64,000 nucleotides of DNA. Origin: Candidatus Nanohaloarchaea archaeon. Lineage in GTDB: Archaea > Nanohalarchaeota > Nanosalinia > Nanosalinales > Nanosalinaceae. The notes under the pieces were generated by a model that was not told the origin of the DNA, made no database searches, and saw only the letters and a program-made list of their open reading frames with translations. Below are positions 1-64,000 of the stretch, one piece after another. Position numbers and translations under genes: made by a program. Each line of letters opens with the position of its first letter. Position 1 is the stretch's first letter. The stretch covers positions 128,001-192,000 of the forward strand of contig JACOQA010000003.1 in assembly GCA_014297435.1 (NCBI GenBank). The letters are read 5' to 3'.

Positions 1-1
1 C

Positions 2-307
2 ACTTTCACAATCAACGAAATGACAGACACGGAAACAGGCGAAACTGTGAACAGTACAGGCGTACAAAGCACAAAGTTAGTGACGACAAACACGACCAAG
101 CTTGAAGAACAGCTTTCAGAACTACGAGAGGACATGAAAGACCTTCAAGGCGGCGGAATCACCCCAGTTGTCGATGGATTCACGGACTGGGTTTCTGGCG
201 TGTTCGGAAGCCTAAAGAAAGGAATTGGAGCATTAGTTATCGTCCTTGCCGGTCTAGCGGCTTTAAGCTCCGGCGTTGGAAGAAACTCGGGAGGAGGCGA
301 TAACTAG
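2..307 (+). CDS. Pleolipovirus spike/fusion protein (VP4/VP5-like), C-terminal part, 5' truncated by window
   Basis: Open from base 2: FTINEMTDTETGE..T...T+coiled coil (LEEQLSELREDMKDL)+GGG+C-terminal TM helix, the typical pleolipoviral spike C-terminus. Confidence 0.75.
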   Translation, partial: TFTINEMTDTETGETVNSTGVQSTKLVTTNTTKLEEQLSELREDMKDLQGGGITPVVDGFTDWVSGVFGSLKKGIGALVIVLAGLAALSSGVGRNSGGGDN

Positions 308-309
308 AA

Positions 310-825
310 ATGAAGGTGAAAAAACCCGCCTTCATGCTTCTCTTCTTTATTGCTCTTATATCTGGAGGACTAGCCCAGTCTTCAAACTCCTCTTCTTCTT
401 TTGAAGACTCTTCAATTATCAGTATTGATGAAACAACAAAGATTGTAAACACGACATGGGGTTCTAACGGAGTTAAAATTGTTTTCGATTCCGAAATACC
501 TAAACTAATCAGTATTACAGATGTTAATAGTATTTCAAGTACTGGAGCGTCGACAGTAAACTTTAAGCGTACTAGATTATCGCCCGGAATGACTACAGTA
601 CGGATGGATTTAACTATGAAAAGAGGTGACATGAAGGCTATAATAGGATCAGGTAAAACTTTTGTATCAATTTCAAATCCTTCTAAGCCGTTACTTTCCA
701 ATATAACACGATTAGACTTTTATTTGGAGGGCTTGATGGTTGCCGTCTTTACATCGCTACAAGTAGTTTGGAGGCATAAATGGTACTATTACCGGCTTAA
801 AAAGGGGCTTAACAGGGTGATTTAA
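310..825 (+). CDS. Pleolipovirus ORF6-like membrane protein
   Basis: Signal peptide, beta-rich core, C-terminal TM with basic tail; directly after spike. Confidence 0.65.
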   Translation: MKVKKPAFMLLFFIALISGGLAQSSNSSSSFEDSSIISIDETTKIVNTTWGSNGVKIVFDSEIPKLISITDVNSISSTGASTVNFKRTRLSPGMTTVRMDLTMKRGDMKAIIGSGKTFVSISNPSKPLLSNITRLDFYLEGLMVAVFTSLQVVWRHKWYYYRLKKGLNRVI

Positions 826-830
826 CTAAA

Positions 831-1664
831 ATGGTTTCAATAACTCCAAGCAAAACAGTTAAGCGTAAAAACCCGGACAATAACCGTGAAAAAGTTCATA
901 AATTTGTTATGGAACATCGAGCGGTTTCCGGGTTTACTATAGCCGGGGTTGTAGCTCTGTTTTTCTTTAAAATAATTCCCTTGCCGTTTATCGGCTTGAT
1001 ACCATCAGGAATTTATAAGATCGGCGTTATGGCAGTAATTGCAAACGTATTAGCTTTTTATCCGTCTAAAAAGATTTTTCAATTCATGAAAACCGACCCA
1101 GTAGACTGGATATTGGAGTTATATATCAATCCGGAGAATGAGAAAACTATAAAGGGTTACACATACTTTAAAGGACGATTTGAGGAAGAATACACTTTTA
1201 AGGAAGGAAGCCCAATTAAAGAGACTAGTAAAAGAGGTAAAGATGTTTATATAGTGAATAATATTGATAAGGAAAATAAAGAGGTTGTAGCTCCAGAACT
1301 TGGAGAATACAACGACATAGAATTTTTATCCAAAGTCGAAACGATTGAAGCCAACCGCTTGAGAAATAGAAAATTAGCAAAAGCCGGAGGAAAGGCTTTA
1401 AGGCGTTTAAGAACCATAGCCGACCGAATGAAAGCCAAGCATTACAATAGAAACCAAAAAAAGGATATAGAAATGGTCGAAGCTGATCCAGAAATGATTC
1501 TGGATGAGGTCGAAGCTGAAATTCCCGAGCTTCTCGGGGATTCGGACGAGGACGAGGACGACACAAGTATTCAAAAAATTTTAAGAGAAGTTGAGAGTCC
1601 ACAAGATGAGTATAACGCCAGTTTAGAGTTCTCGACTGGCTCCGGTGGTGAATCTGATGAGTGA
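831..1664 (+). CDS. Pleolipovirus ORF7-like membrane protein
   Basis: Two N-terminal TM helices, acidic C-terminus, located before the NTPase. Confidence 0.65.
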   Translation: MVSITPSKTVKRKNPDNNREKVHKFVMEHRAVSGFTIAGVVALFFFKIIPLPFIGLIPSGIYKIGVMAVIANVLAFYPSKKIFQFMKTDPVDWILELYINPENEKTIKGYTYFKGRFEEEYTFKEGSPIKETSKRGKDVYIVNNIDKENKEVVAPELGEYNDIEFLSKVETIEANRLRNRKLAKAGGKALRRLRTIADRMKAKHYNRNQKKDIEMVEADPEMILDEVEAEIPELLGDSDEDEDDTSIQKILREVESPQDEYNASLEFSTGSGGESDE

Positions 1665-2736
1665 CGTGCTTAGTGGGGATAAGTTGGAAGAACATAAAGT
1701 CTTGATTTCACGGATTCTGCGAGAGGTTCTTAAATCCGACAATAACGACTTGTACGCCTATGAGAATGCCGGGCTTCTAGATCCTGAAGCTCTTGAATAT
1801 CTTTCAAAGTTTGAAAGGTACAACGATTCGGATTATACCAAAGACGAGCGTTACCGTACAGTATTAAAGAGAAACACAAGTAAAAACATTAATGAGGCGA
1901 TTCGAGAGGGCGACATCCATCGCATGGCTCATGCGATTGGGTTAAGCACGGGAGACAAGAAAACGGATTACAGAAAAATTGAGGATGACTTTAAACCGTT
2001 TATAGCCCAAGAAGGTAAAATATACTATATCTCCGGCAACCCTAACAGCGGTAAAACCAATCTCGCGTTGTTTATGGCTGAGTTATGGCGTGAAGAGGTT
2101 GGTGGCGATGTCGCAAGTAATATTTCAAGTGTTAAGGCGTTTAGAACTGTGGAAAGCTTTAAAGAACTTAAAAGCTTCTTTGAAGAACCCGGCGAGAAAT
2201 TCTTTATTGCGGATGACTTTTCAAACCATGCCTCCGGTTATTCTGGCGATAGACAAAAATTTGAACAAAAAATTCGGAAGACGACAAACTTCATAGCCAA
2301 ATACAAGGCTTCTCTAGCCTTCATCGGTCATACAGGAATGGATTTACATGCGGATGCTCGGAGAAAAGCCAGATTTTTGGATAAAAAGAATAAAACGCAT
2401 GTAGATGTATTTAAAGGCGTTAAGAACGGTCAAGGCACGAATAAGAAAATGACCCTTGAATCAATTCCAGAGACTAAACATGGTTATGACCCATATGAGA
2501 AGACTAAATGGGATTGGAACATCGAAGAGGATGGCACGGACGAGAAAGAGATAAGAAAAGAGATTAACGAACGAATCAAAAAACTAGCTCTTCAGAAAAA
2601 CACGATTAAGAGAAGTGACGACCTTGGCGAGTATAAAACACGTTTGGCAAAGCTTGAGATGCGGGATTTTGCCGAAGACTCAAGCGACTGGCGTTTTAAA
2701 ACAAGCCCTCAAAGACTCGAAAAACGCCGTATATAA
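1657..2736 (+). CDS. Viral P-loop NTPase (pleolipovirus ORF8-like)
   Basis: Walker A GNPNSGKT, Walker B FIADD; ATG at 1657 preferred. Confidence 0.85.
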   Translation: MSDVLSGDKLEEHKVLISRILREVLKSDNNDLYAYENAGLLDPEALEYLSKFERYNDSDYTKDERYRTVLKRNTSKNINEAIREGDIHRMAHAIGLSTGDKKTDYRKIEDDFKPFIAQEGKIYYISGNPNSGKTNLALFMAELWREEVGGDVASNISSVKAFRTVESFKELKSFFEEPGEKFFIADDFSNHASGYSGDRQKFEQKIRKTTNFIAKYKASLAFIGHTGMDLHADARRKARFLDKKNKTHVDVFKGVKNGQGTNKKMTLESIPETKHGYDPYEKTKWDWNIEEDGTDEKEIRKEINERIKKLALQKNTIKRSDDLGEYKTRLAKLEMRDFAEDSSDWRFKTSPQRLEKRRI

Positions 2737-3208
2737 TAAAGGACATATATCTTCGAGCAGATTCTTTATAAAGAATAAGATCTAGATCCTGCCGATAGGT
2801 TTTATACATCCTTTATTCTAGAGTTTTCAGATATCGCAAGATATAACGGCTTTTTCAAAATTTCATAGATGACTCACTCGAACCGGTCAAATCGGCATTT
2901 TTCAGGCTTTGACTATACGTTTTATAGGCATCTCACAAAGGCAAATGTGAAAGTTGGTACATCTCTGGCGTTTAACCATGCCCAATCTAAAAAATGATTT
3001 GTAAGGTCTATATATCGGACATAGAAGCTCCGAGATTCGAGATATAGATTAGAAGATTCAAATTCTTTGAACTTCCCGCAATATCTCATACCAGGAGGGT
3101 TAATCAGGGTCAAAAAATTGAGTATATCAGGATTCCCCGAATGAGCAAAGCAATTATGTCCGAAAGCTGTTTAAATATCCGTGAATATTTCGGTTCAGGG
3201 CGATAACT

Positions 3209-3436
3209 GTGGGAAAAAGGGTTGATATTCCGGTCAAGGACATAGAAGAAGAGTTTAAAAACGTCAGAGAGTTTATTGAAACCGAATACCCGGGTCGTGA
3301 AAGCTATGGAAAGCGTTTTATAGGTAAGAAAGCTTTTAGCATCGCATCAAAGCAGGTTGACGACTGGAAACATGAAACAAAAGACATAAAGGACGACTGG
3401 CATAGCTTAAAGAAAGAAATAGAAGATACAATTTAA
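3209..3436 (+). CDS. Small viral protein, possible regulator
   Basis: 75 aa ORF with upstream TTTAAATA box, convergent with integrase. Confidence 0.55.
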   Translation: MGKRVDIPVKDIEEEFKNVREFIETEYPGRESYGKRFIGKKAFSIASKQVDDWKHETKDIKDDWHSLKKEIEDTI

Positions 3437-4407
3437 GCTTTTATTTCTTCTTCTTGAGACCATAGCTTATTCATAGCCTCGTCTAAATCGCTATTAGCCA
3501 TTCTGATGTATTTACGGGCATGTTTAGACCCCTGAACCCAACCAAAAAATTGGCAAATTTGAGGTTGATTAAGACCCTTTTTAGCTAAATATGTCGCTCG
3601 TCCTTTCCTAAAAGCATGGAAGTTTGTTTTACATTCAATACCGCCAGACCGGTCTAAAATATCTTCCATTTGGTTTCTCATACCTTGATAGGTTATAATA
3701 TCATTCTTATTTAGTTTAGTAAAAATATAACTGTCTCTGGACGCGTTAGGATGTTCTTTTTGCCATTTCTTTAGATGCTTGACCGATTCTTTAACAGGAA
3801 CTTTTCTCTTAATTGTTTTTGAGTTAGTAAAGCGGATTTTATGACCTTTTTCAACACTTTGGAGGTCTTTCCATTTAATATGAAGAACCTCAGAGATTCT
3901 ACCCCCAGTTTCCCACAAAACAGAGATAAACGCTTTATCCCTAGGATTAACAGCGTGTTCTTGTAGCTTCTTTACTTGCTCAGGGCATGGTAATTCGTCT
4001 GGATCGGTAAAGGATTGCTCATTTTTCTTTACCATGACTGTAACAAAATCTGTTATCTCAGGGTTTTGTGTGCCTTTATGCCAACTATAGAACTTTTTAA
4101 TTGCTTTTTTATACTCTGCTAGGGTGTGAGGCGAGTAATCCTTTTTATTTATTCTATCTTGGTTGATCTTGCCAACTAAACTTATTATATCCGATCTCTC
4201 AGCTTCTTTAAGTTCAAAGTCTACAATACTCTCCAACGTGTTGAAAGTGGTCATATAACGGCAAATTCTGGATGTACTGAGCCCCTGAGCCATTAAATAG
4301 TCTTTAAAATCCAATATCGCTTCTTTATTAGACCTAGAGTAATTTCCATCTTTGATATTTTGTACCTGACCATTTAGGTCGGAATTTCGATTGTATATTT
4401 CGGACAT
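3433..4407 (-). CDS. Tyrosine recombinase/integrase
   Basis: WETGGRISE, K, HAFR, GW, Y catalytic motifs. Confidence 0.95.
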   Translation of the reverse strand: MSEIYNRNSDLNGQVQNIKDGNYSRSNKEAILDFKDYLMAQGLSTSRICRYMTTFNTLESIVDFELKEAERSDIISLVGKINQDRINKKDYSPHTLAEYKKAIKKFYSWHKGTQNPEITDFVTVMVKKNEQSFTDPDELPCPEQVKKLQEHAVNPRDKAFISVLWETGGRISEVLHIKWKDLQSVEKGHKIRFTNSKTIKRKVPVKESVKHLKKWQKEHPNASRDSYIFTKLNKNDIITYQGMRNQMEDILDRSGGIECKTNFHAFRKGRATYLAKKGLNQPQICQFFGWVQGSKHARKYIRMANSDLDEAMNKLWSQEEEIKA

Positions 4408-4704
4408 ATGTATACCATACCCGATATATTAACTTTTTTATAACCTTTGTTACCTTTAGGTAAAAACACTTATTTCGTCAATAACGGCGTTATACTACGG
4501 TTGTAATATAAAAATCAGGTCAAAAAGTATGTATAGGAGAAAAATGCCTAGGCGGTGTTGTCGCACCCCTAGGCGGCTATTATGGCGTATATGGTGAATA
4601 ACCTATGAATGGATATACAACTCAAAACTTAAAAAACCGACAGGGTTTAACGCCCAGCCTCGGCGTCCCTCCTAGGATTTTCAACAAGAAGCTTAAATTG
4701 AAAC

Positions 4705-5040
4705 CTAATCAGCCAGATATCTATCTAGTTCTGATAATGTAGTCTCAGCAAATTCGACAGCTGCCACACGGTCATTTTCTGTGCTCATAACGGTCATACA
4801 TGGCTCACCAAAACAGTTGATTATAGCAGGCAAATCATTATTCTCTGCAAAATGTTCAAGCTCTCCGACAATAAGATTCCTGGATTCAGGAAAACTTTAC
4901 TCTATAGATTGATGCTCTTCAAAACTACTACCATAGTTCGTGAAGACCTTTAATTCAACATATTCTCCTGAGTTATCAAGCCACGTATCGCTCTCGTAGT
5001 GAGCTACTTTTTCACGTCCATACTCTAAACCCACAACCAC
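4705..5040 (-). pseudogene. Acidic hypothetical gene with one in-frame TAA
   Basis: GTG at 5040, 112 codons open except TAA at 4899-4897; acidic halophile-like composition on both sides of the stop. Confidence 0.6.
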
Positions 5041-5067
5041 ATATTAACAGCTAAAGTATAAACCGTT

Positions 5068-5286
5068 ATGGCAGGATCACCGCCTTCAAAGATAGAACTG
5101 GAGGAAGCGAAAGTCTACATACACAAGAAGGATGAGAGCTCAGGATCTCAGAACATCCACATAGATGTAGAGTACCCTAAGTTGAACGAGATTATAGAGT
5201 CGGGAGAAAATACGTTTGTAGGCGGAAAGAACGGAGGAGTCTTTATTGTTTTGAAAGATGAAATGATCGAGAGAGCTAGAATTTAG
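5068..5286 (+). CDS. Small hypothetical protein
   Basis: 72 aa ORF, ATG, coding-like composition. Confidence 0.7.
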   Translation: MAGSPPSKIELEEAKVYIHKKDESSGSQNIHIDVEYPKLNEIIESGENTFVGGKNGGVFIVLKDEMIERARI

Positions 5287-5299
5287 TCGAGAAAAGAGA

Positions 5300-5611
5300 T
5301 CAGAAACCGTCCAGAGCTTCAAGAAGGTTTTCCGCGACCTTGACTGCTTCAAACTCTTCTTCTATCTCAAGAACCGTGTAAGCTTTCTCTTCTTCCTGGT
5401 AGAATTCAGCGACTTCCTGTCTTTCAATTGCTTCGGAAGCATCTTCCTCAAAACCGTATCTAAGTATATGGAAAGAATCCTCCATATCGATGTAGAAGAG
5501 GCTTACCTCGGTTTCACCGAACTTCTCCGTTTCAACCTTCTTATCGTGGTAAGACGGGATAGATTCATCCAATTCAACAATCTTGTAAATGTCTTCAGAT
5601 TCTACCGACAC
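5300..5611 (-). CDS. Hypothetical acidic protein
   Basis: 103 aa, Glu-rich. Confidence 0.7.
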   Translation of the reverse strand: MSVESEDIYKIVELDESIPSYHDKKVETEKFGETEVSLFYIDMEDSFHILRYGFEEDASEAIERQEVAEFYQEEEKAYTVLEIEEEFEAVKVAENLLEALDGF

Positions 5612-5663
5612 ACGAAAATTCCTATAGGTTAAGTGTTAAAACTGCTTTCGGTAAAAAATCTTT

Positions 5664-6245
5664 ATGGAGAGCTTTATCGACGAGTTCAAGGACGATAGAG
5701 AGAAAAACTCGGACATTATCATAGCGATCGATGGAATGGCCGCAGCAGGGAAAGGAACTGTCGCCAGATTTATCGCTGACAAACTTAATATTGAACATTT
5801 TTCGGCGAGCGATGTATTCTACCAGGTTGCCGATGAGAGAAACCTTGAGGATCATGAGCTTTCCGAAGAGGCCGAAAAAGAACTAGACCTTGAAATAGAT
5901 AGAAGAACTCTTGAACGGGCTTTGGAACAGGATTGTATTGTCGAAGGTCGGATTCCTTGTTATGCGGTCGGAAGCTTTGCAGACCTGAAGATAAAGATTA
6001 AAGCAGATCCTAGTGAAAGAGCGAGAAGGCTTGCAGGACGCGAAGATATCGAGATCGAGGAATCAGAGAAAATTGTTGAGAAACGTGACAGGGAGGACTC
6101 AAGACGTTACAAAGAATACTACGGGATCAACACTTCCGATACCGAGATATACGATATCGTTATTGACAACACCGATCTTTCCATAAACAAGCAGAACAAG
6201 TTAGTACTTGAAGAACTGGAAAAACTGTTTCCAGAAAAGGTGTAA
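5664..6245 (+). CDS. cmk: Cytidylate kinase (archaeal type)
   Basis: IAIDGMAAAGKGT P-loop, D.EIDRR, EGR, RY.EYYGI motifs. Confidence 0.9.
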   Translation: MESFIDEFKDDREKNSDIIIAIDGMAAAGKGTVARFIADKLNIEHFSASDVFYQVADERNLEDHELSEEAEKELDLEIDRRTLERALEQDCIVEGRIPCYAVGSFADLKIKIKADPSERARRLAGREDIEIEESEKIVEKRDREDSRRYKEYYGINTSDTEIYDIVIDNTDLSINKQNKLVLEELEKLFPEKV

Positions 6246-6249
6246 GCAA

Positions 6250-6669
6250 ATGGGTTACAAGATACTTGGACATACGGCAGACGAGAAGTTTCATGCAGAA
6301 GGAGAAACAGTTGAAGAAGCTTTTTCCGAATCAGTGAAGGCTGTCGCCGAAATTGTTGGAGCTGATCCTGGAGCCGGCGAAAACCATCATAATGTAGAGA
6401 TTGAGTCCGAGTCTTACGAAGCTTTATTCTTCGACTTCCTCGACAAGATAATTTTTCTACAGGATACAGAGAACCAGGTTGTCACACACGCCGAGAACCT
6501 GAAAGTTGAAAAAATCGGGAATATTTACTTGCTTGAAGCGAAGCTGAATACTGACCCTATAGTTGAAGGCTCAGGATTCCTTGATCTTAAGGCTCCGACT
6601 TACAACGAGATGAAGGTTGACTACGAAGACGGCACAGGCTGGATCTTAGAGGCAGTTCTTGATATCTAG
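6250..6669 (+). CDS. Archease (RtcB activator)
   Basis: N-terminal HTAD, KAPTY, C-terminal LDI. Confidence 0.93.
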   Translation: MGYKILGHTADEKFHAEGETVEEAFSESVKAVAEIVGADPGAGENHHNVEIESESYEALFFDFLDKIIFLQDTENQVVTHAENLKVEKIGNIYLLEAKLNTDPIVEGSGFLDLKAPTYNEMKVDYEDGTGWILEAVLDI

Positions 6670-7355
6670 ACATAGTCATTCCTGTCAATTTTATAGACGG
6701 TCTCGTTGACCTTCTTGAACTGTTCGTTATCATCTTTCTCCATCCTGCGGGAAAGATTGTTCTTTCCTCTCTTCTTCACAATCTGTTCTTCCAGATTGTC
6801 TGCAATAACGTACTCCGTTCTTTCACTAAATTCATCAAATATTTCACCAAGCTCCGCGCGGTCATGCTCTCGTTCAAGTTTCGCTACCACATACTCCAGC
6901 ACCTGATTCTCCTCTTCAATAGAGGGAAGGCTTTCTGTGTCACATTTTACGTAGTTCCAGTCAGATAGGTTAGAACCTGAAACGTCCCACTTGTTTCCAA
7001 AAGCCGAGTTCTCAACCAACGTAATATCCTTGGATACATACTCTTGTAGTTCGTTTGCTAATTCAAAGATCCTAGAAACGCTATTTTGGGGAATGCTATC
7101 TGGAATGTTGTGGCGCTCAAACTTGGAGGATTCGAACGTGCTCTTCTTATAGCACGTCTCATCGCCCTTCTGAACCAATACGTTGTTCTCGAGACCTCTA
7201 TAGATACTGTCTATATATCTTCGGAAGTCCCGGACAGCTTGATGGCTATTCCCTATAGTGCCTCGTTTTCCTCCTTCCTCATACAGCTCTATTTCGCCTT
7301 CTAAAACCAAGTTGAAGAACTCAGATATCTCATTCTCTGACTCCAGTACGCTCAT
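6666..7355 (-). CDS. Hypothetical protein, possible C-terminal winged-helix
   Basis: 229 aa acidic ORF between archease and rtcB. Confidence 0.7.
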   Translation of the reverse strand: MSVLESENEISEFFNLVLEGEIELYEEGGKRGTIGNSHQAVRDFRRYIDSIYRGLENNVLVQKGDETCYKKSTFESSKFERHNIPDSIPQNSVSRIFELANELQEYVSKDITLVENSAFGNKWDVSGSNLSDWNYVKCDTESLPSIEEENQVLEYVVAKLEREHDRAELGEIFDEFSERTEYVIADNLEEQIVKKRGKNNLSRRMEKDDNEQFKKVNETVYKIDRNDYV

Positions 7356-7433
7356 TCTCTTGTTACCTGATAGAAACTAAAGATTTTTGAGTGAGAGGTC
7401 AGGTTCTAAAGCCTTGGCTCAGAATCTTTACAC

Positions 7434-8870
7434 ATGACAGACTCTAAAGACATCGAACTAGAGAAGGTTTCAGAAAACATCTACGAGATCCCTCAAACAG
7501 AGGAGATGAACGTTCCAGCTAGAGTATACTCATCAGAGCCATTACTTGAGAAAATGAAGGGCGACGATACCTTGAACCAGGTAAAGAATATGGCGGAGCT
7601 TCCGGGGATCGAAAAATATTCTATCGTGATGCCTGATGGACATCAGGGCTATGGTTTTCCCATCGGCGGTGTAGCAGCGTTCGACAACGAAACCGGGATT
7701 ATAAGCCCTGGCGGGATCGGCTACGACATCAACTGCGGAGTGAGGGTTCTAAAAACAGATTTGAAGAGAGAAGATATTGATGGGGATGAACAGAGAATAG
7801 CTAATATTCTATACTCAAAAGTTCCTGTAGGTCTTGGAAAAGGCGGTTATATCGATACTTCTGAAGAAGATGTTGTCGAGATTCTTGAGAAAGGCTCGGA
7901 ATGGATGCTTGAAAACGGTCATGCAAAAGAATCTGATCTTGAAAGATGTGAGGAAAACGGTAGATTGCCGGGAAATCCAGAGAAAGTTCCCGACGAAGCT
8001 ATTAAGAGAGGTTTGAAACAGGTCGGTTCTCTTGGATCCGGAAACCACTTCATGGAAGTTCAAGTCGTCTCCGATATATTTGAAGAAGAGAAAGCGGAAT
8101 CTTATGGACTTGAGGAAGACCAGATCGTAGTCATGATACACTCCGGGTCGAGAGGTCTCGGACACCAGACCTGTACTAACTACCTTAGAAAGTTTGAGAA
8201 GGAGTACCCTGAAATTGTCGAAAGTATTCCCGAGAAAGAATTAATTTATGCTCCTATCGCCGATAAACTAGCTGAGGACTATCGAGATGCTATGTATGGT
8301 GCAGCGAACTATGCTTGGGCAAATAGACAAGCGATCACTCAAGGAGTAAGGGAGTGTTTCAACACCTTGTTCGATGATGTGGAGATCGAGCTTGTGTACG
8401 ATGTCTGCCACAACATAGCCAAAGAGGAAGTACATGAGGTTGATGGCGAGGAGAAGGAGTTGCTTGTTCATAGGAAAGGTGCGACACGTGCGATGCCAGC
8501 CGGAAGACCCGAGGTGCCTGATGTTTATTCAGAGGTAGGACAGCCCGTACTAATTCCGGGAAGCATGGGAACTTCTTCTTACATTCTTTCAGGCGGAGAC
8601 AAATCATCAGAACTAAGCTTTGGTTCTACAGCACACGGAGCCGGGCGTTTGAAGTCACGTACTCAGGCAAAGAAGGATTACTGGGGTGAAGACGTTCAGG
8701 CAGAACTAGAAAGAGAAGGAATTCTGGTTAAGGCCGATTCCGGTTCCACAATAGCGGAAGAGGCTCCAGGCGTCTATAAGGACGTGGATGAGGTAATACA
8801 GGTTTCAGATAAACTAGAAATTGGGCAAAAAGTGGCGAGAATGAGACCTTTAGTAAATATTAAGGGATAG
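7434..8870 (+). CDS. rtcB: tRNA-splicing RNA ligase RtcB
   Basis: MPDGHQGYGFPIGG, DINCG, GSGNHF, HSGSRG, HRKGAT, HGAGR motifs. Confidence 0.98.
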   Translation: MTDSKDIELEKVSENIYEIPQTEEMNVPARVYSSEPLLEKMKGDDTLNQVKNMAELPGIEKYSIVMPDGHQGYGFPIGGVAAFDNETGIISPGGIGYDINCGVRVLKTDLKREDIDGDEQRIANILYSKVPVGLGKGGYIDTSEEDVVEILEKGSEWMLENGHAKESDLERCEENGRLPGNPEKVPDEAIKRGLKQVGSLGSGNHFMEVQVVSDIFEEEKAESYGLEEDQIVVMIHSGSRGLGHQTCTNYLRKFEKEYPEIVESIPEKELIYAPIADKLAEDYRDAMYGAANYAWANRQAITQGVRECFNTLFDDVEIELVYDVCHNIAKEEVHEVDGEEKELLVHRKGATRAMPAGRPEVPDVYSEVGQPVLIPGSMGTSSYILSGGDKSSELSFGSTAHGAGRLKSRTQAKKDYWGEDVQAELEREGILVKADSGSTIAEEAPGVYKDVDEVIQVSDKLEIGQKVARMRPLVNIKG

Positions 8871-8954
8871 AGAGCCCTTAACCACTAAATTCCATATTCT
8901 GTTCTTCTGACAGCCACACCCTATTTATAAAACTTGGTTGGGATTCATTCTTTA

Positions 8955-8996
8955 CCCTTCAGCATTTTTGAAGGGACAAGCCTCAAGCTTTGAGGC
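8955..8996 (+). promoter_or_regulatory. Twin-hairpin 5' leader of the L3 operon
   Basis: CCCTTCA/TGAAGGG and GCCTCAA/TTGAGGC stems downstream of TTTATAAA (~8924). Confidence 0.5.
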
Positions 8997-9020
8997 CTAT
9001 GGAAACAAGGTGTAGAACAA

Positions 9021-9992
9021 ATGTCACAAGTAAACAGACCAAGAAGCGGATCACTAGGCTACAAGCCGAAGGTACGCGCAGACAGAATCTATCCCTCAAT
9101 CGACACATGGGAAGAAATAGATGAACAAAAACCTCTAGGATTTGCTGGCTACAAGGTCGGCATGACAAGAATACTTAGAATCGACGATACCGAAGGAGCA
9201 ACACAAGGACAAGAAGTTGCGACACCGGTAACAATCCTAGAAGCTCCACCACTAAGAGTTTACGGAGCAAGATTCTACACCGAAGACCTGAACGACGGAA
9301 AACAGGTCTACACAGAAGCATGGACTGATTCTCCAGCCAAAGAACTCCAAGAAGCAACCAACGTACCAAAAGAAGGAAACATGGACAATCTGGAGAAAGC
9401 AAAAGAAAACTCAGAAAAAATTACAGATGTCAAACTCCTCGTCCACACCCAGCCACAGAAGACCGGCGTAGGAAAAGATAAAGCCGCAAACTTCGAGCTG
9501 GGAATCGGCGGAGACACAGAAGAAAATATTGAATACGCAGAAGAGATGATCGGAAAACAGATCGAATTCTCTGATGTATTCGATGAAGGAGACTTCTCCG
9601 ATGCAATCGCCGTAACAAAAGGAAAAGGAACAGAAGGTCCTGTAAAGAGATACGGGATCAAGAAGCTCGGTCACAAGACACAGAAGAAAAGAAGAAAGGC
9701 CGGAAACGTAGGTCCATGGCACCCAGATACACTTTCATGGAGAGTTCCGCTTCCAGGACAGCAAGGATTCAATAACCGAACCGAGTTCAACAAGAGAATC
9801 CTCGGACACGGCGAAGAACCTGAAGACGTCCAGAGAGATGGCGGATTCAAGAACTACGGAGAAGTAGAATCAAACTACATCCTAGTCAAAGGATCGGTTC
9901 CAGGAGCAACAAAGAGACTAGTAAGGCTTAGAACCGCTCTAAGAAAAGACGAAAACCCAGGAACACCTGAAATCACTCACATCAACAGGTGA
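9021..9992 (+). CDS. rpl3: 50S ribosomal protein uL3
   Basis: RPRSGSLG, GFAGYKVGMT, TKGKG motifs. Confidence 0.98.
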   Translation: MSQVNRPRSGSLGYKPKVRADRIYPSIDTWEEIDEQKPLGFAGYKVGMTRILRIDDTEGATQGQEVATPVTILEAPPLRVYGARFYTEDLNDGKQVYTEAWTDSPAKELQEATNVPKEGNMDNLEKAKENSEKITDVKLLVHTQPQKTGVGKDKAANFELGIGGDTEENIEYAEEMIGKQIEFSDVFDEGDFSDAIAVTKGKGTEGPVKRYGIKKLGHKTQKKRRKAGNVGPWHPDTLSWRVPLPGQQGFNNRTEFNKRILGHGEEPEDVQRDGGFKNYGEVESNYILVKGSVPGATKRLVRLRTALRKDENPGTPEITHINR

Positions 9993-10000
9993 AAATAGAT

Positions 10001-10759
10001 ATGACAGACACACCAACACAGTTTAACGAAAGAGTAAGACCCGACATAATCAAGAGGGCGTTCCTCTCAATCCAGTCAAAGAACCGGCAGGACTACGGAA
10101 CAGATCCGGAAGCCGGACTGAAACACGTTACAAGGATCAAACAGAGGAACAACGCATTCAGAGGACAGAAAGGAAAAGGAATGTCCCGAACACCGAAGAA
10201 AGCCATGCTCGCCAGAGGACAGCAGTTCTACTGGGTCGGAGCAAAGGCGCCTCACACAAAAGGAGGTAGAGTAGCCCACGGACCTAAAGCCGAGAAAGAC
10301 TTCGAAGAAGAGATCAACGACAAGGAAAGAAGAAAGGCAATCAGGTCAGCTATCGCAGCTTCAAACGATATCGAGCTAGTCTCCAAGAAACATGATTACG
10401 ACGGAGAACTACCGCTTATCGAGGAAGGACTGAACGAAGTAGAGAAGACACAGGAACTGAAGGAAAGACTCGAGGATCTTGGACTCGAAGATGAACTAGA
10501 AAGAGCTTCGGAGAAGAAGGTTCGAGCAGGTAGAGGAACTTCAAGAGGAAGAAAGTACAGGACGAAGACAGGACCTCTAGTTGTTTACGCAGAAGATGAA
10601 GGAATTGTTAACGCAGCAAGCAACCTTCAGGGAGTTGACTCCTCAAGAGTCGACCAGTTAAACGCAAAGAAACTTGCACCAGGCGCACAGCCAGGAAGAC
10701 TTGTTGTCTGGACAGAAAAAGCTGTAGAAGAACTAAAAGAAAAAGAGCTTTACAGGTGA
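10001..10759 (+). CDS. rpl4: 50S ribosomal protein uL4
   Basis: VRPDIIKRA, GGRVAHGPK, LAPGAQPGRL; ATG after AGGTGA. Confidence 0.97.
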   Translation: MTDTPTQFNERVRPDIIKRAFLSIQSKNRQDYGTDPEAGLKHVTRIKQRNNAFRGQKGKGMSRTPKKAMLARGQQFYWVGAKAPHTKGGRVAHGPKAEKDFEEEINDKERRKAIRSAIAASNDIELVSKKHDYDGELPLIEEGLNEVEKTQELKERLEDLGLEDELERASEKKVRAGRGTSRGRKYRTKTGPLVVYAEDEGIVNAASNLQGVDSSRVDQLNAKKLAPGAQPGRLVVWTEKAVEELKEKELYR

Positions 10760-10764
10760 TTAAG

Positions 10765-11034
10765 ATGGAAGAAGAGAAAGCATGGGACGTGATCGAGAAT
10801 CCTCACATGACAGAGAAAGCGATGGATCAAGTCGATATGGAGAACAAGCTAGTTCTCATAGTTGATCTTGATGCAGACAAGAACCAGGTTGAGGACGCGG
10901 TCGAGACCCTATTCGATGTCACGGTTAAAAAAGTAAACACTAGTATCACACCACAGGCAAAGAAAAAAGCGTTCGTCAGACTTTCAAACGCAGACGACGC
11001 GATGGATGTTGCCACGAAAATGGGTATGATGTAA
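10765..11034 (+). CDS. rpl23: 50S ribosomal protein uL23
   Basis: TEKA, VNT, KKAFVRL. Confidence 0.97.
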   Translation: MEEEKAWDVIENPHMTEKAMDQVDMENKLVLIVDLDADKNQVEDAVETLFDVTVKKVNTSITPQAKKKAFVRLSNADDAMDVATKMGMM

Positions 11035-11050
11035 GAGAGGTGAACAAGAT

Positions 11051-11755
11051 ATGGGATCTCCACTAAGACAACAGAGAAGAGGAAAAGGATCGCCTAATTA
11101 CAGGGCTAACTCCCACAGAGGAAAGGGAGGAGTAGATCACAACAACGCAGAAACCACAGGAACAGTAGTAGATCTACAGCACGATCCTTCGAGAACAGCA
11201 CCAGTCGCCGTAGTCGAATTTGACAGCGGAGAGAAAAAGAACGTGCTTGCACCAGAAAACCTCTCAATCGGACAGCAAATCGAAATCGGCAGAAGCGCCG
11301 AAATCAAAGAAGGAAACACACTACCTCTCGGCGAAATTCCGGAAGGAGTTCCAATACATAATATTGAGCTCCAGCCTAACGACGGCGGAAAACTTGTAAG
11401 GTCCTCAGGAACGTACGCTTTCGTTGTCACACACGAAAAGGATGGAGTCAGAATCAGCCTTCCTTCCAAGTCGTTCAAGAAGCTCTCGAAAGAGTGCAGA
11501 GCGACTGTCGGAAAGGTTGCTGCCGGCGGAAGAAAGGAGAAGCCTTTCGTCAAGGCCGGAAACAAGCACAAGGCGATGAAAGCGCGCGGAAAACCTTATC
11601 CAAAGGTATCTGCAGTTGCTATGAACGCCGTCGACCACCCATTCGGTGGATCAGCAAAACCAGGACAGCCCAAGACAGTTTCCAGGCATGCATCGCCTGG
11701 TTCAAAGGTTGGAAACATCGGAGCAAAACGCTCTGGCAAGAAGAAGAACGACTAG
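11051..11755 (+). CDS. rpl2: 50S ribosomal protein uL2
   Basis: QRRGKG, HDPSRTAP, MNAVDHPFGG. Confidence 0.98.
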   Translation: MGSPLRQQRRGKGSPNYRANSHRGKGGVDHNNAETTGTVVDLQHDPSRTAPVAVVEFDSGEKKNVLAPENLSIGQQIEIGRSAEIKEGNTLPLGEIPEGVPIHNIELQPNDGGKLVRSSGTYAFVVTHEKDGVRISLPSKSFKKLSKECRATVGKVAAGGRKEKPFVKAGNKHKAMKARGKPYPKVSAVAMNAVDHPFGGSAKPGQPKTVSRHASPGSKVGNIGAKRSGKKKND

Positions 11756-11767
11756 AGGCCTAGAACT

Positions 11768-12148
11768 ATGACAGATGAAGACTTTACATTCAGAGGAAAA
11801 AGCCTTGAGGAACTGAAGCAGATGAACCTCGACTCCTTCGCAGACCTCGCAAACGCGAGAGCAAGGAGAAAGATCAAGAGAGGACTAAACAGAAAGGAGA
11901 AGAAACTGCTTTCAGACCTTGAGGACAGCGACACAGCGAAAACACACGAGAGAAACATGATCGTTGTTCCTTCGATGGTTGGAAAAACCGTTGAAGTCTA
12001 CAACGGACAGAGATTTATCGAGGTAGATATCGAGGGCGAAATGCTCGGACACTACCTAGGCGAATTCGCAAAAACCAGAAAGAAAGTCGAACACAGCGCT
12101 CCAGGACTTGGAGCTACACGTTCGTCACAGCACGTACCTCTCAAGTGA
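11768..12148 (+). CDS. rps19: 30S ribosomal protein uS19
   Basis: KTHERNM, MLGHYLGEF. Confidence 0.98.
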   Translation: MTDEDFTFRGKSLEELKQMNLDSFADLANARARRKIKRGLNRKEKKLLSDLEDSDTAKTHERNMIVVPSMVGKTVEVYNGQRFIEVDIEGEMLGHYLGEFAKTRKKVEHSAPGLGATRSSQHVPLK

Positions 12149-12153
12149 TCATC

Positions 12154-12570
12154 ATGAGTCTAGAAGTAGAAACACACCAGGCAAAGGCCGTAGGGAAAAA
12201 CCTACGTGTCTCCTGGAAGGACTGCACAGAGATTGGCAGGTTTATTGACGGAGACTCCGTCGAGAAAGCCAAGAACAAGCTTGAGAGAGTAATCGACAAG
12301 GAGCTACCAGTTCCGATGACAAAGTTTGACTCGGACGCAGGACACAAATCCGGTCAGGGTGCTGGAAAGTACCCTGTTAAGGCAGCGGAAGAAATGCTTT
12401 CACTTGTCGAACAGGCAGAATCCAACGCAGAACACGAAGGACTTAACACCGGACAACTTGAAGTCCAGAACATCATCACCAATCAGGGTCCTTCGATCCG
12501 CACACCGAAGCGTCATAGAGGACGCCAGATAAAATCAGCTCACGTAAAAATGGTCGTGGGCGAAAAATAG
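12154..12570 (+). CDS. rpl22: 50S ribosomal protein uL22
   Basis: GKYPVKAA, SNAE, operon position. Confidence 0.96.
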   Translation: MSLEVETHQAKAVGKNLRVSWKDCTEIGRFIDGDSVEKAKNKLERVIDKELPVPMTKFDSDAGHKSGQGAGKYPVKAAEEMLSLVEQAESNAEHEGLNTGQLEVQNIITNQGPSIRTPKRHRGRQIKSAHVKMVVGEK

Positions 12571-12585
12571 AGGTTTAAACATACT

Positions 12586-13656
12586 ATGCAAGAAAAACAA
12601 TTCGTACAGAAAGGAGCCAGAAAGGTTCGTCTTCACGAGTTTCTGAAAGACGAGCTTGAAGGCGCAGGTTACTCTCACGCAGATATCGTGAGAACACCTA
12701 CATCGACAAAAGTCGTGATTTACGCACAGAGACCTGGACTCGTTATTGGAAGAGGTGGTTCCCGTATCAAGGAACTTACTTCTGACATGGAAGCAGAGTT
12801 CAACTTTGAGAACCCTCAGATAGAGGTAAACGAGATCGACGAACCTGATGCAGACGCACAGGTAGTCGCACAGTCCATGGCTGACTGGCTTGAGAAAGGC
12901 GGTCGCGCCAAAAGGGTTGGCTACACCTACCTTCGCAGGATGAAGGAAGCAGGTGTCCCAGGTGCAGAGATCGAGATCTCCGGAAAGCTTTCCGGAAACC
13001 GTGGAAGAACAGAAAAATTCTCGTTCGGATACGTAAAGATCTGCGGAAACACAGCAAAGGAAAACGTAGACCGCGGATACGAACTAGCTAGAACCAAGCC
13101 AGGTGCAATCGGAGTAAAGGTCAGGATGATGGAAGAAATGCCTGACTTCATGCACAGAGACGTAGATGTAGAGGAAGAGATCATGCATGAAACAGTTGAA
13201 GGCGGAGAATCCGTTGAAAAGGCAGAGAGAATTTCCGAGATCATCCAGGAAGCAGACAACATGACAGCAGCCGAGATCGAAGACGCTATCGAGACACTTG
13301 AAGAGGTCAAGACCTCTGACATCTCGAAGGACGAAGTAAGACAAGTCTTCGAGGACGGCGGACACGAAGAAACTTCAGAAGATGACGAAGAGGAAGCTGT
13401 TTCCGAAGAACCTGAGGAAGAAGATCAGGACGAATCGAAGGCAGACGAAGAAGCACCAGTAGAAGACACGGAAAAGTCTGACGAATCTGAAGGCGACGAA
13501 ACAGAGTACGCGGAAATCGTCTCAGGAACCATCAGCGATGCAAAGGACGCAATTGACGAACTTGAAGAGCCTGACTTCGCAGAGCTTCTTGCTGCTGAAG
13601 AGGCAGACAAAAACCGAACAACCTTTATTGACTGGTTGGAGAACAAGAAAGAATAA
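12586..13656 (+). CDS. rps3: 30S ribosomal protein uS3 with long acidic C-terminal extension
   Basis: KH domain RPGLVIGRGG, ISGKL; ~170 extra C-terminal residues. Confidence 0.98.
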   Translation: MQEKQFVQKGARKVRLHEFLKDELEGAGYSHADIVRTPTSTKVVIYAQRPGLVIGRGGSRIKELTSDMEAEFNFENPQIEVNEIDEPDADAQVVAQSMADWLEKGGRAKRVGYTYLRRMKEAGVPGAEIEISGKLSGNRGRTEKFSFGYVKICGNTAKENVDRGYELARTKPGAIGVKVRMMEEMPDFMHRDVDVEEEIMHETVEGGESVEKAERISEIIQEADNMTAAEIEDAIETLEEVKTSDISKDEVRQVFEDGGHEETSEDDEEEAVSEEPEEEDQDESKADEEAPVEDTEKSDESEGDETEYAEIVSGTISDAKDAIDELEEPDFAELLAAEEADKNRTTFIDWLENKKE

Positions 13657-13680
13657 AAGCAGAGTAAGGAGTGATTACAC

Positions 13681-13878
13681 ATGGCGATTCTAAAGGCAGA
13701 CGAGATCAGGGACATGAGCGAAGATGAGGCTCGAGAGAGACTCAACGACCTCAAGAAGGAAATTGTAGAGGAAAAAGGACAAATTGAGACAGGAGGATTC
13801 GCTGAAGACCCTGGAAGAATCAAGGAGATGAGGAGAACCATCGCCCGCATCAAAACAGTTCTCAACGAAAAGGAGTAA
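13681..13878 (+). CDS. rpl29: 50S ribosomal protein uL29
   Basis: EIRDMS, PGRIKEMRRTIARIKT. Confidence 0.97.
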   Translation: MAILKADEIRDMSEDEARERLNDLKKEIVEEKGQIETGGFAEDPGRIKEMRRTIARIKTVLNEKE

Positions 13879-13888
13879 ACGTACCAAG

Positions 13889-14194
13889 ATGTCAGATCTT
13901 AACGACGATAACCTACCGGACGACTTCGACCCTATGGACCAGCTTGCACGGTCCGAACAAACCATCACAGTCAAGATCGACACTCGTAGCTTCGGCAAGG
14001 AAATGACTGTTGTCGAAGGATTCGGGGACGATGTCGATATTTCTGAACTCGCATCCACCCTCAAGTCCAAGCTTGCATGCGGTGGAACCGCGAAGAATGG
14101 ACAGATCCAGCTCCAGGGAGATCACCTGAGGAGGATTGAAGAAGTTCTCGAAGGCGAAGGCTTCGACCGGGAGAACATCGACGTCAAACGCTAG
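13889..14194 (+). CDS. sui1: Translation initiation factor aIF-1 (SUI1)
   Basis: GKEMT, LKSKLACGGT, LQGDH. Confidence 0.96.
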   Translation: MSDLNDDNLPDDFDPMDQLARSEQTITVKIDTRSFGKEMTVVEGFGDDVDISELASTLKSKLACGGTAKNGQIQLQGDHLRRIEEVLEGEGFDRENIDVKR

Positions 14195-14280
14195 AAACTC
14201 CGTTCAAAAGCTTTCTTTGAACGGTTTCACAGCCCTTTTTACTTCCCAACTTTTAATTCTAGAATCCCTAATTCAACTAT

Positions 14281-14811
14281 ATGCCAGGACCTGTATTCCT
14301 AGAAGGAGAAGAAGCTGAACTAAGAACTATCGAGGAAGGAGATATTGAATTCCTCAGAGACAGTGTAAACCTTCCTGTTATCCGTAGAAACATTTTATCG
14401 GTAAGAAAACCGGAAAATAGAGCCAGCAGCGAGGACTTCTTCGAGAACGTAGTATGTTCTGACAATACTGTCCATTTCCTTATCTGTAAAGACGGCGAGA
14501 GAGCCGGCATAATCTCGGTAGAGGATAAAGGAACTGTGGAGAAGCTTGGACAGCTAGGTCTCTGGATACACCCAGATTACCATAACCAGGGTCTTGGAAC
14601 AGAGTCAACCAAACTAATGATTGAGCACGCCTTCGAACAGCTGGACTATCACAAACTGTATGCACGAGTCCACGAGAATAACGAGGCATCACAAGCACTC
14701 TGGGAAAAACTTGAGTTCGAGAAAGAAGGAAGACTGAAGGAACACTGTTACACAAACGGAGAATACATCGATGTAATTATGTACGGAATGCTTAGGAGGG
14801 ATTGGAGATGA
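14281..14811 (+). CDS. GNAT acetyltransferase, RimJ/RimL family
   Basis: MPGPVFLEG, HNQGLGT, N.AS..L.EK, EG.L. Confidence 0.92.
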   Translation: MPGPVFLEGEEAELRTIEEGDIEFLRDSVNLPVIRRNILSVRKPENRASSEDFFENVVCSDNTVHFLICKDGERAGIISVEDKGTVEKLGQLGLWIHPDYHNQGLGTESTKLMIEHAFEQLDYHKLYARVHENNEASQALWEKLEFEKEGRLKEHCYTNGEYIDVIMYGMLRRDWR

Positions 14812-15335
14812 CAAGGTTTATGGAACGCGACGGAGTTGTATTTAGACCGGTAGAGGAAGAGGACAAGGAATTCCTTAGAAAGCTAATTAACCATGAAAAT
14901 GTCAGAGACACAATCGGCATGGCTCCTAAACCAAAGAACCTGAAGGACGAAGAAGAACATGTCGAGTTAGCTAGTGAACAAGATGATGCAGCTTACTTCC
15001 TGATAGAGTACGAAGGCGAAAAGGTCGGAACAATCTCACTTGAAAATATTAACAGAGATTACCGTAGATGTCACCTAGGTCTGTCGATCCATCCGGATTA
15101 TCACGGGCAGGGAATCGGAACCACAAGCGTACAGATGATCACAGATTACGCATTCAAAGACCTCAACATGCACAAGGTGAGAGGCGGCTACCTCGAACAC
15201 AACCCTGCTTCGAAAAGAATTATGGAGAAAGCCGGGTTTCAGGAAGAAGGAATAGAAAGAGAGTTCAAATTGGTTGACGGTGGCTGGAAAGATGTTATCT
15301 GGATGAGCATCCTCGAACAAGAGTGGCGAGAATGA
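14808..15335 (+). CDS. GNAT acetyltransferase, RimJ/RimL family
   Basis: HGQGIGT, NPAS..IMEKAGF.EEG. Confidence 0.92.
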   Translation: MTRFMERDGVVFRPVEEEDKEFLRKLINHENVRDTIGMAPKPKNLKDEEEHVELASEQDDAAYFLIEYEGEKVGTISLENINRDYRRCHLGLSIHPDYHGQGIGTTSVQMITDYAFKDLNMHKVRGGYLEHNPASKRIMEKAGFQEEGIEREFKLVDGGWKDVIWMSILEQEWRE

Positions 15336-15815
15336 GAGTTAGAGAAGCCAGGAAGAAAGATGTTGAAGGTATTAGTGAGATAGCGGAGAAGACATGGATG
15401 GATTCTTACAGCTCGATCATTTCTGAAAGCACTATTCAGAAGGTTATCGATGACTGTTATGATTTAGATTCCTTAGAATATCAGCTGGATAAAGGTCTTT
15501 TCTACGTAGCCGAAGAAGACAACGAAGTAATCGGTTTCGCCCACGCAGGTTCCCGAAGACGGAAGTAAAGCCAATCTCTACCGGATCTACGTTGATCCAA
15601 ATTCTCAGAGAAAAGGTGCCGGCTCAAGGCTCTATGAGAAAATAGAGAATGAACTAAAGGATAGAGATATCGAAGGAATTAGACTGGAAGTCGTGTCTGA
15701 AAATGAGAAAGGTTTCAGTTTTTACAGGAAGAACGGATTTGAAACAGTGAATGTGGAGACAGTTGAGTTGAAAGGCGATGAAGTGGACCAGAAAGTTATG
15801 GAGAAAGGGATCTAG
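15332..15815 (+). pseudogene. Frameshifted GNAT acetyltransferase
   Basis: N-half stops at 15568; +1 frame from ~15554 continues with YRIYVDP..QRKGAG...N...FY.KNGF to TAG at 15815. Confidence 0.85.
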
Positions 15816-15941
15816 AGTTATGGTATTGAATACTTGATTATAAGTTTGCCTATTGAGGTCAGTAAGCTCTTAGGAATCTAGTTCTTGAGAAAATAGGCTT
15901 CTCCCTAAACCCATTTAATTGTTACTATGTAATAACAAAGT

Positions 15942-16718
15942 ATGTCGTTATTTGTTCAAAGGCAGCAACGCGGTATAGAAGCCGAGTTCGAGGATATTTT
16001 GCTAAATGACCCGCTCGGCCATGGAGCTGAATTGAACGAAGAGGCAATTGAGGATATATTCAGGGTCATAGAACTAGCAGACCGAGAGATCAATCACGGC
16101 TTCGCGGAAAGAGACTATATCTTTGATCATGGAAGAGCTGCCTTTGACTCCGATAAAGGAGGCGACAAAATCTCTATATCAATGGCTACAGAGTTCAAGC
16201 CCTTCAGACTCTGCCACGAGCTGGGACACAGCGCATACCATTCAGAGATACGGGAAAAAGTACCTGAATCTGACCCGGAGCCGATAAGAACTTCCTATTC
16301 CGAAGCATTCGCTGAACTTACTGCCTACCACCTCTTCGATCAGGTAGAAATGGACTACTCTGAATCCATACCAGAAAGAAACCCTTACACAAATCCTGAT
16401 CAGACAAGATTCTACGCCGAACTCGTAGAGGAAGATATACCTGACTGGAAGGAACACCATGAGAACTCAGATCTTCAGGTTGACTTACAGCACCACTCCG
16501 CAAACCTAATTGGTAGGAAGATGAGTGAGAAGGGATTAAACCCGAATAATGCCCTAGACTCAACACAACAGTTCTTCTCATTAGTGCGTCAAGGCCTCGA
16601 AGCAGTTGTGGAACACGGCACAGAGCTCTACAGACAGGGAGAGCTCGAACAGATCTACCCGCAGGGAAAAGAGAGATACGAGGAGAGACTGGACCAGATA
16701 ATAGAAAACAACTTCTGA
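15942..16718 (+). CDS. Putative zinc metallopeptidase-like protein
   Basis: HELGH plus downstream EAFAE. Confidence 0.65.
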   Translation: MSLFVQRQQRGIEAEFEDILLNDPLGHGAELNEEAIEDIFRVIELADREINHGFAERDYIFDHGRAAFDSDKGGDKISISMATEFKPFRLCHELGHSAYHSEIREKVPESDPEPIRTSYSEAFAELTAYHLFDQVEMDYSESIPERNPYTNPDQTRFYAELVEEDIPDWKEHHENSDLQVDLQHHSANLIGRKMSEKGLNPNNALDSTQQFFSLVRQGLEAVVEHGTELYRQGELEQIYPQGKERYEERLDQIIENNF

Positions 16719-16773
16719 CCCTCCAAAAGAACTATCAAAAGACCGTAAAAAATACCGAGAAACAAATTTATTT

Positions 16774-17988
16774 ATGGAGAAAGTCTTCCCCAAGTATGGC
16801 GAGGCATCGCTGGCAGACATTCCCGGAACAGTACTCTCCCTCTTTAATATAGAATCAGACCTAACCCGGTTAGACGAAGATATAGTTAATTCAGAGGAAG
16901 ACTACGAAAACGTAGTAGTAATTCTGATCGACGGTCTTGGACTAAACCAGTTAGAGAATTTTTCAAGAGGTTTTTTTGAAGAAGCTAAACAATCTGGAGA
17001 GCTTAAGGGGATTACTAGTGTATTTCCGTCAGCGACCCCAGCCACGCTTACCAGTATTAACACCGGCAAAACACCTAAAGAACATGGTTTGCTTGGATGG
17101 GAGATGTACTACGAGGAGATAGACTCGAATATCTTTACACTACCTTTTCTGACAACAGAGGGCGAAAAACCTCAAGATGCATTCGAGGAAGTTGACCCGA
17201 AGATGCTTTTCGAAGGCGAACCTATCTACCCAAGGCTTGAACAGAATGATGTAAACTGTTTTTCAGTAACTAAAGAGGATATTGTAGACAGCGAGTACAC
17301 TGAGATGGTCAAAAAGGGGTCGGAGATAGTGCCTTACCTGAACACTGCCGATATGGCGCTACAAATCAGGAGAACCCTGGAAGAAAATGAAGGTAAAAAG
17401 TACATCTATGCTTACACGTCCGATATTGATTCGATCTCCCATATGCGGGGTCCGAAGACTGAGGATGAGCGCAATCAGCTGGAGATGATCTCTGAGACCC
17501 TTAACAGAAATCTGGTTGAGGAGATGGATGAGGAAACAGCCGAGGACACTCTCGTGTTAATTACAGCCGATCACGGCCAGATCGAGCATGATGAAAAGGT
17601 GGATCTCTTCCAGTGGGATAATGTAGGTGAAAGCCTGAAGACGGATGACAACGGCGACTTGATAACTCCGACAGGTAACGGAGGTCGCTCCATCTTCCTA
17701 CATGTGAAAGAGGAGAAGCTCGATGAACTGCACAGCTTTCTGAACGAAAAGCTTGATGCAGAGGTAATGAAGACAGAGACAGCTCTAGAAGAAGGATACT
17801 TCGGTGAAGGAGAACTAGCAGATAATTTCAAGGCAAGAGCCGGAGAGTTAGTCATAGTTTCAAACGACAACAAAATTCACTGGGGTGAGCCCTGGAACCT
17901 TGAAGACATCGGGGTTCATGGAGGACTACATCAGGAAGAGATGAAGATTCCGTTGCTGAAGTTTGAGTTATCCGATTTAAGGAGGTAG
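16774..17988 (+). CDS. Alkaline phosphatase superfamily (nucleotide pyrophosphatase/phosphodiesterase)
   Basis: IDGLG, SVFPSAT, D..SH, TADHG, HGG. Confidence 0.92.
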   Translation: MEKVFPKYGEASLADIPGTVLSLFNIESDLTRLDEDIVNSEEDYENVVVILIDGLGLNQLENFSRGFFEEAKQSGELKGITSVFPSATPATLTSINTGKTPKEHGLLGWEMYYEEIDSNIFTLPFLTTEGEKPQDAFEEVDPKMLFEGEPIYPRLEQNDVNCFSVTKEDIVDSEYTEMVKKGSEIVPYLNTADMALQIRRTLEENEGKKYIYAYTSDIDSISHMRGPKTEDERNQLEMISETLNRNLVEEMDEETAEDTLVLITADHGQIEHDEKVDLFQWDNVGESLKTDDNGDLITPTGNGGRSIFLHVKEEKLDELHSFLNEKLDAEVMKTETALEEGYFGEGELADNFKARAGELVIVSNDNKIHWGEPWNLEDIGVHGGLHQEEMKIPLLKFELSDLRR

Positions 17989-18045
17989 ATTTCAAAACCT
18001 AGAAATTGGGAAAAACTCAAAAATCGGCGTGAAAAACCTCTAAAT

Positions 18046-18648
18046 ATGAGAGATACCGTCAAGAAAGGCTACGAAGAAGGCGACTACGAAGGAGAGTATC
18101 GAGAGAACAGAGAGATAGTTGAAAAAGAAAAACAGCTGTTCAAGAAGCTTTCTGACAACATCAAAGGCGATAAAGTACTTGATCTGGGTTGCGGTACGGG
18201 CGTTCCTTTCGATCGTTACCTCGTTGACGAGGGCTTCGACTTGACAGGTATCGATATATCAGAGAAACACATCAGAAAGGCAAGAGAAAACATACCTGAA
18301 GCCAAATTTCTTCAGGGAGACTTCTTTGATCAGGACTTCGGAGAGAACAGTTTCGATGCCGTAGTAAGTTTCTACGCTATCTTCCATATACCTAGAGAAG
18401 AACACCAGAAGCTTTTCGAAGAGGTGAGGCCCTGGTTGAAAGACGATGGAGCCCTACTTGTCACGATGGGTGCTGAAGAAATGGAGCAGCATAAAGAAGA
18501 AATAGGAGGAGGTGAACTTGTCTGGAGCTCCTACTCACGCGAGAAGAACAAAGAGCTAATAGAAAAAGCCGGGTTCAATATTTTGGAAACGTACGTAGAG
18601 GATTGGCGCGAGGAAACACATCTATGGATACTTGCCGAGCCCAACTAG
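18046..18648 (+). CDS. Class I SAM-dependent methyltransferase
   Basis: VLDLGCGTG, GIDIS, FDAVVSFYAIFH. Confidence 0.93.
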   Translation: MRDTVKKGYEEGDYEGEYRENREIVEKEKQLFKKLSDNIKGDKVLDLGCGTGVPFDRYLVDEGFDLTGIDISEKHIRKARENIPEAKFLQGDFFDQDFGENSFDAVVSFYAIFHIPREEHQKLFEEVRPWLKDDGALLVTMGAEEMEQHKEEIGGGELVWSSYSREKNKELIEKAGFNILETYVEDWREETHLWILAEPN

Positions 18649-19286
18649 AAATCCTCACCATCCATCTCCATCTCTATTCTTTCAATAGCTTGTTTATGCC
18701 TCTCTAAACGTTTCTCCGCCACTTTCTTAGTATAGTCAAAGTTAAGCTTCTTCATCTGTCCTCTATAGCGGTCAACTGCAGAGTCCCAGAAGTATTCTAG
18801 GCTATCATCAAAAGTTCTTTCGTGTTCGGCTGCGTAATGTATCTGCCGCCAGAGGTTGTTTACACCGAAGTTTGAAACCTTGTCAGCATCCTGCACAATT
18901 TTTCCTTCGACAGTTTGAGGTTCGGAGTGATGGTTCCTGATAATTCTTTGAATTTTCTTGAGCTGGTCTTCTGTAACAAAGTCAGAAACGTATTCCTCGA
19001 TTATCTTGGCTCCTCTTTCATCGTGTCCTTCATGTCCTTCAAAAGGATCCATCTCACCGTCTTCAATATCCTCTTTTCTGCCGATATCATGGTAGAGAGC
19101 GGCGATCTCCAAAACGTTCTCATCTATCTCCTCACTTGTTTCGACGTTTTGTTTCAGTTTGTGTACGATCTCTAGAACCGTTTTAAGGTGTCTGTAACGG
19201 TAGTTCTTTCCCCCGGCTATCTCGGTATAGTTTGAGAACTCGTCTTTCAGCCTTGATTTAAGCTCTTCTTCGACCTCTTTCTCCAT
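18645..19286 (-). CDS. HD-domain phosphohydrolase
   Basis: H...YHDIGR, HH, DAD. Confidence 0.9.
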   Translation of the reverse strand: MEKEVEEELKSRLKDEFSNYTEIAGGKNYRYRHLKTVLEIVHKLKQNVETSEEIDENVLEIAALYHDIGRKEDIEDGEMDPFEGHEGHDERGAKIIEEYVSDFVTEDQLKKIQRIIRNHHSEPQTVEGKIVQDADKVSNFGVNNLWRQIHYAAEHERTFDDSLEYFWDSAVDRYRGQMKKLNFDYTKKVAEKRLERHKQAIERIEMEMDGEDF

Positions 19287-19347
19287 AGAATAGTTATTGG
19301 AACAGAAAATCTTACAAGTTTGAGTTGAAAGTTAAAGGGGTAAAAGT

Positions 19348-19465
19348 AGTCTGGCAGCGTCCCGGAACTCCCGCCTGTAAGGCAGTACCGACCGGATCGC
19401 TGAGGGACTTTACTTCCGTGTTCGGGATGGGTACGGGTGTAACCCCCTCGCTCTGACCGCCAGTA
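19348..19465 (-). rRNA. rrf: 5S rRNA (stand-alone)
   Basis: Reverse complement CTGGCGGTCAGAGC...ACACCCGTACCCATCCCGAACACGGAAGTAAAG...GCTGCCAG with terminal helix I. Confidence 0.96.
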
Positions 19466-19551
19466 TCACAAATATCAGGTTTAACTCTTATAAACAGTGA
19501 TGGCGTTTAAGTCACGAAACATTCAAGCCCTTCCTAAGGTAATCTTTGGTT

Positions 19552-20037
19552 ATGAGAATTAGAACCGCGGATATCGAGGACAGAGAAATCTTGGCTCATG
19601 AGATGTGGATAGAACTTGCCGAGATGATGGAGCCTTACAGCGAAGCTAACGAGCTTAAGGAAGATCCTAAAGAGCTTGCTTTAAACGGATTCGAGAATGT
19701 TCTAGAAAGCGAAGATTACGAGACATTTCTAATCGAAAAAGACGGCAACGAAATAGGTTTCATGAACGTCAAGGTAGAGGAAAAAACCACTTTCAAGATG
19801 GATAAATGCTTGGACATAGTCGACCTTTTCATCAAAGAAGGTTTTCGTGGCGAGGGCTACGGAACCAAGTTAGTTGAGAAAGCGGAAGAATACGCAGATA
19901 AAACCGGATGCGATTACATAACCGTTTCCGCCGAGTGGAAGAACAAGAAAGCACAGGAGTTCTACGAGAAGAAAGGTTTTAAGCAAAAGCAGGTTCAGTT
20001 CATCAAATTGAGGGATGAAAAATGGAGCAGGCGATAA
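19552..20037 (+). CDS. GNAT acetyltransferase
   Basis: FRGEGYGT, N..A..FYEKKGF. Confidence 0.9.
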   Translation: MRIRTADIEDREILAHEMWIELAEMMEPYSEANELKEDPKELALNGFENVLESEDYETFLIEKDGNEIGFMNVKVEEKTTFKMDKCLDIVDLFIKEGFRGEGYGTKLVEKAEEYADKTGCDYITVSAEWKNKKAQEFYEKKGFKQKQVQFIKLRDEKWSRR

Positions 20038-21002
20038 AGGATAAGATTGAATCAGCTCTTGAAGAAAGTTTTGAGTGGACGAAAATTGAGAAAGGCTTAA
20101 ACAGTGTTTACAGAATCTATTCCGGGAAAAAAAAGTTTATCGTGAAAGTTCATACTAACGAAAACCTTGAATCCGAAAATTTCAAAGCCGAGCCACTCAT
20201 TTACGATGCAATACAGGAAAAAACGGATGTTCCAAGCCCTAAAGTCATACATGAATCACTTGATGACGAAGAGTTCAGCTTCTATGTCATGGAATTAATT
20301 GAAGGAGAGAATCCCGGACCAAGAAGAAAGAACTTGGAAATGGAAACCCTTGAAGACTTAATTTTCGAATACGGCAAGATTCTAGGGGAGATACATAGAG
20401 AAATAGGCTTCGAATCCTACGGAGAACTCGAAGGAAGTACGGACGGACCGACAGTCAGGGATAGTTCTGAGAACTGGAGGGATGAGCTCTCTGAAATATT
20501 CCATGTTTATAGGGATATTGTCGAAGACGAGTGGGATAACCCTCCGAAAATGGAAATACCTGATAATTTGGGCTGTATACCTGAGAGACCTAAGCCCTCA
20601 CTTATTCACGTAGACAACAGACTTGACAATCTTCTAGTCGAAGACAATCGGATAACCGGATTTATTGACTGGAGTTTTACACGTACCGGTCATAACGAGT
20701 ACGATCTCATACGGGCAGAATATCTGCTAATAGATTATGATCTAAGATTTCTTAGTGAGACCAAAAAGGAAAGACTCAAAGAAAGCCTTTTCGGAGGGTA
20801 TAGGGAGGAAATTGATCTGGATAAAGATTCTGGGTTCAAAGCAAGGAGACAGTTGTACCGGTATGCCCCGGTTTTCTGGCTGGCTGCAGGGTTTCAGAGC
20901 TGGGGTCAGGACCTAGAAAAAGATGCTTACCAGGAGATGCTCCAGTTGATTATTGAAAGCCTAAAGGAGGAAAAGCCAAAAAATCTTCCCTTCAACCAAT
21001 AG
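20022..21002 (+). CDS. Aminoglycoside phosphotransferase-family kinase
   Basis: LIHVD.RLDNLL, GFIDW. Confidence 0.85.
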   Translation: MEQAIKDKIESALEESFEWTKIEKGLNSVYRIYSGKKKFIVKVHTNENLESENFKAEPLIYDAIQEKTDVPSPKVIHESLDDEEFSFYVMELIEGENPGPRRKNLEMETLEDLIFEYGKILGEIHREIGFESYGELEGSTDGPTVRDSSENWRDELSEIFHVYRDIVEDEWDNPPKMEIPDNLGCIPERPKPSLIHVDNRLDNLLVEDNRITGFIDWSFTRTGHNEYDLIRAEYLLIDYDLRFLSETKKERLKESLFGGYREEIDLDKDSGFKARRQLYRYAPVFWLAAGFQSWGQDLEKDAYQEMLQLIIESLKEEKPKNLPFNQ

Positions 21003-21004
21003 TT

Positions 21005-21289
21005 ATGCCTATCACTCCTGAAAACCTTCCCCGCCACGAACTGATCGGACTTGAATGCGAAGTTGTAGAAGCAAAGGATGAGAACCTGATCGGATTGAAA
21101 GGCGAGGTTCTTGATGAGACTCAATCCCTACTAAGGATTGGTGATACGAAGGTCGAAAAGAAGATCTGCACTTTCGAATTCGAGCTTCCTTCAGGCGAAA
21201 AGGTCGAGCTGGACGGCAAACTGATTGATAAGAGACCTGAGGAACGTGTCGGGATGAAGCTTCCGGGCAAATGGAGTTACGTTGATTGA
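21005..21289 (+). CDS. rnp1: RNase P protein subunit Rpp29
   Basis: HELIGL, G.G.VLDET, RPEER. Confidence 0.95.
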   Translation: MPITPENLPRHELIGLECEVVEAKDENLIGLKGEVLDETQSLLRIGDTKVEKKICTFEFELPSGEKVELDGKLIDKRPEERVGMKLPGKWSYVD

Positions 21290-21326
21290 ACGAGCCTTTT
21301 TGAATTTTTGTTACTAACTGGTATGT

Positions 21327-21614
21327 ATGGGAGAGGGGAACTACACTTCGATCGAAGATTATTCTCAAGAAGGAGAGTTTGAGGTTGTGACTGCATTCAA
21401 CCTTGTAAATGAATTTGATATGAATCCTGAGCCAGGGAAGATGTGGGCTGTAGCCGATTATCTTATGAAGTCACTTCAGGGAAAGGACGAGGCTGATTCT
21501 TATGACGAAGCTATCCTCAAGTCGGCGAGAAACACCAGTATTGATCGTGGAGACAACCAACTGGACCTAGCTTACGATACTATCGAGGAGCTTGGAAAGC
21601 TTTACCTCGACTAA
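21327..21614 (+). CDS. Hypothetical acidic protein
   Basis: 95 aa ORF. Confidence 0.65.
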   Translation: MGEGNYTSIEDYSQEGEFEVVTAFNLVNEFDMNPEPGKMWAVADYLMKSLQGKDEADSYDEAILKSARNTSIDRGDNQLDLAYDTIEELGKLYLD

Positions 21615-21649
21615 ACCCCTTTTTAAAACTTTAGTTCTATTGTTGGGAT

Positions 21650-21779
21650 AGCCGCTTGGAGTCGTGAATTGACGAAAGCCTATTGTCCGGGTTTTCAGAT
21701 TGGAGCGATACTCCGGGAGCAGCGAGAGAAAAACCTCGTGTAGAACGTACAGTTTTTCCCGGGTAACTTACCAGTGGTT
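21650..21779 (+). ncRNA. Candidate ~130-nt structured non-coding RNA, class unknown
   Basis: TATA-like TTTTAAAA ~25-30 nt upstream; nested stems GCCGC(T)TGG/CCAGTGGT and TTGTCCGGG/CCCGGGTAA plus internal hairpins. Confidence 0.6.
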
Positions 21780-21828
21780 TACTTAAAAAGTTTACAATCG
21801 AACGAGACTACATCAGGGCTAAAGAACC

Positions 21829-22110
21829 ATGACAGAATCAATTGAAACCGAATACCCCGTTAGGGGAGGAACTTTCGTTGGGACGGTAGAGTCCACGAAG
21901 ATGCAGAAATCCGCAACAGTAAGATGGGAGTACTCTGAGAAGGTTCCCAAGTACGAGAGGTACGAGAGAAGAAACACCAAGATAACGGTTCACGTGCCCG
22001 AAGACGTAGAGATCGAGGAAGGCGACGAAGTCAAAGTAGGAGAAACGAAGCCTATCTCGAAGACTAAAAGCCATGTTATAATCGAAAAAGTAGAAGACGG
22101 TGAAGAGTAA
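21829..22110 (+). CDS. rps17: 30S ribosomal protein uS17
   Basis: KYERYERR, ETKPISKTK. Confidence 0.97.
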   Translation: MTESIETEYPVRGGTFVGTVESTKMQKSATVRWEYSEKVPKYERYERRNTKITVHVPEDVEIEEGDEVKVGETKPISKTKSHVIIEKVEDGEE

Positions 22111-22509
22111 ATGAAGCCGATCGGATCCAACATAACAAGAACACTGGATATCGGCGCAGAACTTACATGCGCAGATAACTCCGGAGCAAAGAAGCTAGAA
22201 ATCATCGGAGTCAAGGCAAGACAGGGACGACGTTCCCGAAGGAACTCTGCAGGAATCGGAGACAAAGTAATGGTAAAGATCCTGAAGGGAGACCAGGAAG
22301 TCAAGAACCAGGTCTTCGAAGCAGTGATCGTCAGACAGGCAAAGGAATTCCAGAGACCTAACGGACTAAGAGTAGAGTTTGAAGACAACGCAGCAGTACT
22401 AGTGGAAGACACAGGACTTCCAAAAGGATCGGTTACAAGAGGACCTATCGCGAAAGAAGTCGTCGAAAGATACAGCCCGATCGGAAAGATCGCATCACAG
22501 GTGGTGTAA
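22111..22509 (+). CDS. rpl14: 50S ribosomal protein uL14
   Basis: CADNSGAK, FEDNAAV. Confidence 0.98.
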   Translation: MKPIGSNITRTLDIGAELTCADNSGAKKLEIIGVKARQGRRSRRNSAGIGDKVMVKILKGDQEVKNQVFEAVIVRQAKEFQRPNGLRVEFEDNAAVLVEDTGLPKGSVTRGPIAKEVVERYSPIGKIASQVV

Positions 22510-22512
22510 AAA

Positions 22513-23247
22513 ATGGTAAACGAGACAGAGAACTGGAGTAGCAACTGGAAATCAAGCAAGAAACCTTCAAAACAGAGAAAGTACAGAGATAACGCACCTC
22601 TACACGTAAAGGACAAACTTGTTTCTGCACATCTAGACGAAGAACTTAGAGAAGAAGTCGGAACAAGAAACATGCCTCTCAGAACAGGAGACAGAGTAAG
22701 AGTTATGAGAGGAGACCAGAAAGGTGCAGAAGGAATCGTAAACAATATTGACAGAGAAAATACTCGAGTCTACATCGATGGAGTTGAGAACGAGAGAACC
22801 GATGGTTCAACGAACCAGAAGGCTTTCCCTCCATCCAACGTACAGATCGTAGCACTAAACATCGAAGACATCTCAAGGATCGAGAAATACGATGTCGAAG
22901 ACTACGAAGAGATCAAAGTCGAAGAAGAAGAGCTCGAAGAAGCCCTAGCAGAAGATGAAGAAGAGAACGAGATGATGCAGCAGATGCAGGGCGGAGAATC
23001 AGGAGCTCACGAGCAGTTCGAAGAAGACGAAGAAGAAACAGAAGAAGTAGAGGAAGAGACTGAAGAAACAGAAGAGGAAGAAGTTGAAGCCGATTACAGC
23101 GAAGTTGTTTCGCAGAACATCGGCGATGTAAAGGATTCAGTTCAGGAGATGGAAAGCCCTGACTACGATGCTCTGCTCGAAGCAGAGGAAGACAACAAGG
23201 ACAGGAAAACCATGAAGGAATGGATCGAATCTCAAAAAGAGGAGTGA
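22513..23247 (+). CDS. rpl24: 50S ribosomal protein uL24 with long acidic C-terminal extension
   Basis: SKKPSKQRK, APLH, GD.V.VMRG; ~125 extra residues. Confidence 0.97.
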   Translation: MVNETENWSSNWKSSKKPSKQRKYRDNAPLHVKDKLVSAHLDEELREEVGTRNMPLRTGDRVRVMRGDQKGAEGIVNNIDRENTRVYIDGVENERTDGSTNQKAFPPSNVQIVALNIEDISRIEKYDVEDYEEIKVEEEELEEALAEDEEENEMMQQMQGGESGAHEQFEEDEEETEEVEEETEETEEEEVEADYSEVVSQNIGDVKDSVQEMESPDYDALLEAEEDNKDRKTMKEWIESQKEE

Positions 23248-23253
23248 TTTCAA

Positions 23254-23913
23254 ATGACAAAACACCAGAAAAGGCTTTCAGCACCTAAGCACTACCCTAT
23301 CTCGAGAAAGGATAACACTTACGTCTCGACGATCAAGGGTTCAAGAAGTTTCGAAAACGCAATACCGACCGTCCTACTTCTCAGAGACGTACTTGAGTAC
23401 GCGGACAACGAGAAGGAAGCGAAAAAGATTGTCAGAGACGGAAAAGTCTACAGAAACGGCGACAGGATCAGAGACGTAAAAGAAGGCGTAGGTCTTCTGG
23501 ACGTCGTAACAATCCCTGAAACAGAGGAAGCCTTCAGAGCAGTAAGAAGAGGCAAGTACCTAGAGTTCGTCGAAATTGAGGACGAAGAAAGGGTTGCCGC
23601 AAAAGTCGTTGACAAATCTGTTGAAGGAGATGAATACGTTTACAGGCTTCACAACGGAGAAAACTATGCTACTGGAGACGAGTTCTCCACAGGCTCAACG
23701 CTTGTTTTCAACGGCGGAGTCGAGGAACTAGAGCTCGAAGAAGGAGCAACAGTTCTAGTTGTCGATGGACAGCACGCCGGAGAGACAGCAGAGCTTGAAG
23801 AGATCAACGAAAGAGGAATGAACAAGAACACAGGTCTCGTGTCCACGGAAGAAAACTCTTTCGAGACACAGCTCGAAAACCTTGTAGCAGTTGGAGACCT
23901 GGAGGTCGAGTAA
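23254..23913 (+). CDS. rps4e: 30S ribosomal protein eS4
   Basis: HQKRLSAP, LLRDVL, GLLDV. Confidence 0.96.
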   Translation: MTKHQKRLSAPKHYPISRKDNTYVSTIKGSRSFENAIPTVLLLRDVLEYADNEKEAKKIVRDGKVYRNGDRIRDVKEGVGLLDVVTIPETEEAFRAVRRGKYLEFVEIEDEERVAAKVVDKSVEGDEYVYRLHNGENYATGDEFSTGSTLVFNGGVEELELEEGATVLVVDGQHAGETAELEEINERGMNKNTGLVSTEENSFETQLENLVAVGDLEVE

Positions 23914-23916
23914 AAA

Positions 23917-24429
23917 ATGAGCGAGAACGTGATGAAGCAGATCGAGATCGGTAAAGTTGTAGTAAACATAGGAATAGGACAGGTCGGAGACGACGTTGAA
24001 AAAGCAGTCAACCTGCTTGAAAAACTTACAGACAAGCAGCCTGTCAAAGCAGAATCAAAGGAAGCTTCGAAGACGTTCGGAAAACGTTCCGGACTAAATA
24101 TTGGAGCATTCGTAACCCTCAGAGGAGAGGAAGCAAGAGAGTTCCTCGAAAAAGTTCTTCCTGCAAAGGACGAGCTTGATGCCGACGCATTCGATGGAAA
24201 CGGAAACTTCTCATTCGGTATCTCCGAGTACATTGATGTTCCGGGTGTAGACTACGATGCGGACATCGGCATGATGGGATTCGAGGTAGCAGTAAACCTC
24301 GAAAGACCTGGTTACAGGGTAAAGAAGAGAGACCACAAGCCAACCAGTGTTGGAAAAGAACACCAGGTTTCCAACGACGAAGGAAGAGAGTTCGTCGATG
24401 AAAACTTCGAAGTCGAGGTGAACGAGTAA
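23917..24429 (+). CDS. rpl5: 50S ribosomal protein uL5
   Basis: KVVVNIG, FD.NGNFSFGI, RPGYRV. Confidence 0.98.
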   Translation: MSENVMKQIEIGKVVVNIGIGQVGDDVEKAVNLLEKLTDKQPVKAESKEASKTFGKRSGLNIGAFVTLRGEEAREFLEKVLPAKDELDADAFDGNGNFSFGISEYIDVPGVDYDADIGMMGFEVAVNLERPGYRVKKRDHKPTSVGKEHQVSNDEGREFVDENFEVEVNE

Positions 24430-24654
24430 ATGTCATACGAGAAAGTACTAGACCAGATCAAGCACAAAGAAGGAAAGAGAAAGAAGTTCGAGAAGCACAA
24501 CGCTCCCAAGGACAGGGACTACGGAAAAGCAAAGAAAGAATGCAGAAGATGCGGCAGAACAGGGAAAGGAATTCTTTCCCAGTACGGACTTAACTACTGC
24601 CGTCAGTGCTTCCGCGAAATCGCAGAAGATCTGGGATTCAAACAACTAAAATAG
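24430..24654 (+). CDS. rps14: 30S ribosomal protein uS14
   Basis: CRRCG...CRQCFRE. Confidence 0.97.
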
Positions 24655-24667
24655 AGGTGAAGAAGAG

Positions 24668-25057
24668 ATGCAACACGATACACTGAGCGACGCACTTTCC
24701 GCAATCAACAACGCAGCGAGAAAGGGCAACAACTACGCAACAATCAGCCCTACAAGCAATCTTATCCAGAACGTCCTACTCAAGCTTCAGGACGAAGGAT
24801 ACATCGGAGTCTTCGAACTTATCGAGGACGGTAAAGGTGGAAAGTACAAGGTAGAGGTCAAGGAAGCAGTAAACAAGTGTGAACCAGTCAAGCCTAACTT
24901 CTACGTTGGAAGCGACGAACACACAGAGTGGGCAAAGAGATACTTGCCTGCACGAAACTTCGGAAAACTCATAGTAACAACACCGAGAGGAGTTCTCACC
25001 CACGACGAGGCAGTTGAAGAAAACGTGGGCGGAAAGCTCCTTGGGTACGTCTACTAG
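24668..25057 (+). CDS. rps8: 30S ribosomal protein uS8
   Basis: GYIG.FE, YLPARNFG, GGKLLGYVY. Confidence 0.98.
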   Translation: MQHDTLSDALSAINNAARKGNNYATISPTSNLIQNVLLKLQDEGYIGVFELIEDGKGGKYKVEVKEAVNKCEPVKPNFYVGSDEHTEWAKRYLPARNFGKLIVTTPRGVLTHDEAVEENVGGKLLGYVY

Positions 25058-25069
25058 GTGAAAAAGAAA

Positions 25070-25594
25070 ATGAGAGAGACAGCAGACCTCAACGGATTCG
25101 AAGCCAACTACGAAGACGGCGTACTTGAAGTTGAAGGAAACGGCGAAACAGTTTCAAGAAAGCTTAACCACGCACGAATCGATGTAGAAGTCAAGGATGG
25201 AGAAGTAGTTTTCTCCTCAGACGAGAGCAACAAGACAGTTAAGTCAATCCTTGGAACTTTCAGGTCCCACGTCCAGAACATGGTCGACGGACTTGAAGAT
25301 GAACACGTCTACCAGATGAAAGGTGTTTACGCACACTTCCCTATGGACATCGATGTAGAGAACGACCAGGTAGTGATCGGAAACTTCATGGGAGAAAGAA
25401 ATCCTAGAAAGGTCGATATTGCTGAAGGCGCAGAAGTATCAGTAAACGGCGAAGACCTAGAAATCAGAGGTGCAGACAAAGAAGCAGTAGGACTTACCGC
25501 CGGACGTATCGAACAGGCATGCAAGAAAGGGAACCGCGATCCAAGAACGTTCCAGGACGGAGTCTACATTACAGACAAAGGTGAGAAAGAATGA
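25070..25594 (+). CDS. rpl6: 50S ribosomal protein uL6
   Basis: YAHFPM, NFMGE, RDPRTFQDGVY. Confidence 0.98.
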   Translation: MRETADLNGFEANYEDGVLEVEGNGETVSRKLNHARIDVEVKDGEVVFSSDESNKTVKSILGTFRSHVQNMVDGLEDEHVYQMKGVYAHFPMDIDVENDQVVIGNFMGERNPRKVDIAEGAEVSVNGEDLEIRGADKEAVGLTAGRIEQACKKGNRDPRTFQDGVYITDKGEKE

Positions 25595-25929
25595 GCGACG
25601 ATTTCAAGAGAGAAGACAACCACAAGAAGACACAGACCCCTAGCTCGTGGAGAAAGCCTAAAGGAGGGCACTCCCGTGCACGTCTGAAGAAGAAAGGTGC
25701 GAACCCTCTTCCGAAGGCAGGTTACAGAACTGATAAAGATGTTAGAGGCAAGCATCCTTCCGGATATGAGGAAGTGCTTGTCCACAACACCTCCGACCTT
25801 GAGGAACTTGATGAAGAGACAGAAGCAGCACGAATCGGTTCAACAGTCGGAGACAGAAAACGTGAAAAGATAGTTAAAAAAGCTGACGATGAAGGAATCC
25901 ATGTGCTTAACAGAGGTGACGAAGAATGA
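25591..25929 (+). CDS. rpl32e: 50S ribosomal protein eL32
   Basis: WRKPKG, RGKHPSG. Confidence 0.96.
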   Translation: MSDDFKREDNHKKTQTPSSWRKPKGGHSRARLKKKGANPLPKAGYRTDKDVRGKHPSGYEEVLVHNTSDLEELDEETEAARIGSTVGDRKREKIVKKADDEGIHVLNRGDEE

Positions 25930-26369
25930 CCGACCTTAAATCACAGAAGAGAATGGCTTCAGAAGTACTTGACGTAGGAAAGAACCGTGTCTGGATCGAT
26001 CCGGACAACACAGAGAAAGTAGAGGAAGCCATCACAAGGAACGACATCAGGAACCTGGTCGAGTCAGGAGTCATCCAGAAAAAAGATGTTAAAGGAACCT
26101 CGAAAGGTCGTGCAAGAGACAAGAAGAAGCAGAAAGCCAAAGGACGCAGAAAAGGTCAAGGAAACAGGAAAGGAAAGAAGACAGCAAGGAAAGATTCCAA
26201 AGAAGAATGGCAGGAAAAAATCCGTGCCATCAGGAAAAGACTCAAGGAAATGAAGGAAGAGGAAGAAGTTTCGAACGACGAGTACTGGGATCTTTACGAC
26301 ATGGCAAAGGGAGGATTCTTCCGTAACACAAAACACCTAGAAAACCACGTCGAGAACAAGCTAGAGTGA
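25926..26369 (+). CDS. rpl19e: 50S ribosomal protein eL19
   Basis: QKRMAS, RVWIDP, AKGG.F. Confidence 0.97.
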   Translation: MTDLKSQKRMASEVLDVGKNRVWIDPDNTEKVEEAITRNDIRNLVESGVIQKKDVKGTSKGRARDKKKQKAKGRRKGQGNRKGKKTARKDSKEEWQEKIRAIRKRLKEMKEEEEVSNDEYWDLYDMAKGGFFRNTKHLENHVENKLE

Positions 26370-26375
26370 TTACAA

Positions 26376-26885
26376 ATGGCAGACACATCAAACTACGAAC
26401 TACCTTTCAGGAGAAGAAGAGAACAGAAAACAGACTACAAACAGAGACTTGGACTTCTGAAATCAGGTAAGCCAAGAGCAGTTGTAAGAATCTCTAACAA
26501 CCATACTAGAGTCCACCTCTCTCACTACAAACAGGAGGGAGATGAAAACACAGCTCAGACACTTTCAAAGGAGCTTGAAGAGTACGGATGGGAGAACCAT
26601 ACAGGCAATCTTCCTGCCGCTTACTTGACAGGTTTCCTTGCAGGAATGAAGGCTGAAGAGGACGAAGCAGTTCTCGACCTAGGACTAAGAGAGAAAAACA
26701 AGGGCGGAAGAATGTTTGCCGCTCTCAAAGGATTGATCGATGCAGGAGTCGAAATCCCTGCAGGCGAATCCATCTTCCCATCCGAGGAAAGACTAAGGGG
26801 AGAACACATCGAAGAGATGACAGACAAAGAAGTACCTGCAAACTTCGATGAAACAAAGGAAGCAATCAGAGGTGAGTTCGAATAA
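26376..26885 (+). CDS. rpl18: 50S ribosomal protein uL18
   Basis: RRRRE.KTDY, NLPAAYLTG. Confidence 0.97.
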   Translation: MADTSNYELPFRRRREQKTDYKQRLGLLKSGKPRAVVRISNNHTRVHLSHYKQEGDENTAQTLSKELEEYGWENHTGNLPAAYLTGFLAGMKAEEDEAVLDLGLREKNKGGRMFAALKGLIDAGVEIPAGESIFPSEERLRGEHIEEMTDKEVPANFDETKEAIRGEFE

Positions 26886-27556
26886 TGTCACAGGAAATGG
26901 AAGAAGAGGAGATCTGGAAGCCACGCACCAAGCTAGGCGGAAAGGTCGCTAACGGAGAAATCACAAAGATCACAGAAGCACTTGACTCCAAGTACCCAAT
27001 CATGGAAGAAGAGATCGTCGACCAGCTTGTCGACCTGGACGAAGAGGTAATCTTGATCGGAGGAACACCAGGAAAAGGAGGCGGCGTAAGAAGAACTGTT
27101 TCAAAGAGAACATGCAGAATGCACAAGTCAGGAGGACGTTACTCCACAAACGCTATGGCAGTTCTCGGAAACAGAAGAAATGTTGTAGGACTTGGAGAAG
27201 GAGACGCAAACGATACAAGAGCAGCTATCGAATCCGCTTCAAGAGAAGCAAAGCTCAACCTCATAAAGGTAAACAGAGGGAACGGATCCTGGGAAGACAG
27301 AGGAGACGACTCAACATCGATTCCTTTCAAAGTTACAGGAAAGTCCGGTTCTGTTGAAGTAGAGCTTAAGCCTGCACCGAGAGGAACAGGGCTTGCAGCA
27401 TCAGAAGGAGTAAAGAAGATGCTTGAGCTTGCCGGAATCCAGAACATCTACGTTGAATCCCGAGGACAGACAAGAACACGGGAGAACATGATGAAGGCAA
27501 CATTCGAAGCTCTCAAGAAGCTCAACGAATACGAATCACCAGGTGATGCAGAATGA
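26885..27556 (+). CDS. rps5: 30S ribosomal protein uS5
   Basis: W.PRTKLG, GSWE, PAPRGTGL. Confidence 0.97.
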   Translation: MSQEMEEEEIWKPRTKLGGKVANGEITKITEALDSKYPIMEEEIVDQLVDLDEEVILIGGTPGKGGGVRRTVSKRTCRMHKSGGRYSTNAMAVLGNRRNVVGLGEGDANDTRAAIESASREAKLNLIKVNRGNGSWEDRGDDSTSIPFKVTGKSGSVEVELKPAPRGTGLAASEGVKKMLELAGIQNIYVESRGQTRTRENMMKATFEALKKLNEYESPGDAE

Positions 27557-27900
27557 TCGCAGCAGTAAGAGTAAGAGGTCCAGTAGACCTTAACGAAACA
27601 GTGAACAACACACTCGACAACATCAACCTGAACACAAAAAACCAGGTTGTAGTCTTCGAGGAAAACGAAGCAATCATGGGAATGATGAACTCTGTAAAGG
27701 ACTACATCACCTATGGAGAGATCTCCGATGAAGTAGTAGAGAAACTTGAGGAAAGAAAAGGAGAGAGTCTCGAGTCAGGAGATACAGTCAATCTTTCGCC
27801 TCCATCAGGAGGATTCGAAGACACGAAAAGAAACACGGGACAGGGCGGAAGCCTTGGAAAACGTGAAAATATCGACGAACTTTTAGAGAGGATGGTATAA
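27553..27900 (+). CDS. rpl30: 50S ribosomal protein uL30
   Basis: AVRVRG, VKDYITYGE, L.PP.GG. Confidence 0.95.
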   Translation: MIAAVRVRGPVDLNETVNNTLDNINLNTKNQVVVFEENEAIMGMMNSVKDYITYGEISDEVVEKLEERKGESLESGDTVNLSPPSGGFEDTKRNTGQGGSLGKRENIDELLERMV

Positions 27901-28326
27901 ATGACGAAGAGAAGATCTAAGAAGAATAAGTCCGGTTCTCACGGACACGGTTCATCGAAGAAAAACCGTGGAGCAGGAAGCAAAGGTGGAAGAGGTAACG
28001 CCGGAAGAGGAAAGAAGGCAAAACACCACAAGATGCAGTCAGGCGAAGTCCACGAGCTTGGAGAGAAAGGATTCAACTCCCGGAAGTCCGAGCAGGACGG
28101 CATCAACCTGAGAGACATCGACCAGAGAATCGACGACTTCGTAGAAGAAGGTTCTGCGGAAGAAACTGAGGACGGTTATGTCTTCCACGCTTCCGACGCA
28201 GGATACGAAAAGGTTCTCGGAAAAGGACAGCTCAGGAAGGACATCGAGATCCATGCCGAAGATTTTTCCAGCACGGCAGAAGAAAAGTTAAAAGAAGCCG
28301 GAGTTGAACCTGTAATAGAGGATTAA
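27901..28326 (+). CDS. rpl15: 50S ribosomal protein uL15
   Basis: RGAGSKGGRGNAG, KVLGKG. Confidence 0.96.
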   Translation: MTKRRSKKNKSGSHGHGSSKKNRGAGSKGGRGNAGRGKKAKHHKMQSGEVHELGEKGFNSRKSEQDGINLRDIDQRIDDFVEEGSAEETEDGYVFHASDAGYEKVLGKGQLRKDIEIHAEDFSSTAEEKLKEAGVEPVIED

Positions 28327-28330
28327 ACGA

Positions 28331-29719
28331 ATGTCGAAACTAGTCCAGGCAGCATCTTACTTACCAAGCATCAAGGAACCCAAGAAAGAACAGTCATTAA
28401 GGAGAATGTTGACCTGGACCGGGATTGCCCTGGTTCTTTACTTTATAATGGGTTCGATCGATCTCTACGGCGCTAACGCCCAGTCGGTCGAACAAGCACT
28501 TCAGAGTTTGCAGACTTTCCAGACTATTCTAGGAGCTCAGATTGGTTCTATAATTACACTAGGTATTGGACCTATCGTTACGTCATCGATTATCCTTCAG
28601 ATGATGGTAGGTTCGGATCTCCTTCCATGGAATACTAACACACAGGAAGGAAAGATCAAGTTCCAGTCGGCGCAGAAGGTACTTGCGTACGGCTTGACAG
28701 TAATTGAAGCCTTCGGGTACGTTCTCTCAGGCACCTTCGGTAACGTTGCAGGAGACCCTATGCTATTGTTCCTGCTAGCCGGACAGATAACACTGGGCGG
28801 ATGGCTGATCATCCTGCTTGACGACATGGTCCAGAAATGGGGATTCGGATCAGGGGTATCGCTGTTTATTGCAGCAGGTGTATCTAAAGCAGTATACATC
28901 TCAACTATCTCTCCACTTACATCCGCAGGAGAACTATTCTGGACTGTAGGAGGAAACCCTGTAGGACACATCATCCAGTTCTTCCTAACGTTCCAAGCAT
29001 CATCCATAATCCCTGTAATATTCACAGTACTGGTCTTCGCAACAGTAGTTTACCTACAGGCTATGCGTGTGGAGATTCCGTTGACCTTCGGAAACGTCAG
29101 AGGGTTCGGTCAAAAATGGCCTCTGAAATTCCTCTACACCTCGAACATGCCTGTCATCCTGATCGCAGCACTTGTGTCTAACTTCAGGATACTTGGAACC
29201 ACACTTGCCGGAACAAACGGTTGTTCAATCCTTGGATGTTTCCAGGGAGGACAGGCAACATCCGGACTCGTCGCATATCTCAGCGCTCCACAGAGCTTCG
29301 TGGATGGACTGATTAACGGAACAGTTCAGATGGTTGGAACCGGTGGACTTATGCACGTCCTAATCTACCTGAGTGTTTACACGTTAGGATCGATCATGTT
29401 CTCGATCTTCTGGATGAAGACCTCAGGACAGGACGCCGACTCTGTTGCGGAAGATATTCAACAGACCGGCATGAAAGTTCCAGGATTCAGGAAAGACAAA
29501 CGAGTAATCAAGAAAGTACTCAATCGGTACATCCCAGGACTGACAGTACTGTCGGGAGCAGTTGTTGGACTCCTTGCAGGAATCGCCAACATTACAAACG
29601 CTGCAGGGGGCGGAACAGGAATCCTACTTACAGTCATGATCCTGTACCAGATGTATGAGCAGCTGGCTCAGAAACACATGGAGGAACTTCACCCAGCACT
29701 CAAGGACTTCATGTCCTAA
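28331..29719 (+). CDS. secY: Preprotein translocase subunit SecY
   Basis: LGIGPIVT, GSGVSLFI, YTSNMP, PGFR, GTGILL. Confidence 0.98.
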   Translation: MSKLVQAASYLPSIKEPKKEQSLRRMLTWTGIALVLYFIMGSIDLYGANAQSVEQALQSLQTFQTILGAQIGSIITLGIGPIVTSSIILQMMVGSDLLPWNTNTQEGKIKFQSAQKVLAYGLTVIEAFGYVLSGTFGNVAGDPMLLFLLAGQITLGGWLIILLDDMVQKWGFGSGVSLFIAAGVSKAVYISTISPLTSAGELFWTVGGNPVGHIIQFFLTFQASSIIPVIFTVLVFATVVYLQAMRVEIPLTFGNVRGFGQKWPLKFLYTSNMPVILIAALVSNFRILGTTLAGTNGCSILGCFQGGQATSGLVAYLSAPQSFVDGLINGTVQMVGTGGLMHVLIYLSVYTLGSIMFSIFWMKTSGQDADSVAEDIQQTGMKVPGFRKDKRVIKKVLNRYIPGLTVLSGAVVGLLAGIANITNAAGGGTGILLTVMILYQMYEQLAQKHMEELHPALKDFMS

Positions 29720-29792
29720 CAAACCTCATTTTTACTCCTCCTCCTGAACAGCCTCCGATTTAAAAGCCTTCTCCGCGAAGTTACTTGATAAG

Positions 29793-30527
29793 ATGGCATC
29801 GATACAGGGATTCCTAAACGTTTTATTCGGGTTCTATGATACGCTTTTCCAGCCGATACTAAGTTTAGGACCGCTTCCCTCACTCGCAATCTTCTCCGGA
29901 ATGTTAGCCGGAATGTTCTCGATAATATACTACATCTTCCTAGATATCGAGGCGATGGATGAAATTAAAGAGAAAATTAACGAGAAACAGGAAAAACGGA
30001 AGGAAGCACAGAAGAACGATAACGTCGATGAAGCAACCGACCACATGAAGGAAGCTATGTCTCTGAATCAGGAGATGATGATGCTCAACTTCAAACCGAT
30101 GATCGTGACTATGATTTGCGTAGCATTCATCTTCCCATGGCTTGGGGCAACATTCGCACCATCAATCGATCTACAGCAGACATCTAACTCGACATTTGAA
30201 GGAGATTTCCAGTTTAACGGTCAAAACGAAAAGATAACTATAGTTAATGATACAGAGCCAGTGGTTAAGATGGATGATCAGAACGCTTTGATCGGCGGAG
30301 AGGTCAACGCCTTTGGTGTGGACTGGGATGTAGTCAGGTTCGGTGAAAAGAAAGGAGGCTTCTTCTCATCAGGCGGAGAAGGACACGTTTTGAAGATGAA
30401 TGCCAGGTTCGTAGACCTGCCTTTCAGCATTCCGCTTGCAGGAGCAGCACTGAACTGGCTTGGAACCTACATCCTAATTTCGATGCCACTAACCTTCCTG
30501 TTCAGGAAGATGCTAGGAATCCAGTAG
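29793..30527 (+). CDS. DUF106 / EMC3-TMCO1 (Oxa1-superfamily) membrane protein
   Basis: TM-coiled coil-FKPM-TM...W..Y; conserved position after secY. Confidence 0.88.
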   Translation: MASIQGFLNVLFGFYDTLFQPILSLGPLPSLAIFSGMLAGMFSIIYYIFLDIEAMDEIKEKINEKQEKRKEAQKNDNVDEATDHMKEAMSLNQEMMMLNFKPMIVTMICVAFIFPWLGATFAPSIDLQQTSNSTFEGDFQFNGQNEKITIVNDTEPVVKMDDQNALIGGEVNAFGVDWDVVRFGEKKGGFFSSGGEGHVLKMNARFVDLPFSIPLAGAALNWLGTYILISMPLTFLFRKMLGIQ

Positions 30528-30583
30528 GTTTTCCCTCTCCATTTTCAGTTGATCAGATAAAAGTTTCTCAAAGAGGTTAAGTT

Positions 30584-31540
30584 ATGGATTGGTACACCCG
30601 GGACGAGGCAGAGACATCCGAGGAATACGGATCAATACCAGAAAAACGTTCTATCGAAGAACTGATGGATAAAGGATTTTTTGTAGTAGACAAGCCCTTC
30701 GGACCACAGTCAAAACAGGTCTCAACCTGGATAAAGAAAGAACTTAACCTGAAGAAGACAGGTCACTTTGGAACACTTGACCCAAATGCTACAGGCGTAC
30801 TACCTGTAGGAGTAAACTCGGGAACCCGCATAAACGATATACTATCTGGTTCAGACAAAGAATACATATTCGAAGCAGTTCTGCATGAGGAAAGAGAAGA
30901 AGACAAGATAAAGGAGAAACTACTGGAGTTCAAAGGCACGAACAAGCAGACACCTCCTGAAAAATCCGCTGTGAAAAGAGAGGAAAGAGAAAGAGAGGTA
31001 TACGAAGTAGAACTGCTTGAAAAAGACGGCAAGAAAGTTCTTGGAAGAGTCAAATGCGAGTCAGGTTTTTACGTAAGAGTATTGATCACGCAGCTGGGAG
31101 AAAAACTTGACACAGAAGCAGAGATGAATGAGCTTAGAAGAACTAAACAAGACCATCTATCCGAAGAAGACGCTAACACGTTACAAGATATTGTAGATGC
31201 TTACCACTTCTGGAAACAGGATGATAGAGAAAACGAGATCAGAGATATTCTGCATCCTATCGAGAAAGCTGTGGAACATGTTCCGAAGATCGCAGTAAAG
31301 GACTCTGCGGTAAACGCTGTGGCTAACGGCGCGGATCTAGGTGCTACGGGGATTTCGAAGTTCCAGAGCGGTATAAAGGAGGGGGATACTGTTGCAATAA
31401 CGACCTTGAAAGGCGAGCTTGTCGCGCTTGCAGAGGCAAGAATGAACTCAGAGAAACTTTACGATGAGGACGGAACCGCAGCCTCACCAGAATCTGTGCA
31501 TATGGCTCCTGAAACCTATCCAAAACGGTGGAAACAGTGA
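30584..31540 (+). CDS. cbf5: Pseudouridine synthase Cbf5
   Basis: DKP.GP, GH.GTLDP, LRRT, PUA domain. Confidence 0.96.
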   Translation: MDWYTRDEAETSEEYGSIPEKRSIEELMDKGFFVVDKPFGPQSKQVSTWIKKELNLKKTGHFGTLDPNATGVLPVGVNSGTRINDILSGSDKEYIFEAVLHEEREEDKIKEKLLEFKGTNKQTPPEKSAVKREEREREVYEVELLEKDGKKVLGRVKCESGFYVRVLITQLGEKLDTEAEMNELRRTKQDHLSEEDANTLQDIVDAYHFWKQDDRENEIRDILHPIEKAVEHVPKIAVKDSAVNAVANGADLGATGISKFQSGIKEGDTVAITTLKGELVALAEARMNSEKLYDEDGTAASPESVHMAPETYPKRWKQ

Positions 31541-32112
31541 TCGAAACACTTCTTAAAGCACTAGAACTGAAGGATGAGAAACGTACCGGACAAGAAATCT
31601 ACAATATATCTGAACCTGACTCTGTTGCCGGACATTCATGGAATGTTGTTTTCCTGACGATGCTTTTTGGTGAGGGCGAAGATGTCAACATGAAGAAGGC
31701 TTTGAAGATCGCTACAGTGCACGATCTAGCTGAAGCCGAGACAGGTGATATCGCGAAGAGAGCCGACGAAGATAAACAGGATTTAAGCGACGAGGAGAAA
31801 GAAGTAGAAGAGTTCGAGGCGATAACAGGGCTTTCCGAATCACTGAACTCTCACGAGATCAGGATGCTCTGGAAGGAGTACGAGGACTGCCAGACACCTG
31901 AAGCCAGACTGGTCAACGACATGGACCACATCGAGAAATGTCTGACGGCTTTGAAGAATGAAAAAGAAGAAAATTATGATCCGGGAGAAAACGATACAGG
32001 GTTTGAGAACCTGGATGAGTTCTTCGAGACAGCTGAAAAAGAGTTCAAAACCGGTTTTGGAGAGGAGCTTTTCAACGAAATAAAATCACGTTACGAGGAC
32101 GAAAGAGAATGA
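31528..32112 (+). CDS. HD-domain 5'-deoxynucleotidase-like (YfbR/HDDC2)
   Basis: RTG, SVAGHS, VHDLAEA.TGD. Confidence 0.88.
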   Translation: METVIETLLKALELKDEKRTGQEIYNISEPDSVAGHSWNVVFLTMLFGEGEDVNMKKALKIATVHDLAEAETGDIAKRADEDKQDLSDEEKEVEEFEAITGLSESLNSHEIRMLWKEYEDCQTPEARLVNDMDHIEKCLTALKNEKEENYDPGENDTGFENLDEFFETAEKEFKTGFGEELFNEIKSRYEDERE

Positions 32113-32681
32113 TTTCAGATGACCTAGACTTCATTCTTGAGTCATACAACGTAAAGGATGAAGTGAGAACCGGATGGCTTTTCAAAGGTGTCCGCGACCC
32201 GGAATCCGTTGCATCTCACGTTTGGGGCGTCAAGTTTCTCTGTCTTCTCTACGCTGAAGAAGAGGATGTTGACGAGGGAAGAGCTGTGAAGATGGCGGTA
32301 ATCCAGGATCTTCCTGAAGCCAAGACAGGAGATCTAGTTTCAGAAAAACATGCGGAAAGATACGAGCTTACAGACGAAGAAAAAGACCGGAAGGAACGAG
32401 TCGCGATGCACGAACTACCTCCCGAAAATCGATTTGATGACATAATTGAACTCTGGGAGGAATATCAGGAAAGAGAGACGAGAACTGCGAGGTTCGTGAA
32501 AGATATGGATATGATCGATATGTGTTTCCAGGCTTTGAAGTATGAAATCGAACATAGAAGGTCTCCTGAAAAGTCGATGGACGAGTTCTTCGAATATACA
32601 GAACCACGGCTTAATACTGATACAGGTAAAGAGCTTTTTGAAGAGCTGAAATCTAGATACGAGAAGGTCAAAAAGGAATAG
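32109..32681 (+). CDS. YfbR/HDDC2-like paralog with HD changed to QD
   Basis: RTGW, ESVASH, IQDLPEA.TGD. Confidence 0.85.
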   Translation: MISDDLDFILESYNVKDEVRTGWLFKGVRDPESVASHVWGVKFLCLLYAEEEDVDEGRAVKMAVIQDLPEAKTGDLVSEKHAERYELTDEEKDRKERVAMHELPPENRFDDIIELWEEYQERETRTARFVKDMDMIDMCFQALKYEIEHRRSPEKSMDEFFEYTEPRLNTDTGKELFEELKSRYEKVKKE

Positions 32682-32729
32682 GTTATAAGATGGTTTCCCG
32701 AATAAAAGTTCTATACTAGATAGCTTTGT

Positions 32730-32815
32730 GCCGGAGTGACTGAGTGGCTAAAGGTGCCGGTCTTGAGAACCGGTGAGGCACACGCCTCTCCTGGGTTCAA
32801 ATCCCAGCTCCGGCG
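32730..32815 (+). tRNA. tRNA-Ser(UGA)
   Basis: Cloverleaf; CCGGT-CTTGAGA-ACCGG; long variable arm; TTCAAATCC. Confidence 0.96.
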
Positions 32816-32874
32816 AACTCTTTCTTTTCCAAGCTAGAAAACTGTTTTAAACAACCATTTAACACGTTTTAGGT

Positions 32875-33288
32875 ATGGTTAAGACTGCCGAGGAGCTGAT
32901 GGATGAACCTGACTTTATCGAAGCTGATGCCCCGATTGAAGAAGTAGAAAAAGAGTTCGAAGGCTCAGAAAACACGTTAATCGTAAGAAGAGACGATGAG
33001 CTCATCGGCGAAATACATGAAAACGCTCTCCTAAAACTACTGATTCCAGAGGAAAGGCTTGACGAAGAGAAAGTTATCGGAATCATAGGTTTTTCGTTCG
33101 ATCAGAGCTATGTCGCGGAGAAGGCTGAAGATCTAGCCTCGAGACACGAAGTAACTGTTCCGAAGGACGAAGAACTAGGAGAGATAGCCTTTCTGATGGA
33201 TCGTGAGGACATCCGTTCGCTTCCTGTAGAGGAAGATGGCGAGGTAGTTGGAGTTGTGCATGAAAACCGTTTGATGGAGGAGATTTAA
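32875..33288 (+). CDS. CBS-domain protein
   Basis: AEELM, IRSLPV...VVGVV; precedes antiporter. Confidence 0.85.
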   Translation: MVKTAEELMDEPDFIEADAPIEEVEKEFEGSENTLIVRRDDELIGEIHENALLKLLIPEERLDEEKVIGIIGFSFDQSYVAEKAEDLASRHEVTVPKDEELGEIAFLMDREDIRSLPVEEDGEVVGVVHENRLMEEI

Positions 33289-33289
33289 G

Positions 33290-34495
33290 GTGGCGGCAGG
33301 ACTCTCAACAAACACACTTTTCGCCTTAGCGATGGTTCTCTCAGTATCATTTATTGTCGGAGAACTCTTTGAACGGATAGGTCTTGAATCTATAATCGGA
33401 TATATCATTTCGGGTTTGATGCTCGGTCCCGGAATAAAGAATCTTGCACCACACGTCCCTTTCCTTGAAACCTCTATGGCGATTTCAGCTTCCTCTTTGG
33501 CAGGTTTCGGAACCATTGGAGCCACATTAATTCTCTTCCAAGCCGGTTTAAGAGAAGAGAACGCCGCAGACATCTTCAGACACGAAAAAGGACTCGACCT
33601 AGGTGTAGGAATTCTTGTCGGCTCCTTCACATTTATTCTTGGCGCGCTTCTAATGTTCCCAGACGTACTAGGGCTTGAATCTATACAAGCAGCAGTATTT
33701 GTCGCACTTGGATACTCGATGGTAGATATCGGAGTGCCCTCCAAGATAATGCTTTCTAAAGGCTTGATGCGTGAAAAAATTGGACCTTACACAATCAAAT
33801 CATCGGTCATCAACGTCACAGCCGGATTCGGAATACTTACCACGCTTGTACTTATATCCTCTGCTTCTATCGGAGACTTCGCAATCAAAATAGCCGGGAT
33901 CTTCGGCTTTGCACTCGTCTTTTACATCCTACACGAGTTCATCCACCGTCTTGATGATTACATCATAATGTTCGAGGAGACCGAGGCGCAGTTCGCTATT
34001 ACGTTCGCTCTTCTCCTTTTCATGGCCTACTTTACCGAGTCAGTAGGTCTCTCCAGCGTGATAGGTGCTTTCTTCGCAGGAGTCATAATCTCCCGGAGCG
34101 AGTTCTCCGAATCCCGCTCATTCCAAGACAAGATACAAGCAATTGGAATGGGGCTCTTTATCCCACTTTTCTTCGCATGGTTCGGTCTAGGACTCCAAAT
34201 CTTTGGCTCCGGAGGAATGCTTGCAAACATGGAGGCCGCAACATTCCTCTTCCTGCTTTCGACAGTTTCGAAACTTGGCATCGGTTATGCGATCACCAAG
34301 TACCACGGAGTGAAGAAGTCGATGACGGTTGCTGGATCGCTTCTCAGCCTTGACATCGAGACGCTAGTTGTTATCCTGATCGGTATCGATCTAGGAATTC
34401 TAGGTTCAGAGATGCTTCAGATCTTCGCACCTTCCGTACTGTTCTCGACGATCACGATCGTCGGAATCTACTTTATCTTGGAGAGAAAGGCCTAG
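33290..34495 (+). CDS. Cation:proton antiporter (CPA2/Kef-like)
   Basis: ~12 TM segments, GL.LGP, LF.AGL, IGAF.AG, P.FF. Confidence 0.9.
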   Translation: MAAGLSTNTLFALAMVLSVSFIVGELFERIGLESIIGYIISGLMLGPGIKNLAPHVPFLETSMAISASSLAGFGTIGATLILFQAGLREENAADIFRHEKGLDLGVGILVGSFTFILGALLMFPDVLGLESIQAAVFVALGYSMVDIGVPSKIMLSKGLMREKIGPYTIKSSVINVTAGFGILTTLVLISSASIGDFAIKIAGIFGFALVFYILHEFIHRLDDYIIMFEETEAQFAITFALLLFMAYFTESVGLSSVIGAFFAGVIISRSEFSESRSFQDKIQAIGMGLFIPLFFAWFGLGLQIFGSGGMLANMEAATFLFLLSTVSKLGIGYAITKYHGVKKSMTVAGSLLSLDIETLVVILIGIDLGILGSEMLQIFAPSVLFSTITIVGIYFILERKA

Positions 34496-34549
34496 CCTGA
34501 AAGTTTGATTCTTAAAGGTTAGACTTTCTTCTTCATCTACGGAGTTTAT

Positions 34550-34622
34550 AGCCCCCTGGTGTAGTGGCCAATCATGAGAGGCCCTGGCCCTCTCGACGCA
34601 GGTTCGAATCCTGCGGGGGCTA
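34550..34622 (+). tRNA. tRNA-Gln(CUG), with C33
   Basis: A1-U72 acceptor pair; AGAGG-CCCTGGC-CCTCT anticodon arm; TTCGAATCC. Confidence 0.9.
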
Positions 34623-34692
34623 AAACATTCTCTTTCCAGGTTTCTCTGAAGTTACCCGCATACTTTACCGTAAAGCTTTCTAACATACTACT

Positions 34693-35619
34693 ATGAACTG
34701 GACTGCTGATGATTTACCGGATTTGAAAAGCAAGAAAATCATAGTTACAGGTGCGAACTCAGGACTTGGATTTGAGGCAGCTAAAGAGTTTGTCCTGAAA
34801 GGCGCAACAGTTATTATGGCATGTAGAAACATGGAAAAAGCTGAGGAAGCTGCTGAAGAGATCAAATCCGAAGATCTCGAAGGCTCACTCGACGTTTTGG
34901 AGCTTGATCTTGCCTCACTTAAATCTATCGAAAGCTTTGCCGAAGAATACAGAAAGAATCATAATGAACTCCATGTTCTCTGCAACAACGCCGGTGTTAT
35001 GGCTATTCCTCGAAAGGAGACTGAGAATGGTTTCGAGTACCAGTTCGGAGTTAACCACTTAGGGCATTTTGCGTTGACATCTGAGCTAGTAGAATTGCTT
35101 GAAAAAACAGAGGGCGAGACAAGAGTGGTGAATCAGAGCTCCGGGCTTCATGAGAGCGGAAGCCTTGACTTTGATGACTTGATGCTTGAAGACAATTACG
35201 ATAAGTGGAAGGCTTACGGCAACTCGAAACTTGCGAACATTCTGTTCACTAAAGAGCTTGATAGAAGACTAAAGGAAAACGATCTGAATATTCGATCAGT
35301 TGCTTGCCATCCCGGATATGCCTCCACCAATCTTCAATATAAGGGACCGGAAGAGAGCGGAAGCAGATTAAGGTTGCTGGGAATGAAAGTAGCTAACAGT
35401 TTGTTCGCTCAGAGCGCGGCTAAAGGAGCTCTACCTATGCTTTATGCATCTACATCGCCTGATGTTCAAGGCGGCGAGTATATCGGACCTGGAGGCTTCA
35501 GGAATATGAGAGGTTATCCTGAGAAACAACAGCCTTCAAATGAAGCTCGAGACCTAGAAGTAGCAGAAAAACTTTGGAATAGATCTGAAGACTTGACAGG
35601 AAAGAGCTTCAATATTTAG
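34693..35619 (+). CDS. Short-chain dehydrogenase/reductase (RDH/WWOX-like)
   Basis: TGANSGLG, NNAG, YGNSK, HPG. Confidence 0.95.
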   Translation: MNWTADDLPDLKSKKIIVTGANSGLGFEAAKEFVLKGATVIMACRNMEKAEEAAEEIKSEDLEGSLDVLELDLASLKSIESFAEEYRKNHNELHVLCNNAGVMAIPRKETENGFEYQFGVNHLGHFALTSELVELLEKTEGETRVVNQSSGLHESGSLDFDDLMLEDNYDKWKAYGNSKLANILFTKELDRRLKENDLNIRSVACHPGYASTNLQYKGPEESGSRLRLLGMKVANSLFAQSAAKGALPMLYASTSPDVQGGEYIGPGGFRNMRGYPEKQQPSNEARDLEVAEKLWNRSEDLTGKSFNI

Positions 35620-35690
35620 ATACGTACCCCTAATTTTCTTACTTTAGTTCTCAGACAATAAACAAGTAATATGTAGAACAGGACACGGCT

Positions 35691-36239
35691 TTAGTACAAG
35701 CCTCCCTGTAGACTTGATTCTACGGTTTCCTCCAACCGATTGTAAGCATTTTCATCTACAGGATGTTCCTTAGGATCCAGACCCCGTGAAATAGGAAGGA
35801 AAATCTGTTCAACTACGTTTTTGGCGGCATTTTCAGCTTCCTCGACTTTTTCTACAGCTTGCTCTACCTCTTCAACCCTGCGCATATCACCTAGTTCCGC
35901 CATCAAACATTTGGTCTGGACTACAGACATGTTTTCAGGCTCTCCGAGAGCAGAGTAGGCTTCTCCAACCGGAATACCGGATTCTGTTAAATAATTCTTT
36001 TGATCTAGCTCGTCCTGAAGGTTCTCATATGCATCAACTGCCTTCCCCAAATTCTGATCCGAGTAATCTCCTTCATTTATGCCATATGGAAGATCTTCTA
36101 GCTCTCCTACCATCGATCTCAAGCTCTCAGCTTTATGCTGGTTCAGAGGTTCAAGTTCGTCAATAGCAGTATATAGATTGTCTATTGCGGCTTCTGCACC
36201 GGTTTTGGTATAACCCGGAAGGGCGATCATTGAGCTCAC
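35691..36239 (-). CDS. Hypothetical acidic protein
   Basis: 182 aa ORF. Confidence 0.7.
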   Translation of the reverse strand: MSSMIALPGYTKTGAEAAIDNLYTAIDELEPLNQHKAESLRSMVGELEDLPYGINEGDYSDQNLGKAVDAYENLQDELDQKNYLTESGIPVGEAYSALGEPENMSVVQTKCLMAELGDMRRVEEVEQAVEKVEEAENAAKNVVEQIFLPISRGLDPKEHPVDENAYNRLEETVESSLQGGLY

Positions 36240-36288
36240 ACATTAGATTGTTACTCTAGAGTTATAAACGTATTGTTTCTCCCTTCAA

Positions 36289-36696
36289 TCAGAATATAAC
36301 TTCCGACCTCAACCTTTCTCTCAACTCTTTCATGTCAAGAGGAAGCTCCGTAGGATCCAAGAATATTATATCCTCAATTACACGACCCATACACTCTGCC
36401 TGAAGATAACGTTGAACTTTGCTTTTCCTGTCGCCAGGAGAAAGATTGGTTTCAACCTCATAGATGTGTGCTGTATCCGCATCGATGACATCAACAATCC
36501 ATCCGTTCGGAACCTCAACTTCTGTCCTTACTTCGTGTCCTTCTTCCGCTAGAATGTTGTAGATCGCGGACTTGACCATGAAATGGCGGTACTCGTCGCC
36601 GTGCCTGTTGACACCCGATTTCTTGTTCCACTCCTTGTGACCGCCGCATTTCTCTATTATACCCATCTTCTGTTTGAACAGTTCTTTCTTATTCAC
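36289..36696 (-). CDS. Putative PD-(D/E)xK-fold protein
   Basis: H..K...TEV...IVDV....IYEVET pattern. Confidence 0.6.
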   Translation of the reverse strand: MNKKELFKQKMGIIEKCGGHKEWNKKSGVNRHGDEYRHFMVKSAIYNILAEEGHEVRTEVEVPNGWIVDVIDADTAHIYEVETNLSPGDRKSKVQRYLQAECMGRVIEDIIFLDPTELPLDMKELRERLRSEVIF

Positions 36697-36752
36697 CGGT
36701 TACTCCTCTAAGAAAAAATTGGCAGGGATGCTTAACAGAGTAAAGGTTTTTC

Positions 36753-37097
36753 TCAGTTAGCGGCATCAGCTGTAACGTTTAACTCTTGCGAATTTTCAGG
36801 TATCTCAACATCTATACTGAAACGTCTTCTTTCACCCTGTTTCATGTTCGCAGTCTCAGAAAACTCGCCAAGCACCACCTCATTTGAGTCAAGGAACTGA
36901 GCAGTAACCTCAACCTCTCCAGCCGAACCGTTGTTGAGAACGGTTGCGGTAACTGTCGCATCGTTCCCTATAAGGCTCTCTAAGGTTCCCTGTTCGAGAC
37001 TAGAGCTTTCAACAATAGGATCTGGAACCGTTGCACCGCATCCAGCAGCCACGACAGGTAAAGCTAAAGCCAGTAAAACACCGATCTGCGTTTCCAT
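36753..37097 (-). CDS. Lipoprotein, Ig-like (FxLYD-like)
   Basis: Lipobox AAGC; V.N.G...V.V.AQFLD. Confidence 0.7.
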   Translation of the reverse strand: METQIGVLLALALPVVAAGCGATVPDPIVESSSLEQGTLESLIGNDATVTATVLNNGSAGEVEVTAQFLDSNEVVLGEFSETANMKQGERRRFSIDVEIPENSQELNVTADAAN

Positions 37098-37210
37098 ATC
37101 CTGTTAACAGAGCCTACATAAAAATTGATTATTCCACTAAATAACATATTCTCGAGAGGTAGAGAAAGCAGGTTTCTTAAGAGTTAGAACCACTGGTTTC
37201 TATAGAGTTC

Positions 37211-37370
37211 AGCCCCCTGGTGTAGTGGCCAAACCAAACTGATACTCCGGTTTGGGGTAATTCATAGCGGCCTTTGGAACCTCAAGTTCTAGCTGAACGG
37301 GGATTAAGAAGATCTCTTGGTCTTCGATCGAAGATAGCCGCTGACCCAGGTTCGAATCCTGGGGGGGCTA
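37211..37370 (+). tRNA. tRNA-Gln(UUG) with two introns (~37233-37261 in D-loop; 37278-37335 at 37/38)
   Basis: First 22 nt identical to tRNA-Gln(CUG); removing both inserts gives a clean cloverleaf; CUUU/GAAG central helix with 3-nt bulges. Confidence 0.9.
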
Positions 37371-37432
37371 TAAACTATCAGTTAGATTACCATGGTCAAT
37401 AATGATGTAATAGTTACCACGAATTTTCTCAC

Positions 37433-38140
37433 ATGGAAATCTTGAATTTACTTCTTTCTGCCAAACTTCTGACATTAGCAGGTGCTATAGTAACTTTAAG
37501 CATATATTACCAGAGAAGATTCACAACAAGAAGTAGAATAGCGGATGCATTCCTACAGGAAGTGGGGAAAAATAGAGAAGGCATCAAAAACCTGAAACCC
37601 CATCTCAAACAGGCAAACATAACTCATGAAAAGCAAGTTCCTCTTCCTGGAAAATTTGATTATCTGCCTGATGGGACTAAACTGCAGCGAACCGTTCCTG
37701 CATACTGGTTTCCAAAATACGAGAAAGGAGATATACCTCCTTCTTCTCGAATTTCAACCGCTGTATATAACGGGAACGCCTCTGAAATAACTCGATTCAG
37801 AAAATCAACCACCAATAAGCTGATAGACTATTACTACGATATAGAATTCATCAAATCACTTATAGACAGATTGCATAAAGGTGAAGAACTAGCTCCTGCC
37901 GCCTATGGAGTTTTACCAACCAAAATCAACGACCTCACTCAAATAGAAGACTTGGAAAAGCTCTTGAAAACTGAGAAACGACGATTCCCTCGCTTACAGC
38001 GTCTGTTAAGAATCAGTAAGAGCAGATTAACTTCAAAGATTCCGGAACTCCATAGATTCCAGCCAAACAACCGCATTAATAGTGATAGCGAGAACCTCAG
38101 AGAGTCACACATTCTCTTTCAGAAAACCGATAGATTCTAA
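37433..38140 (+). CDS. Hypothetical membrane-anchored protein
   Basis: N-terminal TM; basic composition unlike host proteins. Confidence 0.65.
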   Translation: MEILNLLLSAKLLTLAGAIVTLSIYYQRRFTTRSRIADAFLQEVGKNREGIKNLKPHLKQANITHEKQVPLPGKFDYLPDGTKLQRTVPAYWFPKYEKGDIPPSSRISTAVYNGNASEITRFRKSTTNKLIDYYYDIEFIKSLIDRLHKGEELAPAAYGVLPTKINDLTQIEDLEKLLKTEKRRFPRLQRLLRISKSRLTSKIPELHRFQPNNRINSDSENLRESHILFQKTDRF

Positions 38141-38195
38141 GACCTCCACTATATAACTCGGAGTTCGGTGACCGATTCGGTGCAAGTTAAAGCTA

Positions 38196-39515
38196 ATGGT
38201 CGCACCCGTTCCCAACACGATGGCAGCAGGCGACCCTAACGACTTCGACGAAAAACTGGCAAGCTCAATACAGAAGATAAAGACCTCCGACCAAATAAGC
38301 GAACACAACAAAGATGTTCTACTCGACTTCCACCAATTTCTAGAAGAAGACGGCTTATCTACAGGAAGAATTGAAAGGCCTCTTACTATCTGGAGAATTA
38401 TACTGGTTCAGGGAAAAGAAGATTTCAAGCTAGATGAACCAGCAGAAGAAGACATCAAACGAGTAGCAAAGAAGATCACGAACGGCGATCGAGAAGATGA
38501 AGACTTAATAGACGGAAAAGACAGAATTAAAGAAATGTCCGTAGGAACGCAAAGAGAGTATCTAAAAGCTGTAAGAAAACTTGTTACAGGATACCTTGAG
38601 GATCGTAAAAGCAACTTCAAAGGTGAAAACCTGATTAACTTCACTCTTCCAAGCGAAGAAAAGCTACTGGAACCAGAAAAACTGCCACGCCCAGAACATA
38701 TAGAACAAATGCTGAATAATGTAGAGAGCCTGAAGGTTAGAAACAAGGCTCTCATAATGACTCTATGGGGTTCAGGTGGAAGAATATCGGAAGTGCTTAG
38801 CCTGAAATGGAAAGATGTTAACCTCTCAGACCAAGGCGGAATACTTCACTTCAGAGATACAAAGAGAGGCGGCAAGAACAAGAAAACACATCGAAAAGTC
38901 CCTCTACTCGAAGGATATATTTACCTCCAACAGCTAAGAAACCATCACGAAGACGCAGATGACCCAGAAGGATTTGTATTCCAGAACAGCCAGACAGGCG
39001 AACAACTCAAATCCTCAGCAGTCCGCAGACTACTTAATAGAATCCAAGAGAGGACAGAAATGCCTGAAGAAATACGGACTAATCCGCACGCTATCCGTAA
39101 AGGTAAAGCTCGATACCTAGCGATGAAGGGATGGGAATACACCGACCTGTGTAAATTCTTCGGCTGGGAACTTGGAAGCTCAGTGCCAAAACGCTACATT
39201 AGACTCGCTGACGGAGACCTACAAATGAGAGCCAAAAAATTCTCCCGCAACCACAGAGTAGAGGAAGAAGAACTCAAAGAAGGCTACCACTTCGAACCCG
39301 TAAAGTGCCCTAGTTGCGGAGAACTACAGAGATGGGACAACAACACCTGCGAATGTGGAGAAGAGCTTACGGAAAGTGCCTACTTCGACCATGTCCGCAT
39401 CGAAGAAACCACGCAGAAACTGCAGGCAGAAATTATCAAAGACCAGGTAGGACTCGACGACGAGCAAATAAATGAAAAGGCGAAGGAACTGGTCAAGGAG
39501 GCGAAGACACTGTAA
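38196..39515 (+). CDS. Tyrosine recombinase/integrase with C-terminal Zn ribbon
   Basis: GGRISE, HAIR, GW, Y; CPSC...C.CG. Confidence 0.95.
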   Translation: MVAPVPNTMAAGDPNDFDEKLASSIQKIKTSDQISEHNKDVLLDFHQFLEEDGLSTGRIERPLTIWRIILVQGKEDFKLDEPAEEDIKRVAKKITNGDREDEDLIDGKDRIKEMSVGTQREYLKAVRKLVTGYLEDRKSNFKGENLINFTLPSEEKLLEPEKLPRPEHIEQMLNNVESLKVRNKALIMTLWGSGGRISEVLSLKWKDVNLSDQGGILHFRDTKRGGKNKKTHRKVPLLEGYIYLQQLRNHHEDADDPEGFVFQNSQTGEQLKSSAVRRLLNRIQERTEMPEEIRTNPHAIRKGKARYLAMKGWEYTDLCKFFGWELGSSVPKRYIRLADGDLQMRAKKFSRNHRVEEEELKEGYHFEPVKCPSCGELQRWDNNTCECGEELTESAYFDHVRIEETTQKLQAEIIKDQVGLDDEQINEKAKELVKEAKTL

Positions 39516-39572
39516 GTAGATAATAGTGCGATAATCCAAAGCTATTTGCTACTACCGACCAAACTACAACCT

Positions 39573-41027
39573 ATGCCTGACACAAACATCCCTACCGAGA
39601 TTATACTGGAATTCTTGGAAGAGCAAGACTCTGAAATACGAGAGCGATACCAGAAATTTCGTGAAACAGAGTTAGCAGACGACGAAATCAAAATGACTGC
39701 TCTCGATAGAATAGGGACAGGCGAAGAAAAAGAACTATTTCCATTCCTGCTAAATACAGAAATTGGTATTCAGCAGTTTCAAGCGAGAAACTTTGAACTC
39801 ATACCGACGGATTTCCTCTATTCCACAGGACTTTGCTTCTTCATATCAACCCTTGAAGACCACACCATAGTTAGCCCTAACGGAGAAGAACTAAATAGAA
39901 GCCTATCAGACTTATACGGAGCAGAAATAATCTCCGACCCAGAAGATTTCTGGAATGTCTACTACGAAATGGAAGTCGCAAACACGCTTGTAAATGGAGG
40001 ACTTAAGGCATACCCTATCGATGAAACTGCTGTAGAAGGAAATGGTGCGGATGTCCTGGTGAGAGAAAACGGAAGAGAGTTCTGGGTAGAATGCAAGAAC
40101 AAAAGGAAATCAACACCTCACGAGTGGGATTTGGAAAGGTTAAGCAAGGAAGTAGCGGATTCTGTATGGAGAGACCACGACCTGCTTTCAAAAATTGGAG
40201 AAGACAGTTTTGCGGTTAAAATATCTGGCTCGGACGATTTTTCCGACGAAATCTTAAACAACCAACAGAATCGGCAGAAGTTCATCGAACTCGCAAGCGA
40301 AAAAGTCTCAAATCTGATTGAAAATAGAAAATCAGATACTAAAATAGAATTCAAAGGATTCTCCCTCAAAATAGAGCTTATAGATTACTATGAGGGACGC
40401 TATAAAGTGGTGCTTGAGTCTGAACAAATGGAAGCTCTAAATAATAGAGGTAAGGTAGAAAAGGTCGTCAATCCTTTCCAGCACTTGGATTTCAACCCAG
40501 ATGTTTTGGACGGAAACGGGCACGCCTATCCTTATATGGAAAAAACGGATAATGGAGAGGCTGTAGAAATATTCAACGCCTGTGCTTTCGTCCTTGATAT
40601 CCCGTGGGATATACCATATCACCGCTGGGTCTACTCCACAATCAAAGATGTTAGAAAGCAGCACTCCGACCATTCTAACCTAATTATTTTCACGAAGATT
40701 CCTACTGGAGTGGTGAAGCAAATGATGAGGGAAGACGCTTCAGAACCTAATCATAATGGAGACATAGTCAAGAAGTGGGAAAGGCTTGAAGAAAAGATTA
40801 TAGGCATATTTGGTCAAACTGACAGAGTTAAAGCCGTAGTTCTTACAACAGATATTGTTCAAGTAAGAGGGAAAAGTCAAAATCTCAGGAATCCTGTGAA
40901 ACCTATCTACAATAGAAATGTTAAAGACCAGATACCAGACAAATTAGTTGAGATTTTGGATGACAAGCCTCAGATAGAGAATACATTAAGAAACGCTAAG
41001 CTCGATGGTATACCTAAAGAGCGTTAA
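39573..41027 (+). CDS. Putative PD-(D/E)xK nuclease-fold protein
   Basis: YEMEVA..L...GADV.....WVECK motif. Confidence 0.65.
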   Translation: MPDTNIPTEIILEFLEEQDSEIRERYQKFRETELADDEIKMTALDRIGTGEEKELFPFLLNTEIGIQQFQARNFELIPTDFLYSTGLCFFISTLEDHTIVSPNGEELNRSLSDLYGAEIISDPEDFWNVYYEMEVANTLVNGGLKAYPIDETAVEGNGADVLVRENGREFWVECKNKRKSTPHEWDLERLSKEVADSVWRDHDLLSKIGEDSFAVKISGSDDFSDEILNNQQNRQKFIELASEKVSNLIENRKSDTKIEFKGFSLKIELIDYYEGRYKVVLESEQMEALNNRGKVEKVVNPFQHLDFNPDVLDGNGHAYPYMEKTDNGEAVEIFNACAFVLDIPWDIPYHRWVYSTIKDVRKQHSDHSNLIIFTKIPTGVVKQMMREDASEPNHNGDIVKKWERLEEKIIGIFGQTDRVKAVVLTTDIVQVRGKSQNLRNPVKPIYNRNVKDQIPDKLVEILDDKPQIENTLRNAKLDGIPKER

Positions 41028-41257
41028 ATTATGTCATAGATGTCGATCCCCCATTTCTCACATTTTTTCTTTAATTCCGTGGCCTGTTTACGGACTTCCT
41101 TTTCCTTTTCCTTTCGAAGCTGTCTGTGCCTGTCCATCTCCTCGACAGCAGTATGATATGCTTCTCCGACCTGCTTATTGCCCAGGTTGTTCTTCTCCAG
41201 CAGCTTCTTGTCGGTCTTGGTGATGTGGATGCTTGTTGTGCCTGTGTCAAAGCCCAT
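41024..41257 (-). CDS. Small putative DNA-binding protein
   Basis: TTSIHIT strand followed by helices, RHH-like. Confidence 0.5.
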   Translation of the reverse strand: MGFDTGTTSIHITKTDKKLLEKNNLGNKQVGEAYHTAVEEMDRHRQLRKEKEKEVRKQATELKKKCEKWGIDIYDII

Positions 41258-41494
41258 AGAAAGTCAGACCGTATATTAGGCCTTAAACCTAATGGGTTGA
41301 AACAGAAAAACCAATTTTAGAAAACTCCTTTCAGCCAAATGCCTGGAAAAGCTACAGAAGAAAGGTTGAAACTGCTACAATTACCAAGGTAGATACACTG
41401 AAAGAGGGTAGAAAACTGCGAACCTAATACCTTCCGAAGCTCCAGACCTAATAGAATCACGGTTTCCCGTAAACAGTTCTATGCTTCAGCTAGT

Positions 41495-42883
41495 TCAAGA
41501 TACTTTCTCGTACGAACCTATTCCTGCTTCTGCTGCTATGTCTAATCCTTCGTTGTCGCTGGTCATGAATAGTCTGCCCTGTGAATTGTATTCTATCCAT
41601 TTTCTGTCGAAGATGTAGGTGTCGAGTTCTTCTCTTACTTCTCTGGCTTCTGCCATCACATCGTGGTCTTCCATCATTTCTTCTACTTCATCTTCGCTCG
41701 GGCTGCCGACTTCGACATCTTCTGCATACCAGCCTTCAGAACTCATATCAGTTTTCATAGACTGTCTGATGTAGCTTTCAGTATATTCGTCTTCCATCCC
41801 TTCTGCTACTGTTTCTCTCAAGACATCGGCAGCTTCAAGCTTCATCAAGGCAGGTATAGCGTTGTCGTTGACATGGTATGAGCCTTCTATTTCAGAGAAA
41901 GTGTCTTCTATCTCTGGTGCTAACTTGACAGCTTGGTTGATTGTCTGTTCTGCGTATTCTTCTGGTGTGAGGTTGTAGTCGAATGCTTCCAGAAGTTCTT
42001 CTCCGAGTTGTTCAGCTTTTCCTCTGTATTCGTCTATGTGCTGGTTGATATGGTTTAGTCTCTTTTCTTTCATCCATCTGGGTGCGTCATGGTCTGATTC
42101 TGCCCAGGGCATTCCACTTTCTGTTGTTACAGGTTCTTTTTCCAGAATACGGTCTTCATCCTTTCTTGCGATATTATCCATTAAGTCCGGGACTTCATTC
42201 CATTCTTCCATGTCTGCGTGGAATGGTGCTACTGCTCTTGCTATGTCTGTTCCTGTGGTTCTTTGTATGTATTCGTTGCTGAATTCTGCACTTCTTACGG
42301 ACTCATTTCTTTTGTTTCGAATTATTTCTCGGTAGAACTGTTCTGTTCCTGGTTCTACATCGAATGTTGGTATGTTTTCGTTTCGGTTTAGCCAGGCTTC
42401 TATTGGTCCTTCTGGAATGGATTCTACGGTTTCTGCTGGCATATTGACTCGGAGCATGTGGTTCTGGTCATCGTGCCTATAGTCTACGGTGAACCCTGTG
42501 ATTGACATTTCTTCAGGTCGTGAAGCGTATTTTTCTGCTATTGTAGTGTGGTCTGCTACTTCTTCGGCTATCTCTTTTAGGAATGGTTGGACTCTTTGTG
42601 GTGGTCCGTCTTCCCATTCTTCTTCTGACCATTCTTCGTTCCAGTCGAGGTCTGGGTCTGCTGCTTTCACATCGCCCAGCATTTTTCGGATGTGGGCTTT
42701 CATCAATCTGTCTTTTTCTTGTTCTGGATTTTCAAGACTATTACGCCGAGCTTGAACTGCGTTAACTGTGTTGTCTAAGTTTTGTGAGAACTTGTCGTCT
42801 GACATTAGTCGATGCCAGCTTGGGTGCTGTTCTAACGGCTGGAAGTAGCCGTTTATGTCTTCTCTCGTTAAATCCAGAATCAT
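41495..42883 (-). CDS. Hypothetical acidic protein
   Basis: 462 aa, AGGTGA SD upstream. Confidence 0.8.
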   Translation of the reverse strand: MILDLTREDINGYFQPLEQHPSWHRLMSDDKFSQNLDNTVNAVQARRNSLENPEQEKDRLMKAHIRKMLGDVKAADPDLDWNEEWSEEEWEDGPPQRVQPFLKEIAEEVADHTTIAEKYASRPEEMSITGFTVDYRHDDQNHMLRVNMPAETVESIPEGPIEAWLNRNENIPTFDVEPGTEQFYREIIRNKRNESVRSAEFSNEYIQRTTGTDIARAVAPFHADMEEWNEVPDLMDNIARKDEDRILEKEPVTTESGMPWAESDHDAPRWMKEKRLNHINQHIDEYRGKAEQLGEELLEAFDYNLTPEEYAEQTINQAVKLAPEIEDTFSEIEGSYHVNDNAIPALMKLEAADVLRETVAEGMEDEYTESYIRQSMKTDMSSEGWYAEDVEVGSPSEDEVEEMMEDHDVMAEAREVREELDTYIFDRKWIEYNSQGRLFMTSDNEGLDIAAEAGIGSYEKVS

Positions 42884-42941
42884 CTTTCTTCACCTTATTT
42901 TTTGTTGTGGAGAGTGATTACTACTTGTTCAATTCTCTGCA

Positions 42942-43502
42942 TTATTCTCCTACAGTCCAAGACCTTTCTCCTGTAACTTCTTCCCGTGCATCTTTAACAC
43001 TCATTCCTTCTTCAACAAGTTCCATAATCTCTCGATGTTCTGGGTTGATGTCTATGTCCGGGCTTGGAAGTTCGATGCCGTGTTCTTCGTAAGCTGCTTT
43101 TCTCACATCAAGGTATCTTCTCTTGGCATCGTATGCATTTTCGGTATCAGGCCAGTCGTTTTCTGTAAAGTCTTCCATTACTTGTCTCTCTGGGTCTTCA
43201 TCCCCTGCTGTTACTGGTCTTTGCCCAGCAAGGAACTCTGCTCCTGAGTCGTATCCATGTTCCTCAAGCAGTTCTCCGAACTCGTCAATTACATCGTGTT
43301 CTTGAAGCTGCTCACTAACTTCGTCCAAAGCTTCATCGAGTTCTTCGTAAACCTCTTTAGCCTTTTCGGCAGGTCTTTTGACATGTTCTTCATCAACTTC
43401 TCCTTCATCATACATCTCAAGACGGCTTTCAACTTCACCTGTATAGAACTCTAATTCATCTGCTGTTTCGTCCAAGTATTCTTGTTCAACGAAGTCTGCC
43501 AT
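42942..43502 (-). CDS. Hypothetical acidic helical protein
   Basis: 186 aa, Glu/Asp-rich. Confidence 0.78.
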   Translation of the reverse strand: MADFVEQEYLDETADELEFYTGEVESRLEMYDEGEVDEEHVKRPAEKAKEVYEELDEALDEVSEQLQEHDVIDEFGELLEEHGYDSGAEFLAGQRPVTAGDEDPERQVMEDFTENDWPDTENAYDAKRRYLDVRKAAYEEHGIELPSPDIDINPEHREIMELVEEGMSVKDAREEVTGERSWTVGE

Positions 43503-43865
43503 ATTGTGACTTTAAAGTGGCAAAATCTTTTAAGTGCTTCCCTACGAAAGGGAGTTCTTCTGTAACTTTATAATGAAAACAGGAGAGAAAACACCTGTGA
43601 GGCTCTGAAAAGAGCTTTTTGGAGAATGATAATTATGTTAGAAGAATTAATCCAAAATACAGAACGAGTTGTTTCTGAAAGCCAAAGTGGCTTGATCCTC
43701 ATCAAAGCATTCTACTTGCTCGAAATAACTCATAAACTCTAATTTTAACCAAAAAATTTAAACGTTATCTTGAGGTGGCAACATAAACGGATCTTGGAGT
43801 CAATTCTCCTAGCTCAACAGCTAGAGTAACTCATTTGTATAAAGATTCCAAACCCGAAATAGTTT

Positions 43866-44147
43866 ATGACAGAAGTACGTGCATCACACATCCTTGTAGA
43901 TAACGAAGAACACGCCAAGCAGCTAAAACTGAAGATTGACAGGGACGAAGCCAGTTTTGAAGATCTGGCGAAAGAACATTCCGACTGCCCTTCAAGCGAG
44001 AAAGGTGGCGACCTAGGCTTCTTCGGAAGAGGGAAGATGGCGAAACCCTTCGAAAGAAAAGCATTCGAGCTTGACGAAGGAGAAATTTCCGATCCTGTAG
44101 AGACCCAGTTCGGATGGCACCTCATTAAGAAGACCGGGGAGAAATAA
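43866..44147 (+). CDS. ppiC: Parvulin-type peptidyl-prolyl isomerase
   Basis: ASHILV, SDCPS..KGGDLG.F, TQFGWH. Confidence 0.95.
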   Translation: MTEVRASHILVDNEEHAKQLKLKIDRDEASFEDLAKEHSDCPSSEKGGDLGFFGRGKMAKPFERKAFELDEGEISDPVETQFGWHLIKKTGEK

Positions 44148-44199
44148 ACCCGGTCCACCTTTATAAAATTTAACAGAGATTCATGGAGTACGGGTTATC

Positions 44200-44685
44200 A
44201 TGTCTGAAACACAGGAAGTTGTAAGGATCGCCAGAACCGGAATCGACGGCACCAAGCCTGTCGGAAAAGCACTGACAGGACTAAAAGGAGTAGGTGACAT
44301 GTACGCTAACGCAGTCGCCGAGAACCTTGACGTCGACGAAGATCAGAAAATGGGAGACCTATCTGAAGAAAAAATTGACGAAATTGAAGAAATGCTAAAG
44401 AACCCTGACCAGTTAGAACTACCAAACTGGATCAGGAACAGAAGAAAAGAAAGAGAAACTGGCGAAAACAACCACCTTATTGAGTCTGACCTTGAACTGA
44501 AAGAAGAGTTCGATATCAGAAGGATGAAGGAGATTGAATCCTACAAAGGTTGGAGACACCAAAACGGACTTCCTGTACGCGGACAGAAGACAAAATCCTC
44601 ATTCAGATCCGGTTCAAAGATCGGAGTCTCACGTGCAAGACTTCAGGAAGAAGCCTCAGAGGGAGGCGGCGGAGACGAGGAATAG
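44200..44685 (+). CDS. rps13: 30S ribosomal protein uS13
   Basis: YKGWRH..GLPVRGQKT. Confidence 0.97.
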   Translation: MSETQEVVRIARTGIDGTKPVGKALTGLKGVGDMYANAVAENLDVDEDQKMGDLSEEKIDEIEEMLKNPDQLELPNWIRNRRKERETGENNHLIESDLELKEEFDIRRMKEIESYKGWRHQNGLPVRGQKTKSSFRSGSKIGVSRARLQEEASEGGGGDEE

Positions 44686-44696
44686 AGGTGTAAAAA

Positions 44697-45245
44697 ATGG
44701 TAAAGAAACTAAAACAACAGTACGAGACACCGAACGAAGGATGGAGCGAAGAAAGAATCAACAAGGAAGACCAGCTCCTAGAAGAATACGGACTGAAAAA
44801 CAAGAGAGAAGTATACAAGGCAGAATCCAAGCTAAGAGGATTCAGAAGAGAAGCAAGAAAACTGATTGCTTCCGAAGACGAGGACAGAAGACAGGATCTC
44901 GTCAGAAAAACTCACTCGCTCGGACTCATCAAAGAGGACGGCGGGCTTGAAGACATTCTAACACTCAATACTACAGACCTTCTTGACCGAAGGCTTCAGA
45001 CAGCTGTCGAGAGAAAAGGCTTCGCAGACACAGCACTCGAAGCAAGACAGCTTGTCAACCACGGACACGTTGAAATTGAAGGGGACAGAGTAACTGTTCC
45101 AGGCTACCTTCTTACACAGGAAGAAGAGAAGAAAGTCACAGTAGAACTTCCAGAACCAGAGGAAGAACCTGAAGAAGTTGAGGAAGAGGTTGAAGAGGAA
45201 TCTGAAACCGAAGAGAACGAAGAAGACGAGGAGGCTGAAGAATAA
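44697..45245 (+). CDS. rps4: 30S ribosomal protein uS4
   Basis: [22 protein letters not shown]; acidic tail. Confidence 0.97.
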
Positions 45246-45628
45246 TGACAAAGAAAGGTATCGTAAACATCTACTCAAGCTTCAACAACACAATAATCCA
45301 CATCACAGACGGAACCGGAGCTGAAACAATTTCCAGAATTTCAGCAGGAATGGTTACTGACAAAGGAAGACTACAGGGAAGCCCTTTCCCAGCTATGAAG
45401 GCAGCTAAACAGGGAGTCGAGGAAGCTCTTGAGAAAGGAATCGAGAAGGTCGATATCCAGGTTAGAGCTCCCGGCGGACAGAAGCAGAAGATGCCAGGTA
45501 AAGGAGCTCAGCCAGCAATCAGAGCTATCTCAAGATCCGATCTAGAAGTCGGAAATATTGAGGATGTTACTCCTGTACCTCACGACGGATGCAAATCCAA
45601 GGGAGGAAAGAGAGGAAGAAGGGTCTAA
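45245..45628 (+). CDS. rps11: 30S ribosomal protein uS11
   Basis: [17 protein letters not shown]. Confidence 0.98.
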
Positions 45629-45631
45629 AAA

Positions 45632-46204
45632 ATGGATATTGAGACCGTTGAAGAAACTGATGACGTTTTGAAACTTGAAGTTTCTGGGATCAACGAAGCC
45701 ATCGCAAACTCTCTAAGAAGGGCGATGATGGTCAAAGTCCCTACACTCGCAGTTGAAGAGCTTGATATTAATTCTAACGAATCAGCTCTCTACGATGAAA
45801 TGCTTGCAAACAGAGTAGGACAGGTGCCTTTTACCATCCCTCAAAATGTAGACGAGGAAGACACGGTTCATATCGCACTTACTCAGGAAGGTCCTGGAAC
45901 AGTTCTCGCCGAAGATCTTAAAGCGGATAACGATGAAGCTGAGCCTGTTAATCCTGAAGCAGTTATCGTAGATCTCAAAGAAGATCAGAAAGTTGATTTT
46001 GAGGCTACAGCAACCCTTGGAACAGGAGATGAGCACGCCAAACACCAGGGCGGAACAATAGGTTACGAGAAACTGGACGATGGAGAGTTCAGGTTTAGAA
46101 TCGAGTCGACTTCAGGTTACAGTAATGAGGAGCTTTTCGAGCAGGCTATCGAAGAGATCAGGAACGAGCTTGACGAGTTTGAAGAAGCTGTAGCCGAGCT
46201 TTAA
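45632..46204 (+). CDS. rpoD: RNA polymerase subunit D (Rpo3), short form
   Basis: ANSLRR, NES.LYDE.LA, HAKHQ; lacks the Fe-S insert. Confidence 0.95.
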   Translation: MDIETVEETDDVLKLEVSGINEAIANSLRRAMMVKVPTLAVEELDINSNESALYDEMLANRVGQVPFTIPQNVDEEDTVHIALTQEGPGTVLAEDLKADNDEAEPVNPEAVIVDLKEDQKVDFEATATLGTGDEHAKHQGGTIGYEKLDDGEFRFRIESTSGYSNEELFEQAIEEIRNELDEFEEAVAEL

Positions 46205-46248
46205 CCTCATATCTATTTAACATTGTTCTCTAGTGTAATTGTTAGGCT

Positions 46249-46809
46249 ATGTCTTACGACGGAGAACGTGAAATTGTTACACCGCATGATCAAACACGTG
46301 TAGAAGATCTCGCGACCGATATATCCGGAGTCGGAATAGGAATGAGCTCCGAGCATTACGAAGTTGCGGAAGAATTTGATCCTGACCCCGGAGTCGTACC
46401 AATAGGAGGCTATGATCTGGACGATCTTGTTAAACATGAGATCGGAGAGATCCCGGGAGAGCTAAGACTTGTTAACGCAGATGAAGACAGGGCGATCTAC
46501 CAGGGAAGAGCTACCGAGGTAGACGTGACTGCTGATGAAGATGGTTTCATAATCGGATGTACTGTCGACCAGAGACTCGGTTATAATCATAACGCTCCTT
46601 TAGTGGAGGCTGATGAGGTTCCTCCGTTCGCAGAGGTCCTCCAAGGAGAAATAAACGAAGACAGAGGAAACCGTTACGAATGGCGCGTAGGACCCGGAGA
46701 GACGGAAGTACTCGATCAGACTTTCGACGATCTTGCGTATACCGACCAGGTTCTATCAGAAAACTCGCGCTTCCTTTCAAGATATGAGGTAGGACCCGAA
46801 GAAAAGTAG
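46249..46809 (+). CDS. Hypothetical acidic protein
   Basis: 186 aa ORF. Confidence 0.72.
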   Translation: MSYDGEREIVTPHDQTRVEDLATDISGVGIGMSSEHYEVAEEFDPDPGVVPIGGYDLDDLVKHEIGEIPGELRLVNADEDRAIYQGRATEVDVTADEDGFIIGCTVDQRLGYNHNAPLVEADEVPPFAEVLQGEINEDRGNRYEWRVGPGETEVLDQTFDDLAYTDQVLSENSRFLSRYEVGPEEK

Positions 46810-46860
46810 GTTCTTACCCTTCTTCTTTAACTCTTTAACCTCAGTTCTAATTTAGTAGAT

Positions 46861-46943
<83 letters not shown>

Positions 46944-46987
46944 AACTTGCTATATCTTTTTAACCAAGCTTCGACAATTCTCCGATA

Positions 46988-47938
46988 ATGGATATGGAAG
47001 AGGCTTTTCCCCGGCTCTCAAGCAAAAATAAGTCTGAAGATGAAGAGGATCTGAAGAAGAAGGTTGATGATGTTCTGGACGAGAAAGAGTCGGAATGGGA
47101 GGACACCTTTTCCAAGTACCAGGAGATGAACCGCCAATTACATGTAAAAGCGATGGCGGAAGCCCAGAGAAAGGTCCTCAGAGAGGTAATGGAAGATATG
47201 GTGGAGATGGTCGAGGATAGGACCGATGCCACTAAGGAAGAGCTTGAAGAAATGGTAGAAAACAGGACGGAAGAACTCGAAGAAGAGATAGAGTCGAACG
47301 CTGAAAAAATAGATGATTTAGAAGAGACGCACGAAGAAGATACGGAAGAGCTTGAAGAGAATATCAAAGAATCTAACAAGGACTTGCTTGAAAGAATTGA
47401 TTCGACTAAGGAGAAGCTTAACGAGAGGATTGATTCGAACCGTTCCTTATTCAGGAAGAAATCAGATACTTTGACAGATAAAATAGATGAAGCCACGCTT
47501 AAACTTAAATCGATTGAGGAAACCGAAACACCTGAAGCACTGAGCGAAAAGGTTGAAACCTTATCGGAGAAAGTTGAGAAGGTCGAGGAAGAGTCCCGAG
47601 AGGCTGATAACGCAGGCGTTGATACTGATGAGGTAGTGGAGAAAGTAAGAGAAAGGCTTGAAGTCGAGAAAATGAAACAGATTGAGGAATCGAACGATGA
47701 TGAAGAGGAGTCTTCTGCATTAACACCTGGAAAGATTGATGAGTCGATGGAAGGAAGAAAAGTAAAGGTTGAAGGCAATCTCGAGTTCAGGAAGAAAGTA
47801 AAGGAATATAATTTCTACAAGATGTCGGAGAAAGGCGAACATGTTATTGTAAGATCGAAGGATCGTATTCCTTCAGGCAGACATGTCTTTGATGGAACTG
47901 TGAAGAAGATCAAGGGCAATCTTGTTGTCGACACATAG
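46988..47938 (+). CDS. Coiled-coil protein with C-terminal OB-fold-like domain
   Basis: E/K-rich heptads; C-terminal GRKVKVEG...VIVRS...GTVK beta domain. Confidence 0.8.
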   Translation: MDMEEAFPRLSSKNKSEDEEDLKKKVDDVLDEKESEWEDTFSKYQEMNRQLHVKAMAEAQRKVLREVMEDMVEMVEDRTDATKEELEEMVENRTEELEEEIESNAEKIDDLEETHEEDTEELEENIKESNKDLLERIDSTKEKLNERIDSNRSLFRKKSDTLTDKIDEATLKLKSIEETETPEALSEKVETLSEKVEKVEEESREADNAGVDTDEVVEKVRERLEVEKMKQIEESNDDEEESSALTPGKIDESMEGRKVKVEGNLEFRKKVKEYNFYKMSEKGEHVIVRSKDRIPSGRHVFDGTVKKIKGNLVVDT

Positions 47939-48011
47939 ACCGGTTTATAAAGTTCACCTTCTCTTTTGTGGATACCAGCAGTGGCATTTTGTTGCCGCGA
48001 GGTAGATTACT

Positions 48012-48362
48012 ATGGATGCTAAAGCAGATCCAACCAACCCGGTACTAGTCGAAACAATCGAGCTTCTCAAGGAGCAGGACGCACCTGTATACAGAGAAGC
48101 CGCAGAAAATCTTGGAAAAGTTAATAGAAGACGTCCGGAAGTCAACATTTCGGACATCGAAAGAAATACTGAGGAAGGCGACACCGTGATCGTTCCCGGA
48201 AAAGTCCTGGGAACAGGATACCTTTCGAAAGGTGTTAAGGTCGCAGCCTTCAAAGCCTCATCCAGCGCAAAAGAAAAGATCAGTGAGGAAGGCGAGTTCA
48301 AGTTTATCGAGGATCTTGTAGAAGAAAATCCTAAAGGAGAAGAGGTGAAGATTCTAAAATGA
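48012..48362 (+). CDS. rpl18e: 50S ribosomal protein eL18
   Basis: TNP, EVNIS.I, VPGKVLG.G. Confidence 0.96.
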   Translation: MDAKADPTNPVLVETIELLKEQDAPVYREAAENLGKVNRRRPEVNISDIERNTEEGDTVIVPGKVLGTGYLSKGVKVAAFKASSSAKEKISEEGEFKFIEDLVEENPKGEEVKILK

Positions 48363-48772
48363 CTGTAGTAGTAAACGCAGAAAACAAAGTTCTAGGAAGA
48401 CTTGCATCAAATATCGCCAGAAAGATCAACGACGGAGAAGAAGTAAGAGTTGTTAACTCCGAGAAAGCAGTTATCTCCGGCGACGAAAAAGAAGTCAAGG
48501 AAGAGTACAAGACAAAATACGACAGAGGTGCAAGAGACTTCGGACCATACTACCCAAAAAGACCTGACAAGATCCTGAAGAGAACAGTAAAAGGAATGGT
48601 CGCAGACGGCGACGAAGACCACGTCAGAACCTACCTTGGAGTTCCTGAAGAGCTTGAAGACTTCAAGGAAGTTGATGTCAAGGAAGGAGACGACCTTAAG
48701 AACAGGAACTATGTAAAACTTGGCGAGGTATCCAAGTTTATCGGATGGACTCCCTCGGGTGATCTAGAATAA
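48359..48772 (+). CDS. rpl13: 50S ribosomal protein uL13
   Basis: LGRLAS, N.EKAVISG, GPYYPKRPD. Confidence 0.96.
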   Translation: MTVVVNAENKVLGRLASNIARKINDGEEVRVVNSEKAVISGDEKEVKEEYKTKYDRGARDFGPYYPKRPDKILKRTVKGMVADGDEDHVRTYLGVPEELEDFKEVDVKEGDDLKNRNYVKLGEVSKFIGWTPSGDLE

Positions 48773-49170
48773 TGACACACGCAAACGGAAAAAGAAAGAC
48801 AGCAAAGGCAAGAGCTTCAGTTACTGAAGGAGAAGGAACCCTGAGGATCAACTCCCAGCCACTCAAAACATACAGAGAAATGTTCAGACAGAGAGTCAAA
48901 GAACCTCTCGTAATCGCAGGCGAAGATGTCTACTCCGACCTAGACATCGATGTAAACGTTGAAGGCGGAGGAATCCAGGCACAGGCAGAAGCCACAAGAA
49001 TGGCAGTCGCCCGCGCACTTGTAGACCACACAGGAGACGACGATCTCGAGAGAGACTTCAGGGACTATGACAGGAACATGATAGTCGAAGATCCAAGAAG
49101 AACCGAGACACGCAAACCTTCGCAGTCCTCAAAGGGAGCGAGACACAAACAGCAGAAGTCGTACCGTTAG
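48772..49170 (+). CDS. rps9: 30S ribosomal protein uS9
   Basis: GKRKTA, GGG, GAR...QKSYR. Confidence 0.97.
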   Translation: MTHANGKRKTAKARASVTEGEGTLRINSQPLKTYREMFRQRVKEPLVIAGEDVYSDLDIDVNVEGGGIQAQAEATRMAVARALVDHTGDDDLERDFRDYDRNMIVEDPRRTETRKPSQSSKGARHKQQKSYR

Positions 49171-49182
49171 AGGTATCCAAGA

Positions 49183-49380
49183 ATGCAAATACCAGTACGC
49201 TGCATGTCATGCGGCAAGGTAATCTCCGACAAATGGGAAGAGTTTAACGAGAGAGTCGATGACGGAGAGGACAAGAAGGAAGTCCTTGACGACCTCGGAC
49301 TAGAGAAGTACTGTTGTAGAACAGTCTTCCTTACCCACGTTGACACAGTAGAAGAAGTCGGAGAGCACAAGATCGTTTAA
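49183..49380 (+). CDS. rpoN: RNA polymerase subunit N (Rpo10)
   Basis: PVRC.SCG, YCCR. Confidence 0.97.
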   Translation: MQIPVRCMSCGKVISDKWEEFNERVDDGEDKKEVLDDLGLEKYCCRTVFLTHVDTVEEVGEHKIV

Positions 49381-49420
49381 AGCGATCTTTTTTTCTCCCC
49401 TATTTTCCTAACAAGGATTT

Positions 49421-49807
49421 TTACTTTCTTCCAAGCTTCCTGAGCGCAGGAAGAACCATCTCTAGATTAGGAGCTAGGTCTAATTCATCGAGTTCAGAGC
49501 CGTTGAACCATTCAAGTTTTCCAAATTTTTCTTCCTTCAGTTCAGGTTCTTCGCTGGTTTCGGCGAGGTAGCAGTGCCAGAGGAACAAAGTTCCATCATG
49601 TTCGAACTCTCCCGTGTAGAACGGCTTCCGTAGCTCCAATTCAACACCGATTTCTTCCCGTGCCTCTCTCACAGCTGCTTCGGTCGGGCTCTCCTCGCCC
49701 TCAACTTTTCCTCCGGGAACCTCCCAGTATCCTTCGTCTTCTCTATACAGAAGCAATATCTTTTCGTTCTCTATGATTAAACTCCCAGCCAACTCAGTGT
49801 ACTCCAT
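49421..49807 (-). CDS. NUDIX hydrolase
   Basis: PGGKVEGEESP.EAAVREAREEIG. Confidence 0.93.
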   Translation of the reverse strand: MEYTELAGSLIIENEKILLLYREDEGYWEVPGGKVEGEESPTEAAVREAREEIGVELELRKPFYTGEFEHDGTLFLWHCYLAETSEEPELKEEKFGKLEWFNGSELDELDLAPNLEMVLPALRKLGRK

Positions 49808-50604
49808 TAGAAGAGAACTAGTGGAAGCATGGATAAGAAGCCTACGACCAGACCTGTAGCCATCTCCTTTTTACCGCCGCCTTCAAGGTCTTCGCCCTCC
49901 TCAAGTCCTTCAGGTATCAAATGGTGTACAACAAGTACAGACATGGCGCCTGCTGCAAAACCGAAGCCGTACGGAAGGAAAGCTCTTGCTAAAGTAACGA
50001 AGTAGTATGCGATCACGGCACCTATAGGCTGCGGAAGCGATGAGAATACAGCCCACCAGACCATACTGTACTTCGAAAGACCTAATCGTTTGATAGGTAT
50101 CGAAATAGCAAGACCCTCCGGAATGTTGTGTATAGAAATAGCTATAGTCATGAAGACTGCCAAAACCGGTACTGTAAAACCAAGGAAATCGATTCCTGCA
50201 GCCAAATTAAGATCTGCGAACGAGACGCCAATAGCCACGCCCTCGGGAAAGCTGTGAACCGTTAAAATACCTAGAATTAGTACAAGTTTCGTAAAATCTG
50301 CTTTCGGAAGCTCTTCGGGTTCATAATTAAACCTGTGGATAACCTTGTCCGCTATAAAAACAAGTACCCCGCCCAGAAAACCACCAGTTAAAACCTGAAA
50401 TATAGTTCCCTCAGCCAGACCTTCTAATACCAGACCGAACACAGATGCGGAGATCATTATTCCCGAGGCTAGACCCCATAGTCCGACCGTCCACCTATCT
50501 GAAACTTCATCCTTGAAGAAGTATGGCAAAGCTCCTAAACCGGTCGCTAAAGCAGTTATAAGTCCTGAGATAAAGACCAGCGTGAACTCTGCAAGCGTGG
50601 TCAT
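49807..50604 (-). CDS. ZIP-family metal transporter
   Basis: HSFPEG and HNIPEG motifs. Confidence 0.93.
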   Translation of the reverse strand: MTTLAEFTLVFISGLITALATGLGALPYFFKDEVSDRWTVGLWGLASGIMISASVFGLVLEGLAEGTIFQVLTGGFLGGVLVFIADKVIHRFNYEPEELPKADFTKLVLILGILTVHSFPEGVAIGVSFADLNLAAGIDFLGFTVPVLAVFMTIAISIHNIPEGLAISIPIKRLGLSKYSMVWWAVFSSLPQPIGAVIAYYFVTLARAFLPYGFGFAAGAMSVLVVHHLIPEGLEEGEDLEGGGKKEMATGLVVGFLSMLPLVLF

Positions 50605-50692
50605 AAACCAAAGTGTTTACTCCATGGTTAAGAGTGCTATGTTTCTGCGGGAACCATTTTAAGCCAGCCGAGCAAAAAACTTTCTACGGAAG

Positions 50693-53600
50693 ATGAGCCT
50701 GAAGCAGATAATCTCCGACCTCCGTTCAAGAGACGAAAAGTTCGAGAAAGAAATCGAGGAAGTCCAAAGCCAAGAGGAAGAGGAGATAGTTTCAGAAATT
50801 GACGAGGACATGAAGAGAATCGTCGAGCAGAAGAAATCAGAGTGGGAAGATGCATTTGAAAACTACAGAGAGGAAGACCGGGAAACTTTCATACAGGCTG
50901 TAGAACACATCAAAAACAACTTTATACAAGAACTGAGGAAGGACGTAAGACAGGTAACCGAGGAACACCATAAGGAAATAAGACAGAAACTTCTAGAGGA
51001 GCTGGATGAGTTCGAGGAGAACCAGAAAGAACTTAGCGAAGAGATCGAGCTAGAAGTCGAACACCAGAAACAAAGAATCGACAAGAGACTAGATGATAAG
51101 ACGGAGGAGCTGGAGAAGCAGCTTGATCAGAAAATAGAAGAGTTAAACCAGGAAAGAGAAGATTTGGAGAAAAGCGTCGAGTCCAAATCTCAAGAAGTAG
51201 ATGAAAAACTTGCAGAAGTAGATTCTAAACTTAAAGAAGCTAATGAAAGGATCGAATCAGGTCTCGAGTCTGAGAAGGAAGAGATAGAGCAACGGTTCGA
51301 ACAACAGAACTCTGAACTTCAGAGAAGACAAAAGGAAGCTAAGAAAGAACTTGAGTCGAAGACTGAAGAGCTTGAAAATGAGATAAACGAAAAAGCAGAA
51401 CAAGTTGAAAAAGAGTCGAGAGATCTACGTTCTAACTTTGGAGAGTTCAAACAGGACGTCAAGAGCAATATAGACGAACAAGAAGAGAAGATCGAAACAA
51501 GATTCAAACAGCAAAGAGAGAAGATCAAGAAGAAAGAAGAGGAACTGGATTCCAGATTCGAAGAGAGCCAGAAAAAGGTTGAGAAAACGCTAGAGGAAAA
51601 GGAAGAAGATTTAGAAGATAATCTAGAGAAGAAAAGCAGCAGTATAGATGAAAAAATCGACCGGATAGAGTCCCAAATAGATGACCACGAGGAAAATGTT
51701 AGTTCACGTCTAGACCGGAGGGAGAAAGCCTTCGAAGAGAAGCAGAAACAACTTGAGAAAAAACTGGAGAAGAAAGAGGAAGAGTTGAATAGCCATCTAG
51801 AGGAGAAAAGTAACGAGCTAAACGAAGAAATAGATCAGATACGCTCCAAAGTCAAGAAACACGAGGAAAATGTTGATTCCCGTTTCGAACAGAAGAAAAA
51901 AGAGTTGGAGGAGCGAGGAGATAAGTTAGAGAAGAAGGTCGAGGAAAACCACGACAACCTTGTCTCCAGGATCGAAACCAAGGAGAACGAAATAGATTCT
52001 GAACTTAAAGACCATCGACAAGAAGTGGATTCAAGGCTGGAAAACGAGTTTGAGAAGCTTGAAGACAAGATGGAACATGATAGTAAGCAACTAAGTGAAA
52101 AGTTCAAAGAAAAGTCAAAGCAGCTCGATCAGAGACTCGAGGACAAACTTGATACCGCTGTTTTCAAGAAGGAGAAACAAGAATTGTCGAAACAGATTTC
52201 AGAAATTGGAGAGGAACAGGAGAGAAACACTAGTCAGCTTCAGGACATAAACCAGGAAATGGATAGTCTTAACGATAAACTAGATGATACAAAGGACGAA
52301 TTCAATAATAGGATCGAATTTGAGAAAGAGTCACGTCAGGAAACCGTAGAAGAGCTTAACCAGAAAATTGAAACGAAAGCGGACTCCAAAAAACTTGAGG
52401 AACGTGCACGTGAACTGGAGGACTCACTAGAGGAAACCTCTGAAGACCTAAGTAAAACAGAGGAAGAGTTTAACGGAAGACTTGAACAAAAGATAAGCGC
52501 AGAGGAGCTCGAAAATAGCATCAAATCAGCTAAAGAAGCTCTCTCAAACAGAATAGAGAAAAAAGCTGATAGCGAGGAAATCGAAGACAGTATAGAGGAT
52601 CTTAGAAAAGAACTCAATGAATCAGAAGAGAAGATTGAAAACCATATAGAGACCAATAAAGAAAGATTAAGTTCGAAGGTAGAAGAGAAAGAACTTGACC
52701 AGAAAACGAAAGATTTGGAGGAAGAAATAGAGAAAATTGAGGAAAATGTCGAAAATTCAATAGAGGACCAAGAAGAAAACATCGAGAGCTTTAGGTCTGA
52801 TATTGAGGAAAGGATAGACGAAAAGCTGGAGGATTCGAAGGAGAAAAGAGAAGATATAACAAAAAGGCTAAAACAGAAAGCAGAATCCTCAGAGATAGAT
52901 AGCCTGAAAAAGGACATAGAGGATAGACCGAAGAACGAAAAGGTAGAAGAAAAGTTCGAAGAAGTTCTTGAAAACATAGCAGAGTATGAGAAGAAAGTTG
53001 AGGGAAATCAGGAGAACATAGATGATCTAAGTAAAGAATTAGAAAATAGAGTGGGCTCCGCAGCAGACAGAGAGGACCTGGAAGAACTCGAACAGAAACT
53101 AGAGGACTCTATAAGTGAAAAACCAGGAGAGGAAGAAATAAATGATCTAGAAAAGAAGATTGAAAGCAAACCCGGTTTTGAAACCTTAGAGGAGGCTCTA
53201 AGGGAACGAATTGATTCAAAGGCTGACATTCAGAAGGTTGAAGATCTTGAGAAAAGACTTGAGGAAACAGCTGACGCAAGAATCGAGGACGAAATTGAAG
53301 AACTTGAAGAAAAAATCAGCGATGCTAAAGAAGTGGAGGAGGAACTTCAAACCGTGAAGAAGCGTCTTGAACAAATTGAAGAAAGCGATAACGCTACCGA
53401 ATCAGATATTGAAAAAGTGAAACAGAGTCTCGAGAAAAAGATTCTAGAACCTAATGAAGTTAAGAGGATTGCTTCGAACACGCAGGAAGTTGAAAAGCTT
53501 GAGAAACGTATCAAGAATCTTGAAAACCAGGATCGCTCCGATCTAGAGAGAAGAGTCGAAAAGCTCGAGAAACAACTGGAACAGACCTCTAGCTCAACTG

Positions 53601-53851
53601 GGACAAGATCAAGACAGGAGAAAAAGGATTTCTTCGAGCCTTCAGATTTGGACAAGGGAATGACAGGAAACAGGATGAAGGTAAAAGGAAAGTTGAACTT
53701 CCATGAGGAGACTTCGGGAACTTTCCTTTACTCTTTGAGAGGTTCTGATGACTGGGTTGTAGTGCGTTCAAGTCAGAAGTTAGAGGAAGGTTCTACAACA
53801 CTTCAAGGAGAGCTGAAGATACATCACGGCGATCTCTACCTAGAGGTCTAG
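50693..53851 (+). CDS. Giant coiled-coil protein with C-terminal OB-fold-like domain
   Basis: 1052 aa, E/K-rich; paralogous N- and C-termini to 46988..47938. Confidence 0.85.
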   Translation: MSLKQIISDLRSRDEKFEKEIEEVQSQEEEEIVSEIDEDMKRIVEQKKSEWEDAFENYREEDRETFIQAVEHIKNNFIQELRKDVRQVTEEHHKEIRQKLLEELDEFEENQKELSEEIELEVEHQKQRIDKRLDDKTEELEKQLDQKIEELNQEREDLEKSVESKSQEVDEKLAEVDSKLKEANERIESGLESEKEEIEQRFEQQNSELQRRQKEAKKELESKTEELENEINEKAEQVEKESRDLRSNFGEFKQDVKSNIDEQEEKIETRFKQQREKIKKKEEELDSRFEESQKKVEKTLEEKEEDLEDNLEKKSSSIDEKIDRIESQIDDHEENVSSRLDRREKAFEEKQKQLEKKLEKKEEELNSHLEEKSNELNEEIDQIRSKVKKHEENVDSRFEQKKKELEERGDKLEKKVEENHDNLVSRIETKENEIDSELKDHRQEVDSRLENEFEKLEDKMEHDSKQLSEKFKEKSKQLDQRLEDKLDTAVFKKEKQELSKQISEIGEEQERNTSQLQDINQEMDSLNDKLDDTKDEFNNRIEFEKESRQETVEELNQKIETKADSKKLEERARELEDSLEETSEDLSKTEEEFNGRLEQKISAEELENSIKSAKEALSNRIEKKADSEEIEDSIEDLRKELNESEEKIENHIETNKERLSSKVEEKELDQKTKDLEEEIEKIEENVENSIEDQEENIESFRSDIEERIDEKLEDSKEKREDITKRLKQKAESSEIDSLKKDIEDRPKNEKVEEKFEEVLENIAEYEKKVEGNQENIDDLSKELENRVGSAADREDLEELEQKLEDSISEKPGEEEINDLEKKIESKPGFETLEEALRERIDSKADIQKVEDLEKRLEETADARIEDEIEELEEKISDAKEVEEELQTVKKRLEQIEESDNATESDIEKVKQSLEKKILEPNEVKRIASNTQEVEKLEKRIKNLENQDRSDLERRVEKLEKQLEQTSSSTGTRSRQEKKDFFEPSDLDKGMTGNRMKVKGKLNFHEETSGTFLYSLRGSDDWVVVRSSQKLEEGSTTLQGELKIHHGDLYLEV

Positions 53852-54249
53852 ATTTCTGACCTGATCTCTTCTGCTAATTTCTCTCCACTCTTTAGTTCAG
53901 TTCTATCATACTCAATTTCAATCTCTTCGCCAGTGTATCTTGGAGTTATATGGAAGTGCATATGCATGACTTCCTGTCCAGCAACCTCCCCATTATTTTG
54001 CTCGACGTTTACACCTTCCGCGTTGAATGCATCTTTTACAGCGGTCGAAACTTTCACTATACCGTTCCACATGTAGTCCATGTCGTGGGCTTCATGTATG
54101 GTTTCAACGTGTTTCTTTGGTACAACCAATGCATGACCTTTTGAAACCGGTTCTGCGTCAAGGAATGCGATTAGGTCGTCTGTCTCGTAAATCTTGTGCG
54201 AAGGTAGGTCTCCTTCGATTATTTTACAGAAAACACAGTCATCATTCAT
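53848..54249 (-). CDS. HIT-family hydrolase
   Basis: DCVFCKI, GQEVMHMHFH. Confidence 0.95.
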   Translation of the reverse strand: MNDDCVFCKIIEGDLPSHKIYETDDLIAFLDAEPVSKGHALVVPKKHVETIHEAHDMDYMWNGIVKVSTAVKDAFNAEGVNVEQNNGEVAGQEVMHMHFHITPRYTGEEIEIEYDRTELKSGEKLAEEIRSEI

Positions 54250-54338
54250 GTAAAAACTGTTTATCTTCCAACTCTAAATAGTTGAATTCCAGAGCTTGAC
54301 CACGTTTAAAAGTGTTGTACCCCCCTGTAAAGTTATAG

Positions 54339-54413
54339 GCGGCCGTGGTGTAGTCTGGCCAATCATTTCGGCCTTTCGAGCCGATGACCCGGGTTCAAAT
54401 CCCGGCGGCCGCA
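54339..54413 (+). tRNA. tRNA-Glu(UUC)
   Basis: TCGGC-CTTTCGA-GCCGA; cloverleaf. Confidence 0.96.
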
Positions 54414-54448
54414 TATCCTTTATCGTTTCTATAAAATCTAAGTAAAAT

Positions 54449-54931
54449 ATGGTCGAACCTCTTTCAGTAGCACTCGGAGCAGTTATCAAGGAAGGAAAAG
54501 TTCTTCTTGTCAAAAGAGAATCTAACAACTTCAAGAACCTTTACGGTTTTCCAGGCGGCAAAATAGAGGGCGAGGAGCATATCCGCGATGCGTTAAAAAG
54601 AGAAATTGAAGAGGAAACAGGCTTTGAAACAAGTCTTAAACGTCACTTAGGGACCGTGTCGGAAAAGATAGAGAATCCTGAAAGCCATTCTCCAGTATTA
54701 TTACATTTCTTCGAGATGAAAATTGAAAGAAAAAGTTCTGAATCGGAAATGGAGACAAGTTGGTTTGAACTTGAAACAATATCACAAAATGAGAACTCTA
54801 TTATCCCCAGCGGCTCTCAGATGATACAGGAAATTGTTAAGAATGGAAAAAGAGGCTATTTCGAGAGCAACATAGTTAAGAAAAGCAAAAAAGCTTATTT
54901 AGATAGATTCGACAAAATAGGAAAGAATTAG
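54449..54931 (+). CDS. NUDIX hydrolase
   Basis: PGGKIE..E....ALKREIEEETG. Confidence 0.92.
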   Translation: MVEPLSVALGAVIKEGKVLLVKRESNNFKNLYGFPGGKIEGEEHIRDALKREIEEETGFETSLKRHLGTVSEKIENPESHSPVLLHFFEMKIERKSSESEMETSWFELETISQNENSIIPSGSQMIQEIVKNGKRGYFESNIVKKSKKAYLDRFDKIGKN

Positions 54932-55530
54932 TGGATGTCGTGACCTCTTTCCCGGTCACGCTGCCTAAGTGCCTCGTCCACTGATTTATCTTCGTGCTCT
55001 TCCGCCGAGTCAATTATGTCGCGTACTCTTTCGTTTCCAGAGTATTCGGGTCTTAGGTCGCCTCTAAACAGGTCTTCGAGGTCGTCCCATTTCTCCTTGT
55101 GGATCATCTCCTGTACATCCTCTCTTTTCAGCATGTCTACAACCTCTTCCCGATCCATCTCTTCTAGGTCCTGAACGATTCCTTGGTCCTCCATAAGGTT
55201 CTGTTTCCTTTTTACAGCGATCAGTCCGTTTACTACTCTGAGTGCGTCCATCATCTGGGCGTGTTCGTTGTGGTAGATCGCCATCTCGTCTTCAATAGAT
55301 GCAATCTCTTCGGCCAGTTCTTCTTCAAGAAGATCGTCGTCCGTCCCTCTTAATCTTTCGAATTTTCTTCTTCTTTTCTCAGCCAGACCTTCATGCTTGT
55401 CTCTTTTTAGTTCCATGTCGGCACGGATCTCTGATTTTTCTTCCATAAGTTCGTCGAGATCCATGTGCTCGATTTTTACAGCATCATCCTGCGTAAATCT
55501 GTCGATTATACCGCTTAATACAGCTACCAT
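54928..55530 (-). CDS. Helical-hairpin coiled-coil protein, possibly Snf7/ESCRT-III-like
   Basis: Amphipathic N-terminus, two long helices, short C-terminal helices; 200 aa. Confidence 0.55.
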   Translation of the reverse strand: MVAVLSGIIDRFTQDDAVKIEHMDLDELMEEKSEIRADMELKRDKHEGLAEKRRRKFERLRGTDDDLLEEELAEEIASIEDEMAIYHNEHAQMMDALRVVNGLIAVKRKQNLMEDQGIVQDLEEMDREEVVDMLKREDVQEMIHKEKWDDLEDLFRGDLRPEYSGNERVRDIIDSAEEHEDKSVDEALRQRDRERGHDIH

Positions 55531-55562
55531 ATACCAATATTGAATATTTTGAACTAAATAGG

Positions 55563-55874
55563 TTAACTATAGTTCTGCCTGAAAGCATTCCAGCGATACC
55601 TGAGGGTCTTGAAACATTCCTTCGCGGGATCACCCTGCTCAAAGAACATCCTCTTCCAACCACTCTCCGTCTCAACCTTTATGTTGGGAAACATGGACTC
55701 AGGCTGGAATTCCAACGATTCAATCTTCGAGAAATGTAGTTTGTCCACAAGTTCATCAGAATCGAAGTTCTCTTCTATACGTTCCCAGTCCTGATTCTGA
55801 TTCCTGTCTCTTTCGACATGTTCGGTCGAGACTGCTACCTCTCCAAGCTCGGAGTCGAACTCATCATGCTCCAT
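55563..55874 (-). CDS. Hypothetical protein
   Basis: Acidic ORF, ATG at 55874. Confidence 0.7.
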   Translation of the reverse strand: MEHDEFDSELGEVAVSTEHVERDRNQNQDWERIEENFDSDELVDKLHFSKIESLEFQPESMFPNIKVETESGWKRMFFEQGDPAKECFKTLRYRWNAFRQNYS

Positions 55875-55915
55875 AACAGTATTTTTGAAACAATTACTTT
55901 TCAACTGTACGCCAA

Positions 55916-56614
55916 TTATTCTCCTTCGTAACTCCCTTCCTGTCTACGGAAAGGTTCCTCGTCCATCTCCTCTCTTACATGTGCAACTATTCCAGGAGTT
56001 CTCGCGATAATAAAGATTCCTTTTCCAAGCCTCCAATCCCAGCCGATCTCAGACATGACAGCGGCTATAGCGCCGTCCACATTCAGAACCAGGTCGACCT
56101 TTTTGTCTGCAAGCTCTTGCTTCAATTCCAGCATATTCTCAATACTTTCGCCGTCAAAACCGTTTTCACGTGCTTTCTCCAGTATTTTCTGGGCTCTCGG
56201 ATCTTCTTCCTCGTAGACCTTGTGTCCTAAGCCAGGAACTCTTTCACCCTCTTCAAGCTTTTCCTCAACTATTTTTTCCGCAGACTTCGAAGACTGAACC
56301 AGTTTCATCGCCTCCTCGATCGCCCCGCCATGAGAGTCGCCTAAAGCAAGTATTCCGGCAGCTACCGAAGCATTCATCGAGTTCCCGCCGCTCTGAACCG
56401 TTCTAGCTGAAACAGTTGAAGGATTTCCAACACCATGGTCGATTGAGCTTGAAAGGACTGTATTGAATACTTCAGATTCCTCATCTGTAGGCCTCTCACC
56501 TTTCAGTATCAGGTAAATTGCATCGGAGAAACCCATCTCCATGACCTCCTCGAGTTTCTTTCCTCTTACTACAGCTTCTTCTCCCGACGATGAGATTTCT
56601 GTCTCCCAGTCCAT
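55916..56614 (-). CDS. Citryl-CoA lyase (citrate synthase fold)
   Basis: DHG, HGGA, PGLGHKVY..DPR, LNVDG; ~230 aa. Confidence 0.85.
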   Translation of the reverse strand: MDWETEISSSGEEAVVRGKKLEEVMEMGFSDAIYLILKGERPTDEESEVFNTVLSSSIDHGVGNPSTVSARTVQSGGNSMNASVAAGILALGDSHGGAIEEAMKLVQSSKSAEKIVEEKLEEGERVPGLGHKVYEEEDPRAQKILEKARENGFDGESIENMLELKQELADKKVDLVLNVDGAIAAVMSEIGWDWRLGKGIFIIARTPGIVAHVREEMDEEPFRRQEGSYEGE

Positions 56615-56641
56615 ACATAGTATTCAAAGCCATCAAAATAA

Positions 56642-57241
56642 ATGAGTAGGGACGAAAACACGCTCATGAAACTGAAACTTGTACTAGCTCTGGCGGTAGT
56701 TGCCTCCGGATGTATAGGATCAACGACATATACTTCGGAACAGGCATCAAACGCATTACCTGAACTAGAAGACTTGAGATCATCAAGTTTCCACAGCCAG
56801 CTCGAAGATGGAAACCAGTACTCCTTAACTACGAATAATCAGGAAGAAAGAAAGACTGTCGAGAAAGAGAATCATACGATGTTCACAAGGCAGTTCATGA
56901 TAATGCCAGAGAGCTCAAATATCCCTGTTGTAGAAAGTTCTGCACCTATAATTATCATAGGAAGCGTATACCATTTTAACGATACAAGCTCAGCAAAGCA
57001 GAACTACGACAAAGCAGTCTTCCAGAAGAAGGATGTTATTGCAGACGAAATCTGGCAGATAGAAAACAGGAGCTTCGGACGCGTGGCCAAGATAAATGTT
57101 TCTTCAGGGTCCAAGCTTACTGAGGTAACCTCTAGGGAACAAAACGTTTACCTACAAGCAAGTACCGCCAATATCGAAGAATTCAAGGTTGATGAAGCCC
57201 GTGAAATCCTCAAGAGAATGCGGGAGAAACTGAAATCATAG
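56642..57241 (+). CDS. Lipoprotein
   Basis: Lipobox VASGC. Confidence 0.7.
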   Translation: MSRDENTLMKLKLVLALAVVASGCIGSTTYTSEQASNALPELEDLRSSSFHSQLEDGNQYSLTTNNQEERKTVEKENHTMFTRQFMIMPESSNIPVVESSAPIIIIGSVYHFNDTSSAKQNYDKAVFQKKDVIADEIWQIENRSFGRVAKINVSSGSKLTEVTSREQNVYLQASTANIEEFKVDEAREILKRMREKLKS

Positions 57242-58126
57242 GATCTGCTTAAGTCTGTTCCCTATCTCGTGGTGTACCTCAACTACTTCCGCACCTGCAT
57301 CTCTCAAGGCTTTCTTCTTCCCGGAAGGCGTTCCCCTGTCACCTCTTATTATTGCTCCTGCGTGGCCGTACTTCTTTTCCGGCATCGACTCCGTAAACTG
57401 TCCGGCAATAAAACCGACTAAAGGCTTCGAGAAACCACCTTTTCTGACCAGTTCGGCAGCTTTCTCCTCGTAAGTTCCGCCAAGCTCGCCGTACATCACT
57501 ACTGCATCGGTCTGACTGTCCTCTTCGAACATTTCAAGAGCTTCACTGTAGCTTGTGCCACAGAGAACATCACCGCCTATCGCCACGGCAGTAGAAACCC
57601 CGAAACCGGCCTGTCTCAAGACCCATGCTGTCTCTGTAGTCATACCGCCGCTTTTGGAGACTAAACCGATTCTGCCTTTCTTGAAAACTTTTTCAGGGTT
57701 TGATCCTCCGATAGGTCCGATCTTGGTCTTTCCAGGAGATATTATGCCGACAGATGTAGGTCCGACCACGCGAACATTATTTCTTGAAGCCTTTCTGTAG
57801 ATTTCGTAGGAGTCCTTTGTTGGAATCCTTTCTGTAACGATATTCAGGAGCTCTAAGCCGTTTTCGATAGCTTCGAAAGCTGCATCCTTAGCGGCAAAAG
57901 GCGGAACATAGATTAGAGAGGTATTGATCTCCGGGTGGTTTTCAAGAGCTTGTTTTACAGTATTATAGACCGGGACTCCAGCCGCTTCCTCACCTTTCTT
58001 TCCCGGAGTGACTCCTGCCACCACCTCAGTTCCGTACTCTATCATCTCTGGAACTTTCTCGGATGCTTCTCTACCCGTAATTCCCTGGACAAGAACTTTG
58101 GTATCTTCATCTACTAGTATAGACAT
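57236..58126 (-). CDS. CoA-ligase alpha subunit (SucD/citryl-CoA synthetase small subunit)
   Basis: VQGITG, GVTPGK, SKSGG, phospho-His GHAGA. Confidence 0.9.
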   Translation of the reverse strand: MSILVDEDTKVLVQGITGREASEKVPEMIEYGTEVVAGVTPGKKGEEAAGVPVYNTVKQALENHPEINTSLIYVPPFAAKDAAFEAIENGLELLNIVTERIPTKDSYEIYRKASRNNVRVVGPTSVGIISPGKTKIGPIGGSNPEKVFKKGRIGLVSKSGGMTTETAWVLRQAGFGVSTAVAIGGDVLCGTSYSEALEMFEEDSQTDAVVMYGELGGTYEEKAAELVRKGGFSKPLVGFIAGQFTESMPEKKYGHAGAIIRGDRGTPSGKKKALRDAGAEVVEVHHEIGNRLKQIL

Positions 58127-58751
58127 TTCTATTCACCTTCTCCGCTATTCTTTGGACCTCGAGACCCCCAATTTTCTCGTAATCTTCGTTCTTTCCGAAT
58201 ACTTTGTACTGCTCTACAAGAACAAAGCTCATTCCGACTTTGCGGCACGCCGGATCTCTTTCTAGGTTGTTCCCGAAGTAGACAAACTTACCTGGTCCGG
58301 AATCTCTTTTTTCGACAAAAGCCTCAAAGATCTCGGTTTCAGGCTTCTCCACACCAACTTCTTCAGATACAACCAGTCCTTTGTATGGAACTTCGTGAGA
58401 TTCGAGTTGATCTCTGAACCATTCTTTGCCTTTCTGCGAGTTGTCGCTGATAAAACCAATTTTACCGAACTTTTCCGAGCATTTTCTAAGGAACTTGAAG
58501 ACACCTTTCTTCTCCATAAAATGCTTCTCTCTTTCTTCATACCTCTTAACGACTTCTTCAGGGTCGGTGCCGCTTAAACCGTGTTTTTCCATGTATCTCT
58601 CGACGTGAGACGGATTGTATATTCTGAAATTGTTTACATTGAAATGTGGAACCTCTTCGCCGTTCTCCCTGAAAACATCATCAATTAACTCATTCTGGAG
58701 TTTTGATGAAGGTATCAATGTATCTCCAATATCGAAGACTGGTGTTTTCAT
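58107..58751 (-). CDS. HAD-family hydrolase
   Basis: FDIGDTL, KP, GNN...D. Confidence 0.88.
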   Translation of the reverse strand: MKTPVFDIGDTLIPSSKLQNELIDDVFRENGEEVPHFNVNNFRIYNPSHVERYMEKHGLSGTDPEEVVKRYEEREKHFMEKKGVFKFLRKCSEKFGKIGFISDNSQKGKEWFRDQLESHEVPYKGLVVSEEVGVEKPETEIFEAFVEKRDSGPGKFVYFGNNLERDPACRKVGMSFVLVEQYKVFGKNEDYEKIGGLEVQRIAEKVNRNVYTSR

Positions 58752-59860
58752 TCCCCAACCATCTCCATCAAAGTCTCCGCAGTTTTAGTCATCGGAGTAT
58801 CGTTCCTAAACAGCTTCATATTCAGTCCTAACTCTTCTCTTGTTTCTCTCAGGAGTTCGAAGGCTTCATCGGCTTGAGGACCATCACGCCTTACCACAAT
58901 CGGGTAATCCGGTTTTTCCTCTCTAACAGCTTTGCAGAAACCTTTCATTGTCCTTAATATGTTTGTATTATTCGCCGTCCCTCCAACATGCCAGAGACCG
59001 TTGAGATCTTTCGACATTACAATTTTTGAAAGCCTGTAAACTTTTTCTGAAGGAGGATTTCCACCGTACTCAGTGTAGTTCGCCGGAGAACCGCCGTATT
59101 CGATCAGTGCATCCATGTTAGTAAGTGAGGCGCCGCCACCACACAAAAGCATTCCTATATTCCCTTCCAGCTCTGTATATTTTCCTGCTATCCCTCTGTG
59201 ATCATTTTCATCTATCTTCTTCGCTTTCTTCTCTCTTTCAGTCTTCTTCCTTCCCATGTCAGACCGGTCTGGAAAGCTTCTTTCTCTCCTGTAGCCGGCA
59301 TCGTCATCAAGATCAATCATAGCATCGAGCACGACTAGACCTTCTCCAGTTTTGGCTAGCGGGTTGATTTCGATCATCCTGGCATCTTGCTCGAGAAATG
59401 CTTTGTAGATCTTTGAGAGCGTTGAACCTAGCTCCACAATATCTTCTAGTGCCGTATTTTCTCCGATAAACTGTCTGAATTCGTGGGGCATACCTTCTTC
59501 GATAACAAGTTTTTCGACCTCTCTATCCTCGATACCTGAGCCTCCGGAGTCGGAGAAAAGCATTACCGGAGATCTTGTATCCGTATCGTAGAGAAAAGCT
59601 ACGTAGTATTCTTTAGAAAAATCTAATTTGTTTTCAATAAGCACTTCTTCTACTTTCTGGTCGTTAACCTTGTTCCCTTCCATTTCTTCGGCGATATTTT
59701 CTGCTTTTTCCCGCGTATCAGCGAAACGGATACCGCCATCATCTTTCCTGTCCTTCGCAAGCACCTGAGCCTTTACAACAAACTCTCCGCTCTTTTTCCC
59801 CGGAGTTCTGAGACCGTAGTCTTCAAGAACTTTTTTGGCCTCGTGCTCGTAAAGCTTCAC
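58748..59860 (-). CDS. ATP-grasp beta subunit, ATP-citrate lyase/citryl-CoA synthetase-like
   Basis: KLYEHEAK, VKAQ, EINPL, GGGASL, ANYTEYGGNP, GGTAN; GTG at 59860. Confidence 0.85.
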   Translation of the reverse strand: MKLYEHEAKKVLEDYGLRTPGKKSGEFVVKAQVLAKDRKDDGGIRFADTREKAENIAEEMEGNKVNDQKVEEVLIENKLDFSKEYYVAFLYDTDTRSPVMLFSDSGGSGIEDREVEKLVIEEGMPHEFRQFIGENTALEDIVELGSTLSKIYKAFLEQDARMIEINPLAKTGEGLVVLDAMIDLDDDAGYRRERSFPDRSDMGRKKTEREKKAKKIDENDHRGIAGKYTELEGNIGMLLCGGGASLTNMDALIEYGGSPANYTEYGGNPPSEKVYRLSKIVMSKDLNGLWHVGGTANNTNILRTMKGFCKAVREEKPDYPIVVRRDGPQADEAFELLRETREELGLNMKLFRNDTPMTKTAETLMEMVGE

Positions 59861-59944
59861 AGCCCAAGGATTATCGGAGAGGTTTAAACCTTTGACCCAG
59901 AGAAAAGCAACAGGTTCTAAACTCCCCTCCCACAAAGATTCAGT

Positions 59945-60463
59945 ATGGTATATACGGGACGAGGTGACAGGGGTAGAACAGATCTATCATCTGGTGAAAG
60001 GGTTTCGAAAAGTTCGGAGAGAATACAGGCATACGGTACTGTTGACGAGCTAAATTCGTTAGTAGGTCTATGCAGATCCTATACAGAAGACAAAAAGGAA
60101 GATCTTGAAGAGGTGCAGAACGAACTACACATACTTCAAGCCGAGTTAGCTAACCGTGAACCCGATACTAAAGTGACTGAAGAGAATACGGAAAGGCTTG
60201 AACAGCTCTGTGATACCTATCAAAACGAATGCCCTCCTTTGAGAGATTTTGTTCTTGCAGGAGGAGCCAAGAGCGCCGCACACTTACATCATGCAAGAAG
60301 TGTAGCTCGTAGGGCTGAAAGAAAGATTGTTCGGTTAGATCAAGACGAACAGCTTAGAGAAGAAGTTCTGGCTTACATAAACCGTTTAAGCGATCTCTTC
60401 TTCCTTATGGCAAGACATGAAAACGCTCTAAAAGATGTTGAAGAGAAAAACCCTAATTATTGA
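59945..60463 (+). CDS. PduO-type cob(I)alamin adenosyltransferase
   Basis: YT..GD.G.T, YGTVDELNS, RRAER, NRLSD. Confidence 0.93.
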   Translation: MVYTGRGDRGRTDLSSGERVSKSSERIQAYGTVDELNSLVGLCRSYTEDKKEDLEEVQNELHILQAELANREPDTKVTEENTERLEQLCDTYQNECPPLRDFVLAGGAKSAAHLHHARSVARRAERKIVRLDQDEQLREEVLAYINRLSDLFFLMARHENALKDVEEKNPNY

Positions 60464-60508
60464 TTTGGACTCTATCCTTGAAAGGGGGGATTCCAGAGGA
60501 GGACTTAG

Positions 60509-61123
60509 TCAAGAAGTCATAATTTGACTTGCTGCCTCCAACTCGTATTCGAATATGCCGTGTTTCGAACCTTCGAAAATCTTCTTGTCGACATCGGCGT
60601 TAAGATCTCTGAAAACCTCTTCTGTCTTTTCAACACGCTCCAAAGGGATGTGTGGATCGTTTTCGCTACAACCGATGAAAATGGAGATTTCCTCTAGATC
60701 GCCCTCAAACTCTCTTACCCCTTCACCTATCAGACCGCCGCTCAGAACTATCAAACCTCCGTAACTAGCAGGGTTTGATGCCACATATTCTGATGCGAGA
60801 CACCCTCCCTGTGAGAAACCGAGCAGGTAGACGTTATCCTTTCCTACATGACTGGACGCCTTCTCGACAAGCGAATGAACCTTTCTTAGAGCCGAATCCA
60901 AGTCCGGCTGATTTTGTTCACGCGGTTCTAGAAAACCTCTTGGGTACCATTTACGGTTTGCTGCCTGTGGCGCTAGGTAAGCTGCTTCCGGAAGCTGTTT
61001 CTCCAAACGCATTATGCCGTGAGCGGTCGCTCCACGCCCATGAAGCATTATCACTACTTTATCCGCATCTTCAAGCTCGGAGCCTGAATCCAAAACTTCT
61101 GTATCTTGATGTATGTCTTTCAT
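60509..61123 (-). CDS. Phospholipase/carboxylesterase (alpha/beta hydrolase)
   Basis: HGRG, GFSQG, D, H. Confidence 0.92.
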   Translation of the reverse strand: MKDIHQDTEVLDSGSELEDADKVVIMLHGRGATAHGIMRLEKQLPEAAYLAPQAANRKWYPRGFLEPREQNQPDLDSALRKVHSLVEKASSHVGKDNVYLLGFSQGGCLASEYVASNPASYGGLIVLSGGLIGEGVREFEGDLEEISIFIGCSENDPHIPLERVEKTEEVFRDLNADVDKKIFEGSKHGIFEYELEAASQIMTS

Positions 61124-62031
61124 TTAATTTCCTCCTCTTTGAACTCTGGAAGGCTTTCAAGTATTTCCTCTCTCCTGCCCTGGAGATTTTCCGGGAGCAC
61201 AAAGCTTGTTCCAAGCTCCTCTACAGATTCATCAGCAGTATAGCCTGGTCCCATACTTGAGAATTCGAATAGAATCCCTACCGAAGTTCGGGCATAAGTA
61301 GAGGTAAAGTACTTCCTTGAGATCGCTGGCGAAGGTCTTAAACCCAAGGATTTCAGTTTTTCTCTCATTTTCTCTACATCCTCTTCCTCTCCTGCTTTGA
61401 AAGCAACGTGGTGAACCGAACCTGTGCCCATAACTCCGCGGCTGGAGGTTTCCTCAACTTTTACGCCAGAACCATCTTCCATTCTGTAGAAACCGTCCTC
61501 TTGGCTTTTCATACCAAGCTCCTCGATTAACGGCGTAATATCGTCTTTTTCATTAACTGATAGTGTGATATGAGACATTCCTCTTATCTGGTGTTTTTCT
61601 GGGACTTCGCTTCCGTCCCAAGACTTGAATTTATCGTTTCTCTGCACTAATCTTATCTTCAGACCATCCGGATCGTTAAAGACAAGTGTTTCCTCTTCAT
61701 GCCAGGTTTCCTCATTGAAATCAATCTCTTCTGTTTCCAGTCTTTCTTTCCAGTAATCTATCGATCCTTCAGATATGCTGAGACCTAGTTCTGTCACCAT
61801 TCCTGCTCCTGCTTTGCCTTCTCTATCGGTCATACCCGGGAAGAATGTTATGCTGCTGCCGGGCGTTCCCTCACCATCCCCGTAGAAGAGGTGGTATACG
61901 TCCGGTGCATCGTGATTGACTGTTTTCTTCACCATTCTCATTCCCAGTACGTTTACGTAAAATTTGGCGTTTTCCGTAGGTTTTCCGGCTATAGCCGTGA
62001 AATGGTGCAGACCTTTAACCTCAGGAGTCAT
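61120..62031 (-). CDS. VOC/ring-cleaving dioxygenase (MhqO-like)
   Basis: GLHH.TA, VKKTVN.D, HHVAF. Confidence 0.9.
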   Translation of the reverse strand: MTPEVKGLHHFTAIAGKPTENAKFYVNVLGMRMVKKTVNHDAPDVYHLFYGDGEGTPGSSITFFPGMTDREGKAGAGMVTELGLSISEGSIDYWKERLETEEIDFNEETWHEEETLVFNDPDGLKIRLVQRNDKFKSWDGSEVPEKHQIRGMSHITLSVNEKDDITPLIEELGMKSQEDGFYRMEDGSGVKVEETSSRGVMGTGSVHHVAFKAGEEEDVEKMREKLKSLGLRPSPAISRKYFTSTYARTSVGILFEFSSMGPGYTADESVEELGTSFVLPENLQGRREEILESLPEFKEEEIK

Positions 62032-62134
62032 ACCTATTAATGTCTGAGTTAACCGGTTTATACTCCGTGGCTACCTAGCTGTAACCCCTCTGACAAGCGT
62101 TAAGTAGGAACAAGTTGAACAGTTGTACAGAAGC

Positions 62135-62875
62135 ATGGAATGGCGATATATTCCGTTTAAGCATTACGAACCAGGCTTCAAGACAGGGCTTAACTCAGCT
62201 GCTATAGAGTCTGTATCGGAGACAGGTCAGCCTATTATCTTTTTGGCAGGCTGGAGCCCTGGTTGCGTTAACATAGGCTACTCGCAGGAAGTAGAGGAAG
62301 AAATTGATAAAGAAGAGTTCGAGAAACGGGATCTTGAACTAGTTAGGCGTCAAGGAGGGGGAGGAACCACGTATCTGACCGAAGAAGGAGAGATAACCTG
62401 GCATATAATCGTACCTAAGGACTACTTTCCGGGCGACGTTAACAGGATATACGAAAAAGTATGTGGAGAGATAGCTGAAGCTCTCGAAGCTTTAGGTATT
62501 GAGGCAGAGCATGAACCGATTAATGATGTTGTTTCTGAGAAAGGCAAGCTTTCAGGAGCTACACTCAAACAAGAAAAAGGAGTTATATACGTGGCAGGCA
62601 CTCTAATCTACGAGACTGACCCAGAAGAAATGTTCACAGTTTTAACACCTAATGAGGACAAGAAGAAGGACAAACAGATAGAGGAGTTTGAGGAAAGGGT
62701 TTCCTCGGTTTCTAAGGAATCAGATGCTTCTTTTGACGATACTAGACAGGCTTTGAAGCAGAAGCTGCTGGAAGATAAGAACTGGACCGAGTCTTCTTGG
62801 AAGGAAACAGAAAGAAAGAGTGCGGAAAAGCTGGCCGATAAATATTCTTCGGAAGAATGGATTTACAGAGAATGA
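62135..62875 (+). CDS. lplA: Lipoate-protein ligase A-like
   Basis: RRQGGGG, IND, KLSG. Confidence 0.85.
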   Translation: MEWRYIPFKHYEPGFKTGLNSAAIESVSETGQPIIFLAGWSPGCVNIGYSQEVEEEIDKEEFEKRDLELVRRQGGGGTTYLTEEGEITWHIIVPKDYFPGDVNRIYEKVCGEIAEALEALGIEAEHEPINDVVSEKGKLSGATLKQEKGVIYVAGTLIYETDPEEMFTVLTPNEDKKKDKQIEEFEERVSSVSKESDASFDDTRQALKQKLLEDKNWTESSWKETERKSAEKLADKYSSEEWIYRE

Positions 62876-63675
62876 CTGAAAACTACAGAGTCCATCAAGA
62901 GGAACAGGGGCAGACCGCAGGCATTGTCCTTGAGACAGCGGAAAGAGCTCTTGAGACGGAAGGATACTTCAGATCTTCTATAGTACATGATGAACCCGCA
63001 CACTGGAACCTGAGCTATGTAAGCCAGCCAATACCCAGGGTACCGGAAGAACGGCAGGAAAGAAGGCTTTCTGGTGGGGGTGAACTACTTCATGAGAACA
63101 GTCTCTGCGCTATGAAGGCTATCGAGACACCTTCTTCGAAACAGAGGGTTGATTACGAGAGAAACTCTTTCGCAGCAGAATTTCTCGAAGCCCTAGAACA
63201 AGCAGGTGAATACGAAAAGACAGGCGTTCTTGTTGATGGAGAAGTGAAAGGCGTGGATGCCTCGGATACTGTAGCTTATTTTGCGCCCAAGGAAGGCGAT
63301 ATCTATGTAAGTCAAAACGGTGAACCCAACCCTTTAACAGATCCGCAGCTTGTAGGTCTCGGACTACCAGATATAGATCTCAAGGATGGAAACGTAGTGG
63401 TTGGGCGTGCATGCATGTATGAGGATCTTCCAGAGTCCCGACACCTTTACCCAGAAAATGTGAGGAACTTCAAGGACTGGGAAAGCTATCTTGATGGTAT
63501 TGAACCTGTGGAGAATTCAAGAGAAGTGCTTGAACTTCTTGAAGGAACTGATTCAACAACTCTGAAAGCTGAAGAGTTTGCCGAATATTCGATTTTGCGG
63601 GCTGAGAGGTTGATGGAGCAGAGAGAAGAAGAGTTGAGGAACGGTAAAGGAAGACCGGCATACCCTTGCTTCTAG
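62872..63675 (+). CDS. Divergent LplA-like protein
   Basis: RRLSGGGELLH motif; ATGA overlap with lplA. Confidence 0.55.
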   Translation: MTENYRVHQEEQGQTAGIVLETAERALETEGYFRSSIVHDEPAHWNLSYVSQPIPRVPEERQERRLSGGGELLHENSLCAMKAIETPSSKQRVDYERNSFAAEFLEALEQAGEYEKTGVLVDGEVKGVDASDTVAYFAPKEGDIYVSQNGEPNPLTDPQLVGLGLPDIDLKDGNVVVGRACMYEDLPESRHLYPENVRNFKDWESYLDGIEPVENSREVLELLEGTDSTTLKAEEFAEYSILRAERLMEQREEELRNGKGRPAYPCF

Positions 63676-63729
63676 ACATACCAGTTAAAAAACTGAAGCC
63701 TGAACTCTATTTCACACAGTTACCTTTTT

Positions 63730-63812
63730 GCGAGGGTAGCCAAGTGGTCAAAGGCGCAGCGTTGAGGGCGCTGTCCTGTAGAGGTTCCGGGGTTCAAATC
63801 CTCGCCCTCGCA
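63730..63812 (+). tRNA. tRNA-Leu(GAG)
   Basis: CAGCG-TTGAGGG-CGCTG, long variable arm. Confidence 0.95.
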
Positions 63813-63914
63813 TTTCTAAATATAGTTTCTTCCAAGAACGACTTTAGATGTCTGAAAACTATCGGTTAATTATCCAGTTTTACATTCAATTCCCTACAAT
63901 TGTTATTCGGATGT

Positions 63915-64000
63915 ATGACGTCAAAACCGGATAAGATCGAAGTTCTCGACAGAACTGTAGTTCTTCTCGGAATAGTCTACCTGTTCGTCGCGTTTGGCAC
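63915..64000 (+). CDS. Membrane protein, 3' truncated by window
   Basis: MTSKPDKIEVLDRTVVLLGIVYLFVAFG open to the end. Confidence 0.5.
   Translation, partial: MTSKPDKIEVLDRTVVLLGIVYLFVAFG

Follow-up and report, generated by a model that had tools for sequence, protein, structure and literature searches.

A small helical module shared by the tails of ribosomal proteins uS3 and uL24 of a nanohaloarchaeon, putatively a tethered binding head

The C-terminal tails of ribosomal proteins uS3 and uL24 encoded in the window (the whole stretch of 64,000 nucleotides that was analysed, from a Candidatus Nanohaloarchaea archaeon) represent a single mobile domain of ~47 residues that folds on its own. This module constitutes an uncurated domain family, is near-universal on uS3 and eS24 and usual on uL24 in the phylum of the window, and looks like a common address tag. 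We tentatively favor the view that it is a putative tethered binding head that most probably recognizes a polyanion, with nucleic acid (RNA or DNA) as the foremost candidate.

One domain at the ends of uS3 and uL24

Both genes encode a core, a long acidic linker, and a terminal module (Table 1), and both ORFs and both tails were located where the sequence-only reading had placed a shared module. The canonical uS3 and uL24 cores are intact, with their Pfam domains and NCBIfam equivalogs all scoring above the cutoffs. Parts of the linkers are also kept in relatives, namely the first part of the uS3 linker (EIIQEADNMTAAEIEDAIE...DISKDEVRQVFE) in uS3 proteins and the stretch EKYDVEDYEEIKVEEEE..EMMQQMQ of the uL24 linker in uL24 proteins.

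Table 1. Features of the uS3 and uL24 genes (positions in the window)
Feature	Position	Strand	Description
uS3 gene	12586..13656	+	356-aa ORF comprising core, linker, and module
uS3 core			Pfam KH_2 residues 16-87, Ribosomal_S3_C 99-180; NCBIfam 30S ribosomal protein S3 residues 2-216
uS3 acidic linker	13234..13506	+	residues 217-307; 91 aa, 46% D+E, 5% K+R
uS3 four-helix module	13507..13653	+	residues 308-356; profile E 4.9e-32
uL24 gene	22513..23247	+	244-aa ORF comprising core, linker, and module
uL24 core			Pfam Ribosomal_L26 residues 15-123, KOW 59-89; NCBIfam rplX_A_E 15-124
uL24 acidic linker	22885..23094	+	residues 125-194; 70 aa, 54% D+E, 3% K+R
uL24 four-helix module	23095..23244	+	residues 195-244; profile E 3.7e-33; ungapped against the uS3 copy

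The two C termini are homologous modules of 49 to 50 residues each, which align without gaps with 24 of 49 residues identical and 36 of 49 positive (E = 3e-16 in BLASTP with compositional adjustment). Both tails are D/E-rich, and haloarchaeal ribosomal proteins often bear acidic tails, a caveat already raised in the sequence-only reading; a resemblance arising from chance or from the composition of two acidic halophile tails nevertheless has a negligible probability. Apart from the composition-adjusted BLASTP result, the Smith-Waterman score of the modules (136) lies 22 standard deviations above that of 5,000 composition-preserving shuffles (mean, 25.5; standard deviation, 5.0; maximum, 51), and the whole tails of linker plus module score 207 against 86.9±9.1 in the shuffle test. 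Together with a confident AF2 model and the recurrence of the same module with a Lys-rich composition in nonhalophiles, these results refute a chance or compositional similarity.

The AF2 model of the module (pLDDT, 92.9; pTM, 0.69; 47-sequence alignment) has four helices and zero strands, which in the uS3 copy span residues 2-6, 9-17, 24-33, and 38-48, i.e., a short helix followed by three helices. This model and the conservation of the family across phyla bear out the earlier expectation of a folded domain as opposed to a disordered or low-complexity tail. Searches of Pfam, NCBIfam, and PDB sequences yielded zero matches to the module, the Pfam columns of 159 homologs list nothing over it, and a tblastn search against phages gave no match. 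A structural search recovered nothing above noise among the best 50 matches (best Z, 5.4); the weak best neighbors, both in the noise range, are INTS3 (Z = 5.4) and the Ctf4 C-terminal domain (Z = 5.3), which are protein-binding helical modules. No published description of the domain was found in the literature searched. We regard it as an uncurated family that merits a family model of its own, which would correct many "hypothetical protein" annotations.

Hosts, distribution, and evolution of the family

The sequence-only reading, in placing the module on two proteins, undercounted it, since a profile built from the two tails finds more copies in the same genome. These comprise the C terminus of eS24, the N terminus of a single-pass membrane protein, the C terminus of a 232-aa bPH_2/zinc-ribbon membrane protein, and, as weaker matches, two copies within an acidic protein of 510 aa. 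Nor is the module restricted to these ribosomal hosts: it is promiscuous, with at least eight different ribosomal proteins and numerous nonribosomal ones as hosts. A profile search against 1.84 billion representatives delineated a family of 338 clusters at E ≤ 1e-3 and 102 at E ≤ 1e-10. Among the best 150 representatives of this search, which we used for a census of hosts, 29 are ribosomal by Pfam (eS24, 12; eL31, 11; uS3, 2; uL24, 2; uL22, 1; eL32, 1), and RpoA'' (Rpb1_5), KaiC, Gins51_C, OapC, and MoxR are represented once each. Further hosts include uL10/P0, eS6, topoisomerase I, ParA/MinD, Complex1_30kDa (NuoC-like), a DsbA-like membrane protein, wHTH coiled-coil proteins, and a PAS sensor. 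Nucleic-acid machines preponderate, with the NuoC-like subunit, the DsbA-like and bPH_2 membrane proteins, MoxR, and the PAS sensor as hosts lacking a nucleic-acid role.

The module is terminal in nearly all of these 150 representatives (N-terminal in 61 and C-terminal in 86). About 45 of them carry the module at the N terminus, ahead of a membrane span, and because a DsbA-like domain sits past the span in one such protein, the modules of the membrane proteins are likely to face the cytoplasm. Tandem arrays of two to five modules occur in 26 of the 150 representatives, including scaffold-like multimodule coiled-coil proteins, and the module is also found as free miniproteins. C2H2 or zinc-ribbon fingers often adjoin it. 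In one relative, G012, the P0 stalk tail has the module in place of its tip, as the last element of the protein.

Within the window's phylum (Nanohaloarchaea in the source records), 69 of 70 genomes have the module, as do 40 of 41 relatives, and it extends patchily to two other archaeal phyla (11 of 151 genomes in one and 7 of 66 in the other). Six genomes were studied gene by gene, and in these it is found on uS3 (6/6), eS24 (6/6), and uL24 (5/6). With the module near-universal on the first two and usual on the third, each ribosome should bear several identical tethered heads on both of its subunits. In all six nanohaloarchaeal genomes examined, ribosomal copies coexist with membrane-anchored or scaffold copies. 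In the complete chromosome of G070, uS3 is the only host of the module, and a membrane-anchored copy is absent among the matches from Altiarchaeales, Hadarchaeota, and one Aenigmatarchaeota MAG.

The ribosomal-protein modules all fall in one clade (support, 96/97). In one genome (G018), the uS3 and eS24 modules are 90% identical in their DNA, and 40 of 42 identical residues are specified by identical codons. For other pairs, the value is mostly ~0.35 to 0.6, and a few, mainly pairs of eS24 orthologs, reach 0.74 to 0.84. Copies of the module inside a genome exchange by gene conversion, and being so homogenized, they are interchangeable within that genome.

Conserved surface and candidate ligands

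The consensus of the module is Y-E-E-I-V-x-G-T-I-x-D/E-A/V-K...P-D-Y...L-L-E-A-E-K-x-G/N-K-D/N-R-K-T-L-x-x-W-L-E. Across 295 unique modules, E31 and R37 are invariant, and K13 (91%) and K35 (87%) are strongly conserved; together with D23 and T39, these invariant residues could have a structural role alone, in a salt bridge and helix caps. Positions 32, 35, 37, 38, 41, and 47 are basic across all three host classes in a domain with a mean net charge of -4 to -5 (about -10 in the uS3 copy). The surface positions off this basic ridge are variable. The low-complexity linker that joins the module to a terminus of its host tracks the proteome in composition, being acidic in halophiles and Lys-rich in nonhalophiles, so that the head is the functional unit.

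In the mechanism that we propose, the head would extend on its tether away from the host machine as an address tag cast out from its surface and would contact its ligand via the ridge K32-K35-R37-K38-K41, together with K13 and K/R47, a ridge that is retained even in these lysine-poor acidic proteins. In very small cells, this might keep ribosomes, RNA polymerase, DNA enzymes, and certain membrane proteins near RNA or the nucleoid. A polyanionic ligand is supported by the conservation of the ridge on hosts that are mostly RNA or DNA machines and by the adjacent C2H2/zinc-ribbon fingers and tandem arrays; tandem repeats are common in nucleic-acid-binding proteins. The patchy spread across phyla favors a ligand that is present everywhere, and the lone module on uS3 of G070 implies that a second module-bearing partner is not required. 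Against nucleic acid count the lack of a match to any known nucleic-acid-binding family or fold, the possibly structural role of the invariant residues, the several hosts unrelated to nucleic acids, and the protein-binding character of the weak structural neighbors. The sole hints of such a family are helix-turn-helix matches in Pfam that score below the cutoffs (SNRNP200_wHTH, E = 0.043, 14.4 bits against a cutoff of 27; HTH_72, E = 0.0088, 16.4 bits against a cutoff of 27). Nucleic-acid binding would also be odd for halophilic modules, which are net acidic and sit on polyanionic linkers. The P0-tip module of G012 likewise counts against it, as it occupies a factor-recruiting position; in canonical stalks, the tip of the P0 tail recruits protein factors.

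The main rival to a polyanionic ligand is protein-protein docking, in which the head would bind either a shared protein hub or further copies of the module; we consider this possible but doubtful. The sequence-only reading had proposed an interaction tag of this kind for ribosome dimerization, hibernation, polysome ordering, or docking to a scaffold or membrane. The placement on flexible linkers on both subunits and the existence of membrane-anchored and multimodule coiled-coil copies do fit docking or localization, as do the joint occurrence of ribosomal and anchored or scaffold copies in all six nanohaloarchaeal genomes, the inferred cytoplasmic modules next to membrane spans, and the position of the G012 module at the site of the factor-recruiting peptide. 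Moreover, MinD/ParA and AAA+/KaiC proteins use terminal elements for localization or substrate recruitment, homogenization of ribosomal copies within a genome is what a fit to one partner would produce, and the weak structural neighbors are peptide- or protein-binding helical modules. On this reading, machines would dock to module-bearing membrane anchors or multimodule coiled-coil scaffolds, or ribosomes would be paired. Against it, the lineages without a membrane-anchored copy and G070 indicate that module-to-anchor docking is not a general mechanism, complementary charge patterns between ribosomal- and membrane-type modules are not seen, and the surface outside the ridge is variable. Dimerization, hibernation, and polysome ordering are conjectural roles, and the ridge and the nucleic-acid hosts speak with at least equal force for a polyanion or nucleic acid. 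A still broader picture, of a self- or cross-associating "velcro" linking ribosomes, RNA polymerase, replisome parts, ATPases, and membrane anchors in one network, is improbable. If true, it would tie in ribosomes by three to five tentacles spread over both subunits, organize the cytoplasm of ultrasmall archaea, and bring transcription, translation, and secretion together at the envelope, with the multimodule scaffolds as cross-linkers and the free miniproteins as regulators.

We ascribe quite a low probability to a membrane tether, whereby the ridge would bind anionic archaeal lipid and hold tagged machines and juxtamembrane ends at the membrane. Retention of a basic ridge in an acidic domain would suit it, as would the many integral membrane hosts with a module adjoining the span, the Complex1_30kDa host, which belongs to a respiratory or hydrogenase complex bound to the membrane, and the MinD/ParA hosts, whose canonical relatives have a C-terminal membrane-targeting element. 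However, the module lacks an amphipathic or hydrophobic surface feature, its aromatic positions look core-like, and its hosts are mostly soluble nucleic-acid machines. Slimmer still is the chance that head and linker act in cis as a ligand-free, ubiquitin-like helper, protecting or chaperoning the host before assembly. Such a role is suggested by abundant hosts that enter large assemblies and by a small folded domain on ribosomal proteins of both subunits, as in ubiquitin fusions, but the module is C-terminal, all-helical, and devoid of a Gly-Gly cleavage site, it also heads membrane proteins and occurs in free miniproteins and tandem arrays, and the invariance of its polar residues from phylum to phylum suggests that its role is not simply passive.

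If every ribosome throughout an archaeal phylum does bear several identical folded heads on long tethers, this would represent an uncharacterized layer of ribosome biology in ultrasmall symbionts, with localization, RNA/DNA capture, and docking as candidate roles. Because RNA polymerase, topoisomerase, parts of the replisome, and membrane proteins bear the same head, it may show how cells of 200 to 400 nm arrange a few hundred ribosomes with respect to nucleoid and envelope. Cocultures of several nanohaloarchaea now exist.

Comparison with known systems

By protein-language-model features, the nearest clusters are those of DUF8129 (PF26450), small archaeal and viral proteins of ~71 aa, which share 170 to 203 of 256 features with the module; the cosine scores (0.82 to 0.87) are all under the 0.9 level above which a similarity counts as more than a lead. 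Ubiquitin on eukaryotic eS31 and eL40 offers a precedent for one small folded domain in genetic fusion with ribosomal proteins from each of the two subunits. It is N-terminal, has a β-grasp fold, and is cleaved off, whereas the module is mostly C-terminal (as on uS3, uL24, and eS24, which show no GG junction), all-helical, and without a Gly-Gly site. A single ubiquitin gives only E = 0.76 against the module profile, and a polyubiquitin match was rejected as a repeat artifact in which each stretch scores 5 bits and the low E arises only by summing.

In host range, the module resembles the HhH, SAP/HeH/LEM, and WHEP-TRS domains, which are helical units of ~35 to 60 residues, often in tandem, that linkers connect to the termini of polymerases, topoisomerases, proteins of translation, and membrane anchors. 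It differs from them in helix count and has its own motif; SAP/HeH/LEM, Rho_N, HhH, and WHEP-TRS gave no Pfam match at E ≤ 1 and none among the best 50 structural matches. SHOCT is likewise a short terminal helical add-on on bPH_2/zinc-ribbon membrane proteins, comparable to the copy on the 232-aa protein, but it differs in length and motif, and there is no Pfam SHOCT match. NCBIfam scans of uS3 and uL24 at E ≤ 0.01 gave no match to the bacterial "unknown domain fusion" ribosomal proteins either.

The P-stalk tails (aP1 and the P0 peptide on an acidic hinge) end in a C-terminal peptide motif of the G-L-G-x-L/M-F type. The module lacks this hydrophobic end and finishes instead in ...W-L-E-x-K/Q, while aP1 of the window's genome retains its own ...EGLGSMF end. 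The stalk element is a short peptide, in contrast to a 47-residue folded domain of unrelated sequence with many hosts. Both systems nonetheless place a conserved end element on a long, flexible acidic tether; that of the stalk fishes for ligands, and in G012 the module itself stands at the very end of P0.

A folded tail on uS3 and uL24

The genes for uS3 and uL24 lie within the ribosomal-protein cluster on the + strand of the window, and each product consists of a core, an acidic linker, and a tail of 49 to 50 residues. Pfam and NCBIfam models cover the N-terminal cores only, namely, KH_2 (residues 16 to 87), Ribosomal_S3_C (99 to 180), and the NCBIfam S3 equivalog (2 to 216) in uS3 and Ribosomal_L26 (15 to 123) and KOW (59 to 89) in uL24. 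The linkers that follow comprise 91 aa (46% D+E) and 70 aa (54% D+E), respectively. The two tails align without gaps with 24 identities in 49 positions (E = 3e-16 with compositional adjustment), and their local score of 136 compares with a maximum of 51 in 5000 composition-preserving shuffles (z = 22). The similarity claimed in the sequence-only reading is thus real and is not caused by composition.

An AlphaFold2 model made with an alignment of only the five copies from this genome had a pLDDT of 66.8; with 47 family members, the pLDDT was 92.9 (pTM, 0.69; pLDDT of at least 90 for 44 of the 49 residues), with helices at residues 2 to 6, 9 to 17, 24 to 33, and 38 to 48. The tail is hence predicted to be a folded domain (the module, or head) and not the disordered segment that would have undone the original proposal. 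Foldseek searches with this model recovered nothing at E ≤ 0.001 in either the PDB or the BFVD viral models (best viral row, E = 0.94). A wide VIA structural search of 48,161 chains placed INTS3 (Z = 5.4) and the C-terminal helical domain of Ctf4 (Z = 5.3) on top, and a second structural look returned Ctf4 again, at Z = 4.9, and nothing else. Values of 5.3 to 5.4 are within the range that the search tool calls common for helical models, and we rejected both as fold assignments.

The linkers have features of their own. The start of the uS3 linker (…EADNMTAAEIEDAIE…DISKDEVRQVFE) is conserved between genera and bears a faint resemblance to the beginning of the module. As uS3 of Asbonarchaeaceae and cluster P0021 have two full modules, this part may be a decayed first copy, judging from sequence; the profile match to such a degenerate module (residues about 234 to 247) was not significant (score, 0.2). 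Part of the uL24 linker (EKYDVEDYEEIKVEEEE.EEAL…EMMQQMQGGES) is likewise conserved in sequence across genera and is therefore probably more than a passive spacer. Between the two genes, the ribosomal-protein cluster is interrupted by unrelated genes, which encode three GNAT acetyltransferases, a type I phosphodiesterase, a methyltransferase, an APH-type kinase, and an HD protein (minus strand); in relatives, the distance from uS3 to uL24 varies from 4.5 kb up to hundreds of kb.

Coordinates of the features discussed (in the window unless a contig or locus is named)
Feature	Coordinates	Strand	Extent
uS3 ORF	12586-13656	+	356 aa
Start of uS3 linker	13234-13380		residues about 217-265
uL29/SUI1, upstream bound of interruption	13681-14194
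Interruption of the cluster	14281-21002		about 6.7 kb
RNase P p29/uS17, downstream bound	21005-22110
uL24 ORF	22513-23247	+	244 aa
Conserved part of uL24 linker	22885-23030		residues about 125-172
uL10/P0 and aP1, same genome	C8:40366-41358 and L123:1456-1767
Very acidic protein, same genome, outside the window	C9:67239-68768		510 aa

Phyletic spread and host proteins

A profile of the tails recovered five strong copies in this 1.0-Mb genome, so that the module, while indeed present on both uS3 and uL24 as first proposed, is not confined to them: it also occurs on eS24 (Ribosomal_S24e), at the N terminus of a single-pass membrane protein with a weakly DsbC_N-like outer part, and at the C terminus of a membrane protein combining bPH_2 with a zinc ribbon. 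The very acidic protein listed in the table additionally contains two divergent copies on its N-terminal side (E = 1.6e-4 and 0.038), and its C-terminal region is conserved but matches no Pfam family. The module is present in 40 of 41 relatives and in 69 of the 70 genomes of the phylum (1 to 11 matches each), the sole exception being G028, a 93% complete genome; beyond the phylum, its presence is patchy. Gene-by-gene comparison of this genome with five complete genomes from other genera of the family showed the module on uS3 and eS24 in all six, on uL24 in five (it was not found in G008), on eL31 and uL10/P0 in one each, and on the N-terminal-module membrane protein in five. The uL10/P0 in question, that of G012, ends in the module in place of the factor-recruiting tip of the stalk; uL10/P0 of the present genome has a plain acidic tail (...EEDKSEE) without the stalk-type C-terminal peptide, and its aP1 keeps its own ...EGLGSMF end.

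Among 1.84 billion representative proteins, a profile search recovered no more than 338 clusters at E ≤ 1e-3, of which 102 reached E ≤ 1e-10. The best 150 of these 338 representatives include 29 ribosomal proteins by Pfam (eS24, 12; eL31, 11; uS3, 2; uL24, 2; uL22, 1; eL32, 1), single instances of RpoA'' (Rpb1 domain 5), KaiC, Gins51_C, OapC, and MoxR AAA_3, and proteins with C2H2 fingers. A rough hydropathy criterion assigns to 45 of them a module at the N terminus with a membrane span after it and to 12 the opposite order, with membrane spans ahead of a module at the C terminus. Overall, 61 of the 150 have the module at the N terminus and 86 at the C terminus, and 26 contain two or more copies. 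The 76 longer homologues from a 5.8-billion collection comprise 48 uS3, 6 uL24, and 2 eS24 proteins; the source names of the homologues are Candidatus Nanohaloarchaea, Nanohalococcus, Nanohalovita, and Nanosalinarum.

Scanning one genome per species yielded 61 module loci, and those outside the phylum are labeled by their submitters as Aenigmatarchaeota, Altiarchaeales, Hadarchaeota, Asbonarchaeaceae, and 'Nanobdellati'. Prevalence there was 11 of 151 sampled genomes in one archaeal phylum (that of G070) and 7 of 66 in another (that of G071). The ribosomal hosts in these lineages are uS3 plus a C2H2 finger, eS24, eL31 plus C2H2 fingers, eS6, and eL32 (N-terminal); the others are RpoA'', topoisomerase I, ParA/MinD-type ATPases, a Complex1_30kDa (NuoC-like) subunit, a DsbA-like membrane protein, and a PAS sensor. 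In non-halophilic members, the linkers are Lys rich instead of acidic and the module motif is kept, which suggests from sequence that the linker follows the proteome and that the head is the conserved unit.

Two further architectures recur. One, in relatives, joins an ArsR/TrmB-like winged helix, a long coiled coil, and one to four modules (L119, L118, L040, and L053) and is possibly a scaffold or nucleoid-associated protein. In the other, classical C2H2 zinc fingers, which to our knowledge are uncommon in archaea, adjoin the module (loci L126, L073, L131, and L139; clusters P0005, P0043, and P0141), as in uS3 and eL31 of Aenigmatarchaeota, small proteins, membrane proteins, and a KaiC-type ATPase with five modules.

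Conserved residues and probable exchange between copies

Across 295 unique modules, E31 and R37 are invariant, followed by K13 (91%), K35 (87%), D23 (85%), and T39 (85%). Whether the host is a ribosomal protein, a membrane protein, or another, positions 32, 35, 37, 38, 41, and 47 are basic, and the mean net charge of the module is -4 to -5. Compared for charge complementarity, ribosomal-type and membrane-type modules differ only modestly, at positions 10 and 17, without an obvious pattern.

In a tree of 32 modules from the six genomes, a clade of 20 (support, 96/97) unites all 19 ribosomal-protein copies with the copy on an unidentified 238-aa protein of G016, and there is no sorting by host protein within it. 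In G018 (L028, L101, and L109), the uS3 and eS24 modules are 90% identical in DNA, the codons being the same at 40 of the 42 identical residues, and its uL24 module is likewise raised (0.71 to 0.74); other module-DNA pairs are mostly around 0.35 to 0.6, with a few, mainly eS24 orthologue pairs, at 0.74 to 0.84. We read the near identity in G018 as recent gene conversion between unlinked ribosomal-protein genes, which would make the copies of the various ribosomal proteins interchangeable in function. The three ribosomal copies of the genome studied here show no recent conversion (module DNA, 0.42 to 0.52).

A candidate tethered binding module

As a folded head on a flexible tether, interchangeable between hosts and sometimes in tandem, the module has an anatomy that probably fits a tethered binding module, which would reach out on its long tether from the free end of a subunit exposed on the surface of a large machine. 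The tethered interaction tag originally envisaged is supported in part, by the folded head and its tether. The ligand that we favor is a polyanion, above all nucleic acid, because a basic ridge (K32-K35-R37-K38-K41, plus K13 and K/R47) has been kept in surroundings that are otherwise acidic and poor in lysine, the hosts are predominantly RNA and DNA machines, the module often has zinc fingers beside it, and some proteins contain it in tandem arrays. A ubiquitous ligand would also account for the domain's function in phyla that acquired it by patchy transfer. Against this, the heads of halophiles have a net negative charge, several hosts have no link to nucleic acids, the module matched no fold known to bind nucleic acid, and the invariant polar residues may play a structural part.

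The main rival is protein docking, with the head binding a hub or other copies of the module; the membrane-anchored and multi-module scaffold forms speak for it, as does the P0 fusion, in which the module occupies the site of factor recruitment. One complete genome, however, has the module on uS3 alone, so that no module-bearing partner is required, which again favors the polyanion. A lipid-binding tether and a cis-acting chaperone are less likely alternatives. That both ribosomal subunits should bear identical tethered heads throughout a phylum is unexpected and directly testable.

Comparison with known families points to novelty. Pfam and NCBIfam have no model covering the module in uS3 and uL24 or, by Pfam, in the best 150 representatives; precomputed Pfam annotations of 159 homologues have no entry in the module region; and tblastn with a free module as query matched none of 50,697 phage records. 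Similarity to DUF8129 (PF26450) is weak (0.82 to 0.87, ESM Atlas), and a literature search returned no paper with that term. A profile search of PDB sequences gave only a poly-ubiquitin match, which was rejected as a repeat artifact (5 bits per stretch; single ubiquitin, E = 0.76; the module model is all helical). We found no description of the module by full-text search or in passages of PMC9258230, 10.64898/2026.06.17.729505, PMC6393860, and PMC13607799; the second describes terminal indels of nanohaloarchaeal universal proteins as hard to interpret (bioRxiv 10.64898/2026.06.17.729505, 2026 preprint). The nearest analogies are the ubiquitin fusions of eS31 and eL40, the P-stalk tails, and small mobile helical nucleic-acid-binding modules (HhH, SAP/HeH, and WHEP), with the module itself belonging neither to the ubiquitin family nor to the stalk peptides. 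The domain family is new; its manner of use, as an accessory domain tethered to ribosomal proteins, is known.

Follow-up and report, generated by a model that had tools for sequence, protein, structure and literature searches.

What kind of RNA occupies the non-coding gap in front of the ribosomal protein gene rps17 in this nanohaloarchaeal genome, and what does it do there? The gap (21615-21828, 214 nt) lies in the window, by which we mean the whole 64,000-nt stretch of DNA analysed here, between an ORF of 95 amino acids that belongs to no Pfam family (21327-21614) and rps17 (21829-22110, + strand; Pfam PF00366, E 3.1e-23). An initial annotation, made from the sequence alone, had placed a highly structured RNA between rpp29 and rps17 and had offered as identities an extremely reduced RNase P or SRP RNA, a new small RNA, or a ribosomal protein leader. 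The placement holds on the downstream side, where rps17 follows directly; on the upstream side rpp29 (21005-21289) is one gene further away, with the 95-aa ORF intervening. We delimit the whole structured element at 21650-21779 on the + strand (~130 nt), inferring its 5' end from promoter spacing and its 3' end from the end of a strand that we call Z below.

The gene order behind the element is central to its interpretation. Rps17 is the first gene of an operon with the order S17-L14-L24-S4e-L5-S14-S8-L6..., in which the gaps between genes are at most 13 nt. The seventh gene, rps8 (24668-25057, + strand; Pfam PF00410, E 3.6e-21), encodes a product whose best solved relative is 1i6u_A (title: 30S ribosomal protein S8P; E 1.9e-34). 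It lies 2.9 kb downstream of the element, on the same strand and in the same tightly packed operon, and is the gene of the ligand that we propose.

Both A/T-rich boxes noticed in the initial annotation are present. The first (promoter 1) is a TATA-like box, TTTTTAAAA (21620-21628, + strand), about 30 nt before the 5' end of the element, a spacing that this genome also shows in front of its genes for 5S rRNA, SRP RNA, RNase P RNA and tRNAs; boxes of the CCCTTTTAAAGTTT type stand upstream of the element in most loci of the family. The second, promoter-like box 2 (21783-21789, + strand), reads TTAAAAA, followed by GTTTAC, and stands 46 nt before the rps17 ATG. Its extended sequence is similar to the promoters of stable-RNA genes, and a box resembling it occurs between element and start codon in 17 of 28 homologues, the window included. 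A consensus scan for sigma-70 promoters and intrinsic terminators, which is not designed for archaea, returned 0 sites.

By folding energy alone the element is unexceptional. The + strand folds at -42.1 kcal/mol (z -1.23), with 24 of 200 shuffled sequences folding as well, and the - strand at -33.1 kcal/mol (z -0.89). The structural evidence comes instead from comparison with relatives. A blastn search of the gap against 60 related genomes gave only two homologues (G024 and G017), both directly upstream of rps17, and homologues were therefore collected by rps17 synteny. The gene was located in 55 of 61 genomes, our own included, and about 1.2 kb upstream of it was taken from 40 genomes, 32 belonging to the window's family (f1) and eight to family f3. 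Among the f1 loci, 27 of 32 carry the element's 5' domain upstream of rps17. The other five comprise one in which the element is cut by a contig end, one in which the contig ends too near, and three (G016, G004 and G014) in which the element is absent from the region upstream of rps17. The eight f3 loci have no element, and there rpp29 abuts rps17 at a distance of 0-40 nt.

Homologous sequences (n = 28) were aligned with MAFFT (alignment A2), and a covariance model, R1, was built from this alignment. R1 has a single match in our own genome (21649-21722, 65.9 bits) and matches 32 of 50 genomes of the family with 34 hits in all, which we summarise as one copy per genome. All 26 hits with an examined neighbourhood lie just upstream of a located rps17; the other eight come from further genomes. 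The model gave 0 matches in 20 genomes from the other four families of the class, and none to the relatives' 16S rRNA or to the f3 loci. The gene upstream of the element varies by genome (rpp29, an acetyltransferase and others), which indicates that the element is tied to rps17, whatever precedes it, and not to rpp29. We conclude that the RNA is real, structured, restricted to one family and linked to rps17.

The alignment is good in the 5' domain and poor in the 3' domain; pairings in the latter were for this reason assessed by script. The structure tested in the 5' domain consists of a lower helix formed by two strands, X and Y, a 2-nt UA bulge, an upper helix starting with UCG/CGA, and a distal hairpin. 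In A2, 86.1% of its cells are paired, against 75.0% after shuffling, with 0 of 500 shuffles as high, and 16 of 22 pairs have changes on both sides; the homologues are kin, not independent, and such counts overstate the support. Slid registers of the hairpin reach only 36-48% paired. RNAalifold arrives at the same 5' hairpin, and folding the window's 5' domain by minimum free energy yields it too. Covariation thus supports the 5' hairpin, and its many G-U pairs fix the strand as +, confirming in an alignment-based structure what the initial annotation had argued from G-U pairs.

Strand X (CCGCUUGGAG, 21652-21661, A2 columns 4-13) is the 5' strand of the lower helix and strand Y (CUCCGGGAGC, 21711-21720) its 3' strand, both on the + strand. 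Their pairs show compensatory changes, as at columns 11-74, where GC stands in 14 sequences and AU in 11. Directly after X comes UCG (21662-21664), which forms the 5' side of the core's invariant upper helix and pairs with CGA at 21706-21708; each of the three pairs (UA, CG and GC) is found in 28/28 sequences. The 3' strand of the core, CGA-UA-CU (21706-21712), occupies invariant or near-invariant columns of A2. Between the core strands lies the distal hairpin P2b (21674-21696), formed by GAAAGCC (21674-21680) and GGUUUUC (21690-21696) around the loop UAUUGUCCG. All seven of its pairs are changed on both sides, 88% of cells are paired, and RNAalifold predicts it as well. The UUGU of its loop is invariant among the long forms of the element; the short forms, found in 10 genomes, lack the distal hairpin and keep the core.

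The 3' half contains an A-run, GAAAAACC (21728-21735), in a 3' hairpin; 25 of the 28 homologues have a run of this type, as a rule 19-31 nt beyond CGAUA. Further on are a T5 run (21753-21757), a weak candidate for an archaeal oligo-T termination signal, then strand Y' (UCCCGGG, 21757-21763), which the 3'-domain fold identifies as an alternative partner of Y (21712-21718), and finally strand Z (CCAGUGGU, 21771-21778), an alternative partner of X (21651-21659) that closes a three-way junction. Across the family the pattern runs from a CCCTTTTAAAGTTT-type box through [A]CCGCUKGRAGUCG, a variable arm and CGAUACUYNNGG to a hairpin usually bearing GAAAAACC, and then to a complement of the 5' end. 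In many family loci a second box, TTTAAAAG, follows, then an AGGUGA Shine-Dalgarno sequence and then rps17.

The stems drawn in the initial annotation, with the exception of the terminal one, have no counterparts in relatives. The hairpin GUCG-UGAAU-UGAC is specific to the window. The inner stem UUGUCCGGG/CCCGGGUAA found no support, its UUGUCC being the conserved loop of the covarying 21674-21680/21690-21696 hairpin, and the same is true of the hairpin GGAG-CGAUA-CUCC, whose CUCC has its covarying partner far away, in GGAG at 21658-21661. The terminal stem GCCGCUUGG/CCAGUGGU can form in the window and has a significant counterpart in 11 of 28 sequences, although in the window itself it is not significant (z -1.03).

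We then asked what the conserved core resembles. Helix 21 of 16S rRNA is the primary S8 site, and PDB 1I6U gives its structure in complex with an archaeal S8. No 16S or 23S rRNA was found in our own assembly, and we used for this reason the rRNAs of two complete relatives, G018 and G019. Helix 21 in their 16S rRNA reads ...CAUGU-A-AGUC-UGCUG...CAGCG-GA-UA-CU-GCAUG..., and the core of the element, AGUC/GAUACU with a UA bulge, is identical to it, with UA bulged in both between two helices. The element's only invariant nucleotides lie within this block, namely in AGUCG and in CGAUACU with its bulged UA: A, U, C and G are invariant columns of the 5' strand, and C, G, A, A, C and U of the 3' strand (A2, n = 28), with the core G, equivalent to G597, in 25/28 and the bulged U in 26/28. 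Below the UA bulge are A-U and G-C pairs, above it U-A, C-G and G-C pairs. In the window, A21660 and G21661 of strand X are the equivalents of A596 and G597, the bulged U21709 and A21710 those of U641 and A642, and C21711 and U21712 those of C643 and U644.

A direct scan for the core gave a clear answer. A scanner for the AGUC/GAUACU core plus flanking helices found helix 21 once in each 16S rRNA (G018 and G019) and the element once in the window between 20500 and 26000. It found 0 sites in six comparison operon stretches of ~6 kb each, four from f3 and one each from G016 and G058, a search meant to show whether families without the element carry such a site at another place in the operon. Of the 221 AGTC..GATACT pairs in the 1-Mb genome, only two are flanked by helices, the element being one of them. 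A motif search of the relatives' 16S and 23S rRNAs gave no other consistent match to the element. Three candidates from these comparisons were set aside: GGAGUCGUAGCGAAAGC occurs only in G018, whose 23S rRNA has a GGAGUCG stretch that G019 lacks; a GUUUUGAAAAAC hairpin in the relatives' 23S rRNA appears to be unrelated; and the 8-mer UUGUCCGG, common to element and 16S rRNA, forms a stem strand in the latter and was taken as a coincidence.

The account of the primary S8 site in PMC4176348 describes a helix interrupted by seven conserved loop nucleotides, with the base triples (G597-C643)-U641 and A595-(A596-U644) and an invariant A642. The element likewise has a small asymmetric internal loop between two duplexes (columns 4-13/72-81 and 14-18/65-69), in which 85.5% of cells are paired and 9 of 15 pairs are changed on both sides. 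The G597-C643 equivalent is G-C in 25/28 sequences, and U stands at the position of U641 in 26/28, the corresponding triple, a three-dimensional feature, being putative. At the G597-C643 position the other 3/28 have a C in place of the G597 equivalent, which gives a C-C mismatch, and 2/28 lack the U641 equivalent. The A596-U644 equivalent is A-U in 28/28. At column 71, corresponding to A642 (A21710 in the window), 28/28 sequences have A, unpaired in the consensus. The one feature that the element does not reproduce is an unpaired A595 (or G595): a purine stands there in 28/28, but it is in a covarying Watson-Crick pair in 25/28 (GC in 14, AU in 11). The relatives' rRNA, by comparison, has a bulged A before the core (eight lower pairs in bulge mode). 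A further difference is the pair that follows above the core, U-G in rRNA and an invariant G-C in the element, and the distal parts are unrelated.

These differences bear on an alternative in which the helix-21 match is coincidental and the element is a cis leader or protein-binding RNA with another partner, such as S17, L14, L24, L5, or L7Ae acting at GA-rich internal loops. Three conserved features without a helix-21 counterpart would fit such a partner: the UUGU of the loop in the distal hairpin, which is invariant; the internal loops rich in GA, which in G018 resemble UGAUGA/CUGA; and GAAAAACC, which is nearly invariant. The missing A595 bulge would fit it too. However, the sole invariant block of the element is the AGUC/GAUACU core with its UA bulge, the short forms dispense with both the distal hairpin and the GA loops while keeping that core, and motif searches of the relatives' 16S and 23S rRNAs yielded no second consistent match. 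We consider a partner other than S8 unlikely.

The lower helix of the S8-like hairpin has competitors. Besides Y, strand X has a complement in Z at the 3' end, and strand Y has a second one in Y'. Compared with shuffled X or Y, the X:Z pairing has z<-2 in 11/28 sequences and Y:Y' in 14/28, and one or the other does so in 21/28; in the window's own sequence neither is significant (X:Z z -1.03, Y:Y' z -1.87). Minimum-free-energy folds of the full-length element are mostly three-way junctions, whose arms are X:Z, a P2 stem that is short, and Y:Y' together with the 3' hairpin. Folded alone, the 3' domain is a single long hairpin with Y, and thus the equivalents of C643 and U644, in its base. Since the junction takes up X and Y with other partners, the S8-like hairpin and the junction are mutually exclusive, and the alternative partners of the lower-helix strands suggest a two-state switch.

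Taken with the gene order, these observations favour the last of the identities first offered, that of a ribosomal protein leader: the element is tied to rps17, its core matches the S8 site, and in a quarter of the aligned genomes it falls within the 5' UTR. In these genomes (7/28) no more than 20-23 nt separate the end of the element from the start codon of rps17; only a Shine-Dalgarno sequence fits in between, which places the element within the rps17 5' UTR there. In G016, which has lost the RNA, two TATA-like boxes are kept in tandem before rps17, suggesting that promoter 1 serves the operon. We therefore read the element as a leader for feedback by S8, in which excess S8 would lower expression of the S17-L14-L24-S4e-L5-S14-S8 operon, and judge this reading, drawn from sequence comparison, to be fairly probable.

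In the mechanism that we propose, S8 would bind the hairpin form of the element, and its binding would compete with the three-way junction, where the equivalents of C643 and U644 have other partners. Accordingly, the RNA may behave as a two-state switch, or the competing fold may tune the affinity of the leader to below that of rRNA. The bound state would then cut the yield of the transcript from promoter 1, through changed stability or premature 3'-end formation. The second box between element and rps17 means that much rps17 mRNA may lack the element. This output step is the weakest part of the S8-leader reading.

We think such an effect on the fate of the transcript more likely than a blocked ribosome-binding site. 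When the hairpin was forced, the accessibility of the Shine-Dalgarno sequence showed no consistent change, in a test in which several Shine-Dalgarno sites were badly placed; sequestration of the Shine-Dalgarno sequence is thus unsupported by accessibility. Nor did the sequence around the translation start prove complementary to the element (mean z +0.59, 0/26 below -2). An oligo-T attenuator was also rejected, as a T run of at least four occurs in only 15/28 homologues, and one of at least five in 9/28; moreover, the competing strands lie downstream of the T run, which prevents them from controlling termination. A kissing contact of the UUGU loop with the A-run was considered by eye and set aside, the two not being complementary.

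In the lineage of the window, the same RNA might instead be a stand-alone small RNA acting in trans, running from promoter 1 to before promoter 2, and possibly binding S8, for example as a buffer. Its promoter has the geometry of a stable-RNA promoter, a second promoter-like box comes directly after strand Z (as in 17/28 homologues), its 5' and 3' ends can pair through X:Z as those of stable RNAs do, and a T5 run lies within it (21753-21757). Against this stand the genomes with the element in the rps17 5' UTR, which leave no space for a second promoter, the position of all R1 matches with a known neighbourhood (26/26) upstream of rps17, and the tandem boxes of G016, which suggest that promoter 1 is there for the operon. 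We regard a trans-acting RNA as improbable, on a level with a leader for another protein.

Two mutually exclusive conserved pairings and conserved nucleotides at the junction could also describe a metabolite- or ion-sensing riboswitch, with the three-way junction as aptamer and the alternative pairings as expression platform. No Rfam riboswitch matches, though, the downstream genes encode ribosomal proteins and not functions in transport or biosynthesis, the short forms have lost a whole structural arm, and the invariant core is a known protein-binding site; we think a riboswitch very unlikely. An extremely reduced RNase P or SRP RNA, suggested by the nearby rpp29 in the window and by loose sequence echoes, can practically be dismissed: rpp29 is not a neighbour in many relatives, the region matches neither model at E<=10, and canonical copies of both RNAs, for which the initial annotation had advised a search, exist elsewhere in the genome above the Rfam cut-offs (RNase P RNA, RF00373, at G000:C11:58761-59114 with 87.9 bits against a cut-off of 84; SRP RNA, RF01857, at G000:C9:40921-41183 with 118.1 bits).

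The Rfam comparison that it had likewise advised matched no family at all in 21560-21880 at E<=10, and in 20 homologous loci (E<=1) gave nothing except one chance match elsewhere. Other known RNAs were tried on their own grounds. A 5S rRNA, considered for its size, promoter and three-way junction, gave no RF00001 match at E<=10, and the genuine 5S gene lies at 19349-19464 on the - strand (70.9 bits). For a tRNA or tRNA-like gene, ARAGORN predicted 0 genes in 21000-22500, and Rfam had no match.

Feedback on ribosomal protein operons by mimicry of rRNA is a textbook mechanism in bacteria. To our knowledge, few archaeal cases are known. Under the S8 reading, the element would be like the S8 operator of the spc operon in E. 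coli and other gammaproteobacteria in being a helix-21 mimic carried by the mRNA of the S8-encoding operon, from which negative feedback is expected, as that operator is presented in PMC4176348 and PMC3616713. The first of these describes how the S8-site element recurs in spc mRNA, whose translation S8 represses. The two RNAs agree in their A-U and G-C pairs, in the U and A that are bulged and in having helices on either side. They share no sequence or family relation, and the element has no Rfam match. Whereas the E. coli operator overlaps the start of rplE, the element is a promoter-proximal leader before rps17, ~110-150 nt or more from any start codon. It also differs in having no equivalent of the bulged A595, in its second hairpin and competing pairings, and in being archaeal, with a regulation that is predicted.

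Other archaeal leaders provide a second comparison. L4-Archaeoglobi, eL15-Euryarchaeota, S15-Halobacteria and S15-Methanomicrobia have been published (Eckert and Weinberg, 2020, PMC7247131), and the operator of L1 in Methanococcus vannielii is a further archaeal ribosomal protein leader according to the account in PMC3616713. Like the element, these are structured RNAs upstream of ribosomal protein genes, and several, in the descriptions of the same two sources, imitate rRNA sites; they differ from it in ligand, genes and lineage. Table 1 of PMC7247131 has only L4, eL15 and S15 leaders for archaea, with no S8, DPANN or nanohaloarchaeal entry, and in that paper "nanohaloarchaea", "DPANN" and "uS17" have 0 occurrences each. 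Our literature search, with subscription papers outside its coverage, found no archaeal S8 leader. In yeast, PMC13232506 reports that the S8 homologue autoregulates splicing of the RPS22B (uS8) intron through a stem with two bulge loops, which its authors liken to bacterial S8 sites. This structure is eukaryotic, intronic and acts at the level of splicing, and we set it beside the element by description only.

Judged from its conserved core and position, the element is most likely an S8 feedback leader in a new, archaeal variant. The fuller claim, that it is the first archaeal S8-sensing RNA, found in genome-reduced DPANN symbionts and working as a two-state switch that would decide the fate of the S17-to-S8 transcript, is more tentative, and we place it a little short of an even chance. 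At the least, the false lead of a reduced RNase P or SRP RNA has been removed. If S8 does bind, bacteria, archaea and yeast would each have evolved S8 autoregulation independently, and the family would provide a small natural RNA that responds to a protein, has two conserved alternative folds and is directly accessible to work in vitro. It would also mean that even symbionts with genomes of ~1 Mb keep or invent such control.

The RNA is missing from, or reduced at, some loci upstream of rps17. A complete genome of the window's own family (G016, contig C1, locus L042) lacks it there, and rps17 is still preceded by a pair of TATA-like boxes, which lie roughly 45 nt from each other. At another locus (L051 in G004) only a short hairpin is left, flanked by two such boxes. 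In several assemblies the contig itself ends some 70-330 nt upstream of rps17, namely at L033 (G002:C51), L040 (G023:C8), L046 (G027:C52), L049 (G028:C79) and L060 (G007:C9); these contig ends could mark a synteny breakpoint or an assembly break that recurs at the locus.

Across the whole genome that contains the window, an assembly of 15 contigs that is 99% complete by markers, 16S and 23S rRNA were not found; the assembly does contain 5S, SRP and RNase P RNAs. Elsewhere, the covariance model of the RNA's 5' domain had three matches in a single genome, G069 (contigs C53, C1 and C4). One of them is a long form, another is a short form and the third is weak, and this genome may be a mixed bin.

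Both neighbors of the RNA vary among relatives. The window's rps17 (21829-22110) encodes an S17 of 93 aa, which, like that of part of its family (loci L052-L072), is missing roughly 20 residues at the N-terminus (GLDV..PE..C.D..CPFHG) that are present in other genera of the same family and in family f3, another family of the class. Between rpp29 and the RNA lies an acidic ORF of 95 aa on the forward strand (21327-21614), which matched no Pfam family and has no counterpart at the same place in the loci of other genera.

Within the RNA, two short stretches of the hairpins are conserved in sequence. The distal hairpin loop contains a UUGU (21683-21686) that is invariant among long forms, and the 3' hairpin carries a near-invariant GAAAAACC (21728-21735), found in 25 of the 28 homologues compared within the family; no complementarity exists between these two segments. 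The arm joining the invariant core to the distal hairpin (21665-21673 and 21697-21705) contains GA-rich internal loops. In G018 (L053) these loops read UGAUGA opposite CUGA, resembling a box C/D kink-turn. The GA-rich internal loops could be a second protein site on the RNA, for example for L7Ae.
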